Source: a bacterium (GTDB taxonomy: Bacteria; UBA8248). Taken from it: a stretch of 64,000 nt of DNA. Both the position numbers and the translations under genes were made by a program. How positions within the stretch are numbered: position 1 is the stretch's first letter; each line of letters opens with the position of its first letter. The DNA is taken from positions 3,808,001 to 3,872,000 of the forward strand of contig OZ253442.1 of assembly GCA_965261085.1 (NCBI GenBank). The letters run 5' to 3'. The notes under the pieces were generated by a model that had not been told where the DNA came from, searched no databases, and was given only the letters and a program-made list of their open reading frames with translations. Shown here one piece after another: positions 1 through 64,000 of this stretch.

Positions 1-2431
1 GCGTGTAGGTGCCGACATCATTGCCGTAACCGCCTGCCGACACGTAGTAGGTGCCGCCCTCATCCGGCCTGAAATACACCCGGCTGTTGTAGTCCTCGCC
101 GCCGCCCCAGTCCGTCGTGCCCTCGTGCCGGTCGCCGTTGGCATCGTAGATCCCGCGCAGATACGGGGCACCCAACGTGCCGTCGCCGGTCGACACTCCC
201 TTGAGGTCGAAGCGATAGAGCTTGCCCGCCTCCAGGGTCACCGCAAACCAGTCGCGGTCGCCGGCGGGCTCGATAGTGCCCGTGGCCGAGCCGCCGACCA
301 CAACCATCCCGGTCGTGGCGGTGTCGGCCGCGTAGTCGTCGGCCGGAGTCTCGCTGACCGCCAGCGTGTAAGTGCCGCGCCAACCGCCGTAAGCTCCTGC
401 CGACACGTAGTAGGTGGCGTCCTCATCCGGCGTGAAATACACATAGCTGTTGACGCCCACGCCGCTGCCCCAGTCCGTCGTGCCGGCGTACCGGTCGCCG
501 TCCTCGTTGTAGATCCCGCGCAGATACGTGTGCTCCAAGGTGCCGTCGCCGGTCCACGACCCCTTCTGGTCGAACCGGTAGCTCTTGCCCGCCTCCAGCT
601 CGACCGCGAACCAGTCCCGGTCGCTGTTTCTCCCGATGTTGCCCGTGGCCGAGCCGCCGACCGCGACCCGGCCCGTGGTGGTGACGTCGGTCGGCAGGTC
701 GGCGTCGCCCTCCGAGACGCTCGCCGCCTCGTCCTGGGCCTGGGCTGTCTCGGGCTCCGCCGGCGGGACGACCGTTTCCGCAGGCGGCTCGTCCTGTTCC
801 TGTTCCTGCTGCTGAACCTGCTCCTGCGCGACCGGCGGATCCTCGGAATCCGGGTCCGGCGCCACGATCGGCGGCGAGGTGTCCGTCACCTCGACCTCGT
901 AGGTGCCCCGGCCGGAAAAGATCCCCGCCGCGCCCGCCGCGATGTAGTGGGTGCCGCTCCCGGTCGCCGTGAAGGTCACCCGGCTGTTGTAGCCTTCGCC
1001 CCCGTCGTCGTTCCTCGTACGCGCAATGAGATTGCCGTCGGAATCGTGGATACCGCCCAGATAGGGATCGCTCAGCGTGCCGTCACCCGTGGGGCCGCCT
1101 CTCAGATCGATGACGTAGGTCCGCCCCGCCACCAGCTCCACCGCGAACCAGTCGCGGTCGCCGTTGCTCCCGACCTCGCCCGTGGCCGTGTCGCCGACCG
1201 TCACCCGCCCGCTCGTGGAGGCGCCCGCCGAGAAGTCCTCGCCGGCAGGTTCCGATACCGTCTGCGGCGTACTCTGGTCCGGTTGCGCAACAGGCGGATT
1301 GCCCTCCACCGGCTCATCCACGTCGGTGACGCTGACGGTCGCGGTGGCATCGGTCGTCTGATCCCCGTCACTCGCCCGGACGGTCAGCTCGAAGCTGGTC
1401 GAACCGGTCTCGTAGTCCTCGCCCCCGCCCGTGTAGAACAGTTCGCCGCCGGCCGCGTCGATCTCGAACAGCCCCGCCGCGTTGCCGCCCTCGATGCTGT
1501 AGGTCACTGAACCGCCGTCCGGATCCGTCGCCGAGACCGTGCCCAGCGATATCCGGTTCGCGCTGCCGTCCGCGTTCTCCGGGAGTTCGAAACCGTAGAA
1601 CCGAGAGCCGAATGCCGGTGGCTGCTGCTGAACCTGCTCCTGCGCCGATGCCTGCTCCGCCTCCAGCCGCGCCACTTCGACCGGGTCCGCGTCGCCCACC
1701 CCGTAGCGGAACACATACGCGTTCGCACCCGCCTCCTGCGCCTCAACCCGTACGTAATACGTCCCCGCCGGCAGCGTCTCGCGCATCCACTCGTTCGCCG
1801 TGCCGGAACGCTCGCTGCTGTGCAGCACGTTGCCCTCTGCGTCCTCCAGCACCAGGTCCGCATCGGCGTCCTGGCGCCGAAGCCCAAGCGCCACCTCGCG
1901 CGGCCCGCTCAGCGTGAACCGGTACCAGGCCACCGCATCGGCGCCGCCGTCGAGCGCGCCCCGCGGGAACCGCGCCGCCGCCAACTCCGTGATGTCCCCG
2001 AGGTCCTCGGCCGCCGCGCGCGCCGGCTCCGGCTCGGCCGGTGGCGGGTTTTCCACCGACCCCGGCGTCACGTCCGACACCCCCAGCGTGTAGGTCCCCG
2101 TCTCGTCGCGGTCGCCCGACGCACGCACGTAGTAGGTCCCAGTCTCACGCGCCGTGAACGTCACCCGGCTGTCGCGCCCGCCCTCGAAATCGTCGTTGTA
2201 GCTGCCCGACTGGTAGCGCCCCTCGCTGTCGTAGATGGCTCGCAGGAAGGTGTCGCGCAGCGTCCCGCCCCCGCTCGGGCTGCCTCCGAGGTCGAACTGG
2301 TAGGTCCGCCCCGCCTCCAACTCCACCGCGAACCAGTCCTGGTCATGGGCCGTCTCGATGGTCGCGGTGGCCGTACCGCCCACCGCGACCGAACCCGTGG
2401 TGCCGGTGTTTGCCGTATAATCGTCAGTCAT
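1..2431 (-). CDS. Large repetitive surface/adhesin-like protein with PPC (pre-peptidase C-terminal)-like repeats and a cadherin domain; partial, continues beyond the left edge
   Basis: Manual translation from ATG 2431 (purine-rich RBS GAAAGGAAAGGGGG) gives MTDDYTANTGTTGSVAVGGTATATIETAHDQDWFAVELEAGRTYQFDL... and stays open to position 2. It has four 'DxDWFAVxLxAG..Y..D..G...GTY' repeats, one 'WYRFTL..DADLVLED..GTYYVRV' PPC variant and one cadherin-like unit (PEN..ATDPDG..YSI..DYE..VRASDG..VTDVDE). It is not in the ORF track because there is no stop in the window. Confidence 0.85.
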   Translation of the reverse strand, partial: MTDDYTANTGTTGSVAVGGTATATIETAHDQDWFAVELEAGRTYQFDLGGSPSGGGTLRDTFLRAIYDSEGRYQSGSYNDDFEGGRDSRVTFTARETGTYYVRASGDRDETGTYTLGVSDVTPGSVENPPPAEPEPARAAAEDLGDITELAAARFPRGALDGGADAVAWYRFTLSGPREVALGLRRQDADADLVLEDAEGNVLHSSERSGTANEWMRETLPAGTYYVRVEAQEAGANAYVFRYGVGDADPVEVARLEAEQASAQEQVQQQPPAFGSRFYGFELPENADGSANRISLGTVSATDPDGGSVTYSIEGGNAAGLFEIDAAGGELFYTGGGEDYETGSTSFELTVRASDGDQTTDATATVSVTDVDEPVEGNPPVAQPDQSTPQTVSEPAGEDFSAGASTSGRVTVGDTATGEVGSNGDRDWFAVELVAGRTYVIDLRGGPTGDGTLSDPYLGGIHDSDGNLIARTRNDDGGEGYNSRVTFTATGSGTHYIAAGAAGIFSGRGTYEVEVTDTSPPIVAPDPDSEDPPVAQEQVQQQEQEQDEPPAETVVPPAEPETAQAQDEAASVSEGDADLPTDVTTTGRVAVGGSATGNIGRNSDRDWFAVELEAGKSYRFDQKGSWTGDGTLEHTYLRGIYNEDGDRYAGTTDWGSGVGVNSYVYFTPDEDATYYVSAGAYGGWRGTYTLAVSETPADDYAADTATTGMVVVGGSATGTIEPAGDRDWFAVTLEAGKLYRFDLKGVSTGDGTLGAPYLRGIYDANGDRHEGTTDWGGGEDYNSRVYFRPDEGGTYYVSAGGYGNDVGTYT
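806..1645. repeat. Identical 24-bp direct repeat (806-829 and 1622-1645) encoding the AQEQVQQQ linker in the adhesin gene
   Basis: CTGCTGCTGAACCTGCTCCTGCGC read at both positions; spacing 816 bp (in frame). Confidence 0.85.
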
Positions 2432-2646
2432 GGCTGCCCCCTTTCCTTTCCCGTGCAATCAATTAAATATAAGTTCCCGGACCTCCGTCCGCCCGTACCC
2501 GTGGACGGACATCAGAGGGCCGGAGACGGAACCGCCCGGCGGTCTAGCGGACTTGCGATCTATTCTTGAGGTTTGAGGCCTTGCGCAATATGCATCCGTG
2601 GAAACACGGATTCCCGTACACGCCATCTTTCTTCTTTCCCTTTCAC

Positions 2647-2724
2647 GAGGCGCCCCATGAACCGGGCCCGTACGACCAAGTCGAGCGACACGTAGCCGGC
2701 TCGTGGTACGGAACCAGGCGCCTC
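2647..2724. other. Nested inverted repeat (long interrupted hairpin) upstream of the adhesin gene
   Basis: Nested pairs GAGGCGCC/GGCGCCTC, CCGTAC/GTACGG and CGAGC/GCTCG. Confidence 0.5.
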
Positions 2725-3472
2725 CTGGCCAAAATATGATCACTTTCCAGGATAAACGATTCGGACACACCTTGTGAAACGGAAAATTTTTGGGCTAGGG
2801 ATATTTGTATTTGGGCATATGCGGGGCCTTGCGGGGGGGTCGAGCGTTCGGCGTACCCGGAGACGGATGCCGGGATAGCGGCGTATTTGGGCAGGCTGTA
2901 AGGAAGCCCGGCGGCCACAGGCGAGGGGAGGAGACATGAGATGTCGAAACCCCCCAAACCGTAGGAACACGGCGCTACGGTGGCGATGGCGAAAGGCGAA
3001 ACAGGACGGAGGCGCGGTTGCGTAGTGCGGGTGGTAGGGGAGACGGGATGGTTCCGGCGACTCGGACCCGCCGGGATGCGCGGGAGTTTGAATTCGCCCG
3101 CTTTCGTTTTGATTGCATATTGCGGAAGGCGGATTCCGGATGAAGTTAGTAAAATAGGTATTTACGATTATATCAATAAGGTAATGGAATTTCTTCGCCG
3201 ATAAAAACACTCATCCGCCTCTAAGCGGGCGTGAAACGGTATCGACGGACTCGTTATCCTGCCGGTTTCCGGGAAAATTTCCCTACCGCTACTTTCTCCT
3301 TCGCGCGCCTCTCCTGTCGGAAGTGGACTGATACCGGTTCAGGACGCGGCTCGGTGTTTTTCGTATGAACGTAGCCGGATACCCAACTTTCGTAAAATAT
3401 TCGTCGACATGTCATGCCTGCATATTGATCAAATCCGGTTGCGAAACGATTACGTAATGAGGAAAGGCGCAA

Positions 3473-4570
3473 TCAAGCGGGTTGCGGTGTTGGTGAGAAT
3501 AACAAGTGATAACAAATAGATACGAGACTTTTGAGCACGTGGAAATCCCCGTATGTTGCACAAGAGTGGCGGAGGTCATGGAGGCGAACGCCGTCAAGGC
3601 CCGCGTGCGTGCGGACGGTCCGCCAGGCGTCGTCCAGCTTCCTGAGGTGCGTGCCCGGTTTCCTGCCGGGGATCACCCAGGGGCTGCCGGGCAGGCGCGG
3701 GAGAGCGGCGAGAAGCTTGACCACAGGCTGTGAGAGCGAAACGACCCGCGCGCCCGTCTTGGAGTCCGCGAGCCGCAGTTCCGCTTGATTGAGCGCCACC
3801 TCCTCCCAGCGCAGCGTGAGGATCTCCGATTTCCGGCACCCGGTCAGGATCAGGAGCTTGATGGCGGCCACCGCGCTCGCCGACGCGCCGCCCTTCGCCT
3901 CCGCCTCGTCCAGGGCGCGTCCCAGACGCACGAATTCCGACTCGGTGAGGAAGCGCTCCCGCCTGCGGCCGGGGTATTCGGAGATGGCGCGGCAGGGGTT
4001 TGATAATCCGTCAGGCGCCAGTTCCCAGCTCTCAGCCAGTTTGTACATCGCGGACAGCGCCCGGACGGCCTGGTTCGCGGCCGCGGGCGTCGCGCGCAGC
4101 CGCTGGTGGAGTTCCACCACGTGTTTGCGCCCGACCGACGCGAGGGGCAGCTTTCCCAGCGCCGGCACGATGTGCTTGCAAACCACGGAGCTGACCGTCT
4201 TCACGGTGCGCGGCTTACAGCGCACGGAGACGTATTCGGCTAGATAGCGCTTCGCGAGCTCGGCCACCGTGGGACCGCCTGCGGGGTTGAGTGGCTTGGG
4301 CACAGCCTCCTCGCCCGCCTTGATCCGCGCGATGACGAGCGCCGCGCGCTTGCGCGCCTGATCGGCATGTATCACCCCGTGGCGGCCCACCGCCACGCGC
4401 CTGGGGCCTCCCGGCCCCCGCGCCTGGGCGACGTACACCTTGGCCCCCGTGGGATATACCCGCACCCCGAAGCCGGTGAGGTCGCGGTCCCAATACACGG
4501 TGTCCTTCTCGACCGTTAGTTTCGTGACCGCGCGGTTCGAGAGCGTTTTCATCGTGGGCTTCGTCGTCAT
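3473..4570 (-). pseudogene. Tyrosine recombinase (arm-binding-domain integrase), C-terminally truncated after HDLRHS
   Basis: N-terminal arm-binding domain (WDRDLTGFGVRV), TGCRKSE, DSKTG and HDLRHS are present. An unrelated tail (CATYGDFHV...) follows and lacks the LGH...T.RY catalytic His/Tyr segment found in the neighbouring paralog. Confidence 0.8.
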
Positions 4571-5748
4571 CGCTCCATCCTCCCGTTCACGACGTGGACG
4601 CCGATGCTCTCGCCTACACGGGCGGCCGCCGCCTTCTCGGCGTCTCGCATCAGGTGTGCGTAGCGCGCCGTGCTCACCACGTGGCGGTGGCCGAGCAGCC
4701 TGCCGATCGCCGATAAACTCTCGCCGAGCGCCAGCGCCCGCGATGCGTAGCTATGTCTCAGGTCATGGATTCGTACATCGTCGAGCCCCGCCCGCTCCCT
4801 CACGGCCCCCCAGTAGTAGGAGAGGTTCCCCAGGCGGTTCTTCCCGTACCTTGAGGGGATCACCCAGGAGTTGTCCGGCGAGCGGGGGACCTCCTCCAGC
4901 ACCCTCTTGACGGGCGCCGTGAGCGGAACCATCCTCGGTCCCGCCTTGGCGTCCCTGAGCCTGAGCTCCCCCGCCGTGCGGTCCACGTCGTCCCACCTGA
5001 GGTCCAGTATCTCGCTCCGCCTGCACCCGGTCAGGGCCAGGAGCCTGATCGCCGCCACCGCAGGCGTCCACGTCCTCTCCTCCGCCTCCAGGTCACGGAG
5101 CGCGCGGCCCAGGCGGCGGAATTCCTCTTGCGTCAGGAACCGCTCCCGCTTACGCGTCCGGAAGCGGCGCACCGCCCGGCAGGGGTTCTCCCCGGGCGGG
5201 AGCAGGTCCCACGCCTCGGCCATCTTGAACATTTTAGAGAGTAGCCCCAGGGCCGCGTTGGCCACGGCGGGCGTCGCGCGGAGGCCGTGATGGAGTGCGG
5301 CGACCTCCGCCCGGCCGACCTCTTCGAGCGCCGTACCGCCCAGCGCAGGCTCGATGTGGTTCTCTAGCAAGGAGCGGTACGTCCTGGCGGTGTCGGGCTT
5401 GCAGTGCGTCCCGACGTGGTCGCTCATGAAACGCTCGGCAAGGCCCGCCACGGTGAGTTCCGCCTCGGGCGGCTTGGGCTCGGGCTCCTCGCCCCGCTTG
5501 ATGCGGTCGATGACGAGTGCGGCTTGTTTCCTCGCCTCATCGCACGACAACTCGCCGTGTTTGCCCAGCGTCACGCGCTTCGGTCCCCACGGACCCCGGG
5601 ACTGCACCACGTAGACCTTCCTGCCCGTGGCGTAGACCCGCACCCCGAAGCCCGCCAGCTCCCGGTCCCAGAAGACGGCGTCGTTCGTCTCGACAGATAG
5701 CGCGTCGACTACGCGTTTGGTAAGCTTGCGTTCGCTTCTTTTCGGCAT
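4567..5748 (-). CDS. Tyrosine recombinase/integrase with arm-binding domain (complete)
   Basis: WDRELAGFGVRV, TGCRRSE, DAKAG, HDLRHS and LGHRHVVSTARY (full R-K-H-R-H-Y set); ATGA overlap with the downstream paralog. Confidence 0.93.
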   Translation of the reverse strand: MPKRSERKLTKRVVDALSVETNDAVFWDRELAGFGVRVYATGRKVYVVQSRGPWGPKRVTLGKHGELSCDEARKQAALVIDRIKRGEEPEPKPPEAELTVAGLAERFMSDHVGTHCKPDTARTYRSLLENHIEPALGGTALEEVGRAEVAALHHGLRATPAVANAALGLLSKMFKMAEAWDLLPPGENPCRAVRRFRTRKRERFLTQEEFRRLGRALRDLEAEERTWTPAVAAIRLLALTGCRRSEILDLRWDDVDRTAGELRLRDAKAGPRMVPLTAPVKRVLEEVPRSPDNSWVIPSRYGKNRLGNLSYYWGAVRERAGLDDVRIHDLRHSYASRALALGESLSAIGRLLGHRHVVSTARYAHLMRDAEKAAAARVGESIGVHVVNGRMER

Positions 5749-6286
5749 GGGCGCTCCCTGAAAATCGTGTCACGGGCCTGAGGATATGGACGATCCGTAA
5801 TCAATACGCATACGTCCGGCATCAAACGTGCGTCCATTAAAGCGTAAATCTGACGTAAATGCAAGGGGAGGCGAAAAAGAAAACATGATAATTATCGCTT
5901 TTAATACAGCGATTTATCGTGCTTGAGGGTATCCGGTAGTACGATTGTCCATGGGACGGAATTATTAACGCGTCTTTCGATAAATTAACGGCTATTTATT
6001 TTCTTCGGAAATGACGCCGCCGAAATGCGGCGCAGGGGAATTCTGCCATGGACAGCTACTCCTGCGATGACGGAAAATGCGCGGATTTGCGGGGAGTTGC
6101 AGTGGGGATATTCCCCCGGGCGCAGCGACCGGTTTTCATTTTTTCCATAGGGGATATCACATTTAATTTCAATTGCTTAGATGGCATCGTCCCACCGGCG
6201 CGCATCATGCCCGTGGCGAGGCGACCCGATTTGGTGATATAATACTGGAATCATTACCGAGAGTTTCCAGCATAGAGGACATCGCA

Positions 6287-6928
6287 ATGCCCAGACGCCA
6301 TAAGGTGCGTAAATTCAAGCCCTATCTCATGCGCTACCTCCATTCCGACGACCCGAACTTCGAGCCCGTTCTCCACGATCTGCTCGAACACGAGCACGAG
6401 GTGTATGACGAGAGCACCGTCGGCGAGGGCGCGGAGGTGACGCGCGGAGAGAGGCTTTCCCATATGTGGCACGTTGTTTTTACTGAACTTACCGACATTC
6501 TGACCCCGTTCCACATCGAGCAGCTTTTCGAGCGCCTGGAGAAGGACTTCTCCGCCAAATGCCGGATTCTGCGCGAGATGTCAGGCCCCCAGCCGGTGGA
6601 AAAAGAGCCCGAATTCAGGCATTACCTCATGCGCTATCTCCAATCCAACGACCCGAACTACGAGCCCGTGCTCAGAGATTTGCTCGAACACGAACACGAG
6701 ATCTACGACGCCATGTCGGCAAGCGAGGAGACGGATTTTCAGCGCGGAGAGAGCGGAACGCCCGCCTGGCAGGCGGTCCATGGCCAACTCTCGAAAGTCG
6801 TTTCGCCCGAGCAAATCAAGGAGCTATTCGACAAGCTGGAACGTGATTTTTCAGTCACTTGCGAGCTTTTCCACGAAATGGCCGAGGCCGAAAAACTCAT
6901 GCAGGAAGAAGAAGGTGGGCCCGGCTAG
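6287..6928 (+). CDS. Hypothetical protein made of two tandem ~100-aa homologous domains
   Basis: ATG 6287 with AGAGGA RBS. Repeats YLMRYLHSDDPNFEPVLHDLLEHEHEVYD..W..V...L..LFERLEKDFS..C and YLMRYLQSNDPNYEPVLRDLLEHEHEIYD..W..V...L..LFDKLERDFS..C. Confidence 0.85.
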   Translation: MPRRHKVRKFKPYLMRYLHSDDPNFEPVLHDLLEHEHEVYDESTVGEGAEVTRGERLSHMWHVVFTELTDILTPFHIEQLFERLEKDFSAKCRILREMSGPQPVEKEPEFRHYLMRYLQSNDPNYEPVLRDLLEHEHEIYDAMSASEETDFQRGESGTPAWQAVHGQLSKVVSPEQIKELFDKLERDFSVTCELFHEMAEAEKLMQEEEGGPG

Positions 6929-7062
6929 GCTTAGGGTTTGCGCCTCTGATCCTCTTGCCACTCCTGGCCGCAATACTTACAATCCAAGGCTCATTGCGTC
7001 CAAAGACAATCGAACACATCATGAAACCCGAGGTTTGCAGCTTATCGAGAGGGGATTCCCGC

Positions 7063-7449
7063 ATGGCCAAATACTCATACGACCATCTTCACTTCCGGAG
7101 CGAAGACCCGCACGCCGCCCGAGATTTCTGGATCAACATGTTCGGCGCCACCGTCGTCCAGGAGCGAGAATTGGGCGGCGCCCCGTCGTTCAACATGGAA
7201 TTGAACGGCATGGTGTTCCTCGTCTCCGGCAGGGCCGAAGGAGAAGATCCGGTTCGGACGGGCTCCGAGCCCCGCTACGGGCTGGATCATTTCGGGCTTT
7301 TGGTCGACAACATGGACGAGGCGCAAAAAGAGCTGACCGAAAAGGGCGCCGAGTGGATTTGCGAGCCCTGGGAGATACGCCCAGGGGTGAAAATCGCCTT
7401 CATCAAAGGCCCCGATAACATCAGCATCGAAATGGCCCAGCGCAACTGA
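7063..7449 (+). CDS. VOC / glyoxalase family protein
   Basis: YDHLHF..FW..MFG, GLDHFGLLVD, AFIKGPDNISIE; GAGGGG RBS before ATG 7063. Confidence 0.88.
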   Translation: MAKYSYDHLHFRSEDPHAARDFWINMFGATVVQERELGGAPSFNMELNGMVFLVSGRAEGEDPVRTGSEPRYGLDHFGLLVDNMDEAQKELTEKGAEWICEPWEIRPGVKIAFIKGPDNISIEMAQRN

Positions 7450-7645
7450 TCCCGTGCGTACAACACTCGATACAGCATGACCGGGGGGTAATTGCACCTA
7501 CAAGGTTTTGTTCCCGTTCGCCCTCCGGCAGAGCGGAAGAGATGGCCTTGTGGGATATAACGCCAGAATTTCCAGCGCTGGTATATTCCAGCTCTGAAAT
7601 GATAATCTTTTTCGAGAAGCTTGCCCCGCCGCCAGGAATCTCGCC

Positions 7646-8326
7646 ATGAAAAAATGGAACAGACGAGAATTGCTGAAAAACTCCCTGCTCGGCCTCACCG
7701 CGCTGGGCACGGGCGCCTTCGCGTTTAGGAAAACCCTCGCCCCCACGCCTGCATACGGGGAATTGGGGGAATTCGGGAAATTCCTGCTCGCGCAAGGCGA
7801 GAAACTGGATGAAGCGCCGCCCAAAGCGCGAAAACCGACCGCCCCTGACGCCATGGGACCCTTTTACAAAAGTGGGGCTCCGTTCCGTGGTTATTTGATG
7901 CCGAGGGACGCACCGGGGGCGCGCATGATTATCCGCGGCCAAGTTTATGGCCATGACACCCAGAAAACGCTCGAAGGCGCGACCATCGACGTATGGCAGG
8001 CTGATACGAACGGCCGCTACCACGGTATGGATGAGAAGGATAATTACCTCTATAGAGCGCGTATGCGCACCTCAAGGCGAGGTCTGTATCAGTTCGAAAC
8101 CGTGCATCCGGGGCGTTACGGTTTCGGCTTCTGGGCGAGGCCGTCCCACATCCATTTTCATATCCGCCACCCTGGTTACCAGCCGCTGGTGACGCAGCTA
8201 TATTTTCGGGGTGACCCGAGATTGGGCGACCATGAACGCTCGAAACCCTCTTTGATCATTCCCCTCCAGAAAACTTTTGTGGGGAAAAGGTATGAACTAG
8301 GGTTTTTCGATATCGTTTTGGTGTAG
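7646..8326 (+). CDS. Intradiol ring-cleavage dioxygenase family protein with twin-arginine signal peptide
   Basis: NRRELLK plus hydrophobic stretch; GPFY, IDVWQADTNGRY, PGRY, RPSHIHF, LVTQLYF (2 Tyr/2 His iron ligands). Confidence 0.85.
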   Translation: MKKWNRRELLKNSLLGLTALGTGAFAFRKTLAPTPAYGELGEFGKFLLAQGEKLDEAPPKARKPTAPDAMGPFYKSGAPFRGYLMPRDAPGARMIIRGQVYGHDTQKTLEGATIDVWQADTNGRYHGMDEKDNYLYRARMRTSRRGLYQFETVHPGRYGFGFWARPSHIHFHIRHPGYQPLVTQLYFRGDPRLGDHERSKPSLIIPLQKTFVGKRYELGFFDIVLV

Positions 8327-8384
8327 AAGTGAGGGAGTCTACTCGTCTCCCGTATGAAACGAAGAAACCCGAAAGACCTGGCAC

Positions 8385-9701
8385 TCAGCCGTAGAGCGCC
8401 GTTTGAAGCTGCTCTCGCATTTTCTCGGGCGCCATTCCAAAGGCGCGAAGCGTGTCGCCCGCTTCCTGAATGACCCGATCGATATCCTCATAGATTTTGT
8501 ACGACTTCGTATAGTCGGGATACTCAAAACCCATGGCCTGGCCGAGAATCGTCATGAAATTCTCGATTTCAAAGGACTCACTCTTTTCCAGATCACATAG
8601 TTCACGATGACAACTATGATAAACGGTGAGCAGCGAATCCACCCGAGCGCGGCGCGCCGAGTCTAAAAGTTTCTCGCGCATCGCCGCTTTCGCCTCTGGA
8701 ATCTGGAGCGTGGGGCATTGATAGCCATGATCCGAGAGTTGTTCAATCTCCACGAACTCGAGACCGGGGACGGCTCTGAGGATTTTCATGACATTTTCCT
8801 CTACGCCATCGCTCCCCCCATGCAGGTGCACGGCGACGCGCTTTTCCACCTTTTGCGTAAATTCTCCTCGCAAGGTTTCCAGATTATCCACCAGATATTG
8901 TGTGATGTGGACGAAAGGCAAAATTTCTTTCTCTTTCGATTCTAAATCACCCGCCATGGGGAGTACCGGCTTCCCGGTGTATAAGTGCTGATATTCTGAG
9001 TATTGCATCTGGCAAGTAGGGCAGAAAGTAATGACTCTTTCCGGCGCATATGATTTGAAATAATCAAGGGATCGCGCGCCCATCGCCGCTCCTGCTTCCA
9101 GATCTCCACGCCTGATGTGGTTGATCCCGCAACAATGGCCCACGCCGCCGGCCACCTCATAGTCCAACCCCAGCCGGTCGAAAACATCTATGCACGAGAG
9201 CAGGATATGGGGCGTCTGGAGGATGTTGCACCCAAAATAAAACACCGCATCCACTTTGTTTTTCTCGGCCCCCCGCACGGCAGTGAGGTTTCTGAAATGT
9301 TCAGGTTCCAATTGCAAGGCGGCCATGAAGCGGATCTTTCGGCTCATATCCTGAAAATAAGACTGGCCGGCCTCTTGAATTTCCGCTTCCCCAGATTCGA
9401 TATTCTGGAGCTTGAGCTTGGCGTAGGAGAGCATTTCACGAGGATTGACGTCCTCCGGGCAGGCCTCGATGCAAATTCCGCTTTTTTGACAAGCCTTGGC
9501 CCAAAGCGCTCCCTCTCGTTCATGGGGGAGATCGTTGATGATGTCGACAACGGATTTCGTCACCCGTTCGGGCACCGCGCCTTTGGCTTCTGAATACTTG
9601 ACCATCGGGCAGACTTCATAACACTTTCCGCAATGCGTACAGGCTTCGGTGATACGGGCGATTCGCTCTTCCATAAAACTCTGATAAGCAGTAGCTTCCA
9701 T
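8385..9701 (-). CDS. Fe-S oxidoreductase, GlpC/HdrD-like (ferredoxin motifs + CCG domains)
   Basis: CTHCGKCYEVCP, CQKSGICIEACP, YFGC, HCCG, FCPTC, YHSC. Confidence 0.85.
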   Translation of the reverse strand: MEATAYQSFMEERIARITEACTHCGKCYEVCPMVKYSEAKGAVPERVTKSVVDIINDLPHEREGALWAKACQKSGICIEACPEDVNPREMLSYAKLKLQNIESGEAEIQEAGQSYFQDMSRKIRFMAALQLEPEHFRNLTAVRGAEKNKVDAVFYFGCNILQTPHILLSCIDVFDRLGLDYEVAGGVGHCCGINHIRRGDLEAGAAMGARSLDYFKSYAPERVITFCPTCQMQYSEYQHLYTGKPVLPMAGDLESKEKEILPFVHITQYLVDNLETLRGEFTQKVEKRVAVHLHGGSDGVEENVMKILRAVPGLEFVEIEQLSDHGYQCPTLQIPEAKAAMREKLLDSARRARVDSLLTVYHSCHRELCDLEKSESFEIENFMTILGQAMGFEYPDYTKSYKIYEDIDRVIQEAGDTLRAFGMAPEKMREQLQTALYG

Positions 9702-9979
9702 GGTTCTCCTTCATGAAGGTGAGGAGAAAATTCTATGAGAGGTGGCCGAGGCGGTCAAGCAGGCAAAATAATGTATCGATGCGGATTTCTCAGCCGAGGC
9801 GCTGATGCAAGTTGGTTTCCTATCTCAAGAGTTTTGACCAGATCCTCCCAATATGTTAATTAAGAGCCAGTTTTCCTGACTTCTTGAGTGACGGAAAACC
9901 CTCATGGAAATGGTCTCATCCCCGCATCCGCACAAACATGATTCGTTTTGAACGGAAGGTTTCGAGGAGGTTTTGAGAA

Positions 9980-11491
9980 ATGTCGAATGCTACAGAGAAA
10001 TACGATGTCGTCGTCGTGGGTTGCGGCAACGCCGCACTTTGCGCATCGCTTGCGGCGCGAGACCAGGGGGCGAAGGTCCTGGTGCTAGAAAAAGCGCCCG
10101 AACCATGGCGTGGCGGTAATTCGGCTTTTTCGGGAGGACTTTTCCGCTTCGCCTTTAACAGCATCGAAGACATCTACTCCCTCGTTCCCGATCTTTCCGA
10201 CGCCGAGAAAGAAAACATCGAGATTGACCCCTACACATCGGAAAAATTCTTTGACGATCTTGCCCTATTAACCGAATATCAGACCGACGGCGATCTCGCC
10301 TCCGTCCTCATCCACGAGTCGTTCCCGACCCTGAAATGGATGCAGTCAAAGGGCTTGCGGCTCATCCTCGCAAGCGGTCGGCAGGCATTCAAAGTGGACG
10401 GCAAGATGCGCTTCTGGGGCGGTCTGGTTCTCGAAATCGTTGGTGGTGGACGCGGCCTCATCGATTCACTCCTCGATGCCGCAAATAATGCCGGAGTTGA
10501 GATTCGCTACACATCAAAGGCAATGCGTCTGATCACGGACCCGATGGGCGGCGTGACAGGCGTCGAAGTAAAAGGTCCCGATGGGCCTTATGAAGTCGAA
10601 GCCCACGGGGTGGTTCTGGCATCTGGTGGTTTCGAGGCGAACGCAGAGATGCGCTGCCGGTACCTGGGCCCGGGCTGGGAACTCGCGAAAGTCCGCGGCA
10701 CTCCTTACAACACGGGTGACGGCATCAAGATGGCGCTCGATATCGGCGCCCAACCCTATGGCAACTGGAGCGGCTGTCACGCCGTCGCGTGGGACTTGAA
10801 CGCCCCGCCCTTCGGCGACCTCACGGTAGGAGAGTCCTACCAAAAACACTCCTATCCCTTCGGCATCATCGTGAACATCGAGGGCAACCGTTTTGTGGAT
10901 GAGGGAGCCGATTTCAGAAACTACACCTATGCTAAATATGGTCGGGACATTCTCCAACAACCCCAACGGACCGCTTTTCAGATTTTCGATCAGAAAACGG
11001 TTCACATGCTGCGTGATGAATACCGCATTCGCGAAGTCACCAAGGCCGAGGCCAACACGCTCGAAGAACTTGCCAGACAACTCGAGATCGACGTCGATGC
11101 GTTCGTCAAAACCGTTCAGGAGTATAACGCCGCTATTCAGCCGGGCGAATTCAATCCGACCATCAAAGACGGCAAATGCACAAAAGGGATCGAACCACCA
11201 AAATCGAACTGGGCGCTTCCCATCGATGAACCGCCCTACCTCGGCTTTGCCGTCACCACGGGGATCACATTCACCTTCGGCGGCATCCGCGTAACACCGA
11301 AGGCGGAAGTCATAAACACCGAAAACGAGATTATCCCCGGACTGTTCGCTGCAGGAGAACTCGTGGGCGGCGTCTACTATTTCAACTACCCGGGAGGGTC
11401 GGGACTGACATTAGGCTCCGTCTACGGTCGACTGGCAGGCGCCGCAGCGGGACAGCGCGCCTCCAAGACGAATGCGACGGCTTCTGTGTAA
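9980..11491 (+). CDS. tcuA: FAD-dependent tricarballylate dehydrogenase TcuA-like flavoprotein
   Basis: VVVGCGNAALCA, RGGNS, VRGTPYNTGDG, CHAVAWD, RFVDEG..NYTYAKYG, GITFTFGG, NYPGGSGL. Confidence 0.82.
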   Translation: MSNATEKYDVVVVGCGNAALCASLAARDQGAKVLVLEKAPEPWRGGNSAFSGGLFRFAFNSIEDIYSLVPDLSDAEKENIEIDPYTSEKFFDDLALLTEYQTDGDLASVLIHESFPTLKWMQSKGLRLILASGRQAFKVDGKMRFWGGLVLEIVGGGRGLIDSLLDAANNAGVEIRYTSKAMRLITDPMGGVTGVEVKGPDGPYEVEAHGVVLASGGFEANAEMRCRYLGPGWELAKVRGTPYNTGDGIKMALDIGAQPYGNWSGCHAVAWDLNAPPFGDLTVGESYQKHSYPFGIIVNIEGNRFVDEGADFRNYTYAKYGRDILQQPQRTAFQIFDQKTVHMLRDEYRIREVTKAEANTLEELARQLEIDVDAFVKTVQEYNAAIQPGEFNPTIKDGKCTKGIEPPKSNWALPIDEPPYLGFAVTTGITFTFGGIRVTPKAEVINTENEIIPGLFAAGELVGGVYYFNYPGGSGLTLGSVYGRLAGAAAGQRASKTNATASV

Positions 11492-11569
11492 ATCCCCGTT
11501 ATCGACATACAGGGAAGACAACACCCACAGCGGCGACAAACTTTTTCCAAACTCATGAACCCATGTGTC

Positions 11570-12148
11570 TCATTGCGTAATACCGCTCAACGAAATCGAC
11601 TCGCCATTCAAGCTCACGATGCTTTTCAGCGGAACGGCGGCCGTCACCATTTGTTCGGCAAAGCATCCTTGTTTCGCATTCTTGATGACCGCCAATACCT
11701 TTTCCGCCGTTTCATCAGATTCCACTTCAAAATGCGTACGGACCTCGGTACAGCCGGAATTAACCGTGCTCTTGAGAACGGAACCCCTTAAAAAATAATC
11801 GAAATCCACGTGCACCTTGGCGTGTGTGAAGGACACTTTCATCATATGCGCGTACCGCGCAAGCTGGGTGAGAAGTCAGAATCCCACCCCCATGGCAATG
11901 TAGCAAAGGGGCTGGGGGTAGGAATCCTCTCCACCGATTCGGGGCGGCTCATCGCAATACACCTCGAAATGTCTGTGCGTCCCCAGTTTGAGTTGGCCTT
12001 TTCCCTCTATCGTTTCGGTATCGGCGGACATGGTGAAAGCATAGCCTTGCGTGGGGAGTTCGGGCTTATCTATCGCACGCTCACCGGGAGTGGCGCTGTC
12101 TTTACGCGGATCGAGAGGTTCCACTTGTTTTGTCTCCTTTGGTGTCAT
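11570..12148 (-). CDS. OsmC-like peroxiredoxin-fold protein with in-frame TGA (probable selenocysteine)
   Basis: ORFs 11876-12148 and 11570-11845 are in the same frame: ...DEPPRIGGEDSYPQPLCYIAMGVGF-TGA-LLTQLARYAHMM...QGCFAEQ. The TGA lies at the OsmC catalytic Cys position and a hairpin follows. Confidence 0.82.
11847..11861 (-). promoter_or_regulatory. Bacterial SECIS-like stem-loop
   Basis: UGCGCG-GUA-CGCGCA starting 14 nt after the UGA (11876-11878), with G/GU at the apex. Confidence 0.65.
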
Positions 12149-12242
12149 AAGAATGGCAGAAGAAAAACGCTATTATGCACGCAAGGGCGGTGTAAGAGAA
12201 CCGCTGGGGCACTCGTTTTCTTGCATATAAAGGAGTTGTTTT

Positions 12243-13202
12243 GTGAACCGAATCGTCGTGCCAGATGACTATCCTTCAGTTTTCATAGGCAGCGCCGCCG
12301 AAGCCCGACTGCGGGAAATCGGAGACGTAGAAATCCATACCTCAAACCCGCAGACACCCGAAGAATTACTCAACCGCGTTTCTGGGGTGGATGGAATCAT
12401 CAATATCAGAGCCTTTTGCAAGTTCGACGCGGATTTTTTCTCTAATTGCAGCGCTCTCAAAATACTTTCGATTTGGGGAACAGGCACGGATCATGTCGAT
12501 TTGAGCGCGGCAAAAAACGCAAACGTCATCGTCTCGAATACGCCGGGCGTGGCCGCCGTTTCCGTGGCGGAACACACCCTGGCCCTCATGATGGCGGCGG
12601 CGCGTCAAATACCCGGAAATGATTCCTCCATGCGGGCGGGCGAGTGGCCGCGTGGCCAGATGACGCAATTAAACGGAAAAACGCTCGGCCTCATCGGCCT
12701 GGGCGCCATCGGCCAGCAGACTGCCCGCATCGCCGCCGGTATCGGGATGAAGCTCATCGCCTGGACGTTTCATCCAGACGATGATTTCGCTGCAAAAGTA
12801 GGGCTGGAGTTCGTCGATTTGAACACTTTGTATGAACGGGCCGACGTTGTCTCGCTACACGTGCGGCAATCGGCGGACACCATCGGCATGATCGACGCGG
12901 AGGCGTTCTCCCGCATGGGGCCAAACACCATTTTGGTGAACACCGCCCGTGGACCAATTCTAGAAGAAAAGGCGCTCATATCGGCTTTGACGAATGGGAC
13001 TCTGGCCGCGGCGGGTCTCGACGTATTTGACCAGGAACCTCTGCCACCTAATCATCCATTGGGGAAATTAGAAAATGTAGTTCTCTCCCCGCATAATGCG
13101 GGCATCACACCCGAGGTGACCGAAGCAGGACTTTTGATGTCGGTGGAAAACGTTGCCGCAGCCCTCTCTGGGAATCCACAAAACATGGTGTATCCATCAT
13201 GA
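12243..13202 (+). CDS. D-isomer-specific 2-hydroxyacid dehydrogenase (SerA-like)
   Basis: GTGTDHVD, GLIGLGAIG, VNTARG, LDVFDQEP, SPHNAG. Confidence 0.9.
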   Translation: MNRIVVPDDYPSVFIGSAAEARLREIGDVEIHTSNPQTPEELLNRVSGVDGIINIRAFCKFDADFFSNCSALKILSIWGTGTDHVDLSAAKNANVIVSNTPGVAAVSVAEHTLALMMAAARQIPGNDSSMRAGEWPRGQMTQLNGKTLGLIGLGAIGQQTARIAAGIGMKLIAWTFHPDDDFAAKVGLEFVDLNTLYERADVVSLHVRQSADTIGMIDAEAFSRMGPNTILVNTARGPILEEKALISALTNGTLAAAGLDVFDQEPLPPNHPLGKLENVVLSPHNAGITPEVTEAGLLMSVENVAAALSGNPQNMVYPS

Positions 13203-13204
13203 TT

Positions 13205-13213
13205 TGCTATAAT
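13205..13213 (+). promoter_or_regulatory. Extended -10 promoter element upstream of the aquaporin gene
   Basis: TGCTATAAT about 110 bp upstream of ATG 13321. Confidence 0.45.
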
Positions 13214-13320
13214 GAGGCATGGAAATAGGCCATTTTCTTTACCTGGAGTCCTCCGTACAGAGTCAATAGCGGCATGAATCTTCCTTCAATTCTTTCGCCC
13301 GAACGAGTAAGGAGAAGAAA

Positions 13321-14001
13321 ATGAGTCCTACAGGAAGGGCCTGCGTAGCGGAAGCCATCGGCACGTTTGCGCTGTGCTTCATCGGCGCGGGCGCTATCAT
13401 CTTGAATCAGAAAACGGGTGGAGCTGTAGGTTTAATCGGCATTGCCCTCGCCCACGGTTTGATCCTCTCGGTCATGATTTCCGCGATGGGACACGTATCG
13501 GGTGGCCACTTCAATCCAGCCGTAACCATCGGTTTTATGGTGACTAAAAAGACCGACGGCGGCACAGGCATTTCCTACATTATCAGCCAACTCGTGGGTG
13601 GAACCGTGGCCGGCATCCTGCTGAGAATTATCTTTGCCGCCGACGTCTGGCAAAAAGTGAATCTGGGAACCCCGACCCTGGCGAGTGACGTGAGTTTCGG
13701 CATGGGAATTCTGATCGAAATCATCCTCACGTTCTTCCTCGTCACCGCTATATGGGGCTCCGCGGTGGACAACAGGCACCCCGACGTGGGTGGTTTCGCG
13801 ATTGGCCTCACCATCGCCGCAGACATTTTGATGGGAGGCCCACTCACGGGAGCATCCATGAATCCGGCGCGCACATTCGGCCCCGCATTGGCCGGAGGCG
13901 GTTTCGATGGCATCAACCACTTGGTCTATTGGATAGGCCCCATCATCGGCGGTGTGGCGGCGGCCCTGGTCTACAACAACATACTGATCAAAAAAGAATA
14001 A
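13321..14001 (+). CDS. Aquaporin / MIP family channel
   Basis: SGGHFNPAVT and GASMNPART NPA motifs, six hydrophobic helices, AAGGAG RBS. Confidence 0.95.
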   Translation: MSPTGRACVAEAIGTFALCFIGAGAIILNQKTGGAVGLIGIALAHGLILSVMISAMGHVSGGHFNPAVTIGFMVTKKTDGGTGISYIISQLVGGTVAGILLRIIFAADVWQKVNLGTPTLASDVSFGMGILIEIILTFFLVTAIWGSAVDNRHPDVGGFAIGLTIAADILMGGPLTGASMNPARTFGPALAGGGFDGINHLVYWIGPIIGGVAAALVYNNILIKKE

Positions 14002-14008
14002 GGCGAAA

Positions 14009-14045
14009 AAATAGCCCCGGCACGTATCGACTGCCGGGGCTATTT
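14009..14045. terminator. Bidirectional intrinsic terminator between convergent genes
   Basis: AAATAGCCCCGGCA...TGCCGGGGCTATTT. Confidence 0.8.
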
Positions 14046-14056
14046 CGTGTGGTTTC

Positions 14057-15019
14057 CTACGCGTTTTCTTCGACGATATTGGTGGGCGCACCCTTCAGAA
14101 ACGCTTCGATGTTCGCTACCGGTACGTCGCGGAACCTCGCATACGTGCCATCGGTAATCCAAGCCGAATGCGGCGTGATGATGACATTATCCAAAGAACG
14201 ATAGATTGAATCTTTCGGCAACGGCTCGAAAGGCTCAAAAACGTCGAGGCCGGCGCCTGCGATGCGCCGGTTTCTCAAGGCGTCCAGCAGCGCATCCTCA
14301 TCCACAATTTGAGCGCGTGCCGTGTTGATGAAATAAGCCGTTTCCTTCATCCGGGCGAATTTCTCTCTCGTCATGAAAGGCGCGGCGCCCGCCGACAAAT
14401 GAAGATGGAGCGACACAACGTCAGATGCGAGACATTCCTCGACAGAAGCCGCTTCCGCCCCCTCGGCTTGCGCGCGCTCGGGCGTCATGGAAGGAGAGCA
14501 GGTGACGACCCTCATCCCGAAGCCCAAGGCCATGCGGCAAACCAGGTGGGCAATATGACCGAAACCAATGAGGCCCAGCGTCTTCCCGGCAAGCTCGACC
14601 CCTTGATCCTGGGGCCAGCCGCCCTCTTTCATGGCGGGGAACATGAGCGGCATTCTTTTCGCCAACGCCAGGATCAACATCATCGTGTGCTCGGCCACCG
14701 ACGAGGCGCTTGCCGCAGGCGTCGTGCTCACCACGATTCCGCGTTCGTTGGCGCGATGCATGTCGATCATGCGTGGGCGCGTGCCCATCACTGAAATCAT
14801 CTTGAGATGAGGAATATGATCCAGCAGATCGGTCGTCTTGAAGTCGGTTTGATACCTGGTCGTCAGGATGATCTCCGCGTCTTTCAGGCGCTCGCGGAGC
14901 AATTCTTCATTTTCGGCGTTCTCGGTGTAATGATTCACATCGCCCAAGGCCCGCAATCGACCCAAGGCTTCGGAACCTTCAAACAAATGAAAACAATCGT
15001 CCGGAATAACGATTTCCAT
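14057..15019 (-). CDS. D-isomer-specific 2-hydroxyacid dehydrogenase
   Basis: GLIGFGHIA, FINTARA, LDVFEP, TPHSAW; start chosen at MEIVIP. Confidence 0.88.
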   Translation of the reverse strand: MEIVIPDDCFHLFEGSEALGRLRALGDVNHYTENAENEELLRERLKDAEIILTTRYQTDFKTTDLLDHIPHLKMISVMGTRPRMIDMHRANERGIVVSTTPAASASSVAEHTMMLILALAKRMPLMFPAMKEGGWPQDQGVELAGKTLGLIGFGHIAHLVCRMALGFGMRVVTCSPSMTPERAQAEGAEAASVEECLASDVVSLHLHLSAGAAPFMTREKFARMKETAYFINTARAQIVDEDALLDALRNRRIAGAGLDVFEPFEPLPKDSIYRSLDNVIITPHSAWITDGTYARFRDVPVANIEAFLKGAPTNIVEENA

Positions 15020-15029
15020 CGATGATGGC

Positions 15030-16109
15030 TTAACTATCACTCACGATAACGACCGCCGATTTATCGATGGTCAACCGCACTTTGCTACCCAAGCCAAAGA
15101 ATTGATGCGGGTCGCCGATGACACGGAGCGGCTCTTCCAGACCCGGCACTTTCACAAGATAGTCCACCGTGCTGCCGAAATAATAGCCGCGCGTTACCTC
15201 GCCATCGAGTACGTTCTGGGCATCCGAGCCGCCCACGTCGGCATTCTCGGGATGCACCTGAATGCGGTGGGGCCGTATGGAGACGAGCTCTCCCGTTTTT
15301 CCGCCGTCGGTATTCATCATGAACTTGGCGCCGTCGCCAGCCTCAAAAAGATCCGGGGCACTTATTTTCCCTCGAATCGAGTTCGTCACGCCAACGAATT
15401 CGGCCACAAATTTCGTCGCCGGAATATCATATATATCCGATGGCTTGCCCACTTGTTCAATCTTTCCGCTGTTCATGACGCAAATTCTATCGCTAGTGAC
15501 CATAGCCTCGGCTTGGTCATGGGTCACATAAATACTCGTGATGTTGAATTCATCGTGCAGGCGTCTGATCTCGAAGCGCATCTCCTCGCGCAGGTTGGCA
15601 TCTAGGTTCGAGAGCGGCTCATCCAGCAACAATACGGCCGGCTCCACCACGAGGGCGCGGGCCAAGGCCACGCGTTGCTGTTGACCACCCGAGAGTTCTC
15701 CCGGATACCGTGCGCCCAGATGATCCATTTGTACGATAGAGAGAAGGCTTTTCACACGCTTATCCGCTTCAGCACCCGTAATACCGCGGAATTTCAATCC
15801 ATAGCTGACATTCTGGGCCACCGTCTTATGAGGCCAAATGGCGTAGCTCTGGAAAATCATGCTCATGTTGCGGCGCTCAGGCGGAATAACGCTACTGCCG
15901 CTCGAAACAACCTCTCCATCCATCACGATATCACCGCCGTCCGGCTCGATGAAACCCGCCACGAGCCGCAGCGTCGTTGTCTTGCCGCAACCCGATGGGC
16001 CCAAAAGAGAAATCAATTCCCCGTGTTCGATGTGCAGATCTATCTCATCCACCGCGCGAACATCCGTGCCAAAGATTTTCAAAAGCCCTCTTAAGTCTAA
16101 AACCGCCAA
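15030..16109 (-). CDS. ABC transporter ATP-binding protein (FbpC/PotA-like)
   Basis: GPSGCGKTT, LSGGQQQ, LLDEPLSNLD, TOBE-like C-terminus. Confidence 0.93.
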   Translation of the reverse strand: MAVLDLRGLLKIFGTDVRAVDEIDLHIEHGELISLLGPSGCGKTTTLRLVAGFIEPDGGDIVMDGEVVSSGSSVIPPERRNMSMIFQSYAIWPHKTVAQNVSYGLKFRGITGAEADKRVKSLLSIVQMDHLGARYPGELSGGQQQRVALARALVVEPAVLLLDEPLSNLDANLREEMRFEIRRLHDEFNITSIYVTHDQAEAMVTSDRICVMNSGKIEQVGKPSDIYDIPATKFVAEFVGVTNSIRGKISAPDLFEAGDGAKFMMNTDGGKTGELVSIRPHRIQVHPENADVGGSDAQNVLDGEVTRGYYFGSTVDYLVKVPGLEEPLRVIGDPHQFFGLGSKVRLTIDKSAVVIVSDS

Positions 16110-16129
16110 CGCAAATCTCCCTTATTATT

Positions 16130-17875
16130 CTATCCGGCGGACCGCATGAAGTCCCTTCCCGCCAAGCGGAAGCCGAGCGCAATCGCCACCAAAGTAATAA
16201 GCAACAACAATATCCCGAGAGCCGATATGGGACCCAACAGCGTTTCTTCATAAAAATCGATGATGACCACCGAGATGACCTTCGTATTCGTGGTCCAAAG
16301 CAGAACCGAGGCGCTCAATTCCCTGAGCGAGGGCATGAACACCAATATCCACGACGCGATGATACCCGTCTTGAACAAGGGTATCGTCACGTCCTTGAAA
16401 ACCTGAAGCCGATTCGCACCCATGATGCGGCAACTCTCCTCGAGTTCAGGATGAATACTCGTGAGGGCCGCGTTAGACGTCTGATACGCCAAAGGCAGGT
16501 ATTTGGTGAGATAAGCCAGGAACATGATCCAGAGCGTTCCATACAGCACAAAGGGCTGTTTCGTATAGGCTGAGAACAGGCCAATCGCCAAGACGATGCC
16601 GGGAATCCCAATGGGCGCGGTCGCCATGAAACCCATGTATTGATGTCCCTTGATGAGCTTGCGCTGTGCGATATAAGCGGAAATCGCGGCCACGATCGTG
16701 GCGCCGGTCGCCGCCATGATGGCCAGGAGAACCGTATTGTAGATCGATACTCTCACCGCATCATTCGTCAAGATGAAATGATAATTCCATAGAGTGAAGT
16801 TCGCCCAATTCAATCCGCCGCCCAGGTTTTTCATGAATGACGTGGTCAACAAAGCCAACGCGGGCAGAACAATCGCGCAAACGAGAGGGAGCAGGGAGAG
16901 TAGAAACACCGGAATCCGCCAAGCCCCCAGTTTTTGGGGCCGCCTCTGCCCTCCCTTGCCGCCGACGGTGGCATAGCCCCGGCGGCCCAGGATCGTGCTT
17001 CGCGTCCAAACCATGCAGATCGCCAAAACGAGCATGGGCATCGCGTAGGCCGAGGCCAAGCCGAGCAAATCGTCTTCCGATACCATGAAAGCGCGAAGCT
17101 GGGTCGTCATCGTGTGCTGACCTGCCGGTATCGCCAATACAGCCGGGATGCCGAAAAGAATCATCGCCTCTAACGCCGCCAGGATGAAACCTGCAAACAG
17201 AGAGGGCGCCACCAGCGGTAAAGTAATATTGAACATGGTGTTGAACGTGCCGCCACCCGCTACATTGGCAGCGTCTTCTACGTCTGAGGAAATATTATTC
17301 AGGCCTGATAAAACGACGATGAAGACGAGAGGGAACGTGTAGAGCGACATGGCGAATACGACGCCCTTCATCGTGAAAATATCGAACAGATAAAACTCAT
17401 CACTCAAGAAAAATATCCCGCGAATCCATTTATTCAGCCACCCTTCGTTCCTTCCCGCCAGGAATATCCAGGCGATGGCGCCCAGGAAAGGAGGCGTCAC
17501 GAAAGAGGCCAAGATGCCGTTTCTGATTAAATTCGGGAAAGGGATATCCGTTCGGCTGACCACCCAAGCCATCACGGCTCCCACCACCAAAGATATGCTG
17601 CCCACGGTGACGGCAAGCATCAACGTGATGTACATCGGCTTGTAGTATTCCGAGGTCTCGAATGCGTCAATATAGTTCTTGAAGGTGAAGCCGCCGGCCT
17701 CATCTTCAGAAACGAAAAAACTTTCCTTGAAAAGCTGGAAGATGGGATTCGCCACCAGGATGATTAGCAGGATAAACAGCACTACCCAGACGATGACGGT
17801 ATAGTCGAATTTTCTGGTGGCTGAGGGTTCGCCTCCCGAGACCATTCCGGGAAGCTGTTGCGCATCTTGCGTCAT
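16130..17875 (-). CDS. ABC transporter permease (FbpB/ThiP-like, fused dimer)
   Basis: About 12 TM helices with two EAA-like loops (EDAANVAG, EESCRIMGA). Confidence 0.9.
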   Translation of the reverse strand: MTQDAQQLPGMVSGGEPSATRKFDYTVIVWVVLFILLIILVANPIFQLFKESFFVSEDEAGGFTFKNYIDAFETSEYYKPMYITLMLAVTVGSISLVVGAVMAWVVSRTDIPFPNLIRNGILASFVTPPFLGAIAWIFLAGRNEGWLNKWIRGIFFLSDEFYLFDIFTMKGVVFAMSLYTFPLVFIVVLSGLNNISSDVEDAANVAGGGTFNTMFNITLPLVAPSLFAGFILAALEAMILFGIPAVLAIPAGQHTMTTQLRAFMVSEDDLLGLASAYAMPMLVLAICMVWTRSTILGRRGYATVGGKGGQRRPQKLGAWRIPVFLLSLLPLVCAIVLPALALLTTSFMKNLGGGLNWANFTLWNYHFILTNDAVRVSIYNTVLLAIMAATGATIVAAISAYIAQRKLIKGHQYMGFMATAPIGIPGIVLAIGLFSAYTKQPFVLYGTLWIMFLAYLTKYLPLAYQTSNAALTSIHPELEESCRIMGANRLQVFKDVTIPLFKTGIIASWILVFMPSLRELSASVLLWTTNTKVISVVIIDFYEETLLGPISALGILLLLITLVAIALGFRLAGRDFMRSAG

Positions 17876-17950
17876 ATCCGCATCTTTCCTTTTCGAAGTT
17901 ACACTTAAGCTGTTTTCGAAAAATTCAGTTGGTCAAAATAAAAATGAAGC

Positions 17951-17988
17951 GGGAGCGATTCCTCGATATTACGCAAGAAATCGCTCCC
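17951..17988 (-). other. Intergenic stem-loop between the binding-protein and permease genes
   Basis: GGGAGCGATT / AATCGCTCCC inverted repeat at a typical mRNA-stabilising position. Confidence 0.55.
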
Positions 17989-18001
17989 ACTCATATTTGA
18001 T

Positions 18002-19015
18002 TTACACGCCGAAGAGCTTCTTGAACTTTGCACGCGTCGGCTTGTTCTTCTTCTTCAGTTCCGCGCCGCTAATGGCCATCAGCTTGATGTCCTTGAGCGC
18101 CGGTAACGCTTTGGGGTACTTCACATCCGGATTACCCACGTAGAGGAAGTAGTCCGCCAGAAGCTGCATGGTCTCCTGGGTGAACAGGTAATCAGTGAAC
18201 ACGCGCGCGGCGTTGGGGCGCGGCGATTTCGTGAAGACGCCGTTCGGCGAAGTCACCAAAGCCAAACCCGCCGGGGGAACGATGGGTTTGAGCGGCTCGC
18301 CTTTCTGAATCAGCTTGAGCAGGGCATACGAGGTCGTACCCGCTCCCAGCCAAGCTTCCCCGCGCGCTACGAGAGGAATGCCGCCGACTGCGGACTGCAC
18401 GATTTTGGGCTTTTGCATGGCCATCTTTTCATAATAACCCCAGCCGAATTTGTTCACGATATTGATCATGCCGTTCGTGACGAACCCGCTGTAGCTGGGG
18501 TGTGAGTGAACGATTTTGCCCTTCCATTTGGGGTCGAGGAAATCTGCATATGTCTTGGGCGCATCTTTCGCGCTGATTTTCTTGGTGTTGTAGAAAGGCA
18601 TCAACACGCCCGCGCGGAGAATCGTCCAGTAATTATCCTTCGTCACGAACATCGCGTTGAAGTTGTCCGTTCCGGCCGGCTTGTAAGGCGTGATGATTTT
18701 TTTGGCTTTGAGGTTCAGAAAATGACCCAGGTTCGATGTGTGAACCACGTCGGCGATGTAAATTCCACCTTTGCGCTCTTGCAGATAACGACGATAGAGC
18801 TTGCCAGAGCCGTCGCGGTGGAGGACGCACTTAATACCTGTTTTTTTCTTGTTGTAGCGGTTGCAGATATCCTGCGCGATATTTATCGTGAGCGAAGAAT
18901 ACCAGACAATTTTCCCTTCTTTCTTGGCTGCGCGCATGGTCGCATCATCCGCGGCGAACACCGGCGCGCTCAACAAAGCCACCGCCATGAGACCAGTGAT
19001 GATTCCTTTCAGCAT
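18002..19015 (-). CDS. Extracellular solute-binding protein (Fe3+/thiamine/AfuA-like family)
   Basis: Sec signal peptide, AAKKEGKIVWYSS, PKTYADFLDPKWKGK, PNAARVFTDYL. Confidence 0.88.
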   Translation of the reverse strand: MLKGIITGLMAVALLSAPVFAADDATMRAAKKEGKIVWYSSLTINIAQDICNRYNKKKTGIKCVLHRDGSGKLYRRYLQERKGGIYIADVVHTSNLGHFLNLKAKKIITPYKPAGTDNFNAMFVTKDNYWTILRAGVLMPFYNTKKISAKDAPKTYADFLDPKWKGKIVHSHPSYSGFVTNGMINIVNKFGWGYYEKMAMQKPKIVQSAVGGIPLVARGEAWLGAGTTSYALLKLIQKGEPLKPIVPPAGLALVTSPNGVFTKSPRPNAARVFTDYLFTQETMQLLADYFLYVGNPDVKYPKALPALKDIKLMAISGAELKKKNKPTRAKFKKLFGV

Positions 19016-19219
19016 TTTCTCTCTCCTCTACTTGTAAAGTAACCGACAGGTCCGTGTGAAGAAGCTATAACTCCAGAGTTTATGGAGTATTCTGAGATTT
19101 TCTTTAAGCCACCATTCATCATGTTTTTCAGAAGTATGGAAATCATACCAAAACTTCCCGCATCGTCAAGCGGGCGGAATCATACAATGGAATCTCGCAT
19201 GCGGTGCGTACAGGGATAT

Positions 19220-20506
19220 TCATGGCCGTGAAGCCTCTGCTCCGCCCTCTTGCGGCTTTCCCCCGGGAATAAAGCGCCGGGCGACAAAAATAGTGACGAT
19301 TGCCCCGAATATCGCCGCAATTCCCGGACCTATGAACGCCCAATCCCAATTGAGCGGAAGTTCACCATTGCTCGAATCATTACTCATATCCAAAAATTTT
19401 CCCACTACCATGGGCGCGAGGGACCCTAGCAGAAAACCCAAACCCGATTGAATTCCCAACGCTGAACCGAGGTGGCGTCTGGGCGTGAGTTCCGTGGTCA
19501 ATACCACCAGCACGGGAGCATCCACGTGCATCACGATCACCCAGATCAGGCAAAGAATCTGCAGAATTGCGAAAGGCGTCCCGAAAGCGAACCCGACAGA
19601 AACCGAAATGAGGCCACTTAAAAAAAGGCTCGCGATAATCGTGGGCGGGCGGCCAATGCGATCGGCAAACCAGCCGCCGATGAGCTTCGACACCGCGCTG
19701 AGCCCAATGATAAGGGCGGCGGATGAGGATGCAACACGCAGGGCGCTCTCGCGCGTCTCCGTTCCCGCCATCACCAAAGAGGCCGCCAAAAAGGTGACTA
19801 TCCAGCCTCTGAATGCGAACACCTCCCACCTGTGCGCACCCACAACACCCATCAGCATCCACACGGGAGCTGGCAGCCTGGGGAATTCAAACCCGGAATC
19901 TCCCTCCCCCCTCGGCGAGGGCAAGGAGGGCAGAAGAAACATCATGGCTAAAAATCCAACGGCGGGTCCCAGAGACGTCAACGCGAACGCCGTGCGCCAG
20001 TCGAAATTCGCAATGAGTACGCCCGTCACATAAATCGAAGCGGCGACGCCCACGGTATAAAAAAACGTATACACTCCCACCATGCGAGCACGCCCCCCCT
20101 GCGGGGCATACTCCGCCACCAGCCTCAACGCGGGCGCATACGTGCCAGCCAGCCCAACTCCCGTGAGACCCCGAAAAAGCGACGCGCTGATAAAACCATC
20201 GGCGAAGAGCGGGAACATGAAATTCAAGAGCGCCAGCCAAAGGCTTGAAGCCAAGTATATTTTTTTTGCGCTCATGTAATCCGTTGCGGTCGCCAGCACG
20301 GCCGAGGCGAGAATGTAGCCTACGTAAAACGCCGTATAAATCGTGCCTGCCTGCACGTTCGTAAGGTTCCACTCCGCCTTGAACAACGGGAGCGCCGCCA
20401 CATAATTCGCATAGACGAGCATCATCGGCACCTGGGCCGCGCAAATCGCCCAAAGCCAATGGGTTGATGGTGGATTTCGCTTTTGCATAAAACCCCTCTC
20501 GTCCAA
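19220..20506 (-). CDS. MFS transporter
   Basis: 12 hydrophobic segments, GWFADRIGRP motif A. Confidence 0.88.
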   Translation of the reverse strand: MDERGFMQKRNPPSTHWLWAICAAQVPMMLVYANYVAALPLFKAEWNLTNVQAGTIYTAFYVGYILASAVLATATDYMSAKKIYLASSLWLALLNFMFPLFADGFISASLFRGLTGVGLAGTYAPALRLVAEYAPQGGRARMVGVYTFFYTVGVAASIYVTGVLIANFDWRTAFALTSLGPAVGFLAMMFLLPSLPSPRGEGDSGFEFPRLPAPVWMLMGVVGAHRWEVFAFRGWIVTFLAASLVMAGTETRESALRVASSSAALIIGLSAVSKLIGGWFADRIGRPPTIIASLFLSGLISVSVGFAFGTPFAILQILCLIWVIVMHVDAPVLVVLTTELTPRRHLGSALGIQSGLGFLLGSLAPMVVGKFLDMSNDSSNGELPLNWDWAFIGPGIAAIFGAIVTIFVARRFIPGGKPQEGGAEASRP

Positions 20507-20633
20507 GATGAGGAGAGGATAAAGGATTCGATATCCTCTGGCGATGGAGCGGGTATTTTGTTGCCTTGCTATCCTGAAGCGAGCATCCTGTTATATGCTC
20601 CTTTGTCTGAACCAAATTTCCCGGAGCCAACAA

Positions 20634-21512
20634 ATGTCTACCCCCATCATTGATTTCAGAGTCTCATGTCCCATTCCCGAGGGTCTGGACAGATATTTGA
20701 AACCGACAGGCCGCTTTGCCGACTACGCCAAACATTATGGAGAAAGGGTGTATGGCAACGAGGAAGAGCACGGCTATATGAAGCCGAAGGAGTTTGTTGC
20801 CTTTTTGGACGAACAAGGGTTGGACAAGGCCCTGATCAAGACTTCCGACATGACGACAATCTCAGGCACGAAATTTCCCGCCGACGTTTTGCACGACTAC
20901 ATCAAGGATTACCCGGATCGCCTGATCGGAACGGCCGGGTGCGACCCTTTCCGCGGCATGGACGCGCTGCGCGATTTGGAGCGCGACGTCAAAGAATATG
21001 GCCTCCGGGGCGTGAACATGGGGCCATGGGAGCTTGGACTTCATGCGAACGACAAGAAATTTTACCCCATTTACGCCAAATGCGTGGAGTTGGACATCCC
21101 TGTTCTGCTCCACACGTCCATGAACCTCTCAAGCTCGAATCTGCTTGATTTCGGGCGTCCAATCTATCTGGATGAGGTGGCGAGGGATTTTCCCGAACTT
21201 CGTATCGTGGCAGTGCACGGGGGTTGGCCATGGATCTCGGAAATGATCGCGGTAAGTTGGAGACACCCCAACCTATATATCGAAATCAGCGGCACGATGC
21301 CCAAATACATCGCCACACCCGATACCGGCTGGGAACCCCTCATTCGTTACGGAAGCTCGGTGCTCAAAAATAAAATTCTCTGGGCCTCGAACTGGCCAAT
21401 GGTCAGCCCAAAGGAAAGTTTGGCTGAATTCGATAAATTCCCGCTGAAAGACGACGTGAAACAACTCTGGTTCGGAGGAAACGCTCTTAAGGTTTTGGGG
21501 CTGGAAGAATAA
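20634..21512 (+). CDS. Amidohydrolase family 2 protein
   Basis: PIYAKCVELDIPVLLH, ARDFPELRIVAVHGGWPW, KILWASNWP; GGAG RBS before ATG 20634. Confidence 0.88.
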   Translation: MSTPIIDFRVSCPIPEGLDRYLKPTGRFADYAKHYGERVYGNEEEHGYMKPKEFVAFLDEQGLDKALIKTSDMTTISGTKFPADVLHDYIKDYPDRLIGTAGCDPFRGMDALRDLERDVKEYGLRGVNMGPWELGLHANDKKFYPIYAKCVELDIPVLLHTSMNLSSSNLLDFGRPIYLDEVARDFPELRIVAVHGGWPWISEMIAVSWRHPNLYIEISGTMPKYIATPDTGWEPLIRYGSSVLKNKILWASNWPMVSPKESLAEFDKFPLKDDVKQLWFGGNALKVLGLEE

Positions 21513-21527
21513 ACATCCGAAGACAGA

Positions 21528-21558
21528 AAAAGCGGGAGCTTTCGCCACTCCCGCTTTT
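21528..21558. terminator. Bidirectional intrinsic terminator
   Basis: AAAAGCGGGAG...CTCCCGCTTTT between convergent genes. Confidence 0.82.
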
Positions 21559-21573
21559 GCATTCTGATTGCTT

Positions 21574-22467
21574 TTACGACGCCACTACCACTTCTTCGAT
21601 TAAGCCATACTCTTTCGCGAAGGCTCCCAACTTGCTCATGTTGGCATCAGATGGCGCACAGAGCGGCAGCCTGTATTCCAGCGCAATGCGCCCCATGATT
21701 GCCAAGGTCGCTTTCGCCGGAATCGGATTCGTTTCGCAGAACATCATATGGTTCAGTTCCCACATCTTGTAATGCAACTCTTTCGCCTTGGCGTAATCTC
21801 CATCGAGCTGGGCCTGACACATCCGGGCCACGTCTGCGGGCGCCACGTTCGCCGTCACCGAAATCGTGCCCACGCCACCCATCGCCATCATGGGCAACGT
21901 GACGAAGTCATCCCCTGAAAGCACGATAAAATCATCCGGCACACGAGAAATGATATCGCAGCAATTCGCCAAATTCCCGGTCGCCTCCTTGATACCCACG
22001 ATGTTGGGAATCTCCGAGAGGCGCGCCACCGTGTCGGGCGCTATCTGCACAACCGTGCGGCCTGGCACATTGTAGAGAACGATTGGGATATCCGCTGATT
22101 CAGCTATTGCACAAAAATGTTGGTAAAGCCCTTCTTGCGTAGGCTTGTTGTAGTAAGGCGCCACAAGGAGCGCGCCGTCCGCACCGGCCCTCATGGCGAA
22201 TTGAGTACGCTCAACGGCTTCTGCGGTGCTGTTCGAACCGGAGCCGGCAATGACCGGTATCCTCCCGTTAACCTGCTCGATCACCAACTCTACGACCCGG
22301 TCGTGCTCTTCATGGGTCAACGTGGCGGATTCTCCCGTGGTTCCACACGCCACAATCCCATGCGTTCCATTTTCAACATGAAATTCCACCAGAGAGCGAA
22401 TGCCCTCTTCGTCGAGTTTTCCGTCGCGGAATGGAGTAACCATCGCGACATAAGAACCCTTGAACAT
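21574..22467 (-). CDS. dapA: 4-hydroxy-tetrahydrodipicolinate synthase
   Basis: GTTGES, PYYNKPTQEG, LYNVPGRT, GIKEA, ETNPIP. Confidence 0.96.
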   Translation of the reverse strand: MFKGSYVAMVTPFRDGKLDEEGIRSLVEFHVENGTHGIVACGTTGESATLTHEEHDRVVELVIEQVNGRIPVIAGSGSNSTAEAVERTQFAMRAGADGALLVAPYYNKPTQEGLYQHFCAIAESADIPIVLYNVPGRTVVQIAPDTVARLSEIPNIVGIKEATGNLANCCDIISRVPDDFIVLSGDDFVTLPMMAMGGVGTISVTANVAPADVARMCQAQLDGDYAKAKELHYKMWELNHMMFCETNPIPAKATLAIMGRIALEYRLPLCAPSDANMSKLGAFAKEYGLIEEVVVAS

Positions 22468-22838
22468 GAGAAGACCTCCTTCTCCCTCCGCCAATCGCGG
22501 CAACAAAGAATGTCAAACCCTATTTTCACATAGGGCAAACTGGATGTGCGTTGCTATACTTAATTCGAGCATCACATTACTCTTTGATAATCTAAACTCT
22601 ATCAAAACAGCTTACCAGGCGCAAGAAATGGAATTTAAGGGTATGATGCGGGCTGAATCCTCACCATCATAAGTAGAAGTACAATCATCTAGTGGGACTT
22701 CCACGGTGCCCCATAATATTTCGACTTTGACAAACACGTGGAAAAAGTTTTATTTTGACCAAAGTTCAAAGGTTGCAATTCTTATCCATAGAACTTTTTC
22801 AGAACCCGCCCGAATCGCCCGGAATTTAAGGGAAACGC

Positions 22839-24023
22839 ATGTCATTCGTTCTGGGGCACCGCCGGCGATTCCGTCTGACCATCATCACATTCGCATTGTT
22901 CTTGTTCACATGTTCTCTTTCTCTCGGTGTAGATTCAGCTTCCGCGCGCCGAAAGCGCTCCCGTAAAGCGGTCATCCCCTATCGTTCCATTCTATTGCTC
23001 GAAGCGAATACGGGCCGTGTCCTGAAAGCAAAGAACGAGCGGCTTGCCACAAAACCCGCCTCCATCGTGAAAATGATGACCGCTCTAATCGCCATGGAAC
23101 AAATTAAAAGAAATATCATCCATCTCGATGAGATCATCACCGTCAGCAGGAGCGCCTCGCGAATCGGAGGCCAGCAAGTGTATCTGGCGCACGGGGAAAA
23201 ATTTTCCCTGAGAAATTTAATGAAATCCATCATCATCAGTTCCGCGAACGATTCATCCTACGCCGTGGCGGAACACATTGCCGGCGACGCTGAAGCCTTC
23301 GTCGGAATGATGAACCAGCGCGCCAAAGAGCTCGGCATGACGAACACCCATTTCGTCAACGTCAACGGGCTTCCCCCAGGCAGAAAGAAACCGACCAATC
23401 GAATGAGTGCGCGCGATGCCGGCATTCTCGCTCGCGAGTTGATAAAATATCCACTCATCATGAAGTGGAGCGCCACCAAGAATGCTCCTTTCCGGAACGG
23501 GAGCTTCACCCTGACCAACACGAACAATCTCTTGGGGCGCTTTCGGGGTATGGATGGGCTCAAAACAGGCTATCACCGAAAAGCGGGATTCAGCATCGTC
23601 GCCACGGCCAAACGCAAGAATTTACGACTCATCGCCGTCGTGATGGGCTCGAGCCACTCCAGACACCGGTTCAAAGAGGCAAAACGTTTGCTCGCCTGGG
23701 GATTCATCCAATACCGTTGGGTCAATTTGGGTAGAAGCAAAAAACCGAAACGCGAGCAAATCAAGGTGTTGAAGGGCCAGAAGCGAACGGTGCGCATCCG
23801 GCTTAAGGGAAGCGTCGAGGCATTGGTGAGAAGGGGTGAGGAAAAACGCATATCCATGAAACTGGAACTGCCTGAAGCGGTACCCGCCCCCATCCGCACC
23901 GGCCAAAAGGTGGGCCGAGTCACATATGAACTGGGAGGCAACAAACTTGGCGGGGCCGACCTTGTGGCCTCTGAATCGGTAAAGAAACTAGGCTTTTTCC
24001 AATCTTTGATACAGTTCCGCTAA
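22839..24023 (+). CDS. dacA: D-alanyl-D-alanine carboxypeptidase (PBP5/6 family)
   Basis: SIVK (SxxK), SAN, KTG and a PBP5 C-terminal domain. Confidence 0.88.
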   Translation: MSFVLGHRRRFRLTIITFALFLFTCSLSLGVDSASARRKRSRKAVIPYRSILLLEANTGRVLKAKNERLATKPASIVKMMTALIAMEQIKRNIIHLDEIITVSRSASRIGGQQVYLAHGEKFSLRNLMKSIIISSANDSSYAVAEHIAGDAEAFVGMMNQRAKELGMTNTHFVNVNGLPPGRKKPTNRMSARDAGILARELIKYPLIMKWSATKNAPFRNGSFTLTNTNNLLGRFRGMDGLKTGYHRKAGFSIVATAKRKNLRLIAVVMGSSHSRHRFKEAKRLLAWGFIQYRWVNLGRSKKPKREQIKVLKGQKRTVRIRLKGSVEALVRRGEEKRISMKLELPEAVPAPIRTGQKVGRVTYELGGNKLGGADLVASESVKKLGFFQSLIQFR

Positions 24024-24041
24024 CACACTGCGCAAACGAAC

Positions 24042-25262
24042 CTACCCGGGATGAATCTCTTTCATCCTACCCATAAAAGGCAGGGCGATTGCCATAAACA
24101 TGAGCATTACCACCTCGGAATCGCCAAAGTTGTATTCAAACATCCCCGCACTTAAGAAACCCGCGGCCACCGCCAAACCTCCTACCATTCGAAATCGTGT
24201 TCCGAAAGGCGCATCTCTCGTATCCAGAATTCGCTGAATTACCAAGACGAAATATCCGAGCCAGGCCCAAATCCAAGCGCCCAGAGCAAAAATTCCTCGC
24301 TCAGCAGCCAAATGAACGATATTGTTGTGCAAATGGGCCAGAGATTTTTGGGTCGCTTTGGGGTTCACATAGTGAGCATAATTGTCTTTGATTTCCCCGG
24401 GTCCAAAACCCAGAATACTTTTATCCATGAACATTTTGATGCCGCTTTTCCACATATAAATACGCTCCACGGCCGTTTCGTCCTGAAGATTCACGATGCT
24501 CTTCACGCGCTGGCTTATGGAATGAGGAGCCATGAATATCGCCAATACCATCACCAGGGCCAAACATAAACCGGCCTTTCTACTTTTACTCGCTACGGCG
24601 ACGACCACCATCCCCACGGCGAGGCCAACCCAGGCATTACGACTCAAAGTGGTCAGCAATGCAGAGATAATCAACAAGACCGACGCATAGACCCACATAC
24701 TGTTCCGTTCCCGAGGCGGCACAAAAATATATGAAAGCGCTAGGGTGCCGACTACAAGTAAAAAACCTCCGAATGTCATGTATATGCTGAAAAAGCCCGA
24801 CATCCGATTCTCCAGAGATAAGGCTCCTTCCAGCGAAACACCCAAGGCATATAAGGCGGCAACGCTCGTGACCACAACGAGTGCTTTCACCAGCCAAAGC
24901 GCTTCCCAGTCATCATCGATAACGTTGATGGCCAAATAAAAAATCATGATTTGCGTCAATTCTCTCGCCTCGAGCAAGCTCTTGATCGAATCGGGAGCAT
25001 GGAAGGAACTGGCGAGAGTCAATATCGCGAAAAGGAGCCAAGGCCTCCACAACGGAAATTTTTGAGTCAGCAGGGGAGCCGCCTTGGCCATAGAAGTCAG
25101 CCACGCCACCATGGCGGTGAACACACAAATTTGAGCGAGCGATATCGACAACGGGGCACTGACGGCAAACCCCAATAGACCACCGAACGCCACCCGAGAA
25201 AGAGGTGAACGCTTCCGAAAGCGCTCCCCCAGTTCTATTAAGGAGCCTTTTAATTCATGCAT
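24042..25262 (-). CDS. waaL: O-antigen ligase family protein
   Basis: Polytopic; TLSRNAW, ERIYMW..G.GPG, HLHNN..AERG; start uncertain. Confidence 0.8.
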   Translation of the reverse strand: MHELKGSLIELGERFRKRSPLSRVAFGGLLGFAVSAPLSISLAQICVFTAMVAWLTSMAKAAPLLTQKFPLWRPWLLFAILTLASSFHAPDSIKSLLEARELTQIMIFYLAINVIDDDWEALWLVKALVVVTSVAALYALGVSLEGALSLENRMSGFFSIYMTFGGFLLVVGTLALSYIFVPPRERNSMWVYASVLLIISALLTTLSRNAWVGLAVGMVVVAVASKSRKAGLCLALVMVLAIFMAPHSISQRVKSIVNLQDETAVERIYMWKSGIKMFMDKSILGFGPGEIKDNYAHYVNPKATQKSLAHLHNNIVHLAAERGIFALGAWIWAWLGYFVLVIQRILDTRDAPFGTRFRMVGGLAVAAGFLSAGMFEYNFGDSEVVMLMFMAIALPFMGRMKEIHPG

Positions 25263-25527
25263 AAAGTTGCTCTCTCGCATCAGAACCAAAAGTAGTTGGT
25301 CGCTTTTTCCGAGCAACGTTTTTGCGAACAATCGTTTAGAGAAGTACTACACCCCGGGCCCACAACAGTCCAATTCTCGGAATAATATATGGAACCAAAG
25401 CGAGAAAACAGAAACTCAGACTTACCGGCGAATGACAGGTGCCACGATAGAGCCTCTCATCCCAAAAATCAGTTTGGAACGTGAGACTATCTTTCATCCA
25501 TTTGCATTGTCCATTTAACAAACAATA

Positions 25528-27315
25528 TTACGATATCGTCCCACCATTCGTTGCACTATTGATTTCACTGGAAAGAGACATTTCCTCGTTTGCAAACGGC
25601 ATTTCATAGAGTCTTTGGTACAAACCACCTCGCTTCATTAACTCATCGTGCGTCCCCTTCTCCACAATCCGTCCCCCATCGAGTACGATGATCAAATCAG
25701 CGTTTCGGACCGTTGAGAGCCTATGAGCCACCACGAACGTGGTGCGACCCTTCATCAATGGCTCAAGAGCTTCTTGAATCAACTGCTCGCTCTCTGTGTC
25801 GAGCGCGCTCGTGGCTTCATCAAGCAGCAAAATAGAAGGATCCCTCAAAATCGCGCGAGCAATGGCGATGCGCTGGCGTTCCCCACCTGATAGGCGTACT
25901 CCCTCTTCACCCAGCATGGTCTCATACCCATTTTGAAATTCCATAATAAAATTATGGGCATTGGCCGCTTTCGCCGCCGAGATTATTTCTTCACGGCTGG
26001 CAGGCCTCTTCGCCCCATAGGCGATGTTGTTTGCCGCCGTATCATTAAACAAAATCACTTGCTGGGTTACTACGGCGATCTGGGCGCGCAAGCTATTCAG
26101 TGAATACAGGGACGCTTCTTTCCCGTCGAAGGAAATACTCCCCCGACTGGGTAAATAAAAGCGCGGGATCAAATCCAGCAAAGTGCTTTTTCCCGCACCG
26201 CTCATCCCTACAACAGCCAGGATACAACCCGCCGGCACTTCGACATCGATATCCTCCAGCGTAACTTCATCTGAATAGGAAAAGTGCACACCCTCGAATC
26301 GAACATGTTGGGAAAGCCGCCCCATCGCTTCGCCATCTAAGTTCTTGTCTTCTTGAAGATGTTCATCCAAAATTTCAAAGACCGCCTGGCCACCCGCAAT
26401 TCCTTCCACCAGGCTATGAGACACACTGGTGAAGGATTTCAGCGGGCCGTAGGCCATGCCCAGGGCAACCGCGAAACTCGTCAGCTTTCCTGGATCCATA
26501 CTTCCCTGGATGACCGACTGAGCGCCAAACCACAAAATCCCCGCCCCCAAAATACCACCTATGATCTCCACAATTGGAGGCGCCAGCGAGCGAACCCGCA
26601 TGGCCCGCATTACGGTGTCAAAAAAGGAGCGGGTGGCGCGTACAAAACGGCTCTCCTCCTCACCTTCCGCTCCAAACGCTTTGACAACACGAATCCCCAC
26701 ATAGGTTTCCTTCATCAAGTTGCTCATGTCGCCCATGCGCGCCTGGCTTCTCCGTGTGATTCGGCGAATCTTCTCTCCCATCGTCACAACCAAAAATGCC
26801 ACCAAGGGAATGATGACGATGAATATCACCGCCATTTGGGGACTCTGGTAAATGGCCACACCAAGTAAGGCGATAAAAGTGAACCCATGCCGTAGCAAAT
26901 CCCGCACAGAGTTAGTCGCCGCATTCTGCATTAAAGAGATGTCATAAATGACTTTTGACATCAGTTCTCCGGTCGTCTTCATCTCAAAAAACCGAATCGG
27001 TAAATGAAGAAGATGCCGGTGGAGCTCATTTCTGACATCCATCACCACATGCTGACCAACCCAGTGCATGAAATAATTCTGGAAATAAGCGGCGATGCCT
27101 TTTGTCATATAGACGATGACCAGAGACAAACAAATCAAAAAGACAATGTCGGAGCGCTTCGAGATTAAAATATCATTGATGACATGTTGAACGAGGTAAG
27201 CGGGATACGCATTCAGACCACCAACAATGATTGTACAGGCGACAGCGATGCTGAACCGAAACCGGTACGGACGTAAATATTTCAGGAGTCTGAGATAAAC
27301 CTGGGTGCGGCTCAT
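25528..27315 (-). CDS. msbA: Lipid A export ABC transporter MsbA
   Basis: TM domain plus GMSGAGKST, LSGGERQR, DEATSALD; LPS gene context. Confidence 0.88.
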   Translation of the reverse strand: MSRTQVYLRLLKYLRPYRFRFSIAVACTIIVGGLNAYPAYLVQHVINDILISKRSDIVFLICLSLVIVYMTKGIAAYFQNYFMHWVGQHVVMDVRNELHRHLLHLPIRFFEMKTTGELMSKVIYDISLMQNAATNSVRDLLRHGFTFIALLGVAIYQSPQMAVIFIVIIPLVAFLVVTMGEKIRRITRRSQARMGDMSNLMKETYVGIRVVKAFGAEGEEESRFVRATRSFFDTVMRAMRVRSLAPPIVEIIGGILGAGILWFGAQSVIQGSMDPGKLTSFAVALGMAYGPLKSFTSVSHSLVEGIAGGQAVFEILDEHLQEDKNLDGEAMGRLSQHVRFEGVHFSYSDEVTLEDIDVEVPAGCILAVVGMSGAGKSTLLDLIPRFYLPSRGSISFDGKEASLYSLNSLRAQIAVVTQQVILFNDTAANNIAYGAKRPASREEIISAAKAANAHNFIMEFQNGYETMLGEEGVRLSGGERQRIAIARAILRDPSILLLDEATSALDTESEQLIQEALEPLMKGRTTFVVAHRLSTVRNADLIIVLDGGRIVEKGTHDELMKRGGLYQRLYEMPFANEEMSLSSEINSATNGGTIS

Positions 27316-27518
27316 CTGGGATTCTCTTGAAAATTCAACTTAGGTGTCATATGAACCAGCTCAAAAGGCACACCCAATCGACTCGCCTCCCCCTCAGTTT
27401 GCCACCCGGTTGCCCAATTTGTAGAACCTTGCGCCCGCGATTGATAAGAGAAGTAGCCTCGAGGGGGGATTCTTTCCCCCTGCCTCCCATACCCGGGGAG
27501 GCTTCTTTATGGACAACG

Positions 27519-28343
27519 TTAAGAGGACTCACGTCCCCGACATAGCTCCCACAAAAAGGCGGCGCGCATGAACACATAATAAGCAGAACCAACTGATACC
27601 CATAGCCCCTGAACGCCATCCCTAAGGCCCATCTTCAAGATGTAGCTTTTGAAAAAACGCCAAAGTGGGCGGATGACAAAATCACCTACCCCAGGTCGTA
27701 CTCCCTTGGAAAATAAATCTTCCGCCGACAACTCGGCGTATTTCACTTGTCGCTGGATGAAATCTACAAACTCATCGTAACTACGGTGTTCCAGTGGGGC
27801 TGAAAACACACCCACATGCCCATGTACCAAGACGGATTCGTGAACACTTTTCTCGTTAAACTCTCCCGCATCACGCCGGAACAGTCGCACCTGATAATCC
27901 GGCCAAAGATCGCCATGACGGAGCCAGCGGCCAAAGAATATATTCTTTCGGGGCACCCGAAACCCCTTTGCAGGACCATCGGTAGACAAAACAGAGAGAA
28001 TTTCCTTGGTAAGCTCAGGACTTACGCATTCATCTGCATCCAGACTCAATATCCAGGAATGACTCGCTTTCGAGATAGCGAAATTTTTTTGCGCCGCATA
28101 GCCTTGCCAAGAATGTTGAATGATTAGCGCTCCACGTTTTTGGCATATTTCCTGGGTCCCATCCGTACTACCTGCATCTACAATAATAATTTCATCCGCC
28201 CAGGAAACGCTGTCGATGCATGCACCGATGTGTTCCGCCTCATTATGGGCAACAATCGTGACGCTAATCGATTCCCTTTTCGCTCTGGATACAAGCTTCT
28301 CGCCTGTATTGGCTTCGGCAGATGTTTCCGCCAAGCCAGACAT
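27519..28343 (-). CDS. Glycosyltransferase family 2 (WaaE/KdtX-like)
   Basis: HNEA..I..C, VDAGSTDGT, LDADE, PDYQVRLF, VHE. Confidence 0.88.
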   Translation of the reverse strand: MSGLAETSAEANTGEKLVSRAKRESISVTIVAHNEAEHIGACIDSVSWADEIIIVDAGSTDGTQEICQKRGALIIQHSWQGYAAQKNFAISKASHSWILSLDADECVSPELTKEILSVLSTDGPAKGFRVPRKNIFFGRWLRHGDLWPDYQVRLFRRDAGEFNEKSVHESVLVHGHVGVFSAPLEHRSYDEFVDFIQRQVKYAELSAEDLFSKGVRPGVGDFVIRPLWRFFKSYILKMGLRDGVQGLWVSVGSAYYVFMRAAFLWELCRGRESS

Positions 28344-28347
28344 CTTT

Positions 28348-28545
28348 CTAGCCTTTTCCTTGGGCTTTCTCCCACTCATCAAGCGGGATGGCCTCGTCCA
28401 CAAGCATGATGGGGATGCCATCTTCGATTTTATAGACCAACCCCGATTCCCGAGCGATCAAAAAATTCCCATCTCCGCTTAATTCAAGCGGAGTCTTGGT
28501 GACTGGGCATGCCAAGATCTCCAACAACTCTTTATCCACGCTCAT
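28348..28545 (-). CDS. Trm112-like / YcaR family small protein
   Basis: LLEILACPVTKTPL...YKIEDGIPIMLVDEA. Confidence 0.88.
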   Translation of the reverse strand: MSVDKELLEILACPVTKTPLELSGDGNFLIARESGLVYKIEDGIPIMLVDEAIPLDEWEKAQGKG

Positions 28546-28647
28546 CTTCCGCTTATCTCCAATTTTCAACCGAACTCCCGAAACGACATTCGCACCTTCA
28601 AATCGCTGGTTACACCACTTCTGAAACTTGAAAATCACCCGCTTTTT

Positions 28648-29820
28648 TCAAGAAACTCCTCTAGTTTCGCATATCTCGCCAAGTTTTTCATGGGCCAGGC
28701 GCAGCCGGATCAGCCCATCCATTGCCTCTTCGATTTTCACGCGTTCCAGACACTCGATATCGGGACATTTTCTCGCATAACAGCCACTGCAAGCGAGTCG
28801 ATGATGTAAAACCAAATGCCCTTCTCCCCATGGACCGTTTCTCACGGGTTCCGTAGGTCCCATGATCGTCAAACATCGAATCCCCATGGCGGCAGCGAGA
28901 TGCATGGGACCCGAGTCGCCACCCACAAAACAAGAGCCGCGCCGAATCAAGGCCATCATTTCGCGAATACTCGTCGCAGGAGCAACATAGGGTTGTGTTC
29001 TCATTGAGCCCGTCACTTCTTCCGCTATCTTTTCCTCTCCCGGACCCCATATCAAAAGGACATCTCCCATGTCGTTTTCATGCCAATGATCGGCGAGTTG
29101 CGCAAAACGATCCGGCGCCCAGCGTTTCGTCACCCACCCACCCCCGGGATGAATGACCAACAGGGGGCGGCCGTCCTGATGCCCCAAGCCCTCCAAATAC
29201 TTTTCCGCCTGCTCCCCTTCTCCCTGCGTTTCATGAAGAGGAAACCGGTATTGCTCCTTTTGAGGAATGGGTAAATCGAGAGGTTTCAGGAGAGCCAGAT
29301 TTTTTTCCACCACATGGTGGGGATTTTCCGGGGGGAACACTTGATGCGTCGTAAAAAGTACGTTCATGCCCTCCCTGCAATAACGATGCTCAAACCCTAT
29401 GCGAACAGGCGCTCCCGATGCCCAAGTCAACAAACCGCTTTTGATCAGCCCTTGGGCATCCAGCGCCACGTCGGCGCCTACATTCTTCACAGCCAGTAGG
29501 TCACGTCTGAAAGCGGAGAAACCGCCGGATAACAGGTTTTTCCGCCATGCCCTGGTATCAATGGTCAAAACTTCATCTATATCTGAATTTTCAAGAAGCA
29601 CTTCTCGTGGGGCGAATTCAACTGCCCAGGTGATATGGGAATCAGGCCGCGCATCCTTGATGGCCGACGCCAGGGGGAGGGTATGAACGACGTCGCCTAT
29701 CGCGCCCAATCGGATGATGAGGAATCGCTCACCCATACGCGGCTGCTCTCCCCATGCGCATGGCGAGGTCCGTGGAAGAATGCTCATTGGAGTCTCCACA
29801 AATGACGACTTCCCCTCCAT
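28648..29820 (-). CDS. waaC: Lipopolysaccharide heptosyltransferase I (GT9)
   Basis: IRLGAIGDVVHTLP, DAQGLIKS, GDSGPMHLAAA; start uncertain. Confidence 0.82.
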   Translation of the reverse strand: MEGKSSFVETPMSILPRTSPCAWGEQPRMGERFLIIRLGAIGDVVHTLPLASAIKDARPDSHITWAVEFAPREVLLENSDIDEVLTIDTRAWRKNLLSGGFSAFRRDLLAVKNVGADVALDAQGLIKSGLLTWASGAPVRIGFEHRYCREGMNVLFTTHQVFPPENPHHVVEKNLALLKPLDLPIPQKEQYRFPLHETQGEGEQAEKYLEGLGHQDGRPLLVIHPGGGWVTKRWAPDRFAQLADHWHENDMGDVLLIWGPGEEKIAEEVTGSMRTQPYVAPATSIREMMALIRRGSCFVGGDSGPMHLAAAMGIRCLTIMGPTEPVRNGPWGEGHLVLHHRLACSGCYARKCPDIECLERVKIEEAMDGLIRLRLAHEKLGEICETRGVS

Positions 29821-29887
29821 AGCTTCTTACCGTTTTCGGGTTCGGGCGCCGTGCCTAGCGTGTCGTCCATCCCCTTTTCCTGGATGC

Positions 29888-30901
29888 TCACGCGCCCTCC
29901 TCCTCGAACGTCGCCAGGAGTTCATGAGGTTCCACGACCGTCGTTCCCGCCTTCATTACCACCAACCCCGCCGCGCGATTCGCGATCTCAGCCGCCTCAC
30001 GCATCCACGCGCCCGCAACCAGAGAGAGTGTGAACGCGGCGATCACCGTATCCCCCGCCCCGGTCACATCGAGCACCTGATCCGACCCATGGATAGGGAT
30101 GTCAGCTCTTGGGACATTTCCTTCAAAGAGGCTCATGCCCTTGTCTCCCCGGGTGATCAAAACTGCCCGGGCGCCCGTCTTTTCAAGCAGAGTAGCTCCC
30201 GCCTCATCAAGACGCTCTTCATCGGGCCAATACCCGAGCATCCCTTCCACTTCCTCTTCGTTGGGCGTGATGGCGGTAACCCCAAAAAACGAATCTCCCG
30301 CATATCGACTGTCCACCGTGATGATGAGTTCGGTGGATAATTTCCGGATTGCATCCTTGACGCCTTTCGTAACGACTCCCAAGCCATAGTCTGAAATCAA
30401 AAGAGCATCCAGGCCGTCATCCGCCATTCGCTCGATCTCACGCACCATCCGGGACTCAAGACTCTCGCTCAAGTCCAGCTTCTTTTCATGATCCACCCGG
30501 ATCACCTGCTGGCGCTTGGTGTTTCGGCCTCCCGCCATGATGCGCGTTTTCGTAGGAGTGACACGCTCGGGATCCGCCCATAAAAGCTCGGTATCGATTC
30601 CGTGTTTCCCCATCGCACGACGGAGCTCCTGGCCCGCTTCATCGGCCCCCAACGCACCGATGGCCCGCACGTTTCCGCCCAAGGCCGCTGCGTTCATCGC
30701 CGCATTTCCGCCGCCGCCGGGAACGATCTCGCGCCCAGTGAAATCCAAAACAAGAACCGGCGCTTCCCTGCTGATGCGAGAGGTGGCGCCATAGATGAAT
30801 TCATCCGCAATGAAATCACCCATCACCGCCACACGGATGGACGAAAATCTTTGGATATATCCCTCCAGTGGTGAACTCATACTAGTGATTCCCGGCCTCA
30901 T
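29888..30901 (-). CDS. hldA: D-glycero-beta-D-manno-heptose-7-phosphate kinase (HldE kinase domain only, HldA/RfaE1)
   Basis: RISREAPV, PGGGGNAA, ISDYGLG, DVTGAGDTV; no adenylyltransferase domain. Confidence 0.85.
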   Translation of the reverse strand: MRPGITSMSSPLEGYIQRFSSIRVAVMGDFIADEFIYGATSRISREAPVLVLDFTGREIVPGGGGNAAMNAAALGGNVRAIGALGADEAGQELRRAMGKHGIDTELLWADPERVTPTKTRIMAGGRNTKRQQVIRVDHEKKLDLSESLESRMVREIERMADDGLDALLISDYGLGVVTKGVKDAIRKLSTELIITVDSRYAGDSFFGVTAITPNEEEVEGMLGYWPDEERLDEAGATLLEKTGARAVLITRGDKGMSLFEGNVPRADIPIHGSDQVLDVTGAGDTVIAAFTLSLVAGAWMREAAEIANRAAGLVVMKAGTTVVEPHELLATFEEEGA

Positions 30902-31484
30902 TCAAAATGATTTCCACTGCATGATAGGCATCTTGCGCCACGAAATCGGGCTGGCGGGGCCACTGCGCTCCACGAAGCTCTCTTTCTCCCCGCCCATACC
31001 CTGTGAGCAAAAGGCCTGACCTACAACCCGCGCGCCAGCCTGCTTCCAAATCGGAATACTTGTCTCCCAGCATGACGGAATTTCCCAAATCGATATCGTG
31101 CTCCGCCGCCGCCTTCAAGAGCATCCCCGGATAGGGTTTTCGCATCTTGCAGTCAACCGCATAATCGAGATTGTCTCCGTTCGGGACGTGTGGGCAATAG
31201 TAGATTGCGTCAAGCCGCGCACCTTTGCCATTGAGCTCATCCTGAAGCTTGCGGTGCACTTTTTCCAGCATGGATTCGGGGAAATAGCCCCTGGCCACGC
31301 CGGCCTGGTTCGTAATCAAAACGGCAAGCCACCTCGCCTCGTTCACTTTTCGGACGGCCGCCGCCGCCCTGGGGAGGAGTTCATACACGTCGAGGTGAGT
31401 GACGTAGCCTACGTCACGATTCAGAGTTCCGTCCCTGTCGAAAAATACCGCCGGCCTCTTCGTGACGCCTTTCTCAATTTCCAT
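30882..31484 (-). CDS. gmhB: D,D-heptose 1,7-bisphosphate phosphatase
   Basis: FDRDGTLN, TNQAGVARG, CPH..DC..RKP.PGM, GDKYSD. Confidence 0.9.
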   Translation of the reverse strand: MEIEKGVTKRPAVFFDRDGTLNRDVGYVTHLDVYELLPRAAAAVRKVNEARWLAVLITNQAGVARGYFPESMLEKVHRKLQDELNGKGARLDAIYYCPHVPNGDNLDYAVDCKMRKPYPGMLLKAAAEHDIDLGNSVMLGDKYSDLEAGWRAGCRSGLLLTGYGRGERELRGAQWPRQPDFVAQDAYHAVEIILNEAGNH

Positions 31485-32556
31485 CTTTCCCTATTCCCAT
31501 TTTTTTGTTCAGCAACCCGATGGCTTCGCTCGCCACTTCTTCAGGCGTAATCTGTTTCATGCAGTTGTGATGACGGAGAGGACATGTTCTCGCGAAACAC
31601 GGGCTGCAATCGAGATTCCTGTGAATACTCCGATTCCAAGGGCCTCTTGGCGCCGTTCGCCGATAGTCCGTGGGTCCGAACAGCGCAATCGTCGGGGTCC
31701 CGGCAAGTGCGGCTACATGCAGTGGACCAGTATCACCAGATATGAACACATCCAAACTTGACAGCAAGGCGGGCAGTGTTTCCAAAGTATCTCTTCCAGT
31801 GAGATTCACCGCTCGCCCTCCGGACATCATATCCAATTTCCCTGTAAGCGCCAGTTCATCCGGCCCGCCCAATATGAAAACCTGCGCTCCCTCATGATCT
31901 ACGAGTTGGTGAATGAGTTTTTGGAAATATTCCAGCGGCCACGTCTTGGATTCGCCGAAAAAGGCCCCGGGATGAATACCTACTAAAGGCGCATTTTTCC
32001 CCGTGCGATATGATTTCAGTAAATTTTCCGCGAATTTTTGCGACTCTGGTGTGATGAAGAAATCATCAACCCGAACCTGGGTTTCATATCCTTCCGCCTC
32101 AAGAAGGTAAAGATACTGATCCACCAAATGAGAAACATCTCGCGGAGGAACTACACGGTTGCTCAAAAGCCAGCCCCGGCTATCGGTCCCATACCCGATT
32201 TGCCGCCTTGCTCCTATCCACTTCGCCATGAGGGCTGCACGGAAGCTATTGGGCAGAATCCACGCATAATCCACCGTCTCGTTTTTTAACATTCTCCTTA
32301 AAGCAATGAAGCTGCTCCATTTCCCCGCATCGAGCGATAAGACCCGATCAACCCAGGGAAAACTGCGGAGCAACCCAGTAGTCCAGGGACCTGCCGCCGC
32401 CATCAGCCTCGCCTCAGGATGCGCTCTTCTCAATGATGAAAAAAAAGGAGCGGACATCGCCGTGTCACCTATCCATGTGGGCGTCACTACAAGATGCAAC
32501 TCTCCCTGATGGGCATCACCGCTCAAGCTCGATTCCTCCCCGATGAGTCGCCTCAC
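31474..32556 (-). CDS. waaF: Lipopolysaccharide heptosyltransferase II
   Basis: PTWIGD, LPNSFRAA, PGAFFGESKTWP, CSPCFARTCP..H..C. Confidence 0.9.
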   Translation of the reverse strand: MRRLIGEESSLSGDAHQGELHLVVTPTWIGDTAMSAPFFSSLRRAHPEARLMAAAGPWTTGLLRSFPWVDRVLSLDAGKWSSFIALRRMLKNETVDYAWILPNSFRAALMAKWIGARRQIGYGTDSRGWLLSNRVVPPRDVSHLVDQYLYLLEAEGYETQVRVDDFFITPESQKFAENLLKSYRTGKNAPLVGIHPGAFFGESKTWPLEYFQKLIHQLVDHEGAQVFILGGPDELALTGKLDMMSGGRAVNLTGRDTLETLPALLSSLDVFISGDTGPLHVAALAGTPTIALFGPTDYRRTAPRGPWNRSIHRNLDCSPCFARTCPLRHHNCMKQITPEEVASEAIGLLNKKMGIGKDGN

Positions 32557-32713
32557 CTTGAGTCATGGGGAAAACACTAAAACTCCCTTTCTTTCAACGC
32601 TATCAACCGACGTTATAGGCGTCAATGAGCATGAAACCATGCTTTGCAATACCGCAAATGCTCATATAGTGTGACGTGAGAGTATTGAGTGCCCGTCTCC
32701 CAGAGGATTCCCC

Positions 32714-33931
32714 TTGAAAACATTGCACCGATATATCCTGGGTGAATTGGTGTCCTATCTGCTCATATCCTTGTTCTTCCTTACCTTCGTACTCCTGCTA
32801 CACAAAATGTTCCTATTCACGGATTTGGTGGTGAACCGCGGAGTGCCACTCTCGATTGTAGCGCAATTTCTTTTCGCCGCCTTGCCCGTTCTCATCCTCG
32901 TTACCTTGCCCATGTCCACTCTGATTTCCTGCATCATGGTATTCAGCCGCCTGTCGAGCGATAACGAATCCCTGGCGATGACCGCCTCCGGCATGACCTT
33001 CTACTCTCAACTCATCCCCGTGGGAGTGGTGGGCATAACCACTGCTGTCCTGAGCGGATTCCTCATGATGTTCGGTCTCCCCTGGAGCCAAAACACCACA
33101 CTGGAACTCCGCCAGGAGATGCTTCGCAGTCGAGCCGCCACATTCGATCTTCGAGAACAGGTATTTCACGACAGTTTTGATGGAATCATGTTCTACGTGC
33201 GAGAAATAGATGGGTCGGACAAAGTCATGAAAGGCATCATGATTTCAGACACAAGAGAGGCCGGAAAAAACCGGGTCATCTTTGCCGAGCGTGGTATGCT
33301 AATCAAATCCCCTACATCCCCTAAAGTATGGCTGCGCCTCGTCAGAGGAACCATCCACACGGTCAGCGAACCCGAAAAAGCCTCCGGCAAGAAAACCGGC
33401 ACGCATGATAGTTCCTCTCTCTCCAGAAACCATTACCAAATCGCGCGCTTCGGAAACTACGACCTCAATTTAGAACTCACGAAAACCATCGGAAAAACCA
33501 AAGCGCTTCGGAGAAGCCTGCGATCTTTTCCATTACATGAACTCAGAAACAAACTCAAAAAACATGAGCCTGGAACAAGCCGGTACAACGCCATTCTCGT
33601 GGAGTTGCACAAGAAATTCTCGGTACCCTTCACATGCCTTATCCTGGCGTTCCTGGGGGCGCCTCTTGGCGTACAGAACAAACGCTCAGGACGCCATGGC
33701 GGCTTCGCCCTGAGCTTGGGCATTCTGATTCTCTATTATATGGTCGTCACCTTCGCCGAAGGCATCGCAGAAAGCGGGCGAATCACTCCTTTCGTCGCCG
33801 TCTGGAGCCCGAACATATTATTGGCTTTCCTCGCGGGATTCATGGTGCGAACCGTAGGGCGGCGCAACACCATCGATATTTGGGGTCTGTTCCTCAAACC
33901 TTTTTCCCTGTTCAGCCGAAGCAAATCATAA
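32714..33931 (+). CDS. lptF: LPS export permease LptF
   Basis: RLSSDNE..AM.ASG, 3+3 TM organisation, paired with lptG. Confidence 0.88.
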   Translation: MKTLHRYILGELVSYLLISLFFLTFVLLLHKMFLFTDLVVNRGVPLSIVAQFLFAALPVLILVTLPMSTLISCIMVFSRLSSDNESLAMTASGMTFYSQLIPVGVVGITTAVLSGFLMMFGLPWSQNTTLELRQEMLRSRAATFDLREQVFHDSFDGIMFYVREIDGSDKVMKGIMISDTREAGKNRVIFAERGMLIKSPTSPKVWLRLVRGTIHTVSEPEKASGKKTGTHDSSSLSRNHYQIARFGNYDLNLELTKTIGKTKALRRSLRSFPLHELRNKLKKHEPGTSRYNAILVELHKKFSVPFTCLILAFLGAPLGVQNKRSGRHGGFALSLGILILYYMVVTFAEGIAESGRITPFVAVWSPNILLAFLAGFMVRTVGRRNTIDIWGLFLKPFSLFSRSKS

Positions 33932-33940
33932 ATTCCCGCC

Positions 33941-35029
33941 ATGACCTTACTGAGCCGCTACATCCTGAAACAGTTTTTAAGAATGGTATTTCTTTGCCAG
34001 TCAGGAGCCATCACTCTCTTCCTCATCGCGGAGTTTATCGAGCGCATCGATGATTTTATCGAAGAGAACGCGACCCTGGCCGACGGATCCCTGTATTTTC
34101 TATACAAAATTCCCCATCTCGTTTTTCTCTCTGTTCCGCTCACCGTTCTGATGGCGAGTACTTTTACGCTGATTCTTTTTTCGAGAGAAAACGAAGTTCT
34201 CGCCATGCGCGCCAACGGCTTGAGTCTCTACCGAATCATTACACCAATCCTCCTCGCCAGCTTGGGAATCAGCCTCCTTACTTTCTTGGCTAATGAATAT
34301 ATTGTTCCACATACCAACAAGCAGGGAGAATATATCCGGCGAGTCAACATCCAGAAAATCGGCTTGCGAACGCATGCCCAGAGAGACAAAATATGGTATC
34401 GCTCAGGAAACAACACCATCTGGCAAATCACGCACTATGACCCATCCTCGGAAAAAATGAGAGGCGTTACTCTATACAGAATGGATCCGCACAATCGCTT
34501 AACACAACGTATTGACGCGATTGAGGCTGTTTGGGCGCCTGTGAAAAAGCATTGGGAATTTCTCCAGGGCGTAATCCATGACTTTTCAGATGAAGGGAAA
34601 ATCAAACGCGAAACTTTTCAGAAAAAATTTTTTGCGCTTGAGGAAAACCCGGAAGATTTCAAAAAAACAGGCCGAAATCCGGAGACGATGAATTATCAGG
34701 AACTCACTCGCTACATCGAAAGCTTGAGTAAAAACGGTGTGGACCCGACCCGCTACGTCGTAGATATGTGGGCAAAAATTTCTGCTCCATTCATCAGTTT
34801 TGTATTGGCCTTCGTGGGTGTACCTTTTTGTATTCGAAACAGCAGAAGCGGAGGAGTCGCTCTAGGAGTCGCCATCGCCATCGGAATCGGCGCCATCTAT
34901 CTCGTTCTTTTCCATGCAAGTCTTTCGTTTGGACATGCCGGACGCCTGCCACCCATCCTGGCGGCCTGGGGACCCAATGCCATTTTCTTCGCGGGTGGAG
35001 CTTATTTTCTCGCTTCCATAAGGGGATAA
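33941..35029 (+). CDS. lptG: LPS export permease LptG
   Basis: SRENEVLAMRANGLS, LANEYIVP, LAAWGPN. Confidence 0.88.
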   Translation: MTLLSRYILKQFLRMVFLCQSGAITLFLIAEFIERIDDFIEENATLADGSLYFLYKIPHLVFLSVPLTVLMASTFTLILFSRENEVLAMRANGLSLYRIITPILLASLGISLLTFLANEYIVPHTNKQGEYIRRVNIQKIGLRTHAQRDKIWYRSGNNTIWQITHYDPSSEKMRGVTLYRMDPHNRLTQRIDAIEAVWAPVKKHWEFLQGVIHDFSDEGKIKRETFQKKFFALEENPEDFKKTGRNPETMNYQELTRYIESLSKNGVDPTRYVVDMWAKISAPFISFVLAFVGVPFCIRNSRSGGVALGVAIAIGIGAIYLVLFHASLSFGHAGRLPPILAAWGPNAIFFAGGAYFLASIRG

Positions 35030-35038
35030 CGCGTCCAT

Positions 35039-36124
35039 TCAAGACGAAAATACTTTCTTCTCGATCATGGCGGTCAAGTTCATCTCATCATCGATTCTCA
35101 TCATCACGCGAAGGACACGAAGCGGCACGTTACTCAACAATACAGACAGCTTTACCGCATCTTTTTCCGTAGTGAGAATAAAATCGGCCTTCGTTTTCTG
35201 CAGCGATGAAACAAGGCGCACGCCATCCGCCAACGCGTAATGAGCGTGGTCCGGATATTCGTGGTGCATCATCACCTCGACATTCAACGATTCAAGCGTT
35301 TTCTCGAAACCATACGGATTTCCCAAGCCACTCACGGCGACGACTTTGGCGCCTTTCAACTCGTCTGGTAAGCCCACTTTCTCTCCTCTTGAATCCAGGA
35401 GCGCATCGGGCTCAAGATGCCCCGTGAACAATGGAATATCCGGGATAAGAGACCGAATTTCCTTTTTCGTACGATCGGCACATTCGCCCGTCATCAAAAC
35501 AGCGTCTGCACGCTTGAGAGCCGAAACAGGCTCCCGGAGAACACCTGCGGGAATCACCCGGCCATTTCCAATAGGATAATCCCCGCGTAAAACCACCACA
35601 TCCATATCCCGGGAAAGAGCCAGGTGTTGAAACCCATCGTCGAGAACAATTACATCCGCTCCGAATTCCTCCACTGCCTTTTCCGCGACTAAAGAACGGT
35701 CCCAACCCGTTAAAACGAGAAGGTCTGGATAGCGGCGGGCAAGCATGGCCGCTTCATCCGCGGCCGGCGGCACCGACATCAACCGCCCCTCCCCATCACC
35801 CACAACCATCACATCCTTGGGTCTTCCCCCATAGCCCCTGCTCACCACAGCGGGCTTTCGTCCTTTCGAGGTCAGTTTTTCCACCAGCCATGCGACTGTG
35901 GGCGTCTTCCCCGTCCCCCCCAGAGCAAGGTTGCCAATCGAAATGACAGGTACGGGATTTTTCCCAACACGGGCTTTTCCAGTTTCGTAACGCCGGCGTC
36001 GACGCGCCATTGCAGCGCCATAGAGACTTCCCAAGGGATGGAGGCCCTTGGTCAACACACGGGACCAAGCCGGGGATGAAGGGTTATCCTCCCAGGCCAT
36101 CAGAATTCCGCGGCGAATACTCAT
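35039..36124 (-). CDS. lpxK: Tetraacyldisaccharide 4'-kinase
   Basis: ISIGNLALGGTGKTP, SRGYG, LDDGFQH, TTEKDAVK. Confidence 0.95.
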   Translation of the reverse strand: MSIRRGILMAWEDNPSSPAWSRVLTKGLHPLGSLYGAAMARRRRRYETGKARVGKNPVPVISIGNLALGGTGKTPTVAWLVEKLTSKGRKPAVVSRGYGGRPKDVMVVGDGEGRLMSVPPAADEAAMLARRYPDLLVLTGWDRSLVAEKAVEEFGADVIVLDDGFQHLALSRDMDVVVLRGDYPIGNGRVIPAGVLREPVSALKRADAVLMTGECADRTKKEIRSLIPDIPLFTGHLEPDALLDSRGEKVGLPDELKGAKVVAVSGLGNPYGFEKTLESLNVEVMMHHEYPDHAHYALADGVRLVSSLQKTKADFILTTEKDAVKLSVLLSNVPLRVLRVMMRIDDEMNLTAMIEKKVFSS

Positions 36125-37392
36125 GCGGCTCCCTCATCCGATTCCGCCAGGATTTGAACGATATATTCCGCAGTTCGCTCGGAAGCGCCCCGGTTGTTCT
36201 GCACTACCCGGCGGGCCGCCTCACCTGCCTGATTTCGGGATACCGGATCGTTCAACCATTTCATTACGGCCGCCTCCAGATTCTCCCGCCCGTTCAGTTG
36301 AACCGCGCCGCCTTGTTTCACCATCTCGCACGTCACCTCGGCGAAATTCTCCATGTGAGGACCGCACAGGCACGGCACCGCCCAACGCGCCGCCTCAATG
36401 GGGTTCTGGCCGCCATGAGGAATGAAACTTCCCCCGATGATCGCCATCGTCGCGCCGCCATACGCATCCGCCAGTTCTCCCATCACATCCAGGATGACTA
36501 CTTGATGCGCACCGCCTGTATTTTTTATACGGCTCCACCTCACAGGAGAAATACCCGAGTTCTGCAGATCCGCCTCTACCTGATCCACCCTTTCCAAATG
36601 GCGCGGCGCGAGGAGGAGGCCCACTCCGGGTATTTTCCGATCTATGGATGACAATACCTCTCCAATCAGTTTCTCTTCTCCCGGATGCGTACTGCCCGCC
36701 ACAACGACATGCTTACAAGCGCTCAAACCATATGCCCCATGCGGGGGCTCCTGAAGCGGCACAGGCGTGTCAAATTTAATGTTCCCCGAAACTCGCACGG
36801 AAGTTGCGCCCAAACTCCGAAACCGCTCGGCATCACTTTCTTCACGCGCCAGCACGTCTCTTAAATACTCGAGAACCGGAGAGAAAAAGAACTGAAAGCG
36901 TTTGTAACGACGGTACGAGCGCTCAGAAAGCCTCCCGTTGATGATGGACACAGGTATCTTACGTCTCGCCGTCTCAGCCACGAGATTCGGCCATACTTCC
37001 GTCTCTATGAGTGCGATCATGGACGGTTGAATGCGCTTCAAGGCGGAGCGGACAATTGAAGGAAAATCCAGCGGTAAATAGATGAGTTGCTCGACTCCCG
37101 ATATTTTTCTCGCCTCGTTTCTTCCTGTTTGCGTCAACGTGGAAAGCACGATTTTGAGTTCCGGCTTCTTTCTTAAAAGCGCGGGTATCAAGGCGGCGGC
37201 CACACCCACTTCCCCCACAGATACGGCATGCAGCCAAAGACGCCCTCCCTTCGAATCGGGCAACTCGGGAAGAAAGCCGAACCTTTCACGAACAGCGCGA
37301 AGGTCAAACCCCCGGAACCACAAACGGATGAGAAAATATACGAGCAAAACAGGAGAAATGAGAAGAATAATGACATTGTAGAGAAACAGCAT
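36121..37392 (-). CDS. waaA: 3-deoxy-D-manno-octulosonic acid transferase
   Basis: WLHAVSVGE, ETEVWPN, AGSTHPGE, APRHLER, GGQNPIE. Confidence 0.95.
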   Translation of the reverse strand: MLFLYNVIILLISPVLLVYFLIRLWFRGFDLRAVRERFGFLPELPDSKGGRLWLHAVSVGEVGVAAALIPALLRKKPELKIVLSTLTQTGRNEARKISGVEQLIYLPLDFPSIVRSALKRIQPSMIALIETEVWPNLVAETARRKIPVSIINGRLSERSYRRYKRFQFFFSPVLEYLRDVLAREESDAERFRSLGATSVRVSGNIKFDTPVPLQEPPHGAYGLSACKHVVVAGSTHPGEEKLIGEVLSSIDRKIPGVGLLLAPRHLERVDQVEADLQNSGISPVRWSRIKNTGGAHQVVILDVMGELADAYGGATMAIIGGSFIPHGGQNPIEAARWAVPCLCGPHMENFAEVTCEMVKQGGAVQLNGRENLEAAVMKWLNDPVSRNQAGEAARRVVQNNRGASERTAEYIVQILAESDEGAA

Positions 37393-37399
37393 TAGCGGT

Positions 37400-38131
37400 T
37401 CACTCCCCCGCTGTATTTTTCAGATAGGATTTTGCTTCCTCATTCGCATGAATGAGCCGCTTTTCGATTTCTGCGTGCTTTGCCTCCAACACTCCCTTAT
37501 CACGGGTGCGAGGGACCTCCAGAGGCTCCCCACAACAAACAACGAGTTTCCCGAACGGCAGGGGGAAAATCGTCTTGTCCCAAGTGGGGATGGTGAAAAA
37601 GCGAGATGCCGCAAAAGCGACCGGGCAAATTGGATACCCCGTGACGCTCGCCAAAGATATCGCCCCCATTTTCACTCTCTGCGGCGGGCCCTTCGGGCCG
37701 TCAGGCGTGATGACGAGTTGATGTTCCCCTTTTTTCGCCACTCGGACCATCTGCCGAAATGCAGCGGCCCCTCCTTTATCCGTTCCATCCAAAGAAGAGG
37801 AAGAGCCTCTCATGCATCGGGTATTGAACCTCGACAGCGCCTGAGCGAGTAATTCTCCGTCCCGGCTTCTGCTCGCCATACATGTGAAGTGAAAATTATT
37901 CGGATTAAAGAAGGCGGGCAGCCCCAAATGATGATGCCAGAGCGCCCAGATAAATTTTTCATTACGCTTGCGGCTCATTTTTTCATTCGATTCCGTTTTC
38001 GGCACGATGATTGATGAAGTTGCGCGCACCGCTTTAAAATAACCAGCGATAAACAAACCGCTCAGCCACGCCGAAAGCGGCGCGTCGGGGTTTCGTCCCC
38101 ATTCATCATAAGCGACCGAATCTTCATCCAT
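37400..38131 (-). CDS. DUF374 lysophospholipid acyltransferase (LpxJ-like secondary lipid A acyltransferase)
   Basis: LWH, SRSRDGE, RGSS, ITPDGPKGP, WDK...P.PF; located between lpxB and waaA. Confidence 0.82.
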   Translation of the reverse strand: MDEDSVAYDEWGRNPDAPLSAWLSGLFIAGYFKAVRATSSIIVPKTESNEKMSRKRNEKFIWALWHHHLGLPAFFNPNNFHFTCMASRSRDGELLAQALSRFNTRCMRGSSSSLDGTDKGGAAAFRQMVRVAKKGEHQLVITPDGPKGPPQRVKMGAISLASVTGYPICPVAFAASRFFTIPTWDKTIFPLPFGKLVVCCGEPLEVPRTRDKGVLEAKHAEIEKRLIHANEEAKSYLKNTAGE

Positions 38132-39311
38132 GCTGCTCGTCCTGCGCCTCAAAGCCGAGTTCTGTCGCTATATGCGTCGCGGCGCATGCATAGGGGTCCA
38201 CGCCTTCCAGGGCGTTTTGAATCCTCTCAAAAGCCCTGACTTGCCTTGCCCTGACGCCATCATCCAAAAGCACTTTCCTTAACGCATTTGCAATGGGCTG
38301 TGGGCGCACCTGTTTTTGACACAACTCGGGAACCGCCTCATAGCCAGACAATAAATTCACCAGGCTGATATAATCCACTTGAATCAAAAAATACTTGACC
38401 AGTGTATACGAAAGCAGATCCCCGACATATAGAACAACCATCGGCACACCCAAAAGGGCCGTCTCCAGAGAAGCCGTGCCGCTCGCCACGACTACGGCGT
38501 CGGCCGCGCGAATCACCTTTTGTGAATCGCCCCTGACAGGCCGTATTTCGATCCCTGATGGTTTCAATCGATTCGAAACATACCCCTCGGGCAATCCGAC
38601 CGCCTCTGAAATCAAAAAGCGCAACCCCGGCGTTTCCGCATGGATGATCTTCAGCGCATCCACCATGGCATTCATGTGTAAGTCGATTTCTTTGAGCCGA
38701 CTACCCGGGAGAAGCGAAATTACCTTATCGCTCATCGATATACCCAGTGAACGCCGGGCCATTTCTTTTGAAGGCGCATCCCGAAGTTCATAGGCGATGG
38801 GATTGCCGATAAACTTGGCTCTTCCGCCTAACTCGTTAAAAATATGGGGCTCAAAGGGAAATATGTTCAGGGCCAGGTCAAAAACATCCGCAATGGTGCG
38901 GGCGCGGCCTTTCCACCAGGCCCATACCTGGGGAGTGATGAAGTATATGCATTTGGGCGGTTGCGGCAGCTTGCGCACCGAACGCGCGCACGAAAGATTG
39001 AATCCCGGATAATCTACGAAAATCACCGCTTTCGGTTTCTGATTCGAGATCTTCCTCAGCAAATCTTTTTTGATTTTTCTAAGTTTTGGATAAATGCGGG
39101 GAATGCCGCCAAAACCAGTGATAGATATATCGCCGATGTCATGAATTAAGTCGACACCCGCCTCGGCCATGAATTGTCCACCCATCCCGGATAATTGGAG
39201 GTTAGGCATCCTGGCAGCAAGCGCCTTTACTAAATTCGCGGCGTGGACATCTCCAGATGGCTCCCCAGCGACCACCATAATGTCGTTTGTTGAGCGCTCA
39301 TCCCTGCTCAT
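38124..39311 (-). CDS. lpxB: Lipid-A-disaccharide synthase
   Basis: AGEPSGD, VDYPGFN, PQVWAW, LPGSR..E, SGTASLE. Confidence 0.95.
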   Translation of the reverse strand: MSRDERSTNDIMVVAGEPSGDVHAANLVKALAARMPNLQLSGMGGQFMAEAGVDLIHDIGDISITGFGGIPRIYPKLRKIKKDLLRKISNQKPKAVIFVDYPGFNLSCARSVRKLPQPPKCIYFITPQVWAWWKGRARTIADVFDLALNIFPFEPHIFNELGGRAKFIGNPIAYELRDAPSKEMARRSLGISMSDKVISLLPGSRLKEIDLHMNAMVDALKIIHAETPGLRFLISEAVGLPEGYVSNRLKPSGIEIRPVRGDSQKVIRAADAVVVASGTASLETALLGVPMVVLYVGDLLSYTLVKYFLIQVDYISLVNLLSGYEAVPELCQKQVRPQPIANALRKVLLDDGVRARQVRAFERIQNALEGVDPYACAATHIATELGFEAQDEQHG

Positions 39312-40128
39312 TTTCCGCCCAGCCGACAACGACGATGCCAATTGCGTCGGCTTCCCGTGTCAAGCGCTCACGATCGATGAGAAAAGTTCGCCCAGCCTCC
39401 AAGATCAACACCGAAGCGCCACCTTCGCGCATCACTTGCAAGGTCTCAAGCCCCACTGTAGGTATGTCGTAGCGCATATCCTGCTTGGGACGGGCCACCT
39501 TACAAACGACAGCCCCTTTCCCGGCAAGAGCGCACCCTCTTCGAATCGCCTCATTCGTACCTTCGACACCCTCCACCGCAACCACCGCTCCTTTGTGAAC
39601 CACCACGGTTTGGCCTATATCTAGCGCAGCAACACTCCGGGCTATCTGGAACGCATATTCCGAACTTTTTCGTTGATTTTGGCGCAACTTCTTTTTCGTG
39701 ATGGTCCCACACGGGGTAATGAGATGCTCGAGATACCTGGTTTGGGGCACCACCTTCATCCCGTTTTCTTCCACAAACTCAATTACAGCATCCATAATTG
39801 TTGCATCGGCCATATTCTTGGCGCTTTTCATGAAGCGCAGAACCGTCAGATCGAAGCGCAAAGATTGAAATAAGAGACTTTTCTCCACCTTTCCCACAAG
39901 CCCTATTTCTTCAACATTCTCATCACTAAAAAACCGGATGATTTTATTCGGCTGGGTGGGAGGTATGTGGACGACGGAATCCGCCTCTCTCGATAATGAA
40001 TCCTTGATTTCAGGGGACAAAGCCACTACCGATACACGCTTGCCTCGTTTTTTCGCACAAGATACAAACTCGGATGACAACCTACCCGAACCTGCAACGA
40101 GGCCTATTCTTTCGTGGGAATCCGGCAT
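39298..40128 (-). CDS. lpxI: UDP-2,3-diacylglucosamine diphosphatase LpxI
   Basis: GLVAGSG, DIGQTVV, AVEGVEGT, QDMRYDIPTVG. Confidence 0.92.
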   Translation of the reverse strand: MPDSHERIGLVAGSGRLSSEFVSCAKKRGKRVSVVALSPEIKDSLSREADSVVHIPPTQPNKIIRFFSDENVEEIGLVGKVEKSLLFQSLRFDLTVLRFMKSAKNMADATIMDAVIEFVEENGMKVVPQTRYLEHLITPCGTITKKKLRQNQRKSSEYAFQIARSVAALDIGQTVVVHKGAVVAVEGVEGTNEAIRRGCALAGKGAVVCKVARPKQDMRYDIPTVGLETLQVMREGGASVLILEAGRTFLIDRERLTREADAIGIVVVGWAENEQG

Positions 40129-40136
40129 TGTGGGTT

Positions 40137-41108
40137 TTAGTGGGTTGAGGGCATGGTGCTTTTCAGCATCTCTACGACACGAATGGCGATATCCAAAGAC
40201 CGCAATTCTTTTTCCGGATCAGAAACAACATCCAGGAGCTGTGCCGATTGCAAAAAATGCCGCAGTTCCAGCTTGAGCGGATTGCCTTTGTGGACAAACA
40301 CTCTTTCAACTTGAAATTGCTCGCGGTATTTGAGCTCCTCACGGGTCAATTGGTGCTCACTCTTCGCTTGACGGTGAATTCTGAGTTCCTGGTCCGCATA
40401 ATCGAGTGTAATGAACGCGTCCGGTTGTGATACGGAAAGTGTCCTGATCTTGTTCTGTGTTACCCGGCTCGCGGTGAGGTTCGCCACACACCCACCGGCA
40501 AAACAAATCTGCACATTCGCCACGTCATCCCGATCAGACAAAACACTCGCGCCGGTAGCCGAGAGCAAATCAATTTCCTCGTCCACCAACCGTAAAACGA
40601 TGTCAAGATCGTGAATCATCAAGTCGAGCACCACGCCGTCTTCCCTTACTCTCGGCGAGAAGGGCCCTAACCTGCGGCATTCAATGAGGGTGGGAGCATC
40701 TACAATGTTGCCCAACTCCTGAACGGCTCCGTTAAATCGCTCCACGTGGCCAATATGAAGAACCAAATTATTATTGGTGGCCAATTCGAACAATTTCCGA
40801 GCATCTTCCAACGTTGTACAAATGGGCTTCTCTACCAATACATGAATGCCATTCTCAAGGAATAGCCGGGAAACCGCAAAATGCTGCAAGGTGGGAACAG
40901 CGATAGTAACCGCATCTACACGACCGATCAGATCGGCGGGATCAGAAAACGCCTCCGCCCCGTATCTATCAGCCAATTCTCGAGCGCGGGCGGGAACCAA
41001 GTCACAAACAGCCACCAAGTTCGCGTCCAAAAGCTCAGAAAGCGCAGCTACATGATAACTACCCATATGGCCAACACCGACGACGCCAACTCGAAGAGAA
41101 TCCAGCAT
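40137..41108 (-). CDS. Gfo/Idh/MocA oxidoreductase, GnnA-like (UDP-GlcNAc 3-dehydrogenase)
   Basis: GVGHMG, EKP, GHVERFN, DLMIHDLD; located between lpxA and lpxI/lpxB. Confidence 0.78.
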   Translation of the reverse strand: MLDSLRVGVVGVGHMGSYHVAALSELLDANLVAVCDLVPARARELADRYGAEAFSDPADLIGRVDAVTIAVPTLQHFAVSRLFLENGIHVLVEKPICTTLEDARKLFELATNNNLVLHIGHVERFNGAVQELGNIVDAPTLIECRRLGPFSPRVREDGVVLDLMIHDLDIVLRLVDEEIDLLSATGASVLSDRDDVANVQICFAGGCVANLTASRVTQNKIRTLSVSQPDAFITLDYADQELRIHRQAKSEHQLTREELKYREQFQVERVFVHKGNPLKLELRHFLQSAQLLDVVSDPEKELRSLDIAIRVVEMLKSTMPSTH

Positions 41109-41135
41109 GGGCTTAACCTCTTTAAAAACTTGCCC

Positions 41136-41918
41136 TTATACGTGGCCTTGATAGATGCCATTCTTCGAATTCCGCACGAATTCTACCACGGATTGAATTT
41201 CCACTCCTAACGGCACCTGCGTTTCTATTTTCTCAATTTTTTGCGCCATCGTGCCCGGTTCGTCGAAAAGGATTTTATACGCTCTCTTTATATCCGCTCT
41301 CACTTCAGCCGAAACGCCGTTTCTGCGCAAACCAACCACATTCAACCCAATCACGCGTAGAGGATCATCCGTCATTTTGACGAATGGCGGTACATCTTTT
41401 CTCGCCGCCGCAGGACCCACGACAATCGCTCCCTGCCCGACTCGCATACGCTGATGCACGCCAAGGAAGTTGGATAGAAAACATTTATTCCCGACTTCCA
41501 CATGCCCTCCCAAAGAACAATGGTTCACCAGGATAACCTCATCACCTACAAGGCAATCGTGGCCCACACTCGCACCGACCATGATGTAGCAGTTTCTGCC
41601 TATTGTCGTGTTTAGACCCTGGTGCATAGAACGGTGGATTGTCGCCGTCTCGCGGATAATCGTCCCCGCTCCGATTTCTACCCCTCCTGAATCGGATGGC
41701 AAATTGACAACTTGCGCTTCCAGGCCGATGACGGCATTCGGAAAAATCCGACACCCCTCCCCTATAACGGCAGGGCCTTGGATGGTTGCGTTCGGCCCGA
41801 TTTCGCATCCATCCCGAAGAATGACATTTGCGCCCACAAAAGTTCCCGGGCCGATTTTTAAATCCTGCCCGAGTTGTGCTTCCGGGTCGATATGAGAAGT
41901 GGGAGCTATATCGTTCAA
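41136..41918 (-). CDS. lpxA: Acyl-ACP--UDP-N-acetylglucosamine acyltransferase
   Basis: Hexapeptide repeats, IRETATIHR, GHDC, GGHVE, VHQ, KDVPPF, GLNVVGLRRNG. Confidence 0.92.
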   Translation of the reverse strand: MNDIAPTSHIDPEAQLGQDLKIGPGTFVGANVILRDGCEIGPNATIQGPAVIGEGCRIFPNAVIGLEAQVVNLPSDSGGVEIGAGTIIRETATIHRSMHQGLNTTIGRNCYIMVGASVGHDCLVGDEVILVNHCSLGGHVEVGNKCFLSNFLGVHQRMRVGQGAIVVGPAAARKDVPPFVKMTDDPLRVIGLNVVGLRRNGVSAEVRADIKRAYKILFDEPGTMAQKIEKIETQVPLGVEIQSVVEFVRNSKNGIYQGHV

Positions 41919-41920
41919 TG

Positions 41921-42361
41921 TTATTGGGATCGGGGAATCGCATAAGCGGTGAAAAGACCTTCTGTGGCTATCTGACCCCCTGCAAATGCCCGCCCCTCAA
42001 ACTTCCACAACGTCCTTTTGTTTCTCAAGAGCTTTACGCGCAACTCCAACAAATCGCCGGGAACAACCGGACGCCTGAACTTTACCTGCTCGATACCAGT
42101 GAAGAAAAATTCAGCCTCGGGCTCGATCAATTTCAACTCAAACAGGCAAATCAAACCGGTTTGCGCCAATGCTTCTATGACCAATACGCCCGGCATGATG
42201 GGATTGCCAGGGAAATGACCCTCTAAATACGGTTCATCTTCGGTGATATTCTTCTGGGCTACTATAGAAATCTCTTCCGGGTCGAGATCTGTTACCCGAT
42301 CAACCAAAAGAAACGGATCCCGGTGCGGGATTAGCTCCTGTATCCGCTGACTATCCATCAT
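41921..42361 (-). CDS. fabZ: 3-hydroxyacyl-ACP dehydratase
   Basis: [33 protein letters not shown]. Confidence 0.96.
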
Positions 42362-43365
42362 GATTCTAATTTACCAACCCTTTTTTCGAGTTCATTTACT
42401 TTTTTTGAAAGCCTCGGTAAATTTCTCAAAACTGCAATTCGCCTGCGTGCATCACGAATTTCCGTCGCCGGAGAGTGCAGATACACTTTGCCTCCCTCTA
42501 AACTCTTCGGCACACCGGTGCCGGCTCCCAGTTTTGCGCCATCGCCAATTTCGACATGATCCGCTATCCCAACACGGCCGCCCATTATGACGCCTCGACC
42601 AATTTTCGCGCTACCGGAGATGCCCACCTGGCTCGCTAATATACAATCCTCCCCAATCACGACGTTGTGCGCAATTTGCACCAGGTTGTCGATTTTCGTA
42701 CCACGGCCGATTCTCGTTTCTCTTAAGGTCGCCCGATCGATCGTGCTATTCGCCCCGATTTCCACATCATCCTCAATGACAACCGTGCCCGTTTGAGGGT
42801 ATTTAAAAATACGGCCTTCCTCATCGGGCATATATCCAAACCCGTCCGCTCCAACGACGACTCCCGCATGAAGAATCACTCTGGACCCTATTTCCACTTC
42901 AGCATACAAAACACAATTCGGATATATATAACATTCAGAGCCTATCCTCACGTTTTGGTCGATATGTACACCCGCCCCGATATAGGAACCATCGCCCACC
43001 ACAACACCACTGGCAAGAGATGCGAATGGCCCTATATGAACATCATCTCCCACCCGGGCCGTATCGGAGATGCTGGCGTTGGCATCAATCCCCGGCTGGA
43101 ATTTTCGAGGCGGACGAAACAACAGGACCGCACGGGCAAAAGATAAGCGAGGGTTTCTTGTAGAAATACAGGGGCGTTCAATTTTTAGCCCATGGGGGGC
43201 GATAAGGGCGCCCGCATCAGAGTGCGTGTCAAGTTTTTTCGCTGACTCCACGTAACTCAAATCATTTGGCGATGCTTTTTCATATTCGGCCACGTCCTGT
43301 AGATCTACATTCCCGTCGCCGATCAATTCCCCGCCGAGCAGATTCGCAATCTCAGCCAGAAACAT
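42358..43365 (-). CDS. lpxD: UDP-3-O-(3-hydroxyacyl)glucosamine N-acyltransferase
   Basis: [33 protein letters not shown]. Confidence 0.96.
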
Positions 43366-43366
43366 T

Positions 43367-43957
43367 TCATTTCTTCTTCTGATCGTACAGCTTTATCACC
43401 TTTTCCGTCAGATCCACTCCCGGATTGTAAAACAAAACACCACCGGAGGTAGTGTCTACAATGACATCCAAACCACCTTGCTTTCCAATTGCATGAACAA
43501 TGTCTTTTATCTCTTTGAGTACCTTAGTCACGGCTATCCTTCGGCGCTCTTCAAGATCTCGTTGGCTCTCTCGCAACAATCTCCGCAGATTGTCCTGCTC
43601 ACGCGCGATCTCCCTCCTTTGGGATCGCAGTTCGAACGCCTTGCGCTCTTTTTCTTCCTGCCGCCAAATCGCGCTTTTCTGGTCGATCTCCAACTGCAAG
43701 TCTCGCACTTTATTCGCAATTTGAGCCAAATCATCGCGCCTTTTCCGAATCGTGGCTTCGAGCCTCTTTTTCTCACTGTCCAAAGACGAACTCGCTACCC
43801 GGCCGCCTTTTGAAATTCGTAACACGCGCTGAATATTGACGACGCCATATTTCGTATCCGCCGATTCCACATCACCTGCATAAGTAAATACAAAAAATAT
43901 GGATGGGAGTAAAACCAATAAACCAAACCGCCTCACGTTGAACATCCTCCATCCCAA
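43367..43957 (-). CDS. skp: Periplasmic chaperone Skp/OmpH
   Basis: Signal peptide, [10 protein letters not shown], coiled coil, VDLTEKVI; located between bamA and lpxD. Confidence 0.88.
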
Positions 43958-43980
43958 AGATTATGTCGGCACACCTAAAT

Positions 43981-46296
43981 CTAAAACGCAGCCCCGATTC
44001 CCAGATGCGTTTCTCTCCTGCGCTCGTTCGTTTTTCTGTCCAGCTTATATCCGATATCCAGCCGCATGGGACCGATAGGCGTCACGATGCGCAAACCGAC
44101 CCCAGCACCTAACCGCAAATCACCTAAATCAAACGCATTATCCTCATCCCAAATGTTTCCCATATCGAAGAAAACCGCGACTTGGGTTGGACCGATGAAA
44201 GGATGTGTCAATTCAACGGACGCAAGAACGGCAGAGAATCCACCTATGGCTTCGCCCTGGGTATCCTTCGGCCCCAGGTCGCTGGAACTGAAGCCTCGGA
44301 CGGCGTGTCTTCTGCTGGCGTATAAACGACGGAACGCGGGCACTTCGTCCTTGAACGAATCAACATAGCGGAGGTTTCCTCTCAGACTCAAAACCAAATC
44401 CCGTAAAATGCGGATCCGGAAACGCTCCCCAATGTTATGGTATTGTCTGAATTCCGCTTCAGTGGAGAATACGTCCACATTTCCACCCAATATTGAAGTA
44501 GAAATTGTGGTGCCAACACTCCAGTACGTACCATCCGTCGGGAAAATAGGTCTGTTCAGGCTATCGTAGACCAACCTCGGAATGATGCTGCTTTCGAGAA
44601 AAGTTTCTCCATCCTGCTCAAGAATCGTGGATGTCGCCGTGTCATCAACGTTGCTAATAAGGGATTCCGCGATCTCATAAGAGACGAAAGCCCTCAAAAA
44701 TTCCTGAAATTCCTTGCCAACCGTGATTCGGGCACCCTGCCTCTCGTTGTCAAAGGTTTCATATTCCTGATCCACAAAAAACAGGCTGCCCCCAAGTGAG
44801 TACCCGGAGTCTCGAAAATTTGGGTCGAAGTATTCCGCAACCAAATCAAAGCGCTCGGAAGAAATTCTGGTGAATAATGAACCAACCAAGCCCATGCCGA
44901 ATAAATTTGACTCTCTTATTTCACCTTGCCCATAAAAACCCTCGTCACTATTGATACCGATGCCACCTGTTATCGAGCCGGTTGGCTTCTCCTTCACCTC
45001 AATTTCGATATCGAGTATTTCATCACTACCAGGGCGCCGTTTTTCAACGACTTTCACCGTTTCGAAATAATTCTTGCGAACGAGACGCCGACGCGTCAGA
45101 TCCAATCCTTTCTTGCTATACAGGGACCCTTCGATAACGCGAACATCTCTACGAATTACATTCTCACGAGTACGGGTATTGCCTTTTACCCCCACTTTTC
45201 CGATGTATACTCTTCGCCCTTTATTGATTCGAATTGTAATGTCGACCGTCTTCTTCTTGTCGTCTGTTTTCGTGAAACTATTGACATCTACAAACGCATA
45301 GCCACGGTTCGAAAATTGATTTGTTATCGCTTGCACATCGGATATTAAGCGGGATTTGTTGAAAACATCACCCCCAAAGAGAAGCATCTTCCCCCCAATC
45401 TCTTCCCGGGGAATGACATCCTCTCCACCACGAATATCAATTTTTGCAATTTGGTACCGAGACCCCTCGCTGATGGGTATCGTTATAGATATCCGGCCTT
45501 TTTCCCGGTCCTCGCGAATGGTGGGCTGCCCGACCTGAACTTTGGCGTACCCGCGACTCTCATACAATAAGCGAATCCGCACCAAATCCCTTTGCAATTC
45601 ATCTTCGTTAAATATCCCTGAACTCGTAAGAAATGAGAAAATGCCCGATTCACTGGTTTCCATGGCTTTGAGCAAATCTCTTTTAGAGACATTGTCGCTG
45701 CCTTCAAAATTGATTGCGCCTATTAGTACACTTTCACCTTCATCTATCAAGATCGTGACAGCCACTGTATTCTGGCCGCTTTCTTTCAGAACAGCTTCTA
45801 TGCGTGCGAAATAATGGCCTAGTTCTTGATATAATTTTCGGATGTTACGGACTGTTTCTTTCAGGATGGATTCACTGACAATGGTTTGAACTTTTACCGT
45901 GACACGCTCGCGGATTTTTTCAAGGTCTACACTACTGTTTCCAATGATTTCAATCTGGTTGATCGTGGGCTTTTCGCTGAGTTGATAAATTACGCGGAGT
46001 CCCCCTTCCAGAGACTCCACTTGAACTTTCACGTCACGGAAAAATCCCAGTTTGTATATCGCTCGAACATCCGCGCGGGTTTGCTTGACCAATTCTGTGT
46101 TGGTGTAGCTGTTCCCCTCTTTCAGCCGAACGTAAAAAAGAACCGTAGAGCGATCAACCCGACGATTCCCTTTCACTTCAATGGACCGTATCGTGATGGC
46201 CGGTGAGGCCGACTGCCCTATCGCCTCATGAGAAACGGCAAGAAGCAACATGACGGCCAAAACGGCGCAGGCCAGCACCTTCGCCGCAAAGCGCAT
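43981..46296 (-). CDS. bamA: Outer membrane protein assembly factor BamA
   Basis: POTRA repeats (GNRRV, GNTRTRENVIRR), VRGF, TPIGPMRLDIG, C-terminal F; start chosen at MRFAAK. Confidence 0.95.
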   Translation of the reverse strand: MRFAAKVLACAVLAVMLLLAVSHEAIGQSASPAITIRSIEVKGNRRVDRSTVLFYVRLKEGNSYTNTELVKQTRADVRAIYKLGFFRDVKVQVESLEGGLRVIYQLSEKPTINQIEIIGNSSVDLEKIRERVTVKVQTIVSESILKETVRNIRKLYQELGHYFARIEAVLKESGQNTVAVTILIDEGESVLIGAINFEGSDNVSKRDLLKAMETSESGIFSFLTSSGIFNEDELQRDLVRIRLLYESRGYAKVQVGQPTIREDREKGRISITIPISEGSRYQIAKIDIRGGEDVIPREEIGGKMLLFGGDVFNKSRLISDVQAITNQFSNRGYAFVDVNSFTKTDDKKKTVDITIRINKGRRVYIGKVGVKGNTRTRENVIRRDVRVIEGSLYSKKGLDLTRRRLVRKNYFETVKVVEKRRPGSDEILDIEIEVKEKPTGSITGGIGINSDEGFYGQGEIRESNLFGMGLVGSLFTRISSERFDLVAEYFDPNFRDSGYSLGGSLFFVDQEYETFDNERQGARITVGKEFQEFLRAFVSYEIAESLISNVDDTATSTILEQDGETFLESSIIPRLVYDSLNRPIFPTDGTYWSVGTTISTSILGGNVDVFSTEAEFRQYHNIGERFRIRILRDLVLSLRGNLRYVDSFKDEVPAFRRLYASRRHAVRGFSSSDLGPKDTQGEAIGGFSAVLASVELTHPFIGPTQVAVFFDMGNIWDEDNAFDLGDLRLGAGVGLRIVTPIGPMRLDIGYKLDRKTNERRRETHLGIGAAF

Positions 46297-46348
46297 AAGA
46301 CCACCCCCCGAGGAAGAAGGGGAAACCAGTTTCAACTTTTCAGTGAAA

Positions 46349-48793
46349 CTATAGATCTTGGACACTAAGCACTTCCGTGTCTTCTTTCAATTCGAATACC
46401 AATTCATCCCCAGCCAACTTCGCTAGGATCGTTCCCCCATCCTGGAATTTACCATGCAAAACTTCTTCGCTGAGGGTGTCTTCGATGTGTCTCTGGATGA
46501 CGCGACGCAGAGGCCTTGCTCCATAAGCCGGCTCAAACCCCTGTTTGGCAAGCCACTCTTTGACCTCTTCGCTCAGTTCAATCGTCATTTCCTTTACATT
46601 CAGCGTCTCATTGACCTTGGCAATTTCAATATCCACGATTTTCAGGATGTCCTCATGGGTCAATGGACGGAAGATGATGACATCATCAACCCGGTTCAGG
46701 AACTCGGGATTGAAGGTGCGCTTCAGCTCATCGCGAATACTGTCTTTAATCTTGTCGAAGCCAAGGCCTGCGTCCACCTTCTGGAATCCGAGGGATGTGC
46801 CTTTCTCAATGGATCGGGCCGCCAAATTCGAAGTCATGATGATGACGGTGTTCTTGAAGTCGATGTTGCGGCCATAGCTGTCCGTGAGCAGACCATCGTC
46901 CATCACCTGCAACAAGACATGGTAGACATCGGGGTGCGCCTTCTCGATCTCATCGAGCAGTATAACGGAGTAAGGCTTTCTGCGAACGCGCTCGGTGAGC
47001 TGTCCCCCCTCCTCGTAACCGACGTATCCCGGAGGCGCTCCGGTGAGGCGGGAGACGTTGAATCTCTCCATGTATTCACTCATGTCAATGCGAATGAGGG
47101 CGTTCGGGTCGCCGAACATGAACTGGGCGAGCATTCTGGCCATCTCGGTCTTGCCCACGCCCGTGGGGCCCAGGAACAAGAAGCTGCCGATCGGCCTTTT
47201 GGGCCCTTTCAGGCCGGCGCGCGCCCGGCGAACCGCCTTCGTCAAAGCGCGCGTGGCTTCTTCTTGCCCGATGATGTGGCTATTCAACTCCTCTTCCATC
47301 CGGAGAAGACGTGCGTTCTCCACTTCTCCGATGCGCTGCAACGGAATCCCGGTCATCCGGCTGACCACATAAGCCACATCCTCGTCTGTGACAAACGGCT
47401 CTTCATCCGTTTGACCCGCCTCCCATTCCGCTTTCAACTCGTCAAGCCTGCTTCTGTCCTGCTCTTCCTGGTCGCGTAACTCGACGGCCTTTTCAAAATC
47501 CTGTTTCTCGATCATATCTTTTTTGGTGCGAGCCGTTTCTTCAATTTGGCGCTGAAGATCCCGAATGTTGCTCGGGAAGGTTTCTTTCTCAAGACGAACC
47601 TTGCTGCACGCCTCATCGATGACGTCTATCGCCTTATCCGGCAAGAAGCGATCCGACACGTATTGGGACGACAGGCGAACGGCGGAGACAAGCGCCTCAT
47701 CCGTCAACTGCGCGCGGTGGTGTTTCTCATATCTGTCTCTCAGACCCTTCAGTATGCTGACCGTATCATCCACAGACGGTGGATCCACCATTACAGATTG
47801 GAAACGACGCTCTAAAGCGCCGTTTTTCTCGATGTACTTTCGATACTCATCCAGCGTGGTGGCGCCGATGCACTGAACTTCTCCACGGCTGAGCGCGGGT
47901 TTCAACATGTTCGAAGCATCTATGGAGCCTTCCGCCGCGCCTGCACCCACCAAAGTATGCAGCTCATCGATGAAGATAATCACATCCTGGCTCTGCGTGA
48001 TCTCCTTCATGATGGCCTTCAAGCGCGCTTCGAACTGTCCACGATACTTCGTTCCCGCAACCAAAGCGCCCAGATCAAGCTGAACCACGCGCTTGTTGTA
48101 CAAAATCTGGGGAACATCTTTCGACATGATTGATTGCGCCAAACCCTCGACAATCGCCGTTTTCCCTACGCCGGGCTCTCCGATCAAGACAGGGTTGTTT
48201 TTCGTCCGTCGCGCGAGAATCTGGATGACGCGCTCGATTTCCTGCTCCCGACCGATGACGGGATCGAGTTTCCCCTCATCGGCAAATTCCGTAAGATCGC
48301 GCCCAAACTCATCGAGCGCCGGCGTCTTGCTCTTCTCACGAGAACGCGCCGCCACAGGCTCCCTGAGGAGATTGATGGTCTGCTCTCGCGTTTGCTGGAG
48401 TTTTACGCCGAAGCTGGCCAGAATTTTAGCCGCCAATCCGTCTTTCTCTCTCACGATGCCCAACAACAGATGCTCGGTGCCGATATAGTTGTGGCCCATC
48501 AGACGGGCCTCTTCGACGGCGTATTCAAGTACTTTTTTCGCTTTAGGGGTAAACGGGATGTCCCCTTCCACGGGGCCGCTCAAACTCTTGGGTAGATTAC
48601 GTTCAAGCTCCAGCCGAAGCTGCTTGGGGTCGACCCCCAGCTTCTGCAAAACGGCTATGGCGATTCCACCCCCGTCCTTCAGCACACCAAGCAGTATGTG
48701 TTCGGTTCCCAGATATTCGTGCCGGTAGTGCTCCGCCTCTTCTCTGGCCAAGATAATGACTTTTCGGGCGCGCTCAGTGAATCGCTTGAACAT
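46349..48793 (-). CDS. clpC: ATP-dependent Clp protease ATP-binding subunit ClpC
   Basis: [12 protein letters not shown], Clp-N repeats, two AAA modules, UVR-like middle domain ([11 protein letters not shown]), LGF loop. Confidence 0.95.
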
Positions 48794-48803
48794 ACGGCCC
48801 TCC

Positions 48804-49538
48804 TTACTTTTTGTCGGCTATTTTCCCGTCCACCACGGCGATCACACGATCCATTTTTTCCGCCATCGAATTATTGTGCGTCGCCACCAAAATCGTTTGC
48901 CTGCTTCTTTCGTTAATCTCTTGAAGCAATTCAAATATCGTTTCCGCGGTTGCTGAATCCAAATTCCCCGTTGGTTCATCCGCGAGTACTACAGAAGGAT
49001 TGTTAATTAACGCGCGTGCAATAGCAACCCTTTGTTGCTCTCCTCCGGAGAGTTCTCCGGGCCGATGATTCCATCTATCGGCCAAGCCTATCCGGCTTAA
49101 CAATTCCTTCGCCTGCTCCTCCACCTCTTTTTTCCGGGCGCCACGAAGCAACCCGGGTATCATAACATTTTCCAGCCCGGAAAACTCCGGCAACAAGTGA
49201 TGAAACTGGAATACGAAACCTACATACTGATTTCTCAATTGAGCCAATTCGGCTTCTGAGCAATCAGAGAGGCTTTTGCCCTCGAGAATCACTTCGCCTT
49301 TCGTCGGCCTGTCGAGTGCTCCCAAAAGATGGAGCAAGGTGGTTTTTCCCGCTCCCGAGACCCCCATGATGGCCACCATCTCGCCCTGCCCAACTTCGAG
49401 ATCGACTCCGCTCAGAGCCATCACCTCGCCGCTGCCCATGGTGTATGATTTTTCCAGTCCCCTGGTGACGATTACCTGCGGCAACACACCCTCTGGTGAA
49501 ACAGACTCACTCATCTCCAATGTGCGCGAATCAACCAT
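48804..49538 (-). CDS. lolD: Lipoprotein-releasing ABC ATPase LolD
   Basis: GVSGAGKTT, GFVFQFHHLLPEF, ADEPTGNLD. Confidence 0.92.
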   Translation of the reverse strand: MVDSRTLEMSESVSPEGVLPQVIVTRGLEKSYTMGSGEVMALSGVDLEVGQGEMVAIMGVSGAGKTTLLHLLGALDRPTKGEVILEGKSLSDCSEAELAQLRNQYVGFVFQFHHLLPEFSGLENVMIPGLLRGARKKEVEEQAKELLSRIGLADRWNHRPGELSGGEQQRVAIARALINNPSVVLADEPTGNLDSATAETIFELLQEINERSRQTILVATHNNSMAEKMDRVIAVVDGKIADKK

Positions 49539-50793
49539 AACGGAGATTTTCTACCGGATCGACGCGAGAAGCTCGCCATGCTGGATAAAGTGTCGCCGCC
49601 AAACAGATCAAAAAAGCAGATACTGCAGTAACAGAGACATCAAAAGGCGTCATCTGCACCGGTAATTTCTCTATATGGTAAACGCTGGGGGGTAGGATGT
49701 CCAGACCAAACACGCGTTCTAAAAAATCCTCAACCACATGGAGATTCCACCCCACAACGAGGCCTCCACCGGTTCCCAAAACAGCACCCAACAGACCTAT
49801 AAAAGCGCCTTGAACGAAAAATATCCTTAAAATTGCGCCGCTCGTAGCCCCCATCGACTTCAAGATCGCGATTTCACGCCCTTTTTCCATCACCACCATG
49901 ACCAGTGAGCCGATGATGTTGAAAGCGGCCACAACGACGACGAGAAGCAGAAGGATGGTGAGGGTGGTTTTTTCCGTTTTTAACGCGGAAAACAGGTTGC
50001 GATTCATTTCCTGCCAGGAGCGCGATAAATACGCCCCCGAGAGAGTTCCCTGAATTTTGCGAGAAATGCGCTCGGCCGAAAAAATGTCCTTCACGCGCAA
50101 ATGCACCCCCGTTACGGAATTGCCGAATCCAAAGAATTTCTGGCTTTCTTTCATCGAGATAAACGCGAGGCTGGCATCGTATTGATAAAACCCGCTACGA
50201 AAGATTCCCACCACCTGAAACTTTTTCGTTCGGGGCACCAGGCCCATCGGCGTAATCACCCCCACGGGGCTGACCATCGTCACCGCATCACCCACTTTGA
50301 GGGACAAGTTTTTCGCGAGTTCGCCCCCAAGAATAACGCCGGGCTTGCCCGTGCTGTTTTTCTCCGAAATCTTTTTTAACGCACCATCCTTCAAGTACCT
50401 TTTGATGTCCGTCACGTCGATTTCCCGAGCCGGCACAATCCCGCGCACCACCGCGCCCATCACACGGTTATTGAATGAGAACATCGCCTGTCCATACACA
50501 AAAGGACTCGCCGCCATTACGCCCTCTTGATTGCCCGTTTTTTGCAGGACATCGTGCCATTTTCTCATCAAAGAAGCGCCTGATTTCGTTATGACAATAT
50601 GACTTTGCGTGCCCAGGATTTTGTCACGAAATTCCCGCTGAAACCCCGTCATGACTCCCACGACGACGATGAGCGTGGCGACACCCAGCGCTATGCCCAA
50701 TACGGAGATCCAGGTAGTAAGTGAAACAAAGGCAAATTTGCTCCGCGAGCGCAAATGCCTGAAACCAATGAACAGTTCTGTTGAAAAGGTCAT
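49531..50793 (-). CDS. lolE: Lipoprotein-releasing ABC permease LolC/E
   Basis: GIALGVATLIVV..VMTGF, NLFSALKTEK, AAFNII, YPAWRA. Confidence 0.9.
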   Translation of the reverse strand: MTFSTELFIGFRHLRSRSKFAFVSLTTWISVLGIALGVATLIVVVGVMTGFQREFRDKILGTQSHIVITKSGASLMRKWHDVLQKTGNQEGVMAASPFVYGQAMFSFNNRVMGAVVRGIVPAREIDVTDIKRYLKDGALKKISEKNSTGKPGVILGGELAKNLSLKVGDAVTMVSPVGVITPMGLVPRTKKFQVVGIFRSGFYQYDASLAFISMKESQKFFGFGNSVTGVHLRVKDIFSAERISRKIQGTLSGAYLSRSWQEMNRNLFSALKTEKTTLTILLLLVVVVAAFNIIGSLVMVVMEKGREIAILKSMGATSGAILRIFFVQGAFIGLLGAVLGTGGGLVVGWNLHVVEDFLERVFGLDILPPSVYHIEKLPVQMTPFDVSVTAVSAFLICLAATLYPAWRASRVDPVENLRYG

Positions 50794-50795
50794 CT

Positions 50796-52364
50796 TTAGC
50801 CTTGTTGTTTCCGCATGAGGGGGAAAAGGATCACATCTCGAATCGAATGTGTATTCGTCAGCAGCATCGCGAGCCTATCTATTCCGATTCCCTCACCCGC
50901 CGTAGGCGGGAGGCCGTATTCCAGGGCCGTGAGATAATCCCAGTCAATTTCATGCGCTTCCTCATCGCCGGCCTTCCTCGCCGCTTCTTGTTGCTCGAAG
51001 CGCGCCCGCTGATCGTCCGGATCATTCAACTCCGTATAAGCGTTGGCAATCTCGCGCCCGGCGATGATGAGTTCAAACCGCTCCACGATATCGGGGTCGT
51101 CTTCCCGGCTCTTGGACAACGGTGAAAGGGCTTTTGGGAAATCATAGATAAAAGTGGGCTGCCTGAGTTTCGGCTCCACCAATTCTTCGAAAAGATACTC
51201 CAGGATGTGCGCATGGCTCATCTCACCCGGTACGGGGTAACCCTTGGGCGCTGCGATTTTTCGCGCAAAAAGGCGTGCTTTTTCTTCAGCTTCCAATACT
51301 TCGCTCGGCGCGCCGCCCACCGTCACGATGGAATCGCGCCATTTATATCGAGTCCAAGGCGCCTGAAACGATATCGCCTCGTCCCCATAATCCAGCACAT
51401 CACCGCCCAGGATATCTCGAGCCAGCGAGACCACCATCTTTTCCGTCAATACCATCAGATCATTATAGTCCGCATACGCCATATAGAATTCCAACATCGT
51501 GAACTCGGGGTTGTGCTGTGTGGATATGCCTTCATTTCTGAAATTTCGGTTAATCTCATAGACACGATCCATTCCACCCACAACCAGGCGCTTGAGGTAG
51601 AGCTCGGGCGCCACGCGAAGATACAAAGGCATTTCCAGGGTATTGTGGTAGGTGGTGAACGGTCTGGCCGTCGCCCCGCCGGCGATGGCCTGCATCATCG
51701 GGGTTTCGACTTCCAGGAAATTCAATTCATCCAAAAAACGGCGTATCAACTGAATCATCCGGGTGCGCACCCGAAACACTTCGACCACGCCGGGGTTTGC
51801 AATCAAATCCACATACCGCTGTCGGTAACGCGACTCCAAATTTTGCAGACCATGCCATTTTTCCGGCAGCGGCCTCAAACTTTTCGTCAGGAGTTTTATC
51901 CGGCGCACCCAGATCGAGAGCTCGCCCGTCCTCGTGCGGAACACGCCGCCCTCCGCTCCAACGATATCGCCGATGTCGAGTTCCTTCGCAGCCTGAAAAG
52001 ACTCTTCGCCGATTTCATTCATCCGAATGAACAACTGAATCTGTCCCGTCCCGTCCCGCAGATCGACAAAGGCGACTTTCCCCTGCACCCGCTTGGCGAT
52101 GATTCTCCCCGCCACGGAATAACTCGCCTGTTTCGCCTCTTCAAAACCATCCGCCGGCACTTCATGAAACTCTTCGACGATGGCGCCAATCTGGTGCGTC
52201 GTCGAAAACCGGTTCACGAAGGGATTGGCTCCAGATGCTCTAATCCCTTCGAGCTTTTTTCTCCGCTGCTGGGTCAAAAAATTATCATCGTCTCGCTCAT
52301 CCGGCGATGGTATCGCTTTATCCGCCACAGGGGCGCTCCTCCCATACCCTCTTTCTACGTCCAT
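50796..52364 (-). CDS. lysS: Lysine--tRNA ligase (class II)
   Basis: [37 protein letters not shown]. Confidence 0.97.
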
Positions 52365-52412
52365 AAAACCGTGCTTTCTCCATTCACTTCCCCCTGGTTC
52401 TGCCGCTGACGA

Positions 52413-53535
52413 TTACGCGCGCGTATTCGCCTTCCCTTCTATCAACGAGAGCAGGTAGGCGTCGATGAACACATCGATATTCCCATCCAACACGGCGTTC
52501 ACGTCCGAGCGTTCCACGTCGGTTCGATGATCCTTCACCATCCGGTAGGGATGCAGGATGTAGGAACGAATCTGGCTCCCGAATCCGATGGTTTTCTTCA
52601 TTGCGTGTTGCGCTACTTTTTCCGCATCACGCTTTCGCTTCTCCATTTCGTATAACTGGCCGCGCAGCATCTTCATGGCCGTAGCGCGATTCTTGTGCTG
52701 GCTCCTCTCATTTTGGCAAGAGACCACGATATTCGTCGGCAAGTGCGTGATCCTCACCGCCGAATCCGTCGTGTTCACATGCTGGCCGCCGGCGCCCGAA
52801 CTCCTGAATACATCAATCCGCAAATCGTTTTCATCAATTTCGATTTCCACATCATCCGACACCTCTGGAGCAACATCCACGGAAGCAAAAGAGGTGTGTC
52901 TCTTCGAACTGGCGTCAAACGGCGAAATTCTTATCAAACGATGCACGCCGACTTCCGCTCGAAGATACCCATAAGCATAATCCCCCTGAATGATCAGGGT
53001 AGCGTTTTTGATGCCGGCTTCATCCCCTCCAAGTATGGAAACGAGGCGCGCCTGGAATCCCTTCTCCTCCGCCCATCTCGTATACATGCGGAAGAGCATT
53101 TCGGCCCAATCCTGGCTTTCGACGCCGCCTGCTCCTGCATTCACGGAAAGGATGGCGTTGGTTCTGTCTTCCTCGGAATCCATGACCAGATGGAACTCCA
53201 GGCGCTCGGTTTCTCCCACAAGGGAGGAAAGCGCACTTTCGATATCGCTCAGGAGTTCCGACTCGAAAGTTTCTTCCATTTGGAGAAGCTGCAGAAATTC
53301 TTTCTGATCTTTGAGTCTGCCGCTGAGGTTCTCCCAGTTCCGGATCTTTTTCTCAAAAGAAGCGCGTTGCCTCAACGTGTTTTGCGCGGCTTCGGCGTCG
53401 TTCCAGAAATCCGTCTCTCCGGCGAGTTTATCGAGTTTGGCGCACTCTACCTCCAATCGATCGAGGTCAAAGCCGGCCTCGCAGTTCAAGGAGGCGCGCC
53501 TCCAGTTGCTCACATTTCTTGCATAATTCTTCCAT
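52413..53535 (-). CDS. prfB: Peptide chain release factor 2 with +1 programmed frameshift
   Basis: ATG 53535 (GGAG RBS) MEELCKKCEQLEARLLELRGRL, then CTT TGA C at 53472-53466; the +1 frame carries SPF and GGQ motifs. Confidence 0.95.
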
Positions 53536-53600
53536 CGATATCTCCAATCTTTCTAAATACAACCCTCTAACCTGTCGGCATGGAGTCCACCCGGGCGGTT

Positions 53601-55148
53601 TTAACTATCATACCACATTCGGGAGCCCCGTCTGGAGCGGAACAGCAAAACCGCAGCCAGAGAAACGAAAACACACAGATACGCGAACATATCTCCCATC
53701 CCCGCATATACTGTAGGGGCTCCTTTTTTCAGCGAAATGACATCCGCGTGTATCCACTCCTCAAAAAGGGGGCTTCTCACTCTAATCGCGCCGGTGGGGT
53801 CGATTAACGCGCTTATCCCCGTATTGGCTGAACGAATGATCGGCATACGGAATTCCACCGCCCGGAACGCCACCATCGACAGGTGCTGCTCAGAGGCCGC
53901 CGTTTTTCCGAACCATGCATCGTTCGTGATGTTGACGAGAAACTGCGCGCCCTTCATGCGCCTCACCACGCGGGGAAAAATGACCTCGAAACAGATCAAA
54001 ACGCCAAATTTCCCCTTTGCGGCGTCAAATATCTTCGGTTCTTCTCCGGATTTGAACGTCCCGATCACGGGCACCAGTTTTTCCACAAAAAACAACAGTT
54101 TGCCGAGTGGAACATATTCGCCGAAAGGCAGCAGATGCATCTTGTCGTACCGGCCGATTTCCTCGCCGTCCGGGCCGAGGAGATACGCCGAATTCGTTAA
54201 TTTGGGCCCTTTTTTCACGTCGCGCTTGCCGAGTGTTCCAAACAGCAGATAGGAATCCGCATCTCTCGCCAGTTGGCGAAGATAGCTTCTCCCGTACGCT
54301 TGTGGCCGGTAAACGAGAGGAGCCGCCGCTTCCGGCCAGACGATGAAGGGAGGGGTGGAGGATTCGTTCTTCGGAAAACGCCCTCTCAAGTCCTTCGTCA
54401 ATTTCCCCATCTTTTCGAGGATGCCCTTTTTCCAGCGGGGAGACCATTTCACGGACTGATCGACGTTTCCCTGAACGATGCCGACCGCGCGCGCAGCACC
54501 CGCCGTTTCGATAGGCACTTCGTGGAGACGCAAATAACCATAGCCCCACACGAGCGCCGCCATGAGAGAAACGCCGATGACGACGGCGTAGGGCGCCTTT
54601 CGCGGAAAACGGAAAAAATGCCAGATCGCCGCGTTCACGAACACGATAAAGAACGACACGCCATACACGCCCACCAGATCGGCGATTTGAATGACATGCA
54701 AATAGCGATACTGGCTATACCCCAGCAAAGCCCACGGGAAACCGGACATAAAATAGGCGCGCAAGAGCTCCAGAGAGACCCACATAGGCGCCGCGATGAG
54801 AAACGTGAGAAAAGTGCCGCCTGAATGTATGCGCACCATGAAAAATGCAAATAATGCCGGGTACAAAGCCAGATAAAGCGCGAGGACGGCGGTAATCAGC
54901 CAGGCGAGAGCCGCCGGCAGTCCCCCGTAAGTGGCCATGGAAATCTTCACCCACCAGATGATGATTCCGAACGAAACCAGCCCGGTCAGCAACCCCAGGA
55001 AAAACGCTTGGTGTGGTTTTTTGCCTTCCAGCACCCATAGAAGGGGGACGAGCGCGATCCAGGCCAAAATCTCGAACTGAAACGGCGGATACAAAGACGC
55101 CAGCAAAAGACCCGAGAATATGGAAAATCCTATGTCCTTCGCTTTCAA
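53601..55148 (-). CDS. lnt: Apolipoprotein N-acyltransferase
   Basis: GFPW..LGYSQ, VQGN, WPE, KMHLLPFGEY, ICFE, TNDAWF, ANTGIS. Confidence 0.95.
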   Translation of the reverse strand: MKAKDIGFSIFSGLLLASLYPPFQFEILAWIALVPLLWVLEGKKPHQAFFLGLLTGLVSFGIIIWWVKISMATYGGLPAALAWLITAVLALYLALYPALFAFFMVRIHSGGTFLTFLIAAPMWVSLELLRAYFMSGFPWALLGYSQYRYLHVIQIADLVGVYGVSFFIVFVNAAIWHFFRFPRKAPYAVVIGVSLMAALVWGYGYLRLHEVPIETAGAARAVGIVQGNVDQSVKWSPRWKKGILEKMGKLTKDLRGRFPKNESSTPPFIVWPEAAAPLVYRPQAYGRSYLRQLARDADSYLLFGTLGKRDVKKGPKLTNSAYLLGPDGEEIGRYDKMHLLPFGEYVPLGKLLFFVEKLVPVIGTFKSGEEPKIFDAAKGKFGVLICFEVIFPRVVRRMKGAQFLVNITNDAWFGKTAASEQHLSMVAFRAVEFRMPIIRSANTGISALIDPTGAIRVRSPLFEEWIHADVISLKKGAPTVYAGMGDMFAYLCVFVSLAAVLLFRSRRGSRMWYDS

Positions 55149-57058
55149 TGTTTGCTTGTCTGAGAAGCGCTTTCCCCAGCTCCTTCGATAAAGGCGCTCT
55201 CGCCCCCGAGTTTTTCCCGCAAGGCGGCCACGAGTTTCGGCGTAACGCCCTCTACTTCCAGGAGCTTGAAATCGCTCGCTTCCAATACGCCTCTCAAACT
55301 CCCAAACGTCCGCAATAGCGCGCGCCTGCGCTTTGGGCCCAAACCGGGCACATCATCCAGACCACTCTTGATTGCAGTGCGTCTGCGCCGCGTCCGGTGG
55401 AACGTCAGGACGAACCGGTGCACCTCGTCGCGGATTTTTTGCAGCATGAGTTTGGACGCGCTTCCCTCTTTCATTTGAATGGGGTCCGACTGACCGGGCA
55501 GGAAAATCACATCCTGCGCTTCGGGGTTCCCGGAACTCCTGCCCTTCGCAATCGCGCACAACGCCACATCCGCCACGCCGAGTTCCTCGAGCGCCGAGGC
55601 GGCCGATGAGAGTTGCCCCTTCCCGCCGTCGATAAGCAGAAGATCGGGCATCTCGCCCCCTTCGTTCACCAGACGCTCCAGGCGCCTGAAAACGATCTCG
55701 CGCATGGAGGAATAATCATCGGGGGATTCCGCCACGCTCCTGATCTTGTAGCGACGATAACCATCTTTCAACGAGCGCCCTTCCTGGAACATGACGCTGG
55801 CGCCGACGATGTTACTCCCCTGCAGATTCGATACGTCGAACGCTTCAATCCGCACCGGCAGCTCCTCGAGCCCCAACGCCTGCCGAATTTCCTCGAGTGT
55901 TTGCTGTTCCTTGCTGACCAGGGCGTTTTCCTGCTCCTGGGCATGCGATGCGTTCTCGCTCGCCATCTCGACCAGCCGGCGCTTGTCTCCCCGGCGGGGA
56001 TGAAAAACGGACACTTTTTTGCCCCGTTTCTCGGACAGCCATTGCGCGATGAGCGAAGCATCATTCACTGAAGAGGGCAAAAGCACTTCATTGGGGAAAA
56101 ACGTCTTGCCAGCGTAATACTGCTTCACGAACGCGGAGACGACTTCTCCGTCGGGAACGCCTTCTCGAGCGGCCACATGAAATCCCTGGTCTCCCAGCAG
56201 CCTGCCGCCCCGAATAAAAAACATGCGGAACGTCGCTTTCTCTCCCTCACGATGGCAGCCGAGCACATCCTGATCGCCCCCTTTTACGGAAAGCATCGTC
56301 TGCCGCTCGGTGACGTGCTCGATACCTTGAATCTGATCCCTCACCTTGGCGGCGGCTTCATATTGCAGTTCCTGAGAGTATCCCTGCATCTGTTTCTTGA
56401 GTCTTCGAACCAACTCCTGATTTTTCCCTTTCAGGAAATCAAGCGCGTCGTCAACGCCGCCTCTATACGATTCCCGGCTTTGATAATCATCACACGGCCC
56501 CAGGCACTGGCCCATTTGAAAATAGATGCACCGCTTCGCCGTTTTATCTTCCAAACCACCCGTGCAGGGCCTGATATGAAACGTCTTTTGTAAAAAGCGA
56601 ATCGTGCGTCTCAGGCTGCTCGCCGACGGGAAGGGCCCCAGGTAGGAATCGCCGTCTCCCGCCGGGCGGCGAACGATGCTCAGGCGGGGGTAATCCTCAC
56701 TCGTACTCAGCTTCATGTAGGGAAAATGTTTGTCGTCGCGCAACAGCACGTTGTGGCGGGGCTTGTGCTTTTTCACATAATTGCTTTCGAGGATGAGCGC
56801 CTCGATTTCATTGGCCGTCACAATGTGCTCTATCGTGGTAGATTCCTCCACCATTTTCTGAATCCAGGGACCCCGGCCGGTCCTTTTTGCAAAATAACTG
56901 CGCACCCGGCTTCTCAGGCGCAACGCCTTACCGACGTAGAGCACATCTCCCGTTCGGTTCCTGAAAATGTATATCCCCGGTTTTTCGGGCAAAGACTTCA
57001 AAAACGAGCGGTCCTCTCCCACGGAAACCAGGCCGGGAGAAAGCACGGAATCACTCAT
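55145..57058 (-). CDS. uvrC: Excinuclease ABC subunit C
   Basis: GIY...[27 protein letters not shown], HhH. Confidence 0.97.
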
Positions 57059-59064
57059 GTCGCGATTTTGGAGGGTTTCAGGCCAAGCTGCCGACGCTCG
57101 ATGGCGAGAATTTTATCGCGAATCTCGGCAGCCCGCTCAAATTCTAGCTTCTGAGCCGCCTCATGCATTTGGGCGCGAAGCTCATCCAACGCCGATGCGT
57201 CCATCTCGGAAAATAGTGGCGCTTCCATCTCTTCCCACCCGAGGGCATCGCCGTAACCCCGTTCGCCGGACGCTTCCAAAAGCTCATCCATCCTGCGGCT
57301 GATGGAACGGGGAACAATCCCGTTCGTTTCGTTGTAAGCGATTTGGATACTCCTTCTCCTATCCATCTCGTCCAGTGCGCGGAGCATGCTGTCGGTGATG
57401 CGATCCGCATACATGATGACCCGGCCATCGATGTGCCTCGCCGCGCGGCCCGAGGTCTGGATCAAAGAAGTTTCCGAGCGCAAAAACCCTTCCTTGTCCG
57501 CATCGAATATGGCGACGAGAGCGACTTCGGGCAAATCCAATCCCTCTCGCAGTAAATTGATGCCGATCAGCACGTCAAAAACGCCCGAGCGCAGATCGCG
57601 AATTATCCGCACCCGCTCGAGTGTGTCGATATCGCTGTGCAAATACCGGACCCGGACCCCTAAATCTTCATAGTATTCCGTTAAATCCTCGGAAAATCTC
57701 TTCGTCAGGGTGGTGACGAGCGCCCGGTCCCCCATAGCAGCCACCTTGCGCACCTCGGCGAGCAGGTCGTCCACCTGTCCCTGCACCGGGCGAATCTCCA
57801 CAGGGGGATCGACCAAACCGGTGGGCCTCAACAACTGTTCCACAACAACGCCTTCGCTTTTCTCCAGTTCGTAGGGCCCGGGAGTCGCCGAAACATAGAT
57901 CGTGTTCTTCAGGATCGCCTCGAACTCTTTTATTTCAAGCGGGCGATTATCCAAAGCCGACGGCAGCCTGAAGCCATACGACACCAGGGTTTCCTTGCGG
58001 GAACGATCTCCTCGGTACATCCCCCGCAACTGGGGGATGCTTTGATGGCTCTCGTCTATCACCACCAGATGATCCCGGGAGAAATATGAAAACAAGGTCG
58101 CGGGCGGCTCGCCCGTCAAGCGCCCGTCGAGGTGTAAGCTGTAGTTTTCCACCCCGTGGCAGTAGCCCACTTCCCTGAGCATTTCGATGTCTTGTAAGGT
58201 TCGCTGCTGCAGGCGCTGCGCTTCATAGGATTTGTCTTGGGCATTCAACTCCGCCACCTGCTCCCACAACTCCCGCTGAATGGATTCGATGGCGGTCGAG
58301 AGCCTCTCCTCGGGCGTGATGTAGTGGCTGTTGGGGTAAATCTCCACCCGATCGAGTTTTCTTAAAGCGATTCCCCGCAGCGGCTCGATTTCCGTGATGC
58401 CGTCGATTTCCTCCCCAAAAAACTCCACGCGAATCGCTTGCTCTTCTTCGTGGGCGGGGATAATTTCGACGACATCGCCACGCGCGCGAAAAGAAGCGCG
58501 ACGCAAAGCCGCATCCGAACGCCGATACTGAATTCTTATCAGTTGCGTGAGCAACTCCTCGCGGTCCATTTCCATGCCGACGGAAATATTGATGTGGAGA
58601 TCGAAATAATCGGCCGGCGAACCCAGCCCATAGATGGAACTCACGCTCGCCACCACGATGACGTCTTCGCGCATCAAGGCGGAGCGCGTCGCCGCGTGCC
58701 TCAGGCAGTCCAGCTCATCGTTGATGGAAGCATCTTTTTCGATGAACGTATCCGTGGTCGGGACATAGGCTTCCGGCTGATAGTAGTCATAATAACTGAC
58801 GAAATACTCTACCGCGTTGTTGGGGAAAAACCCCTTGAATTCATTATAAAGTTGTGCGGCCAGGGTTTTGTTATGGGCGATGACGAGCGTGGGTTTCCCC
58901 ATCTTCGCGATGACGTTCGCCACCGTGAACGTCTTGCCGGAGCCGGTGACGCCCAAGAGAACCTGATGCTTCTGGCCCTCTTCGAACTGACGGACGATGT
59001 CGTCTATCGCCTCGGGCTGATCGCCCGTGGGAGAGAATTCCGAATGGAGCTCGAAGCTACTCAT
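57055..59064 (-). CDS. uvrB: Excinuclease ABC subunit B
   Basis: [23 protein letters not shown]-terminal UVR domain. Confidence 0.98.
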
Positions 59065-59153
59065 GAAGGGTCCTCTGCCTCCGGCTAAGGCGGCTCGAAA
59101 AATCGAGCGGAAGATAGTCTAACGGATTAAGGCAGACACATAAACCCTAAGAT

Positions 59154-59681
59154 TCAAGCGGATTGAACTGGGTGGAGGTATTTTTCCCATGCATGCTGCA
59201 CTGTTCGAGGAAACCGATGGTTCAGGTGCTGCAATATGAACGATTTTGGTTTTCGGGGCTGCTTGTTCAGCTTCAGGCCCGCCTCATCGGGCGTGCGGTC
59301 TCCTTTTTTCGCATTGCATCTCCGGCAACTGCAAACCGCATTCTCCCATGTGGAGCGGCCGCCACGGGAACGCGGCAACACATGATCCACCGTTAAATAT
59401 CCACCTTTCGCACCGCAATACTGACAGGTGTTCTCGTCGCGACGCATCACATTTTTTTTACTGAACGGAATCTGGCTTCGGCGAGGAACATATACATACG
59501 TTCTCAGCCGTATGACGGCGGGGAGGTGAAACTCCATCGCCTCGCTCCGGACGATCAGGCCATTCGTCTCGATGGTATCCGCTTTTCCGGTGATCATCAT
59601 GCGAATCGCACGACGAGCGTTGCAAACATTTATCGGCTCATATGTATGGTTGAGCACCAAAACACGCGATTGCTCGATCAC
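59154..59681 (-). CDS. HNH endonuclease (McrA/HNH_5-like)
   Basis: VLVLN..YEP, RRD..TCQYCG, TVDHVLPRSRGG..TWEN...C..CN..KG. Confidence 0.9.
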   Translation of the reverse strand: MIEQSRVLVLNHTYEPINVCNARRAIRMMITGKADTIETNGLIVRSEAMEFHLPAVIRLRTYVYVPRRSQIPFSKKNVMRRDENTCQYCGAKGGYLTVDHVLPRSRGGRSTWENAVCSCRRCNAKKGDRTPDEAGLKLNKQPRKPKSFILQHLNHRFPRTVQHAWEKYLHPVQSA

Positions 59682-59780
59682 CCTATACGCTCCCCTTGAA
59701 ACAAGTGGGCGACGGGATACAAACCACTATTTGCGCATCCCTTTATGTAGACCTCGCCTGTCCTTGTCAACGAGCAATCG

Positions 59781-59972
59781 TTTTTTTCAGACATTGCGAA
59801 ACCGACCTCGCAAATTTATAATGGTCGGTCTTCGCCAAACGGCGAAGAAACGCCTCACGAATTCATCTCTCCAAAGAGGAAAACCCCGTTGTCGCCCCGT
59901 TCCGGACGCGGAAGAATAATCCTCCTCACGCTAGGCGCCCTGGCCATTGCTTGCGGACTGGGTATCGGCGCG
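59781..59972 (+). repeat. Direct repeat copy 1 (192 bp): PBP1A promoter plus first 28 codons
   Basis: Aligns ungapped with 61158-61349 (offset 1377), 10 mismatches by manual count. Confidence 0.95.
59794..59822 (+). promoter_or_regulatory. Sigma70-type promoter TTGCGA-N17-TATAAT with overlapping palindrome TTGCGA-N8-TCGCAA (copy 1)
   Basis: Read directly; boxes identical at 61171-61199. Confidence 0.7.
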
Positions 59973-59990
59973 TTAGGAACGCAGTGTTAG
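59889..59990 (+). pseudogene. Truncated 5' fragment of the PBP1A gene (33-aa ORF, TM anchor only)
   Basis: TTG start with AGGA RBS; MSPRSGRGRIILLTLGALAIACGLGIGA followed by LGTQC* from inserted DNA. Confidence 0.8.
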
Positions 59991-60101
59991 ATATAGTTGA
60001 CCGAATATCCCCAGATCATTACATTGGCACAAGCTGGCAATAATCTACGGCAACCATTCAACGCCCACAAAGGAGTGCTGGGAAATCACAAGGAGTATAA
60101 A

Positions 60102-60362
60102 ATGGAGTACCATGAAGTAAATATCCCCATCCCAAACAATCCTCCCATCAAGGGATTAGATATTCCTATCGACAATTCTAATGAGAAATTCAATGAATAC
60201 ACATTGAATGATGGAACAATCTTGCGGGTCAAATTAGTTATTTCTGCGGTTATAAGAGCAAATGACCAATGGGACACAGAAGGGCATCCAATATACACCA
60301 TCCTAAGCCATAATGTCGTTCGCGTAGTGCAATCACACCCATCACTCCGGCAAAGAAGATAG
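60102..60362 (+). CDS. Hypothetical small protein (86 aa), first gene of the islet cassette
   Basis: AAGGAG RBS; E.FNEYTLNDGTILRVKLVI..V.R...WD.EG.PIY, apparently beta-rich; no function recognised. Confidence 0.75.
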   Translation: MEYHEVNIPIPNNPPIKGLDIPIDNSNEKFNEYTLNDGTILRVKLVISAVIRANDQWDTEGHPIYTILSHNVVRVVQSHPSLRQRR

Positions 60363-60367
60363 GTGAG

Positions 60368-60757
60368 ATGAAAATAACTATTGAGTATCCTTCAGGCATA
60401 GAACAGAATGGTTGGGAAAAATGGACGACCCAAAAAGAAAAATCTGATGAACCAACACGTTCATGTTTCCAAATCGAAGTAGGGGAAGCGCCTCTTGGGA
60501 ATGGAGATTTTATTAATCCTAAATCACCACCCCTCATATTCTATTTTTTCTCAAATGATGAAAAGCCTTATTATGAAATAGAGCATGAAGAATTGAATAT
60601 CTCCGTTTATGGGGATAGCTTGAAAGAAATAGAGAAAATGCTCTACGAGGAAATAGCGTTTTTGTGGGAATCTTATGCTTTAGAAGATGACGCGAATATG
60701 ACCTCTGCTGCTCAAGAATTAAAGAAGCGTTTACTCGAAACATTTAAAGTGAGCTGA
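60368..60757 (+). CDS. HicB-like antitoxin-fold protein
   Basis: YEIEHEELNISVYGDSLKEIEKMLYEEIAFLWESY resembles the HicB partial RNase H fold (G.S/T.EEA...); acidic; no obvious C-terminal DNA-binding domain. Confidence 0.6.
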   Translation: MKITIEYPSGIEQNGWEKWTTQKEKSDEPTRSCFQIEVGEAPLGNGDFINPKSPPLIFYFFSNDEKPYYEIEHEELNISVYGDSLKEIEKMLYEEIAFLWESYALEDDANMTSAAQELKKRLLETFKVS

Positions 60758-61041
60758 TGGCGCAACGTGAAAGCAGGGTTATTAAAAGTCAACTATCTCG
60801 AAAAGGTTTTCAGGAAGACGATAGACACCACGTCTACCTCACTTACAAGACCTTGGACGGCAAAAAATCAGATATCAAAACAAGACTGAGTCAGGGCAGC
60901 AATGAAACTATCCAAACGCGCCTGCTGGGTAAAATGGCCCGACAATGCCATTTGAATATCAACCATTTTTTAAGGCTGGTCGATTGTGATATGGAGCAAG
61001 ATGAATACGAACAACATCTCAGGGACAACTACAAAATCTAG
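60757..61041 (+). CDS. HicA-like mRNA interferase-fold protein
   Basis: L.RKGF...D.HH.Y....DGK.....T..S.G...I...LL.KMARQC.L....F; dsRBD-like HicA pattern; TGATG overlap with the upstream gene. Confidence 0.62.
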   Translation: MAQRESRVIKSQLSRKGFQEDDRHHVYLTYKTLDGKKSDIKTRLSQGSNETIQTRLLGKMARQCHLNINHFLRLVDCDMEQDEYEQHLRDNYKI

Positions 61042-61090
61042 TCGACGTCATTGTAGCACCGCACGTCGACCTGGTCCCGATTTCCTCTCC

Positions 61091-61147
61091 TCTTAGTTTG
61101 GATCTGGCCCTCCTCTCGCTCGGTGGAGGGCCAGATCCAGACTGAGA
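61091..61147 (+). other. 23-bp stem hairpin (two G-U pairs, 11-nt loop) at the islet 3' end
   Basis: TCTTAGTTTGGATCTGGCCCTCC / GGAGGGCCAGATCCAGACTGAGA. Confidence 0.8.
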
Positions 61148-61157
61148 CACTACCTGC

Positions 61158-61349
61158 TTTTTTCCAGACATTGCGAAAAGGGCGTCGCAAATTTATAATG
61201 GTCGGTCTTCGCCAAAGGGCGGAGAAACGCCTCACGAATTCATCTCTCCAAAAAGGAAAACCCCGTTGTTGCCCCGTTCCGGACGCGGAAGAATAATCCT
61301 CCTCACGCTAGGCGCCCTGGCCATCGCTTGCGGACTGGGTATCGGCGCG
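61158..61349 (+). repeat. Direct repeat copy 2: functional PBP1A promoter and 5' end
   Basis: See copy 1. Confidence 0.95.
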
Positions 61350-63488
61350 AGCCTTAGTTATCTATACGATTTTCCCGAACTCGAGCGGCTCCAGAATTAT
61401 AAGCCCAACACCATCACGCGCATTTACGCCCGCGGGGGAGAACTTCTCGCGGAACTGTACCAGGAAAGAAGAAAGCCCATACCTTTGAAACAAATCCCCA
61501 CCACGCTGCGCCAGGCGTTCCTGGCCATAGAAGACAGCCGCTTTTATGACCATCCGGGCGTCAGCTACCCGGATATTTTTCGGGCGTTCATCAAGAACCT
61601 GAGCGCGGGCCACTTTGTGCAGGGGGGCAGCACCATTACCCAGCAATTGGCAAAAGTTCTCTTTTTGACGCCCGAGAGAAAACTCAAGCGAAAAATACGG
61701 GAAGCGTTTCTCGCCCTCGAGATTGAGCGACGCTTCACGAAAGATGAAATACTCGAATTTTATATGAATCAAATCTATCTCGGCGGCGGGGCGTACGGGG
61801 TACAGGCGGCGGCCCAAATCTATTTTGGAAAAACGGTCGCTCAACTCACTCTGGCCGAATCCGCCATGATTGCAGGACTGCCCAAAGCTCCTACGCGATT
61901 CAGCCCCAAAACCAACCCCGAGAAAGCACTGAAACGACGTAATCTGGTAATCCAGAGGATGCTGGCTTCGGGGTTCATTACCGAGGAACAAAGAAAAATA
62001 GCTCGCGAAGAACCGATCCAACTGGTTCCCAGGGTGACCAATATCGCGCCCGAAGCCGCCTATTTCATCGAGAAAACCCGCCTCAGCCTCAGTCGCCGGT
62101 TTGGGCAATCCCTGTATAAAAGTGGCCTGCAAATTCATACGACCGTTGACATCGGTTTGCAGAAAACCGCTCACAAAGCGCTCATCAACGGAATCAAGAA
62201 AATTAACCAAAGACGCGGGTTCATGAGTCCCGGAACAAAAATCAAGAGGCCGCCGCGCCTGGGGGATGGATTCCAATTTCACATTCTGGACATCACCGCG
62301 AAGATGGTGAGCGGAATTATCGGGGACTATGAAGTGGAAATGCCTCTTCCCGGACACATCGACCCCAAAAGGCTCAGAGAAGGCGATCTTCTTTTGGGGC
62401 GCGTGATCAAAGTGGATCGCGCTTCTAAAAAACTTTTTCTGGAATGGCAAGAGACCGTGCAAGGCGCCGTCATCGCGTTCGACTCCCAAACCGGAGCGCT
62501 CCGCGCCCTGACGGGTGGAACCAACTTCCGCCGCTTCCCGTTCAACCGCGCCACCCAGGCGCGGCGCCAGCCGGGTTCGGCTTTTAAGCCCATCATCATG
62601 GGGACAGCCCTGTCCCAGGGTTACACGCCCGCGCACATTCTCATGGATACCCCCTTCGTCCGCCGTATGCCGGGCACGCTCAAGGATTGGAAACCCAGAA
62701 ACTACACCAACAAATTCTATGGCCCCGTCACCATGAGACGAGCCCTGGAATCCTCACTCAACCTGGCCACCATCAAGCTGCTGGACCAGATGGGCCCGCA
62801 AAAAGCGATCACGTTCGCGCATCGGCTCGGCATCCGCTCAAAAATGAACCCGTATCTCTCCCTGGCGCTCGGCTCCATCGAGGTGACGCCGTACCAGTTC
62901 ACGGCTTCATACATTCCATTCGCCACGCGGGGCGTATATGCGCGGCCCTATGAAATCACAAGAGTCACCGACGGAAGAAACCGGGTGCTGGAGGAAAACG
63001 TTCCCACGACGCATCTCGCCATCGCGCCCGAGACGGCCTACCAAATGAAAATGTTGTTGCGCGGCGTCATCACGAATGGAACCGGAAAAAAGGCCAAAAA
63101 GATCGGCGCCTTCCTGGCCGGAAAGACAGGCACCACGAATGAATACCGGGACGCCTGGTTCATCGGTTTCTCGGAGGACCTCGTCTTGGGAGTCTGGGTG
63201 GGCCGTGACGATAACAAACACATGGGCTACCGGGCTTCGGGCGGAAGCGCGGCCTTGCCCATATGGGTCGAAGTGATGAAAGGCTGGTTCGAAGGCAGGG
63301 AGTCAACAGTGCGAATTCCCGAACCGCCACCCGGCATTACCCTCGTGAAGGTGGATTCGCGATCCGGCCATTTGCCGTCCACCTGGTGTGCGGGTGAACC
63401 GATACTGGAAGCCTTTGTGGAGGGAACGGAACCCTCCGAGCAGTGCGCTCAGAAATCCCGCCTGCCGGCGATATTGAGCGGTGGTTGA
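61266..63488 (+). CDS. mrcA: Penicillin-binding protein 1A (class A, transglycosylase-transpeptidase)
   Basis: EDSRF, GGSTITQQLAK, RKIRE, YMNQIYLG; SAFK, SLN, KTGT. Confidence 0.93.
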   Translation: MLPRSGRGRIILLTLGALAIACGLGIGASLSYLYDFPELERLQNYKPNTITRIYARGGELLAELYQERRKPIPLKQIPTTLRQAFLAIEDSRFYDHPGVSYPDIFRAFIKNLSAGHFVQGGSTITQQLAKVLFLTPERKLKRKIREAFLALEIERRFTKDEILEFYMNQIYLGGGAYGVQAAAQIYFGKTVAQLTLAESAMIAGLPKAPTRFSPKTNPEKALKRRNLVIQRMLASGFITEEQRKIAREEPIQLVPRVTNIAPEAAYFIEKTRLSLSRRFGQSLYKSGLQIHTTVDIGLQKTAHKALINGIKKINQRRGFMSPGTKIKRPPRLGDGFQFHILDITAKMVSGIIGDYEVEMPLPGHIDPKRLREGDLLLGRVIKVDRASKKLFLEWQETVQGAVIAFDSQTGALRALTGGTNFRRFPFNRATQARRQPGSAFKPIIMGTALSQGYTPAHILMDTPFVRRMPGTLKDWKPRNYTNKFYGPVTMRRALESSLNLATIKLLDQMGPQKAITFAHRLGIRSKMNPYLSLALGSIEVTPYQFTASYIPFATRGVYARPYEITRVTDGRNRVLEENVPTTHLAIAPETAYQMKMLLRGVITNGTGKKAKKIGAFLAGKTGTTNEYRDAWFIGFSEDLVLGVWVGRDDNKHMGYRASGGSAALPIWVEVMKGWFEGRESTVRIPEPPPGITLVKVDSRSGHLPSTWCAGEPILEAFVEGTEPSEQCAQKSRLPAILSGG

Positions 63489-63508
63489 TGACGGAGAAGC
63501 TCTCCATC

Positions 63509-63648
63509 CCGGCGCGCATTTGCCGTCATCACAGGCGTTTCAAGCCTATGGTGGATTCGTTATCCGGCGCGCATTTGCCATCATCACTGAGTTTCCGGGA
63601 AATGGGAGTATTCGCTCTCCGGCGCGCATCTCCCCGCATTTGCCGTCA
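63509..63648. repeat. Degenerate 55-bp-period tandem repeat (REP-like) downstream of PBP1A
   Basis: CCGGCGCGCATTTGCCRTCATCAC at 63509 and 63564; third, interrupted copy at 63619. Confidence 0.7.
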
Positions 63649-63806
63649 GCGCGGGCGCTGCGGAACGTGGCAGGATTCCCGCGCGAACCGGTGAAACGAG
63701 TCGAGGCGGAATTCCTGAAAATATCGATAAATTCACGGGGTTATTCGATAAATAAATGAAAGTTTATTGAGGGGCAACTAACTGATATATAACGTGTTTT
63801 GCTTGT

Positions 63807-64000
63807 TCACTCGCCGAAAATCGCCTCGATGAAAGCATCCGCATCGAAATCAAGCAGGTCTTCCACCGATTCACCCACGCCGACATACCTTATCGGTATG
63901 CCGCTCTCATAAGTGGCGCCCAGCACCACGCCGCCCTTGGCCGTACCATCAAGTTTGGTCAGCACAAGCCCCGTTACACCCAGGGCCGGGCCGAATTCAC
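63807..64000 (-). CDS. ftsY: Signal recognition particle receptor FtsY, 3' end (partial)
   Basis: Manual translation: ...[20 protein letters not shown]...[29 protein letters not shown]. Confidence 0.93.

Follow-up and report, generated by a model that had tools for sequence, protein, structure and literature searches.

We analysed a 64,000-nucleotide stretch of DNA from an uncultured bacterium (hereafter the window), in which a small islet of foreign genes lies in front of, and partly inside, mrcA, the gene for the class A penicillin-binding protein PBP1A. The islet is probably an insertion-duplication that arose through general recombination at an intergenic spot prone to variation, and is then neither autonomous nor site-specific. 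In appearance it is a side product of ordinary recombination and not a mobile element of a new kind. It would be a clean natural example of a bacterium gaining foreign genes just ahead of an important cell-wall gene, or even within it, while keeping that gene: a new promoter and 5' end would come in with the DNA, leaving the former promoter to drive the newcomer. The window's own genome (G000) was compared with 22 other genomes of the genus (23 in all), sampled at one genome per species.

The repeat at the mrcA 5' end

A single family of direct repeats is present, with copy A at 59781–59972 and copy B at 61158–61349 (both on the + strand). The two copies are 192 nt long, lie 1377 nt apart and align without gaps at 94.79% identity (10 mismatches, ~95%), confirming the earlier description of a repeat over the PBP1A promoter, ribosome-binding site and first 28 codons. 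Homology begins at a T-run before the −35 box and ends after ...ATCGGCGCG in both copies; a TTAG that follows a 4-nt gap beyond the repeat end was judged a chance match and not extra homology. Each copy contains a sigma-70-like promoter (TTGCGA-17-TATAAT, 10/12 matches; 59794–59822 in copy A and 61171–61199 in copy B, + strand), a short leader hairpin, a ribosome-binding site (GAGGA), and then the TTG start and 28 codons of the 740-aa PBP1A ORF.

Copy B now provides the promoter, leader and 5' end of an intact mrcA (61266–63488, + strand; Pfam Transgly 7.3e-70, Transpeptidase 1.5e-28). Copy A carries the orphaned versions of the same elements and faces the cargo. Its coding part is included in a 33-aa remnant ORF (59889–59990, + strand) made of the 28 N-terminal codons of PBP1A, five cargo-side codons and a stop. 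The counterpart in G012, another carrier of the islet, stops after 18 codons (translated by eye from the alignment), so the remnant peptide is not conserved. The left neighbour of the islet is a gene for a 175-aa HNH endonuclease (59154–59681, − strand; Pfam HNH 9.3e-15, HNH_5 4.3e-14), which adjoins mrcA in genomes of the genus at 72–96% nucleotide identity; a conserved spacer (59682–59780; 79–97% aligned in relatives) separates it from copy A. The ~1.2 kb interior holds three small ORFs and one hairpin, with a GC content of 33–45% vs 52–60% in the flanks.

The same arrangement of copy A, cargo and copy B occurs in two further independent assemblies (G008 and G012), and two of the three assemblies are single-contig chromosomes. 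Contigs from public sequencing runs in four studies bridge each junction singly (HNH to A, A to cargo, cargo to B, and B to mrcA), and none of the public-run contigs aligned holds both copies. Because the architecture recurs in G008 and G012 and every single junction is bridged, mis-assembly is unlikely. A 5% difference between the copies is of the size that strain variants might show, and in run X8 the cargo contig has a depth of 26 vs 50–58 for the flanks, as might be seen if variants of the region upstream of mrcA from two strains had been merged. Next to no probability attaches to such an artefact, given the agreement of three assemblies, the bridged junctions and the purifying selection on the cargo genes (see below). 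The assembled Logan contigs aligned to the locus included no excised form and no in-register empty junction. One X8 contig joining 59777 to 61143 was considered as an empty site and rejected: the 1365 nt that it omits do not fit the 1377-nt register of the repeat, and it extends just 23 nt to one side of the join.

Inserts at the boundary between the HNH gene and mrcA

What lies at the point where the HNH block meets the mrcA promoter varies across the genus, as the earlier note had supposed. Among the 22 relatives, 12 have an empty site at which the HNH block abuts a single promoter block, two carry this cargo (G008 and G012) and four hold unrelated DNA; one has a contig break at the locus, and three are too diverged for scoring. 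The unrelated inserts measure 1.26, 1.86, 5.8 and 6.27 kb and occur in G010, G014, G015 and G021; the two largest, of about 6 kb, are those of G014 and G021. Foreign DNA in all four starts within about 5 nt of the right edge of the HNH-side spacer, and at least five different cargos thus share one insertion point to within about 5 nt. This genus-wide point is the boundary of the HNH-side block and the mrcA promoter block, outside coding sequence.

We scanned the inserts for an enzyme that could have placed them. None of the three cargo ORFs matches a recombinase or transposase in Pfam, NCBIfam, PHROGs or PADLOC, and these scans bore out the earlier observation that the islet has no integrase; none adjoins it either, the closest match of tyrosine-recombinase type in the window being 55 kb away, at about 4636–5331. 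Recombinase or transposase domains were found in none of the 26 ORFs scanned in the four unrelated inserts, and the largest inserts encode only inverse-autotransporter-like, Ig-domain and TbpB-like proteins. Mobilisation in trans, which had also been proposed, found no candidate among the recombinases searched for across the genome: the best match to the integron integrase model TIGR02249 scores 84.4 bits vs a cut-off of 265, and the Y1 (HUH) transposase family PF01797 has 0 matches. An integron gene cassette was rejected on the absence of an integrase above the cut-off, on a palindrome that by eye lacks the RYYYAAC/GTTRRRY boxes of attC sites, and on Rfam matches that are only sub-threshold hairpin noise. 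An IS200/IS605-type or PATE element was rejected since there is no Y1 transposase and a single hairpin is present, at the right end only. DprA is present in the genome and a ComEC-like ORF falls below the cut-off; both are too common to be used as an argument for natural transformation.

Islands that restore a disrupted 5' end do exist: SXT/R391 at prfC and the dusA-specific islands rebuild the 5' end of the gene they enter; they have tyrosine recombinase genes of their own, and their att cores are short and defined. Like these islands, the islet supplies a new promoter and 5' end and leaves its target gene intact. Unlike them, it has no recombinase, its homology is long and imperfect (192 nt here, 116 nt in G012) where a short fixed core would be expected, and its breakpoints vary. 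That the islet is the decayed remnant of a larger integrase-bearing island once inserted at the mrcA 5' end, the outcome that the earlier note had named as fatal to its own reading, is very improbable: no relative has an integrase at the site, and the ~6-kb inserts of G014 and G021 lack one as well. A direct repeat that restores a 5' end is by itself no indication of a site-specific element, a point of caution for annotation.

The ends of the inserts resemble one another to some extent. An imperfect palindrome with 23-nt arms and an 11-nt loop (61091–61147), found by repeat scan and RNA fold, marks the 3' end of the cargo; its predicted RNA fold has an energy of −47.3 kcal/mol and a z-score of −7.6 in G000. 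Compared across the carriers, the fold z-score weakens from −6.8 in G000 to −3.2 in G008 and −0.5 in G012, so the palindrome appears to be decaying; its loop is inverted in G008. The palindrome overlaps a terminal motif (61142–61157) recognised by end comparison, which is common to the right ends of the unrelated G010 and G015 inserts, so that right ends are alike among all three. The 13-mer at 61142–61154 occurs 3 times in the genome vs about 0.1 expected per strand. Left ends are similar to reverse-complemented right ends in 4 of 25 comparisons (shuffle p≤0.003), and the inserts of G014 and G015 are each flanked on both sides by short G(G/A)TTTT strings. The inverted likeness of the ends and these strings hint at a transposon-like or palindrome-based mechanism, which the main explanation does not need.

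These end features, together with at least five cargos at one point, are what might be expected of a minimal, discrete cassette (or of several related ones whose ends are conserved) put in place by a recombinase or transposase encoded elsewhere and carrying the promoter and 5' end of its target. We consider such a cassette distinctly unlikely. No candidate enzyme emerged from the cargo ORFs, the other inserts or the integron-integrase and Y1 searches, and the palindrome decays in G012. The G015 insert end has no other significant copy in the 23 genomes and terminal repeats are absent from the top 5 of an ungapped inverted-repeat scan, and on these two results a multi-copy element with terminal inverted repeats was rejected. 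None of 11 other loci with ORF1-family cassettes is bracketed by direct repeats of at least 30 nt, and having such a duplication is therefore no trait of the cassette itself. The earlier idea of a discrete cassette aimed at the PBP1A gene finds no support here, since the insertion point in the genus is intergenic and the break inside the gene differs between lineages.

Origin of the two copies

An rpoB tree was built for 21 genomes (G016 and G022 were left out, their rpoB being split over pieces). G000 and G008 are sisters (100/100), and G012 is sister to the empty G011 (100/100); the latter pair lies inside a clade with G003, which is also empty, and at least 2 changes of the cargo label are needed on the tree. 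With the cargo-bearing G012 nested among empty genomes, the tree points to gain of the cargo and not to descent alone.

The G012/G011 pair distinguishes the copies most clearly. Over the first 75 nt, the single copy of G011 is 0.97 identical to G012 copy A and 0.64 identical to G012 copy B. The best match to these 75 nt of copy B is 0.80, to promoters of the G013/G017 type; from nt 75 on, copy B is 0.92–0.97 identical to G011, as in other sister pairs. In G012 the repeat covers 116 nt and ends at about codon 8, where in G000 and G008 it covers 192 nt and ends at codon 28. Behind the G012 repeat come 125 nt that recur at no other place in the 23 genus genomes; the junction of copy A with the cargo differs between G012 and G000/G008. 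With copy A resident-like, copy B foreign and the breakpoint different, the cargo came into G012 with its own mrcA promoter and orphaned the native promoter and 5' stub.

The distinction is less clear in G000. Over its first 75 nt, copy A has 0.96 identity to the one copy present in the empty G006 and 0.97 to both G008 copies, and the −35/−10 spacer of copy B is of the type found in G005, G021 and G011, not of the copy A/G006 type. This spacer type, within a total of only 7 differing bases, suggests that A is the resident and B the incoming copy. The earlier proposal that the replacement promoter came with the cargo is thus upheld by the comparison of G012 with its empty sister and suggested for G000; likewise, which copy is closer to orthologous alleles could be read clearly in G012 and, in G000, from those 7 bases. 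Copies A and B share genome-specific substitutions within G008 and within G012, and G008 copy B is a mosaic; by this pattern of substitutions, the two copies recombine with each other.

These observations are consistent with the following course of events. In a donor strain, the three-gene module would lie directly upstream of the mrcA promoter, at the boundary with the HNH block; this arrangement, with cargo between the HNH block and the promoter and no copy A, is absent from the 23 genus genomes. DNA comprising the cargo and the donor's mrcA promoter and 5' end would enter a strain with an empty site and recombine by homology within the promoter/5' mrcA segment, while its other end would be attached within the opening codons of the mrcA already present. 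This could occur by a Campbell-type single crossover of a circularised fragment or by homology-facilitated illegitimate recombination (HFIR). The product would be the resident promoter and 5' stub (copy A, now an orphan), followed by the cargo and then by the incoming promoter in register with the resident gene (copy B). mrcA would remain intact and expressed, and the orphan promoter would read into the cargo. Gene conversion would since have exchanged sequence between A and B, and the cassette could also spread among strains via ordinary flanking homology. Homologous recombination serving the hotspot is the part of the earlier note's reading that fits best.

Two lineages both hold the duplicated form and not a clean two-sided replacement, which chance illegitimate events do not predict, and this weighs against our reading, as do the missing donor arrangement and the inverted likeness of the insert ends. 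A rival history is a single ancient insertion-duplication followed by vertical descent, with the empty genomes representing repeated, precise losses by pop-out between A and B. The divergence of the cargo from G000 tracks that of the flanks (cargo 96% identical in G008 and 87% in G012; flanks 95–96% and 86–88%), and between G000 and G012 the cargo has a pS of 0.25–0.26, close to the 0.31 of the mrcA 5' end; these values also fit one old event followed by losses. The two copies do recombine, and pop-out would restore a normal single copy indistinguishable from a never-occupied site. We nevertheless find this history rather unlikely. Several independent losses would be needed for G012 to lie inside an empty clade (G011, G003). 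Bases of the copy A type persist in G011 as far as the end of the 116-nt homology, so that pop-out from a G012-like ancestor would require a crossover at the very edge of homology. G012 copy B opens with 75 nt that are alien to the clade of G012, and the G012 junction of copy A with cargo is not that of G000 and G008.

We also give some thought, as an unlikely possibility, to a self-sufficient cassette driven by homology. Here the promoter/5' piece of the target would act as a portable attachment site: RecA-mediated pop-out would yield a circle of ~1.4 kb (1377 bp; 1408 bp in G012) that re-enters at mrcA by a single crossover and is kept by its HicBA-like gene pair, and the inverted termini and palindrome would mark a fragile site open to new cargo.

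Insertion-duplication of the kind that we favour has a laboratory precedent. After conjugation in E. coli, 56 of 60 recombinants gave a PCR product that reveals a duplicated homologous locus, and in 14 sequenced recombinants duplications of 109–950 bp flank the integrated DNA, attributed to a single crossover with a circular molecule (PMC3240628). The islet resembles these Campbell-type products in that foreign DNA is flanked by a 100–1000 bp direct duplication of a shared chromosomal segment, with no dedicated recombinase and with a duplication as long as the homologous fragment carried (PMC3240628). It differs in being natural, from uncultured bacteria, and a circular intermediate would have to be supposed for it; also unlike the laboratory case, the duplicated segment is a promoter and gene 5' end, and mrcA therefore stays functional. 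One resident-like and one donor-like copy, as insertion-duplication would leave, is what G012 contains and what the few informative bases of G000 more weakly indicate.

A second parallel is provided by the orphan arrays ascribed to HFIR (T6SS effector-immunity modules and Rhs/CDI orphan tips), in which a module is anchored by a conserved segment, the displaced resident version persists as an adjacent orphan and the outcome is a hotspot with swapped cargo; the building of arrays by HFIR is itself a proposal (PMC5361080). Compared with the arrays described there, the islet is a mirror image, with the promoter and 5' end of the downstream gene as anchor and the orphan upstream, and its cargo is toxin-antitoxin-like, not a polymorphic toxin tip (PMC5361080). 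The microcin H47 island of E. coli is also small, with extensive imperfect direct repeats and no recombinase of its own, and its excision and integration were demonstrated in a host deficient in homologous recombination (PMC3191183). Unlike H47, the islet has copies that bear signs of homologous exchange, and the contigs aligned included no excised form of it; it is also shorter, at 1.4 kb vs 13 kb for H47 (PMC3191183).

The cargo module

Between copy A and the part of the cargo shared with G012 lies a 20-nt junction filler (59973–59992), 0.41 identical to G012 in the alignment, whereas the 109 nt after it reach 0.71. The cargo of G012 becomes homologous from a promoter-like site of the cargo's own (TTGACC-17-TACATT; 59997–60025, + strand; 9/12 matches). 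Three genes follow on the + strand: ORF1 (60102–60362, 86 aa), ORF2 (60368–60757, 129 aa) and ORF3 (60757–61041, 94 aa), the start of ORF3 overlapping the ORF2 stop by 1 nt. pN/pS vs G012 is 0.10 for ORF1 and 0.26 for ORF2. By conservation at the codon level, the cargo is one module under purifying selection, comprising ORF1, a HicB-like protein and a HicA-like protein. None of the three has a meaningful family match in Pfam, NCBIfam, PHROGs or PADLOC. ORF1 belongs to a small family of 9 clusters without assigned function, which heads several three-gene cassettes. A diverged copy of the same three genes, with an ORF1 homologue 64% identical, lies in G010 at 3.5 kb downstream of mrcA, beside an AbiE pair, with no direct repeats of at least 30 nt bracketing it.

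Structure comparison points to ORF2, at residues about 53–125, as a putative HicB-N-terminal-like antitoxin. In VIA-align searches with the AF2 model (pLDDT 63.9), seven HicB-like chains are among the top 22 matches (Z 3.5–4.7), including 3k6q_A (Z 4.7) and the HicB chain 6g1c_V (Z 3.8), along with 1wv8, 2dsy, 6g1n, 6u0i and 2yzt. Two helices follow the HicB-like domain at the C-terminal end of the model, and the Pfam scan found no C-terminal DNA-binding domain (RHH/HTH).

ORF3 is a divergent HicA-like putative toxin. A profile search with its family reached 1250 clusters (E≤1e-3), a large family whose members fall mostly below Pfam thresholds and for which the three-gene module merits attention. 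Among 98 aligned relatives of ORF3, 28 match PF07927 (HicA_toxin), the best at 5.8e-6; the ORF3 of the window itself does not, and has no Pfam family at E≤1 save one unrelated match at 0.16. The ORF3 model (pLDDT 71.6) has the predicted order helix, three strands, helix, as in the HicA-type dsRNA-binding-like arrangement. Its top VIA-align match is 1whz_A (Z 4.6, rmsd 3.6, 64 aligned), and the HicA chains 6g26_E, 5yrz_D and 4p78_D give Z 2.8–3.4. Foldseek against the PDB returned nothing below E 0.29 for ORF3 and 0.40 for ORF2, and a search of PDB sequences with the ORF3-family profile turned up no significant match, the best being an unrelated one at E 0.047.

ORF2 and ORF3 are predicted to bind each other. 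The complex model has a median ipSAE of 0.80 over 3 runs vs 0.00 for the best control, with partner pLDDT of at least 86 and contact agreement between runs of at least 96%; in calibration, 116 of 157 solved complexes attained the ipSAE mark, as did 2 of 215 mismatched pairs. The score may echo a likeness to solved HicAB complexes. Family, structure and binding predictions together favour the earlier description of the cargo as toxin-antitoxin-like, and such a pair could help to stabilise the islet.

The pair resembles HicAB in the overlap of the ORF3 family with Pfam HicA_toxin, in the putative HicB-N-like domain of ORF2, in overlapping genes for small proteins and in the predicted binding. 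hicA is usually upstream of hicB; unlike HicAB, the antitoxin-like gene comes first here, a third conserved gene (ORF1) precedes it, no DNA-binding domain was found in ORF2, and the proteins of the window fall below every curated family threshold. The metagenome contigs scanned held no cargo in other contexts, and a scan of genome contigs for the cargo returned only two genomes, both already known as carriers. Further cargo homologue clusters are P0003, P0005–P0007 and P0157–P0163.

Anatomy of the duplicated mrcA 5' region

The 192-nt direct repeat described in the earlier note is present just as stated there (59781-59972 and 61158-61349; offset 1377, 10 mismatches). Homology runs from the T-run immediately 5' of the -35 box to the end of ...ATCGGCGCG. 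Within each copy are a strong σ70-like site (TTGCGA-17-TATAAT, 10/12 matches), an 8-bp leader hairpin directly 3' of the predicted mrcA transcription start (59829-59848 in the upstream copy A, 61206-61225 in the downstream copy B), a GAGGA ribosome-binding site, and a TTG start followed by codons 1-28 of a class A PBP (740 aa; Transgly and Transpeptidase domains). In other species (e.g. G012, G011 and G013, genomes of the same genus; alignment), substitutions on both sides leave the pairing of this hairpin intact; it is a candidate for a conserved stem-loop at the 5' end of the mrcA leader.

Copy B serves the intact mrcA gene (PBP1A; 61266-63488, + strand). Copy A is an orphan promoter and 5' stub, and the left neighbor of the islet is an HNH endonuclease gene in divergent orientation (59154-59681, - strand). 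The 1185 nt between the copies, the cargo, have a GC content of 33-45% (52-60% in the surroundings) and comprise three ORFs on one strand (ORF1, 60102-60362; ORF2, 60368-60757; ORF3, 60757-61041) and a palindrome with 23-nt arms (61091-61147). The source genome (G000) is a single contig of 4.27 Mb.

The HNH|mrcA boundary in related genomes

The HNH-to-mrcA stretch was searched against 40 related genomes and the matches were dissected piecewise; the 22 from the same genus were scored. In two of them this cargo is again enclosed by two copies (G008, cargo identity 96%; G012, 87%). In 12, the HNH-side block directly abuts a single promoter block (G001, G002, G003, G004, G006, G011, G013, G016, G017, G018, G019, G022; 'empty' sites). 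Unrelated DNA occupies the same boundary in four (G015, 1.26 kb; G010, 1.86 kb; G021, 5.8 kb; G014, 6.27 kb). The interval contains a contig break in G005 and is too diverged for scoring in G007, G009 and G020.

In all four genomes with unrelated DNA, the foreign segment has its left edge no more than ~5 nt from window position 59780/59781 and its right edge where the promoter block starts, which is the exact start point of copy B in the window. A scan of 26 ORFs from these inserts turned up no recombinase or transposase domain. The proteins encoded are an inverse-autotransporter-like barrel, an Ig-domain protein, a TbpB-like protein, and a ClpP/SDH-like protease fragment. Between G014 and G021, the HNH gene and insert are 94.0% identical and the mrcA side 89.7%, a pattern that suggests exchange through flanking homology. 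From the shared insertion point and this exchange pattern, sequence comparison identifies the HNH|promoter boundary as a recombinational hotspot; the common target is not the PBP1A coding sequence. The variable hotspot that the earlier note had anticipated is thus confirmed by the relatives, and its cassette targeting the PBP1A gene is unsupported. Literature searches among open papers on mrcA integration hotspots and integrase-less islands yielded no description of the HNH|mrcA site.

The ~6-kb insert common to G014 (L023, 1625-7896) and G021 (L024, 2076-7899), which lies at the same boundary in what are non-sister species on the rpoB tree, codes for an inverse-autotransporter-like beta domain, a Big_9 Ig-domain protein, and a TbpB-like lipoprotein.

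Probable gain of the cargo by recombination

In a 21-genome rpoB tree (without G016 and G022, whose rpoB is in pieces), G000 and G008 are sisters (100/100), and G012 is sister to the empty G011 (100/100; 99% identical) in a clade also containing the empty G003. Cargo presence requires at least two changes on this tree. The flanks of G012 and G011 are 96.2-96.7% identical across 7-9 kb on each side, and the difference between the two consists of a 116-nt duplication and a further 1292 nt. Over the first 75 nt of the promoter block, the single copy of G011 corresponds to copy A of G012 (0.97), whereas copy B of G012 matches G011 at only 0.64 (other close genome pairs, 0.84-0.97) and finds its best match, 0.80, among G013/G017-type promoters. 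From nt 75 onward, the similarity of G012 copy B to G011 (0.92-0.97) is on a par with that within other close pairs, and G011 retains copy A-type bases as far as the final bases of homology. The simplest history is that the G012 lineage gained the cargo together with a foreign mrcA promoter, leaving the native promoter and first ~8 codons upstream as an orphan; the replacement promoter and 5' end proposed in the earlier note are borne out by this comparison. The same history may extend, more weakly, to G000, where the first 75 nt of copy A match the empty G006 at 0.96 and copy B shares its -35/-10 spacer type with G005, G021 and G011. Alignment of the promoter blocks shows copy B of G008 overwritten by the A type.

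The joints differ between lineages. Copy A ends at codon 28 in G000 and G008, followed by 20 unshared nt, and at ~codon 8 in G012, followed by 125 nt with no match elsewhere in the 23 genus genomes. The cargos are homologous from the -35 box of their own promoter-like site onward (59997 in the window).

Such an arrangement would result if incoming DNA with one segment homologous to the chromosome underwent a single homologous crossover, placing the heterologous part between two copies of the homologous segment, one mostly resident and the other mostly incoming. A crossover inside the promoter block would be consistent with the limitation of the foreign part of G012 copy B to ~75 nt. Selection would govern survival, in that mrcA would stay functional only if the insertion brought a working promoter and an in-register 5' end. 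Candidate routes are a single crossover with a circular molecule, homology-facilitated illegitimate recombination, and interchromatid integration. An E. coli study reports a PCR product diagnostic of homologous-locus duplication in 56/60 recombinants, duplications of 109-950 bp in the 14 recombinants that were sequenced, which arose when a circular molecule integrated through one crossover, and a lower frequency of true homology-facilitated illegitimate recombination (PMC3240628). The latter process is given in PMC5361080 as the explanation for orphan immunity genes and orphaned Rhs tips, of which the orphan promoter and 5' stub in the window are the mirror image. Transformation with partly repeated DNA can yield duplications through interchromatid integration (PMC3784515). 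The earlier interpretation stands as to the missing integrase, the replacement promoter and 5' end, the hotspot and the toxin-antitoxin-like cargo, and is unsupported as to a PBP1A-targeting cassette. The G000 genome gave no match to a Y1 transposase, and its best integron-integrase match falls below cut-off.

Among public sequencing runs, examined as assembled contigs, window 59300-61800 is present in runs of eight studies (X8, X11, X1 and X2 among the runs), sponge metagenomes included. The cargo contig in run X8 has a depth of 26 (flanks, 50-58), which hints at co-existing strains with and without the cargo. One X8 contig connects 59777 with 61143; this join is out of register with the repeat, has just 23 nt on one side and, like the half-depth cargo contig, does not show excision.

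Cargo genes and insert ends

The ORF1, ORF2 and ORF3 proteins reached no family in Pfam, NCBIfam, PHROGs or PADLOC, in agreement with the claimed absence of an integrase from the islet. All three are nonetheless genuine genes that travel as a set: pN/pS is 0.10-0.26 across them (G000 vs G012), and G010 has diverged homologues of all three in the same order (64%, 42% and 45% amino acid identity), ~3.5 kb downstream of mrcA and adjoining an AbiEii/AbiEi pair. This stretch of G010 forms another variable region, across mrcA from the HNH|promoter hotspot. In it (L040), the AbiEii/AbiEi pair (3567-5350) is followed by a GC-rich 565-nt segment (5806-6412) with 21-nt inverted repeats at its bounds (90% complementary), directly before the cassette.

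The ORF3 (94 aa) family comprises 1250 clusters at E<=1e-3 (profile search of 1.84 billion representatives). Pfam HicA_toxin is matched individually by 28/98 aligned relatives, and the window ORF3 itself has no match. Its predicted model (pLDDT 71.6; helix, three strands, helix) has 1whz_A as top structural neighbor among 48,161 chains (Z 4.6), followed by three HicA chains (Z 2.8-3.4), all low Z values. The ORF2 model (129 aa; pLDDT 63.9; first 31 residues disordered) weakly resembles HicB-like antitoxin domains (Z 3.5-4.7; 7 such chains within the top 22). Modeled as a complex, ORF2 (residues 30-129) and ORF3 gave an ipSAE of 0.80 (median of three runs; best of three controls, 0.00), partner pLDDT of at least 86, and contacts agreeing by at least 96% between runs, passing a mark reached by 116/157 solved complexes and 2/215 mismatched pairs. 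Because HicAB complexes have been solved, this pass may reflect likeness to them instead of binding. The toxin-antitoxin-like character claimed for the cargo is upheld, in the form of a divergent HicBA-like pair preceded by an additional gene. The orphan promoter of copy A could express the cargo, and the HicBA-like pair could stabilize the islet.

ORF1 (86 aa) belongs to a small family of 9 clusters, which supplies the first gene of other three-gene cassettes in the phylum. Bracketing direct repeats of at least 30 nt occur at none of 11 other loci with ORF1-family cassettes (one has a 34-nt direct pair, entirely upstream of the cassette), nor around the G010 cassette. A second kind of cassette, in which the first gene is common and the partners are swapped, has an ORF1-like gene followed by genes for proteins of 143-184 aa and 139-156 aa, in that order (L099, L098, L090-L093), the last protein being DUF7689 in G021 and in the related genome G032; it is also in the window's own genome (1798843-1800064; L099, 1468-2689).

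The palindrome (fold z -6.8 in G000, -3.2 in G008) is gone in G012 (-0.5); it is not a conserved recombination site. At the palindrome, an Rfam scan returned only sub-threshold hairpin noise. Its 11-nt loop in G008 (L033, ~4096-4166) is the exact reverse complement of that in G000 and G012, a hairpin-loop inversion.

Some features of the insert ends do not fit neatly with the single-crossover explanation. The ends are alike in inverted orientation in 4/25 left-vs-right comparisons (shuffle p<=0.003), ~20 nt are common to the right ends of the window cargo and of the inserts in G010 and G015, the inserts of G014 and G015 are each flanked on both sides by short G(G/A)TTTT strings, and a 13-mer at the right end of the cargo (61142-61154) occurs 3 times in the genome (~0.1 expected per strand). 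Successive cargos may have divided an old intergenic palindrome; a transposon-like ancestor is another possibility. Counting against a mobile family, the G015 insert end has no other significant copy among 23 genomes, and an ungapped inverted-repeat scan placed no terminal repeats among its top 5. The other 13-mer copies are at genome positions 2802175 (L100, ~2976), overlapping the stop of a 263-aa ORF, and 3243505 (L101, ~3006), directly 3' of a small hairpin.
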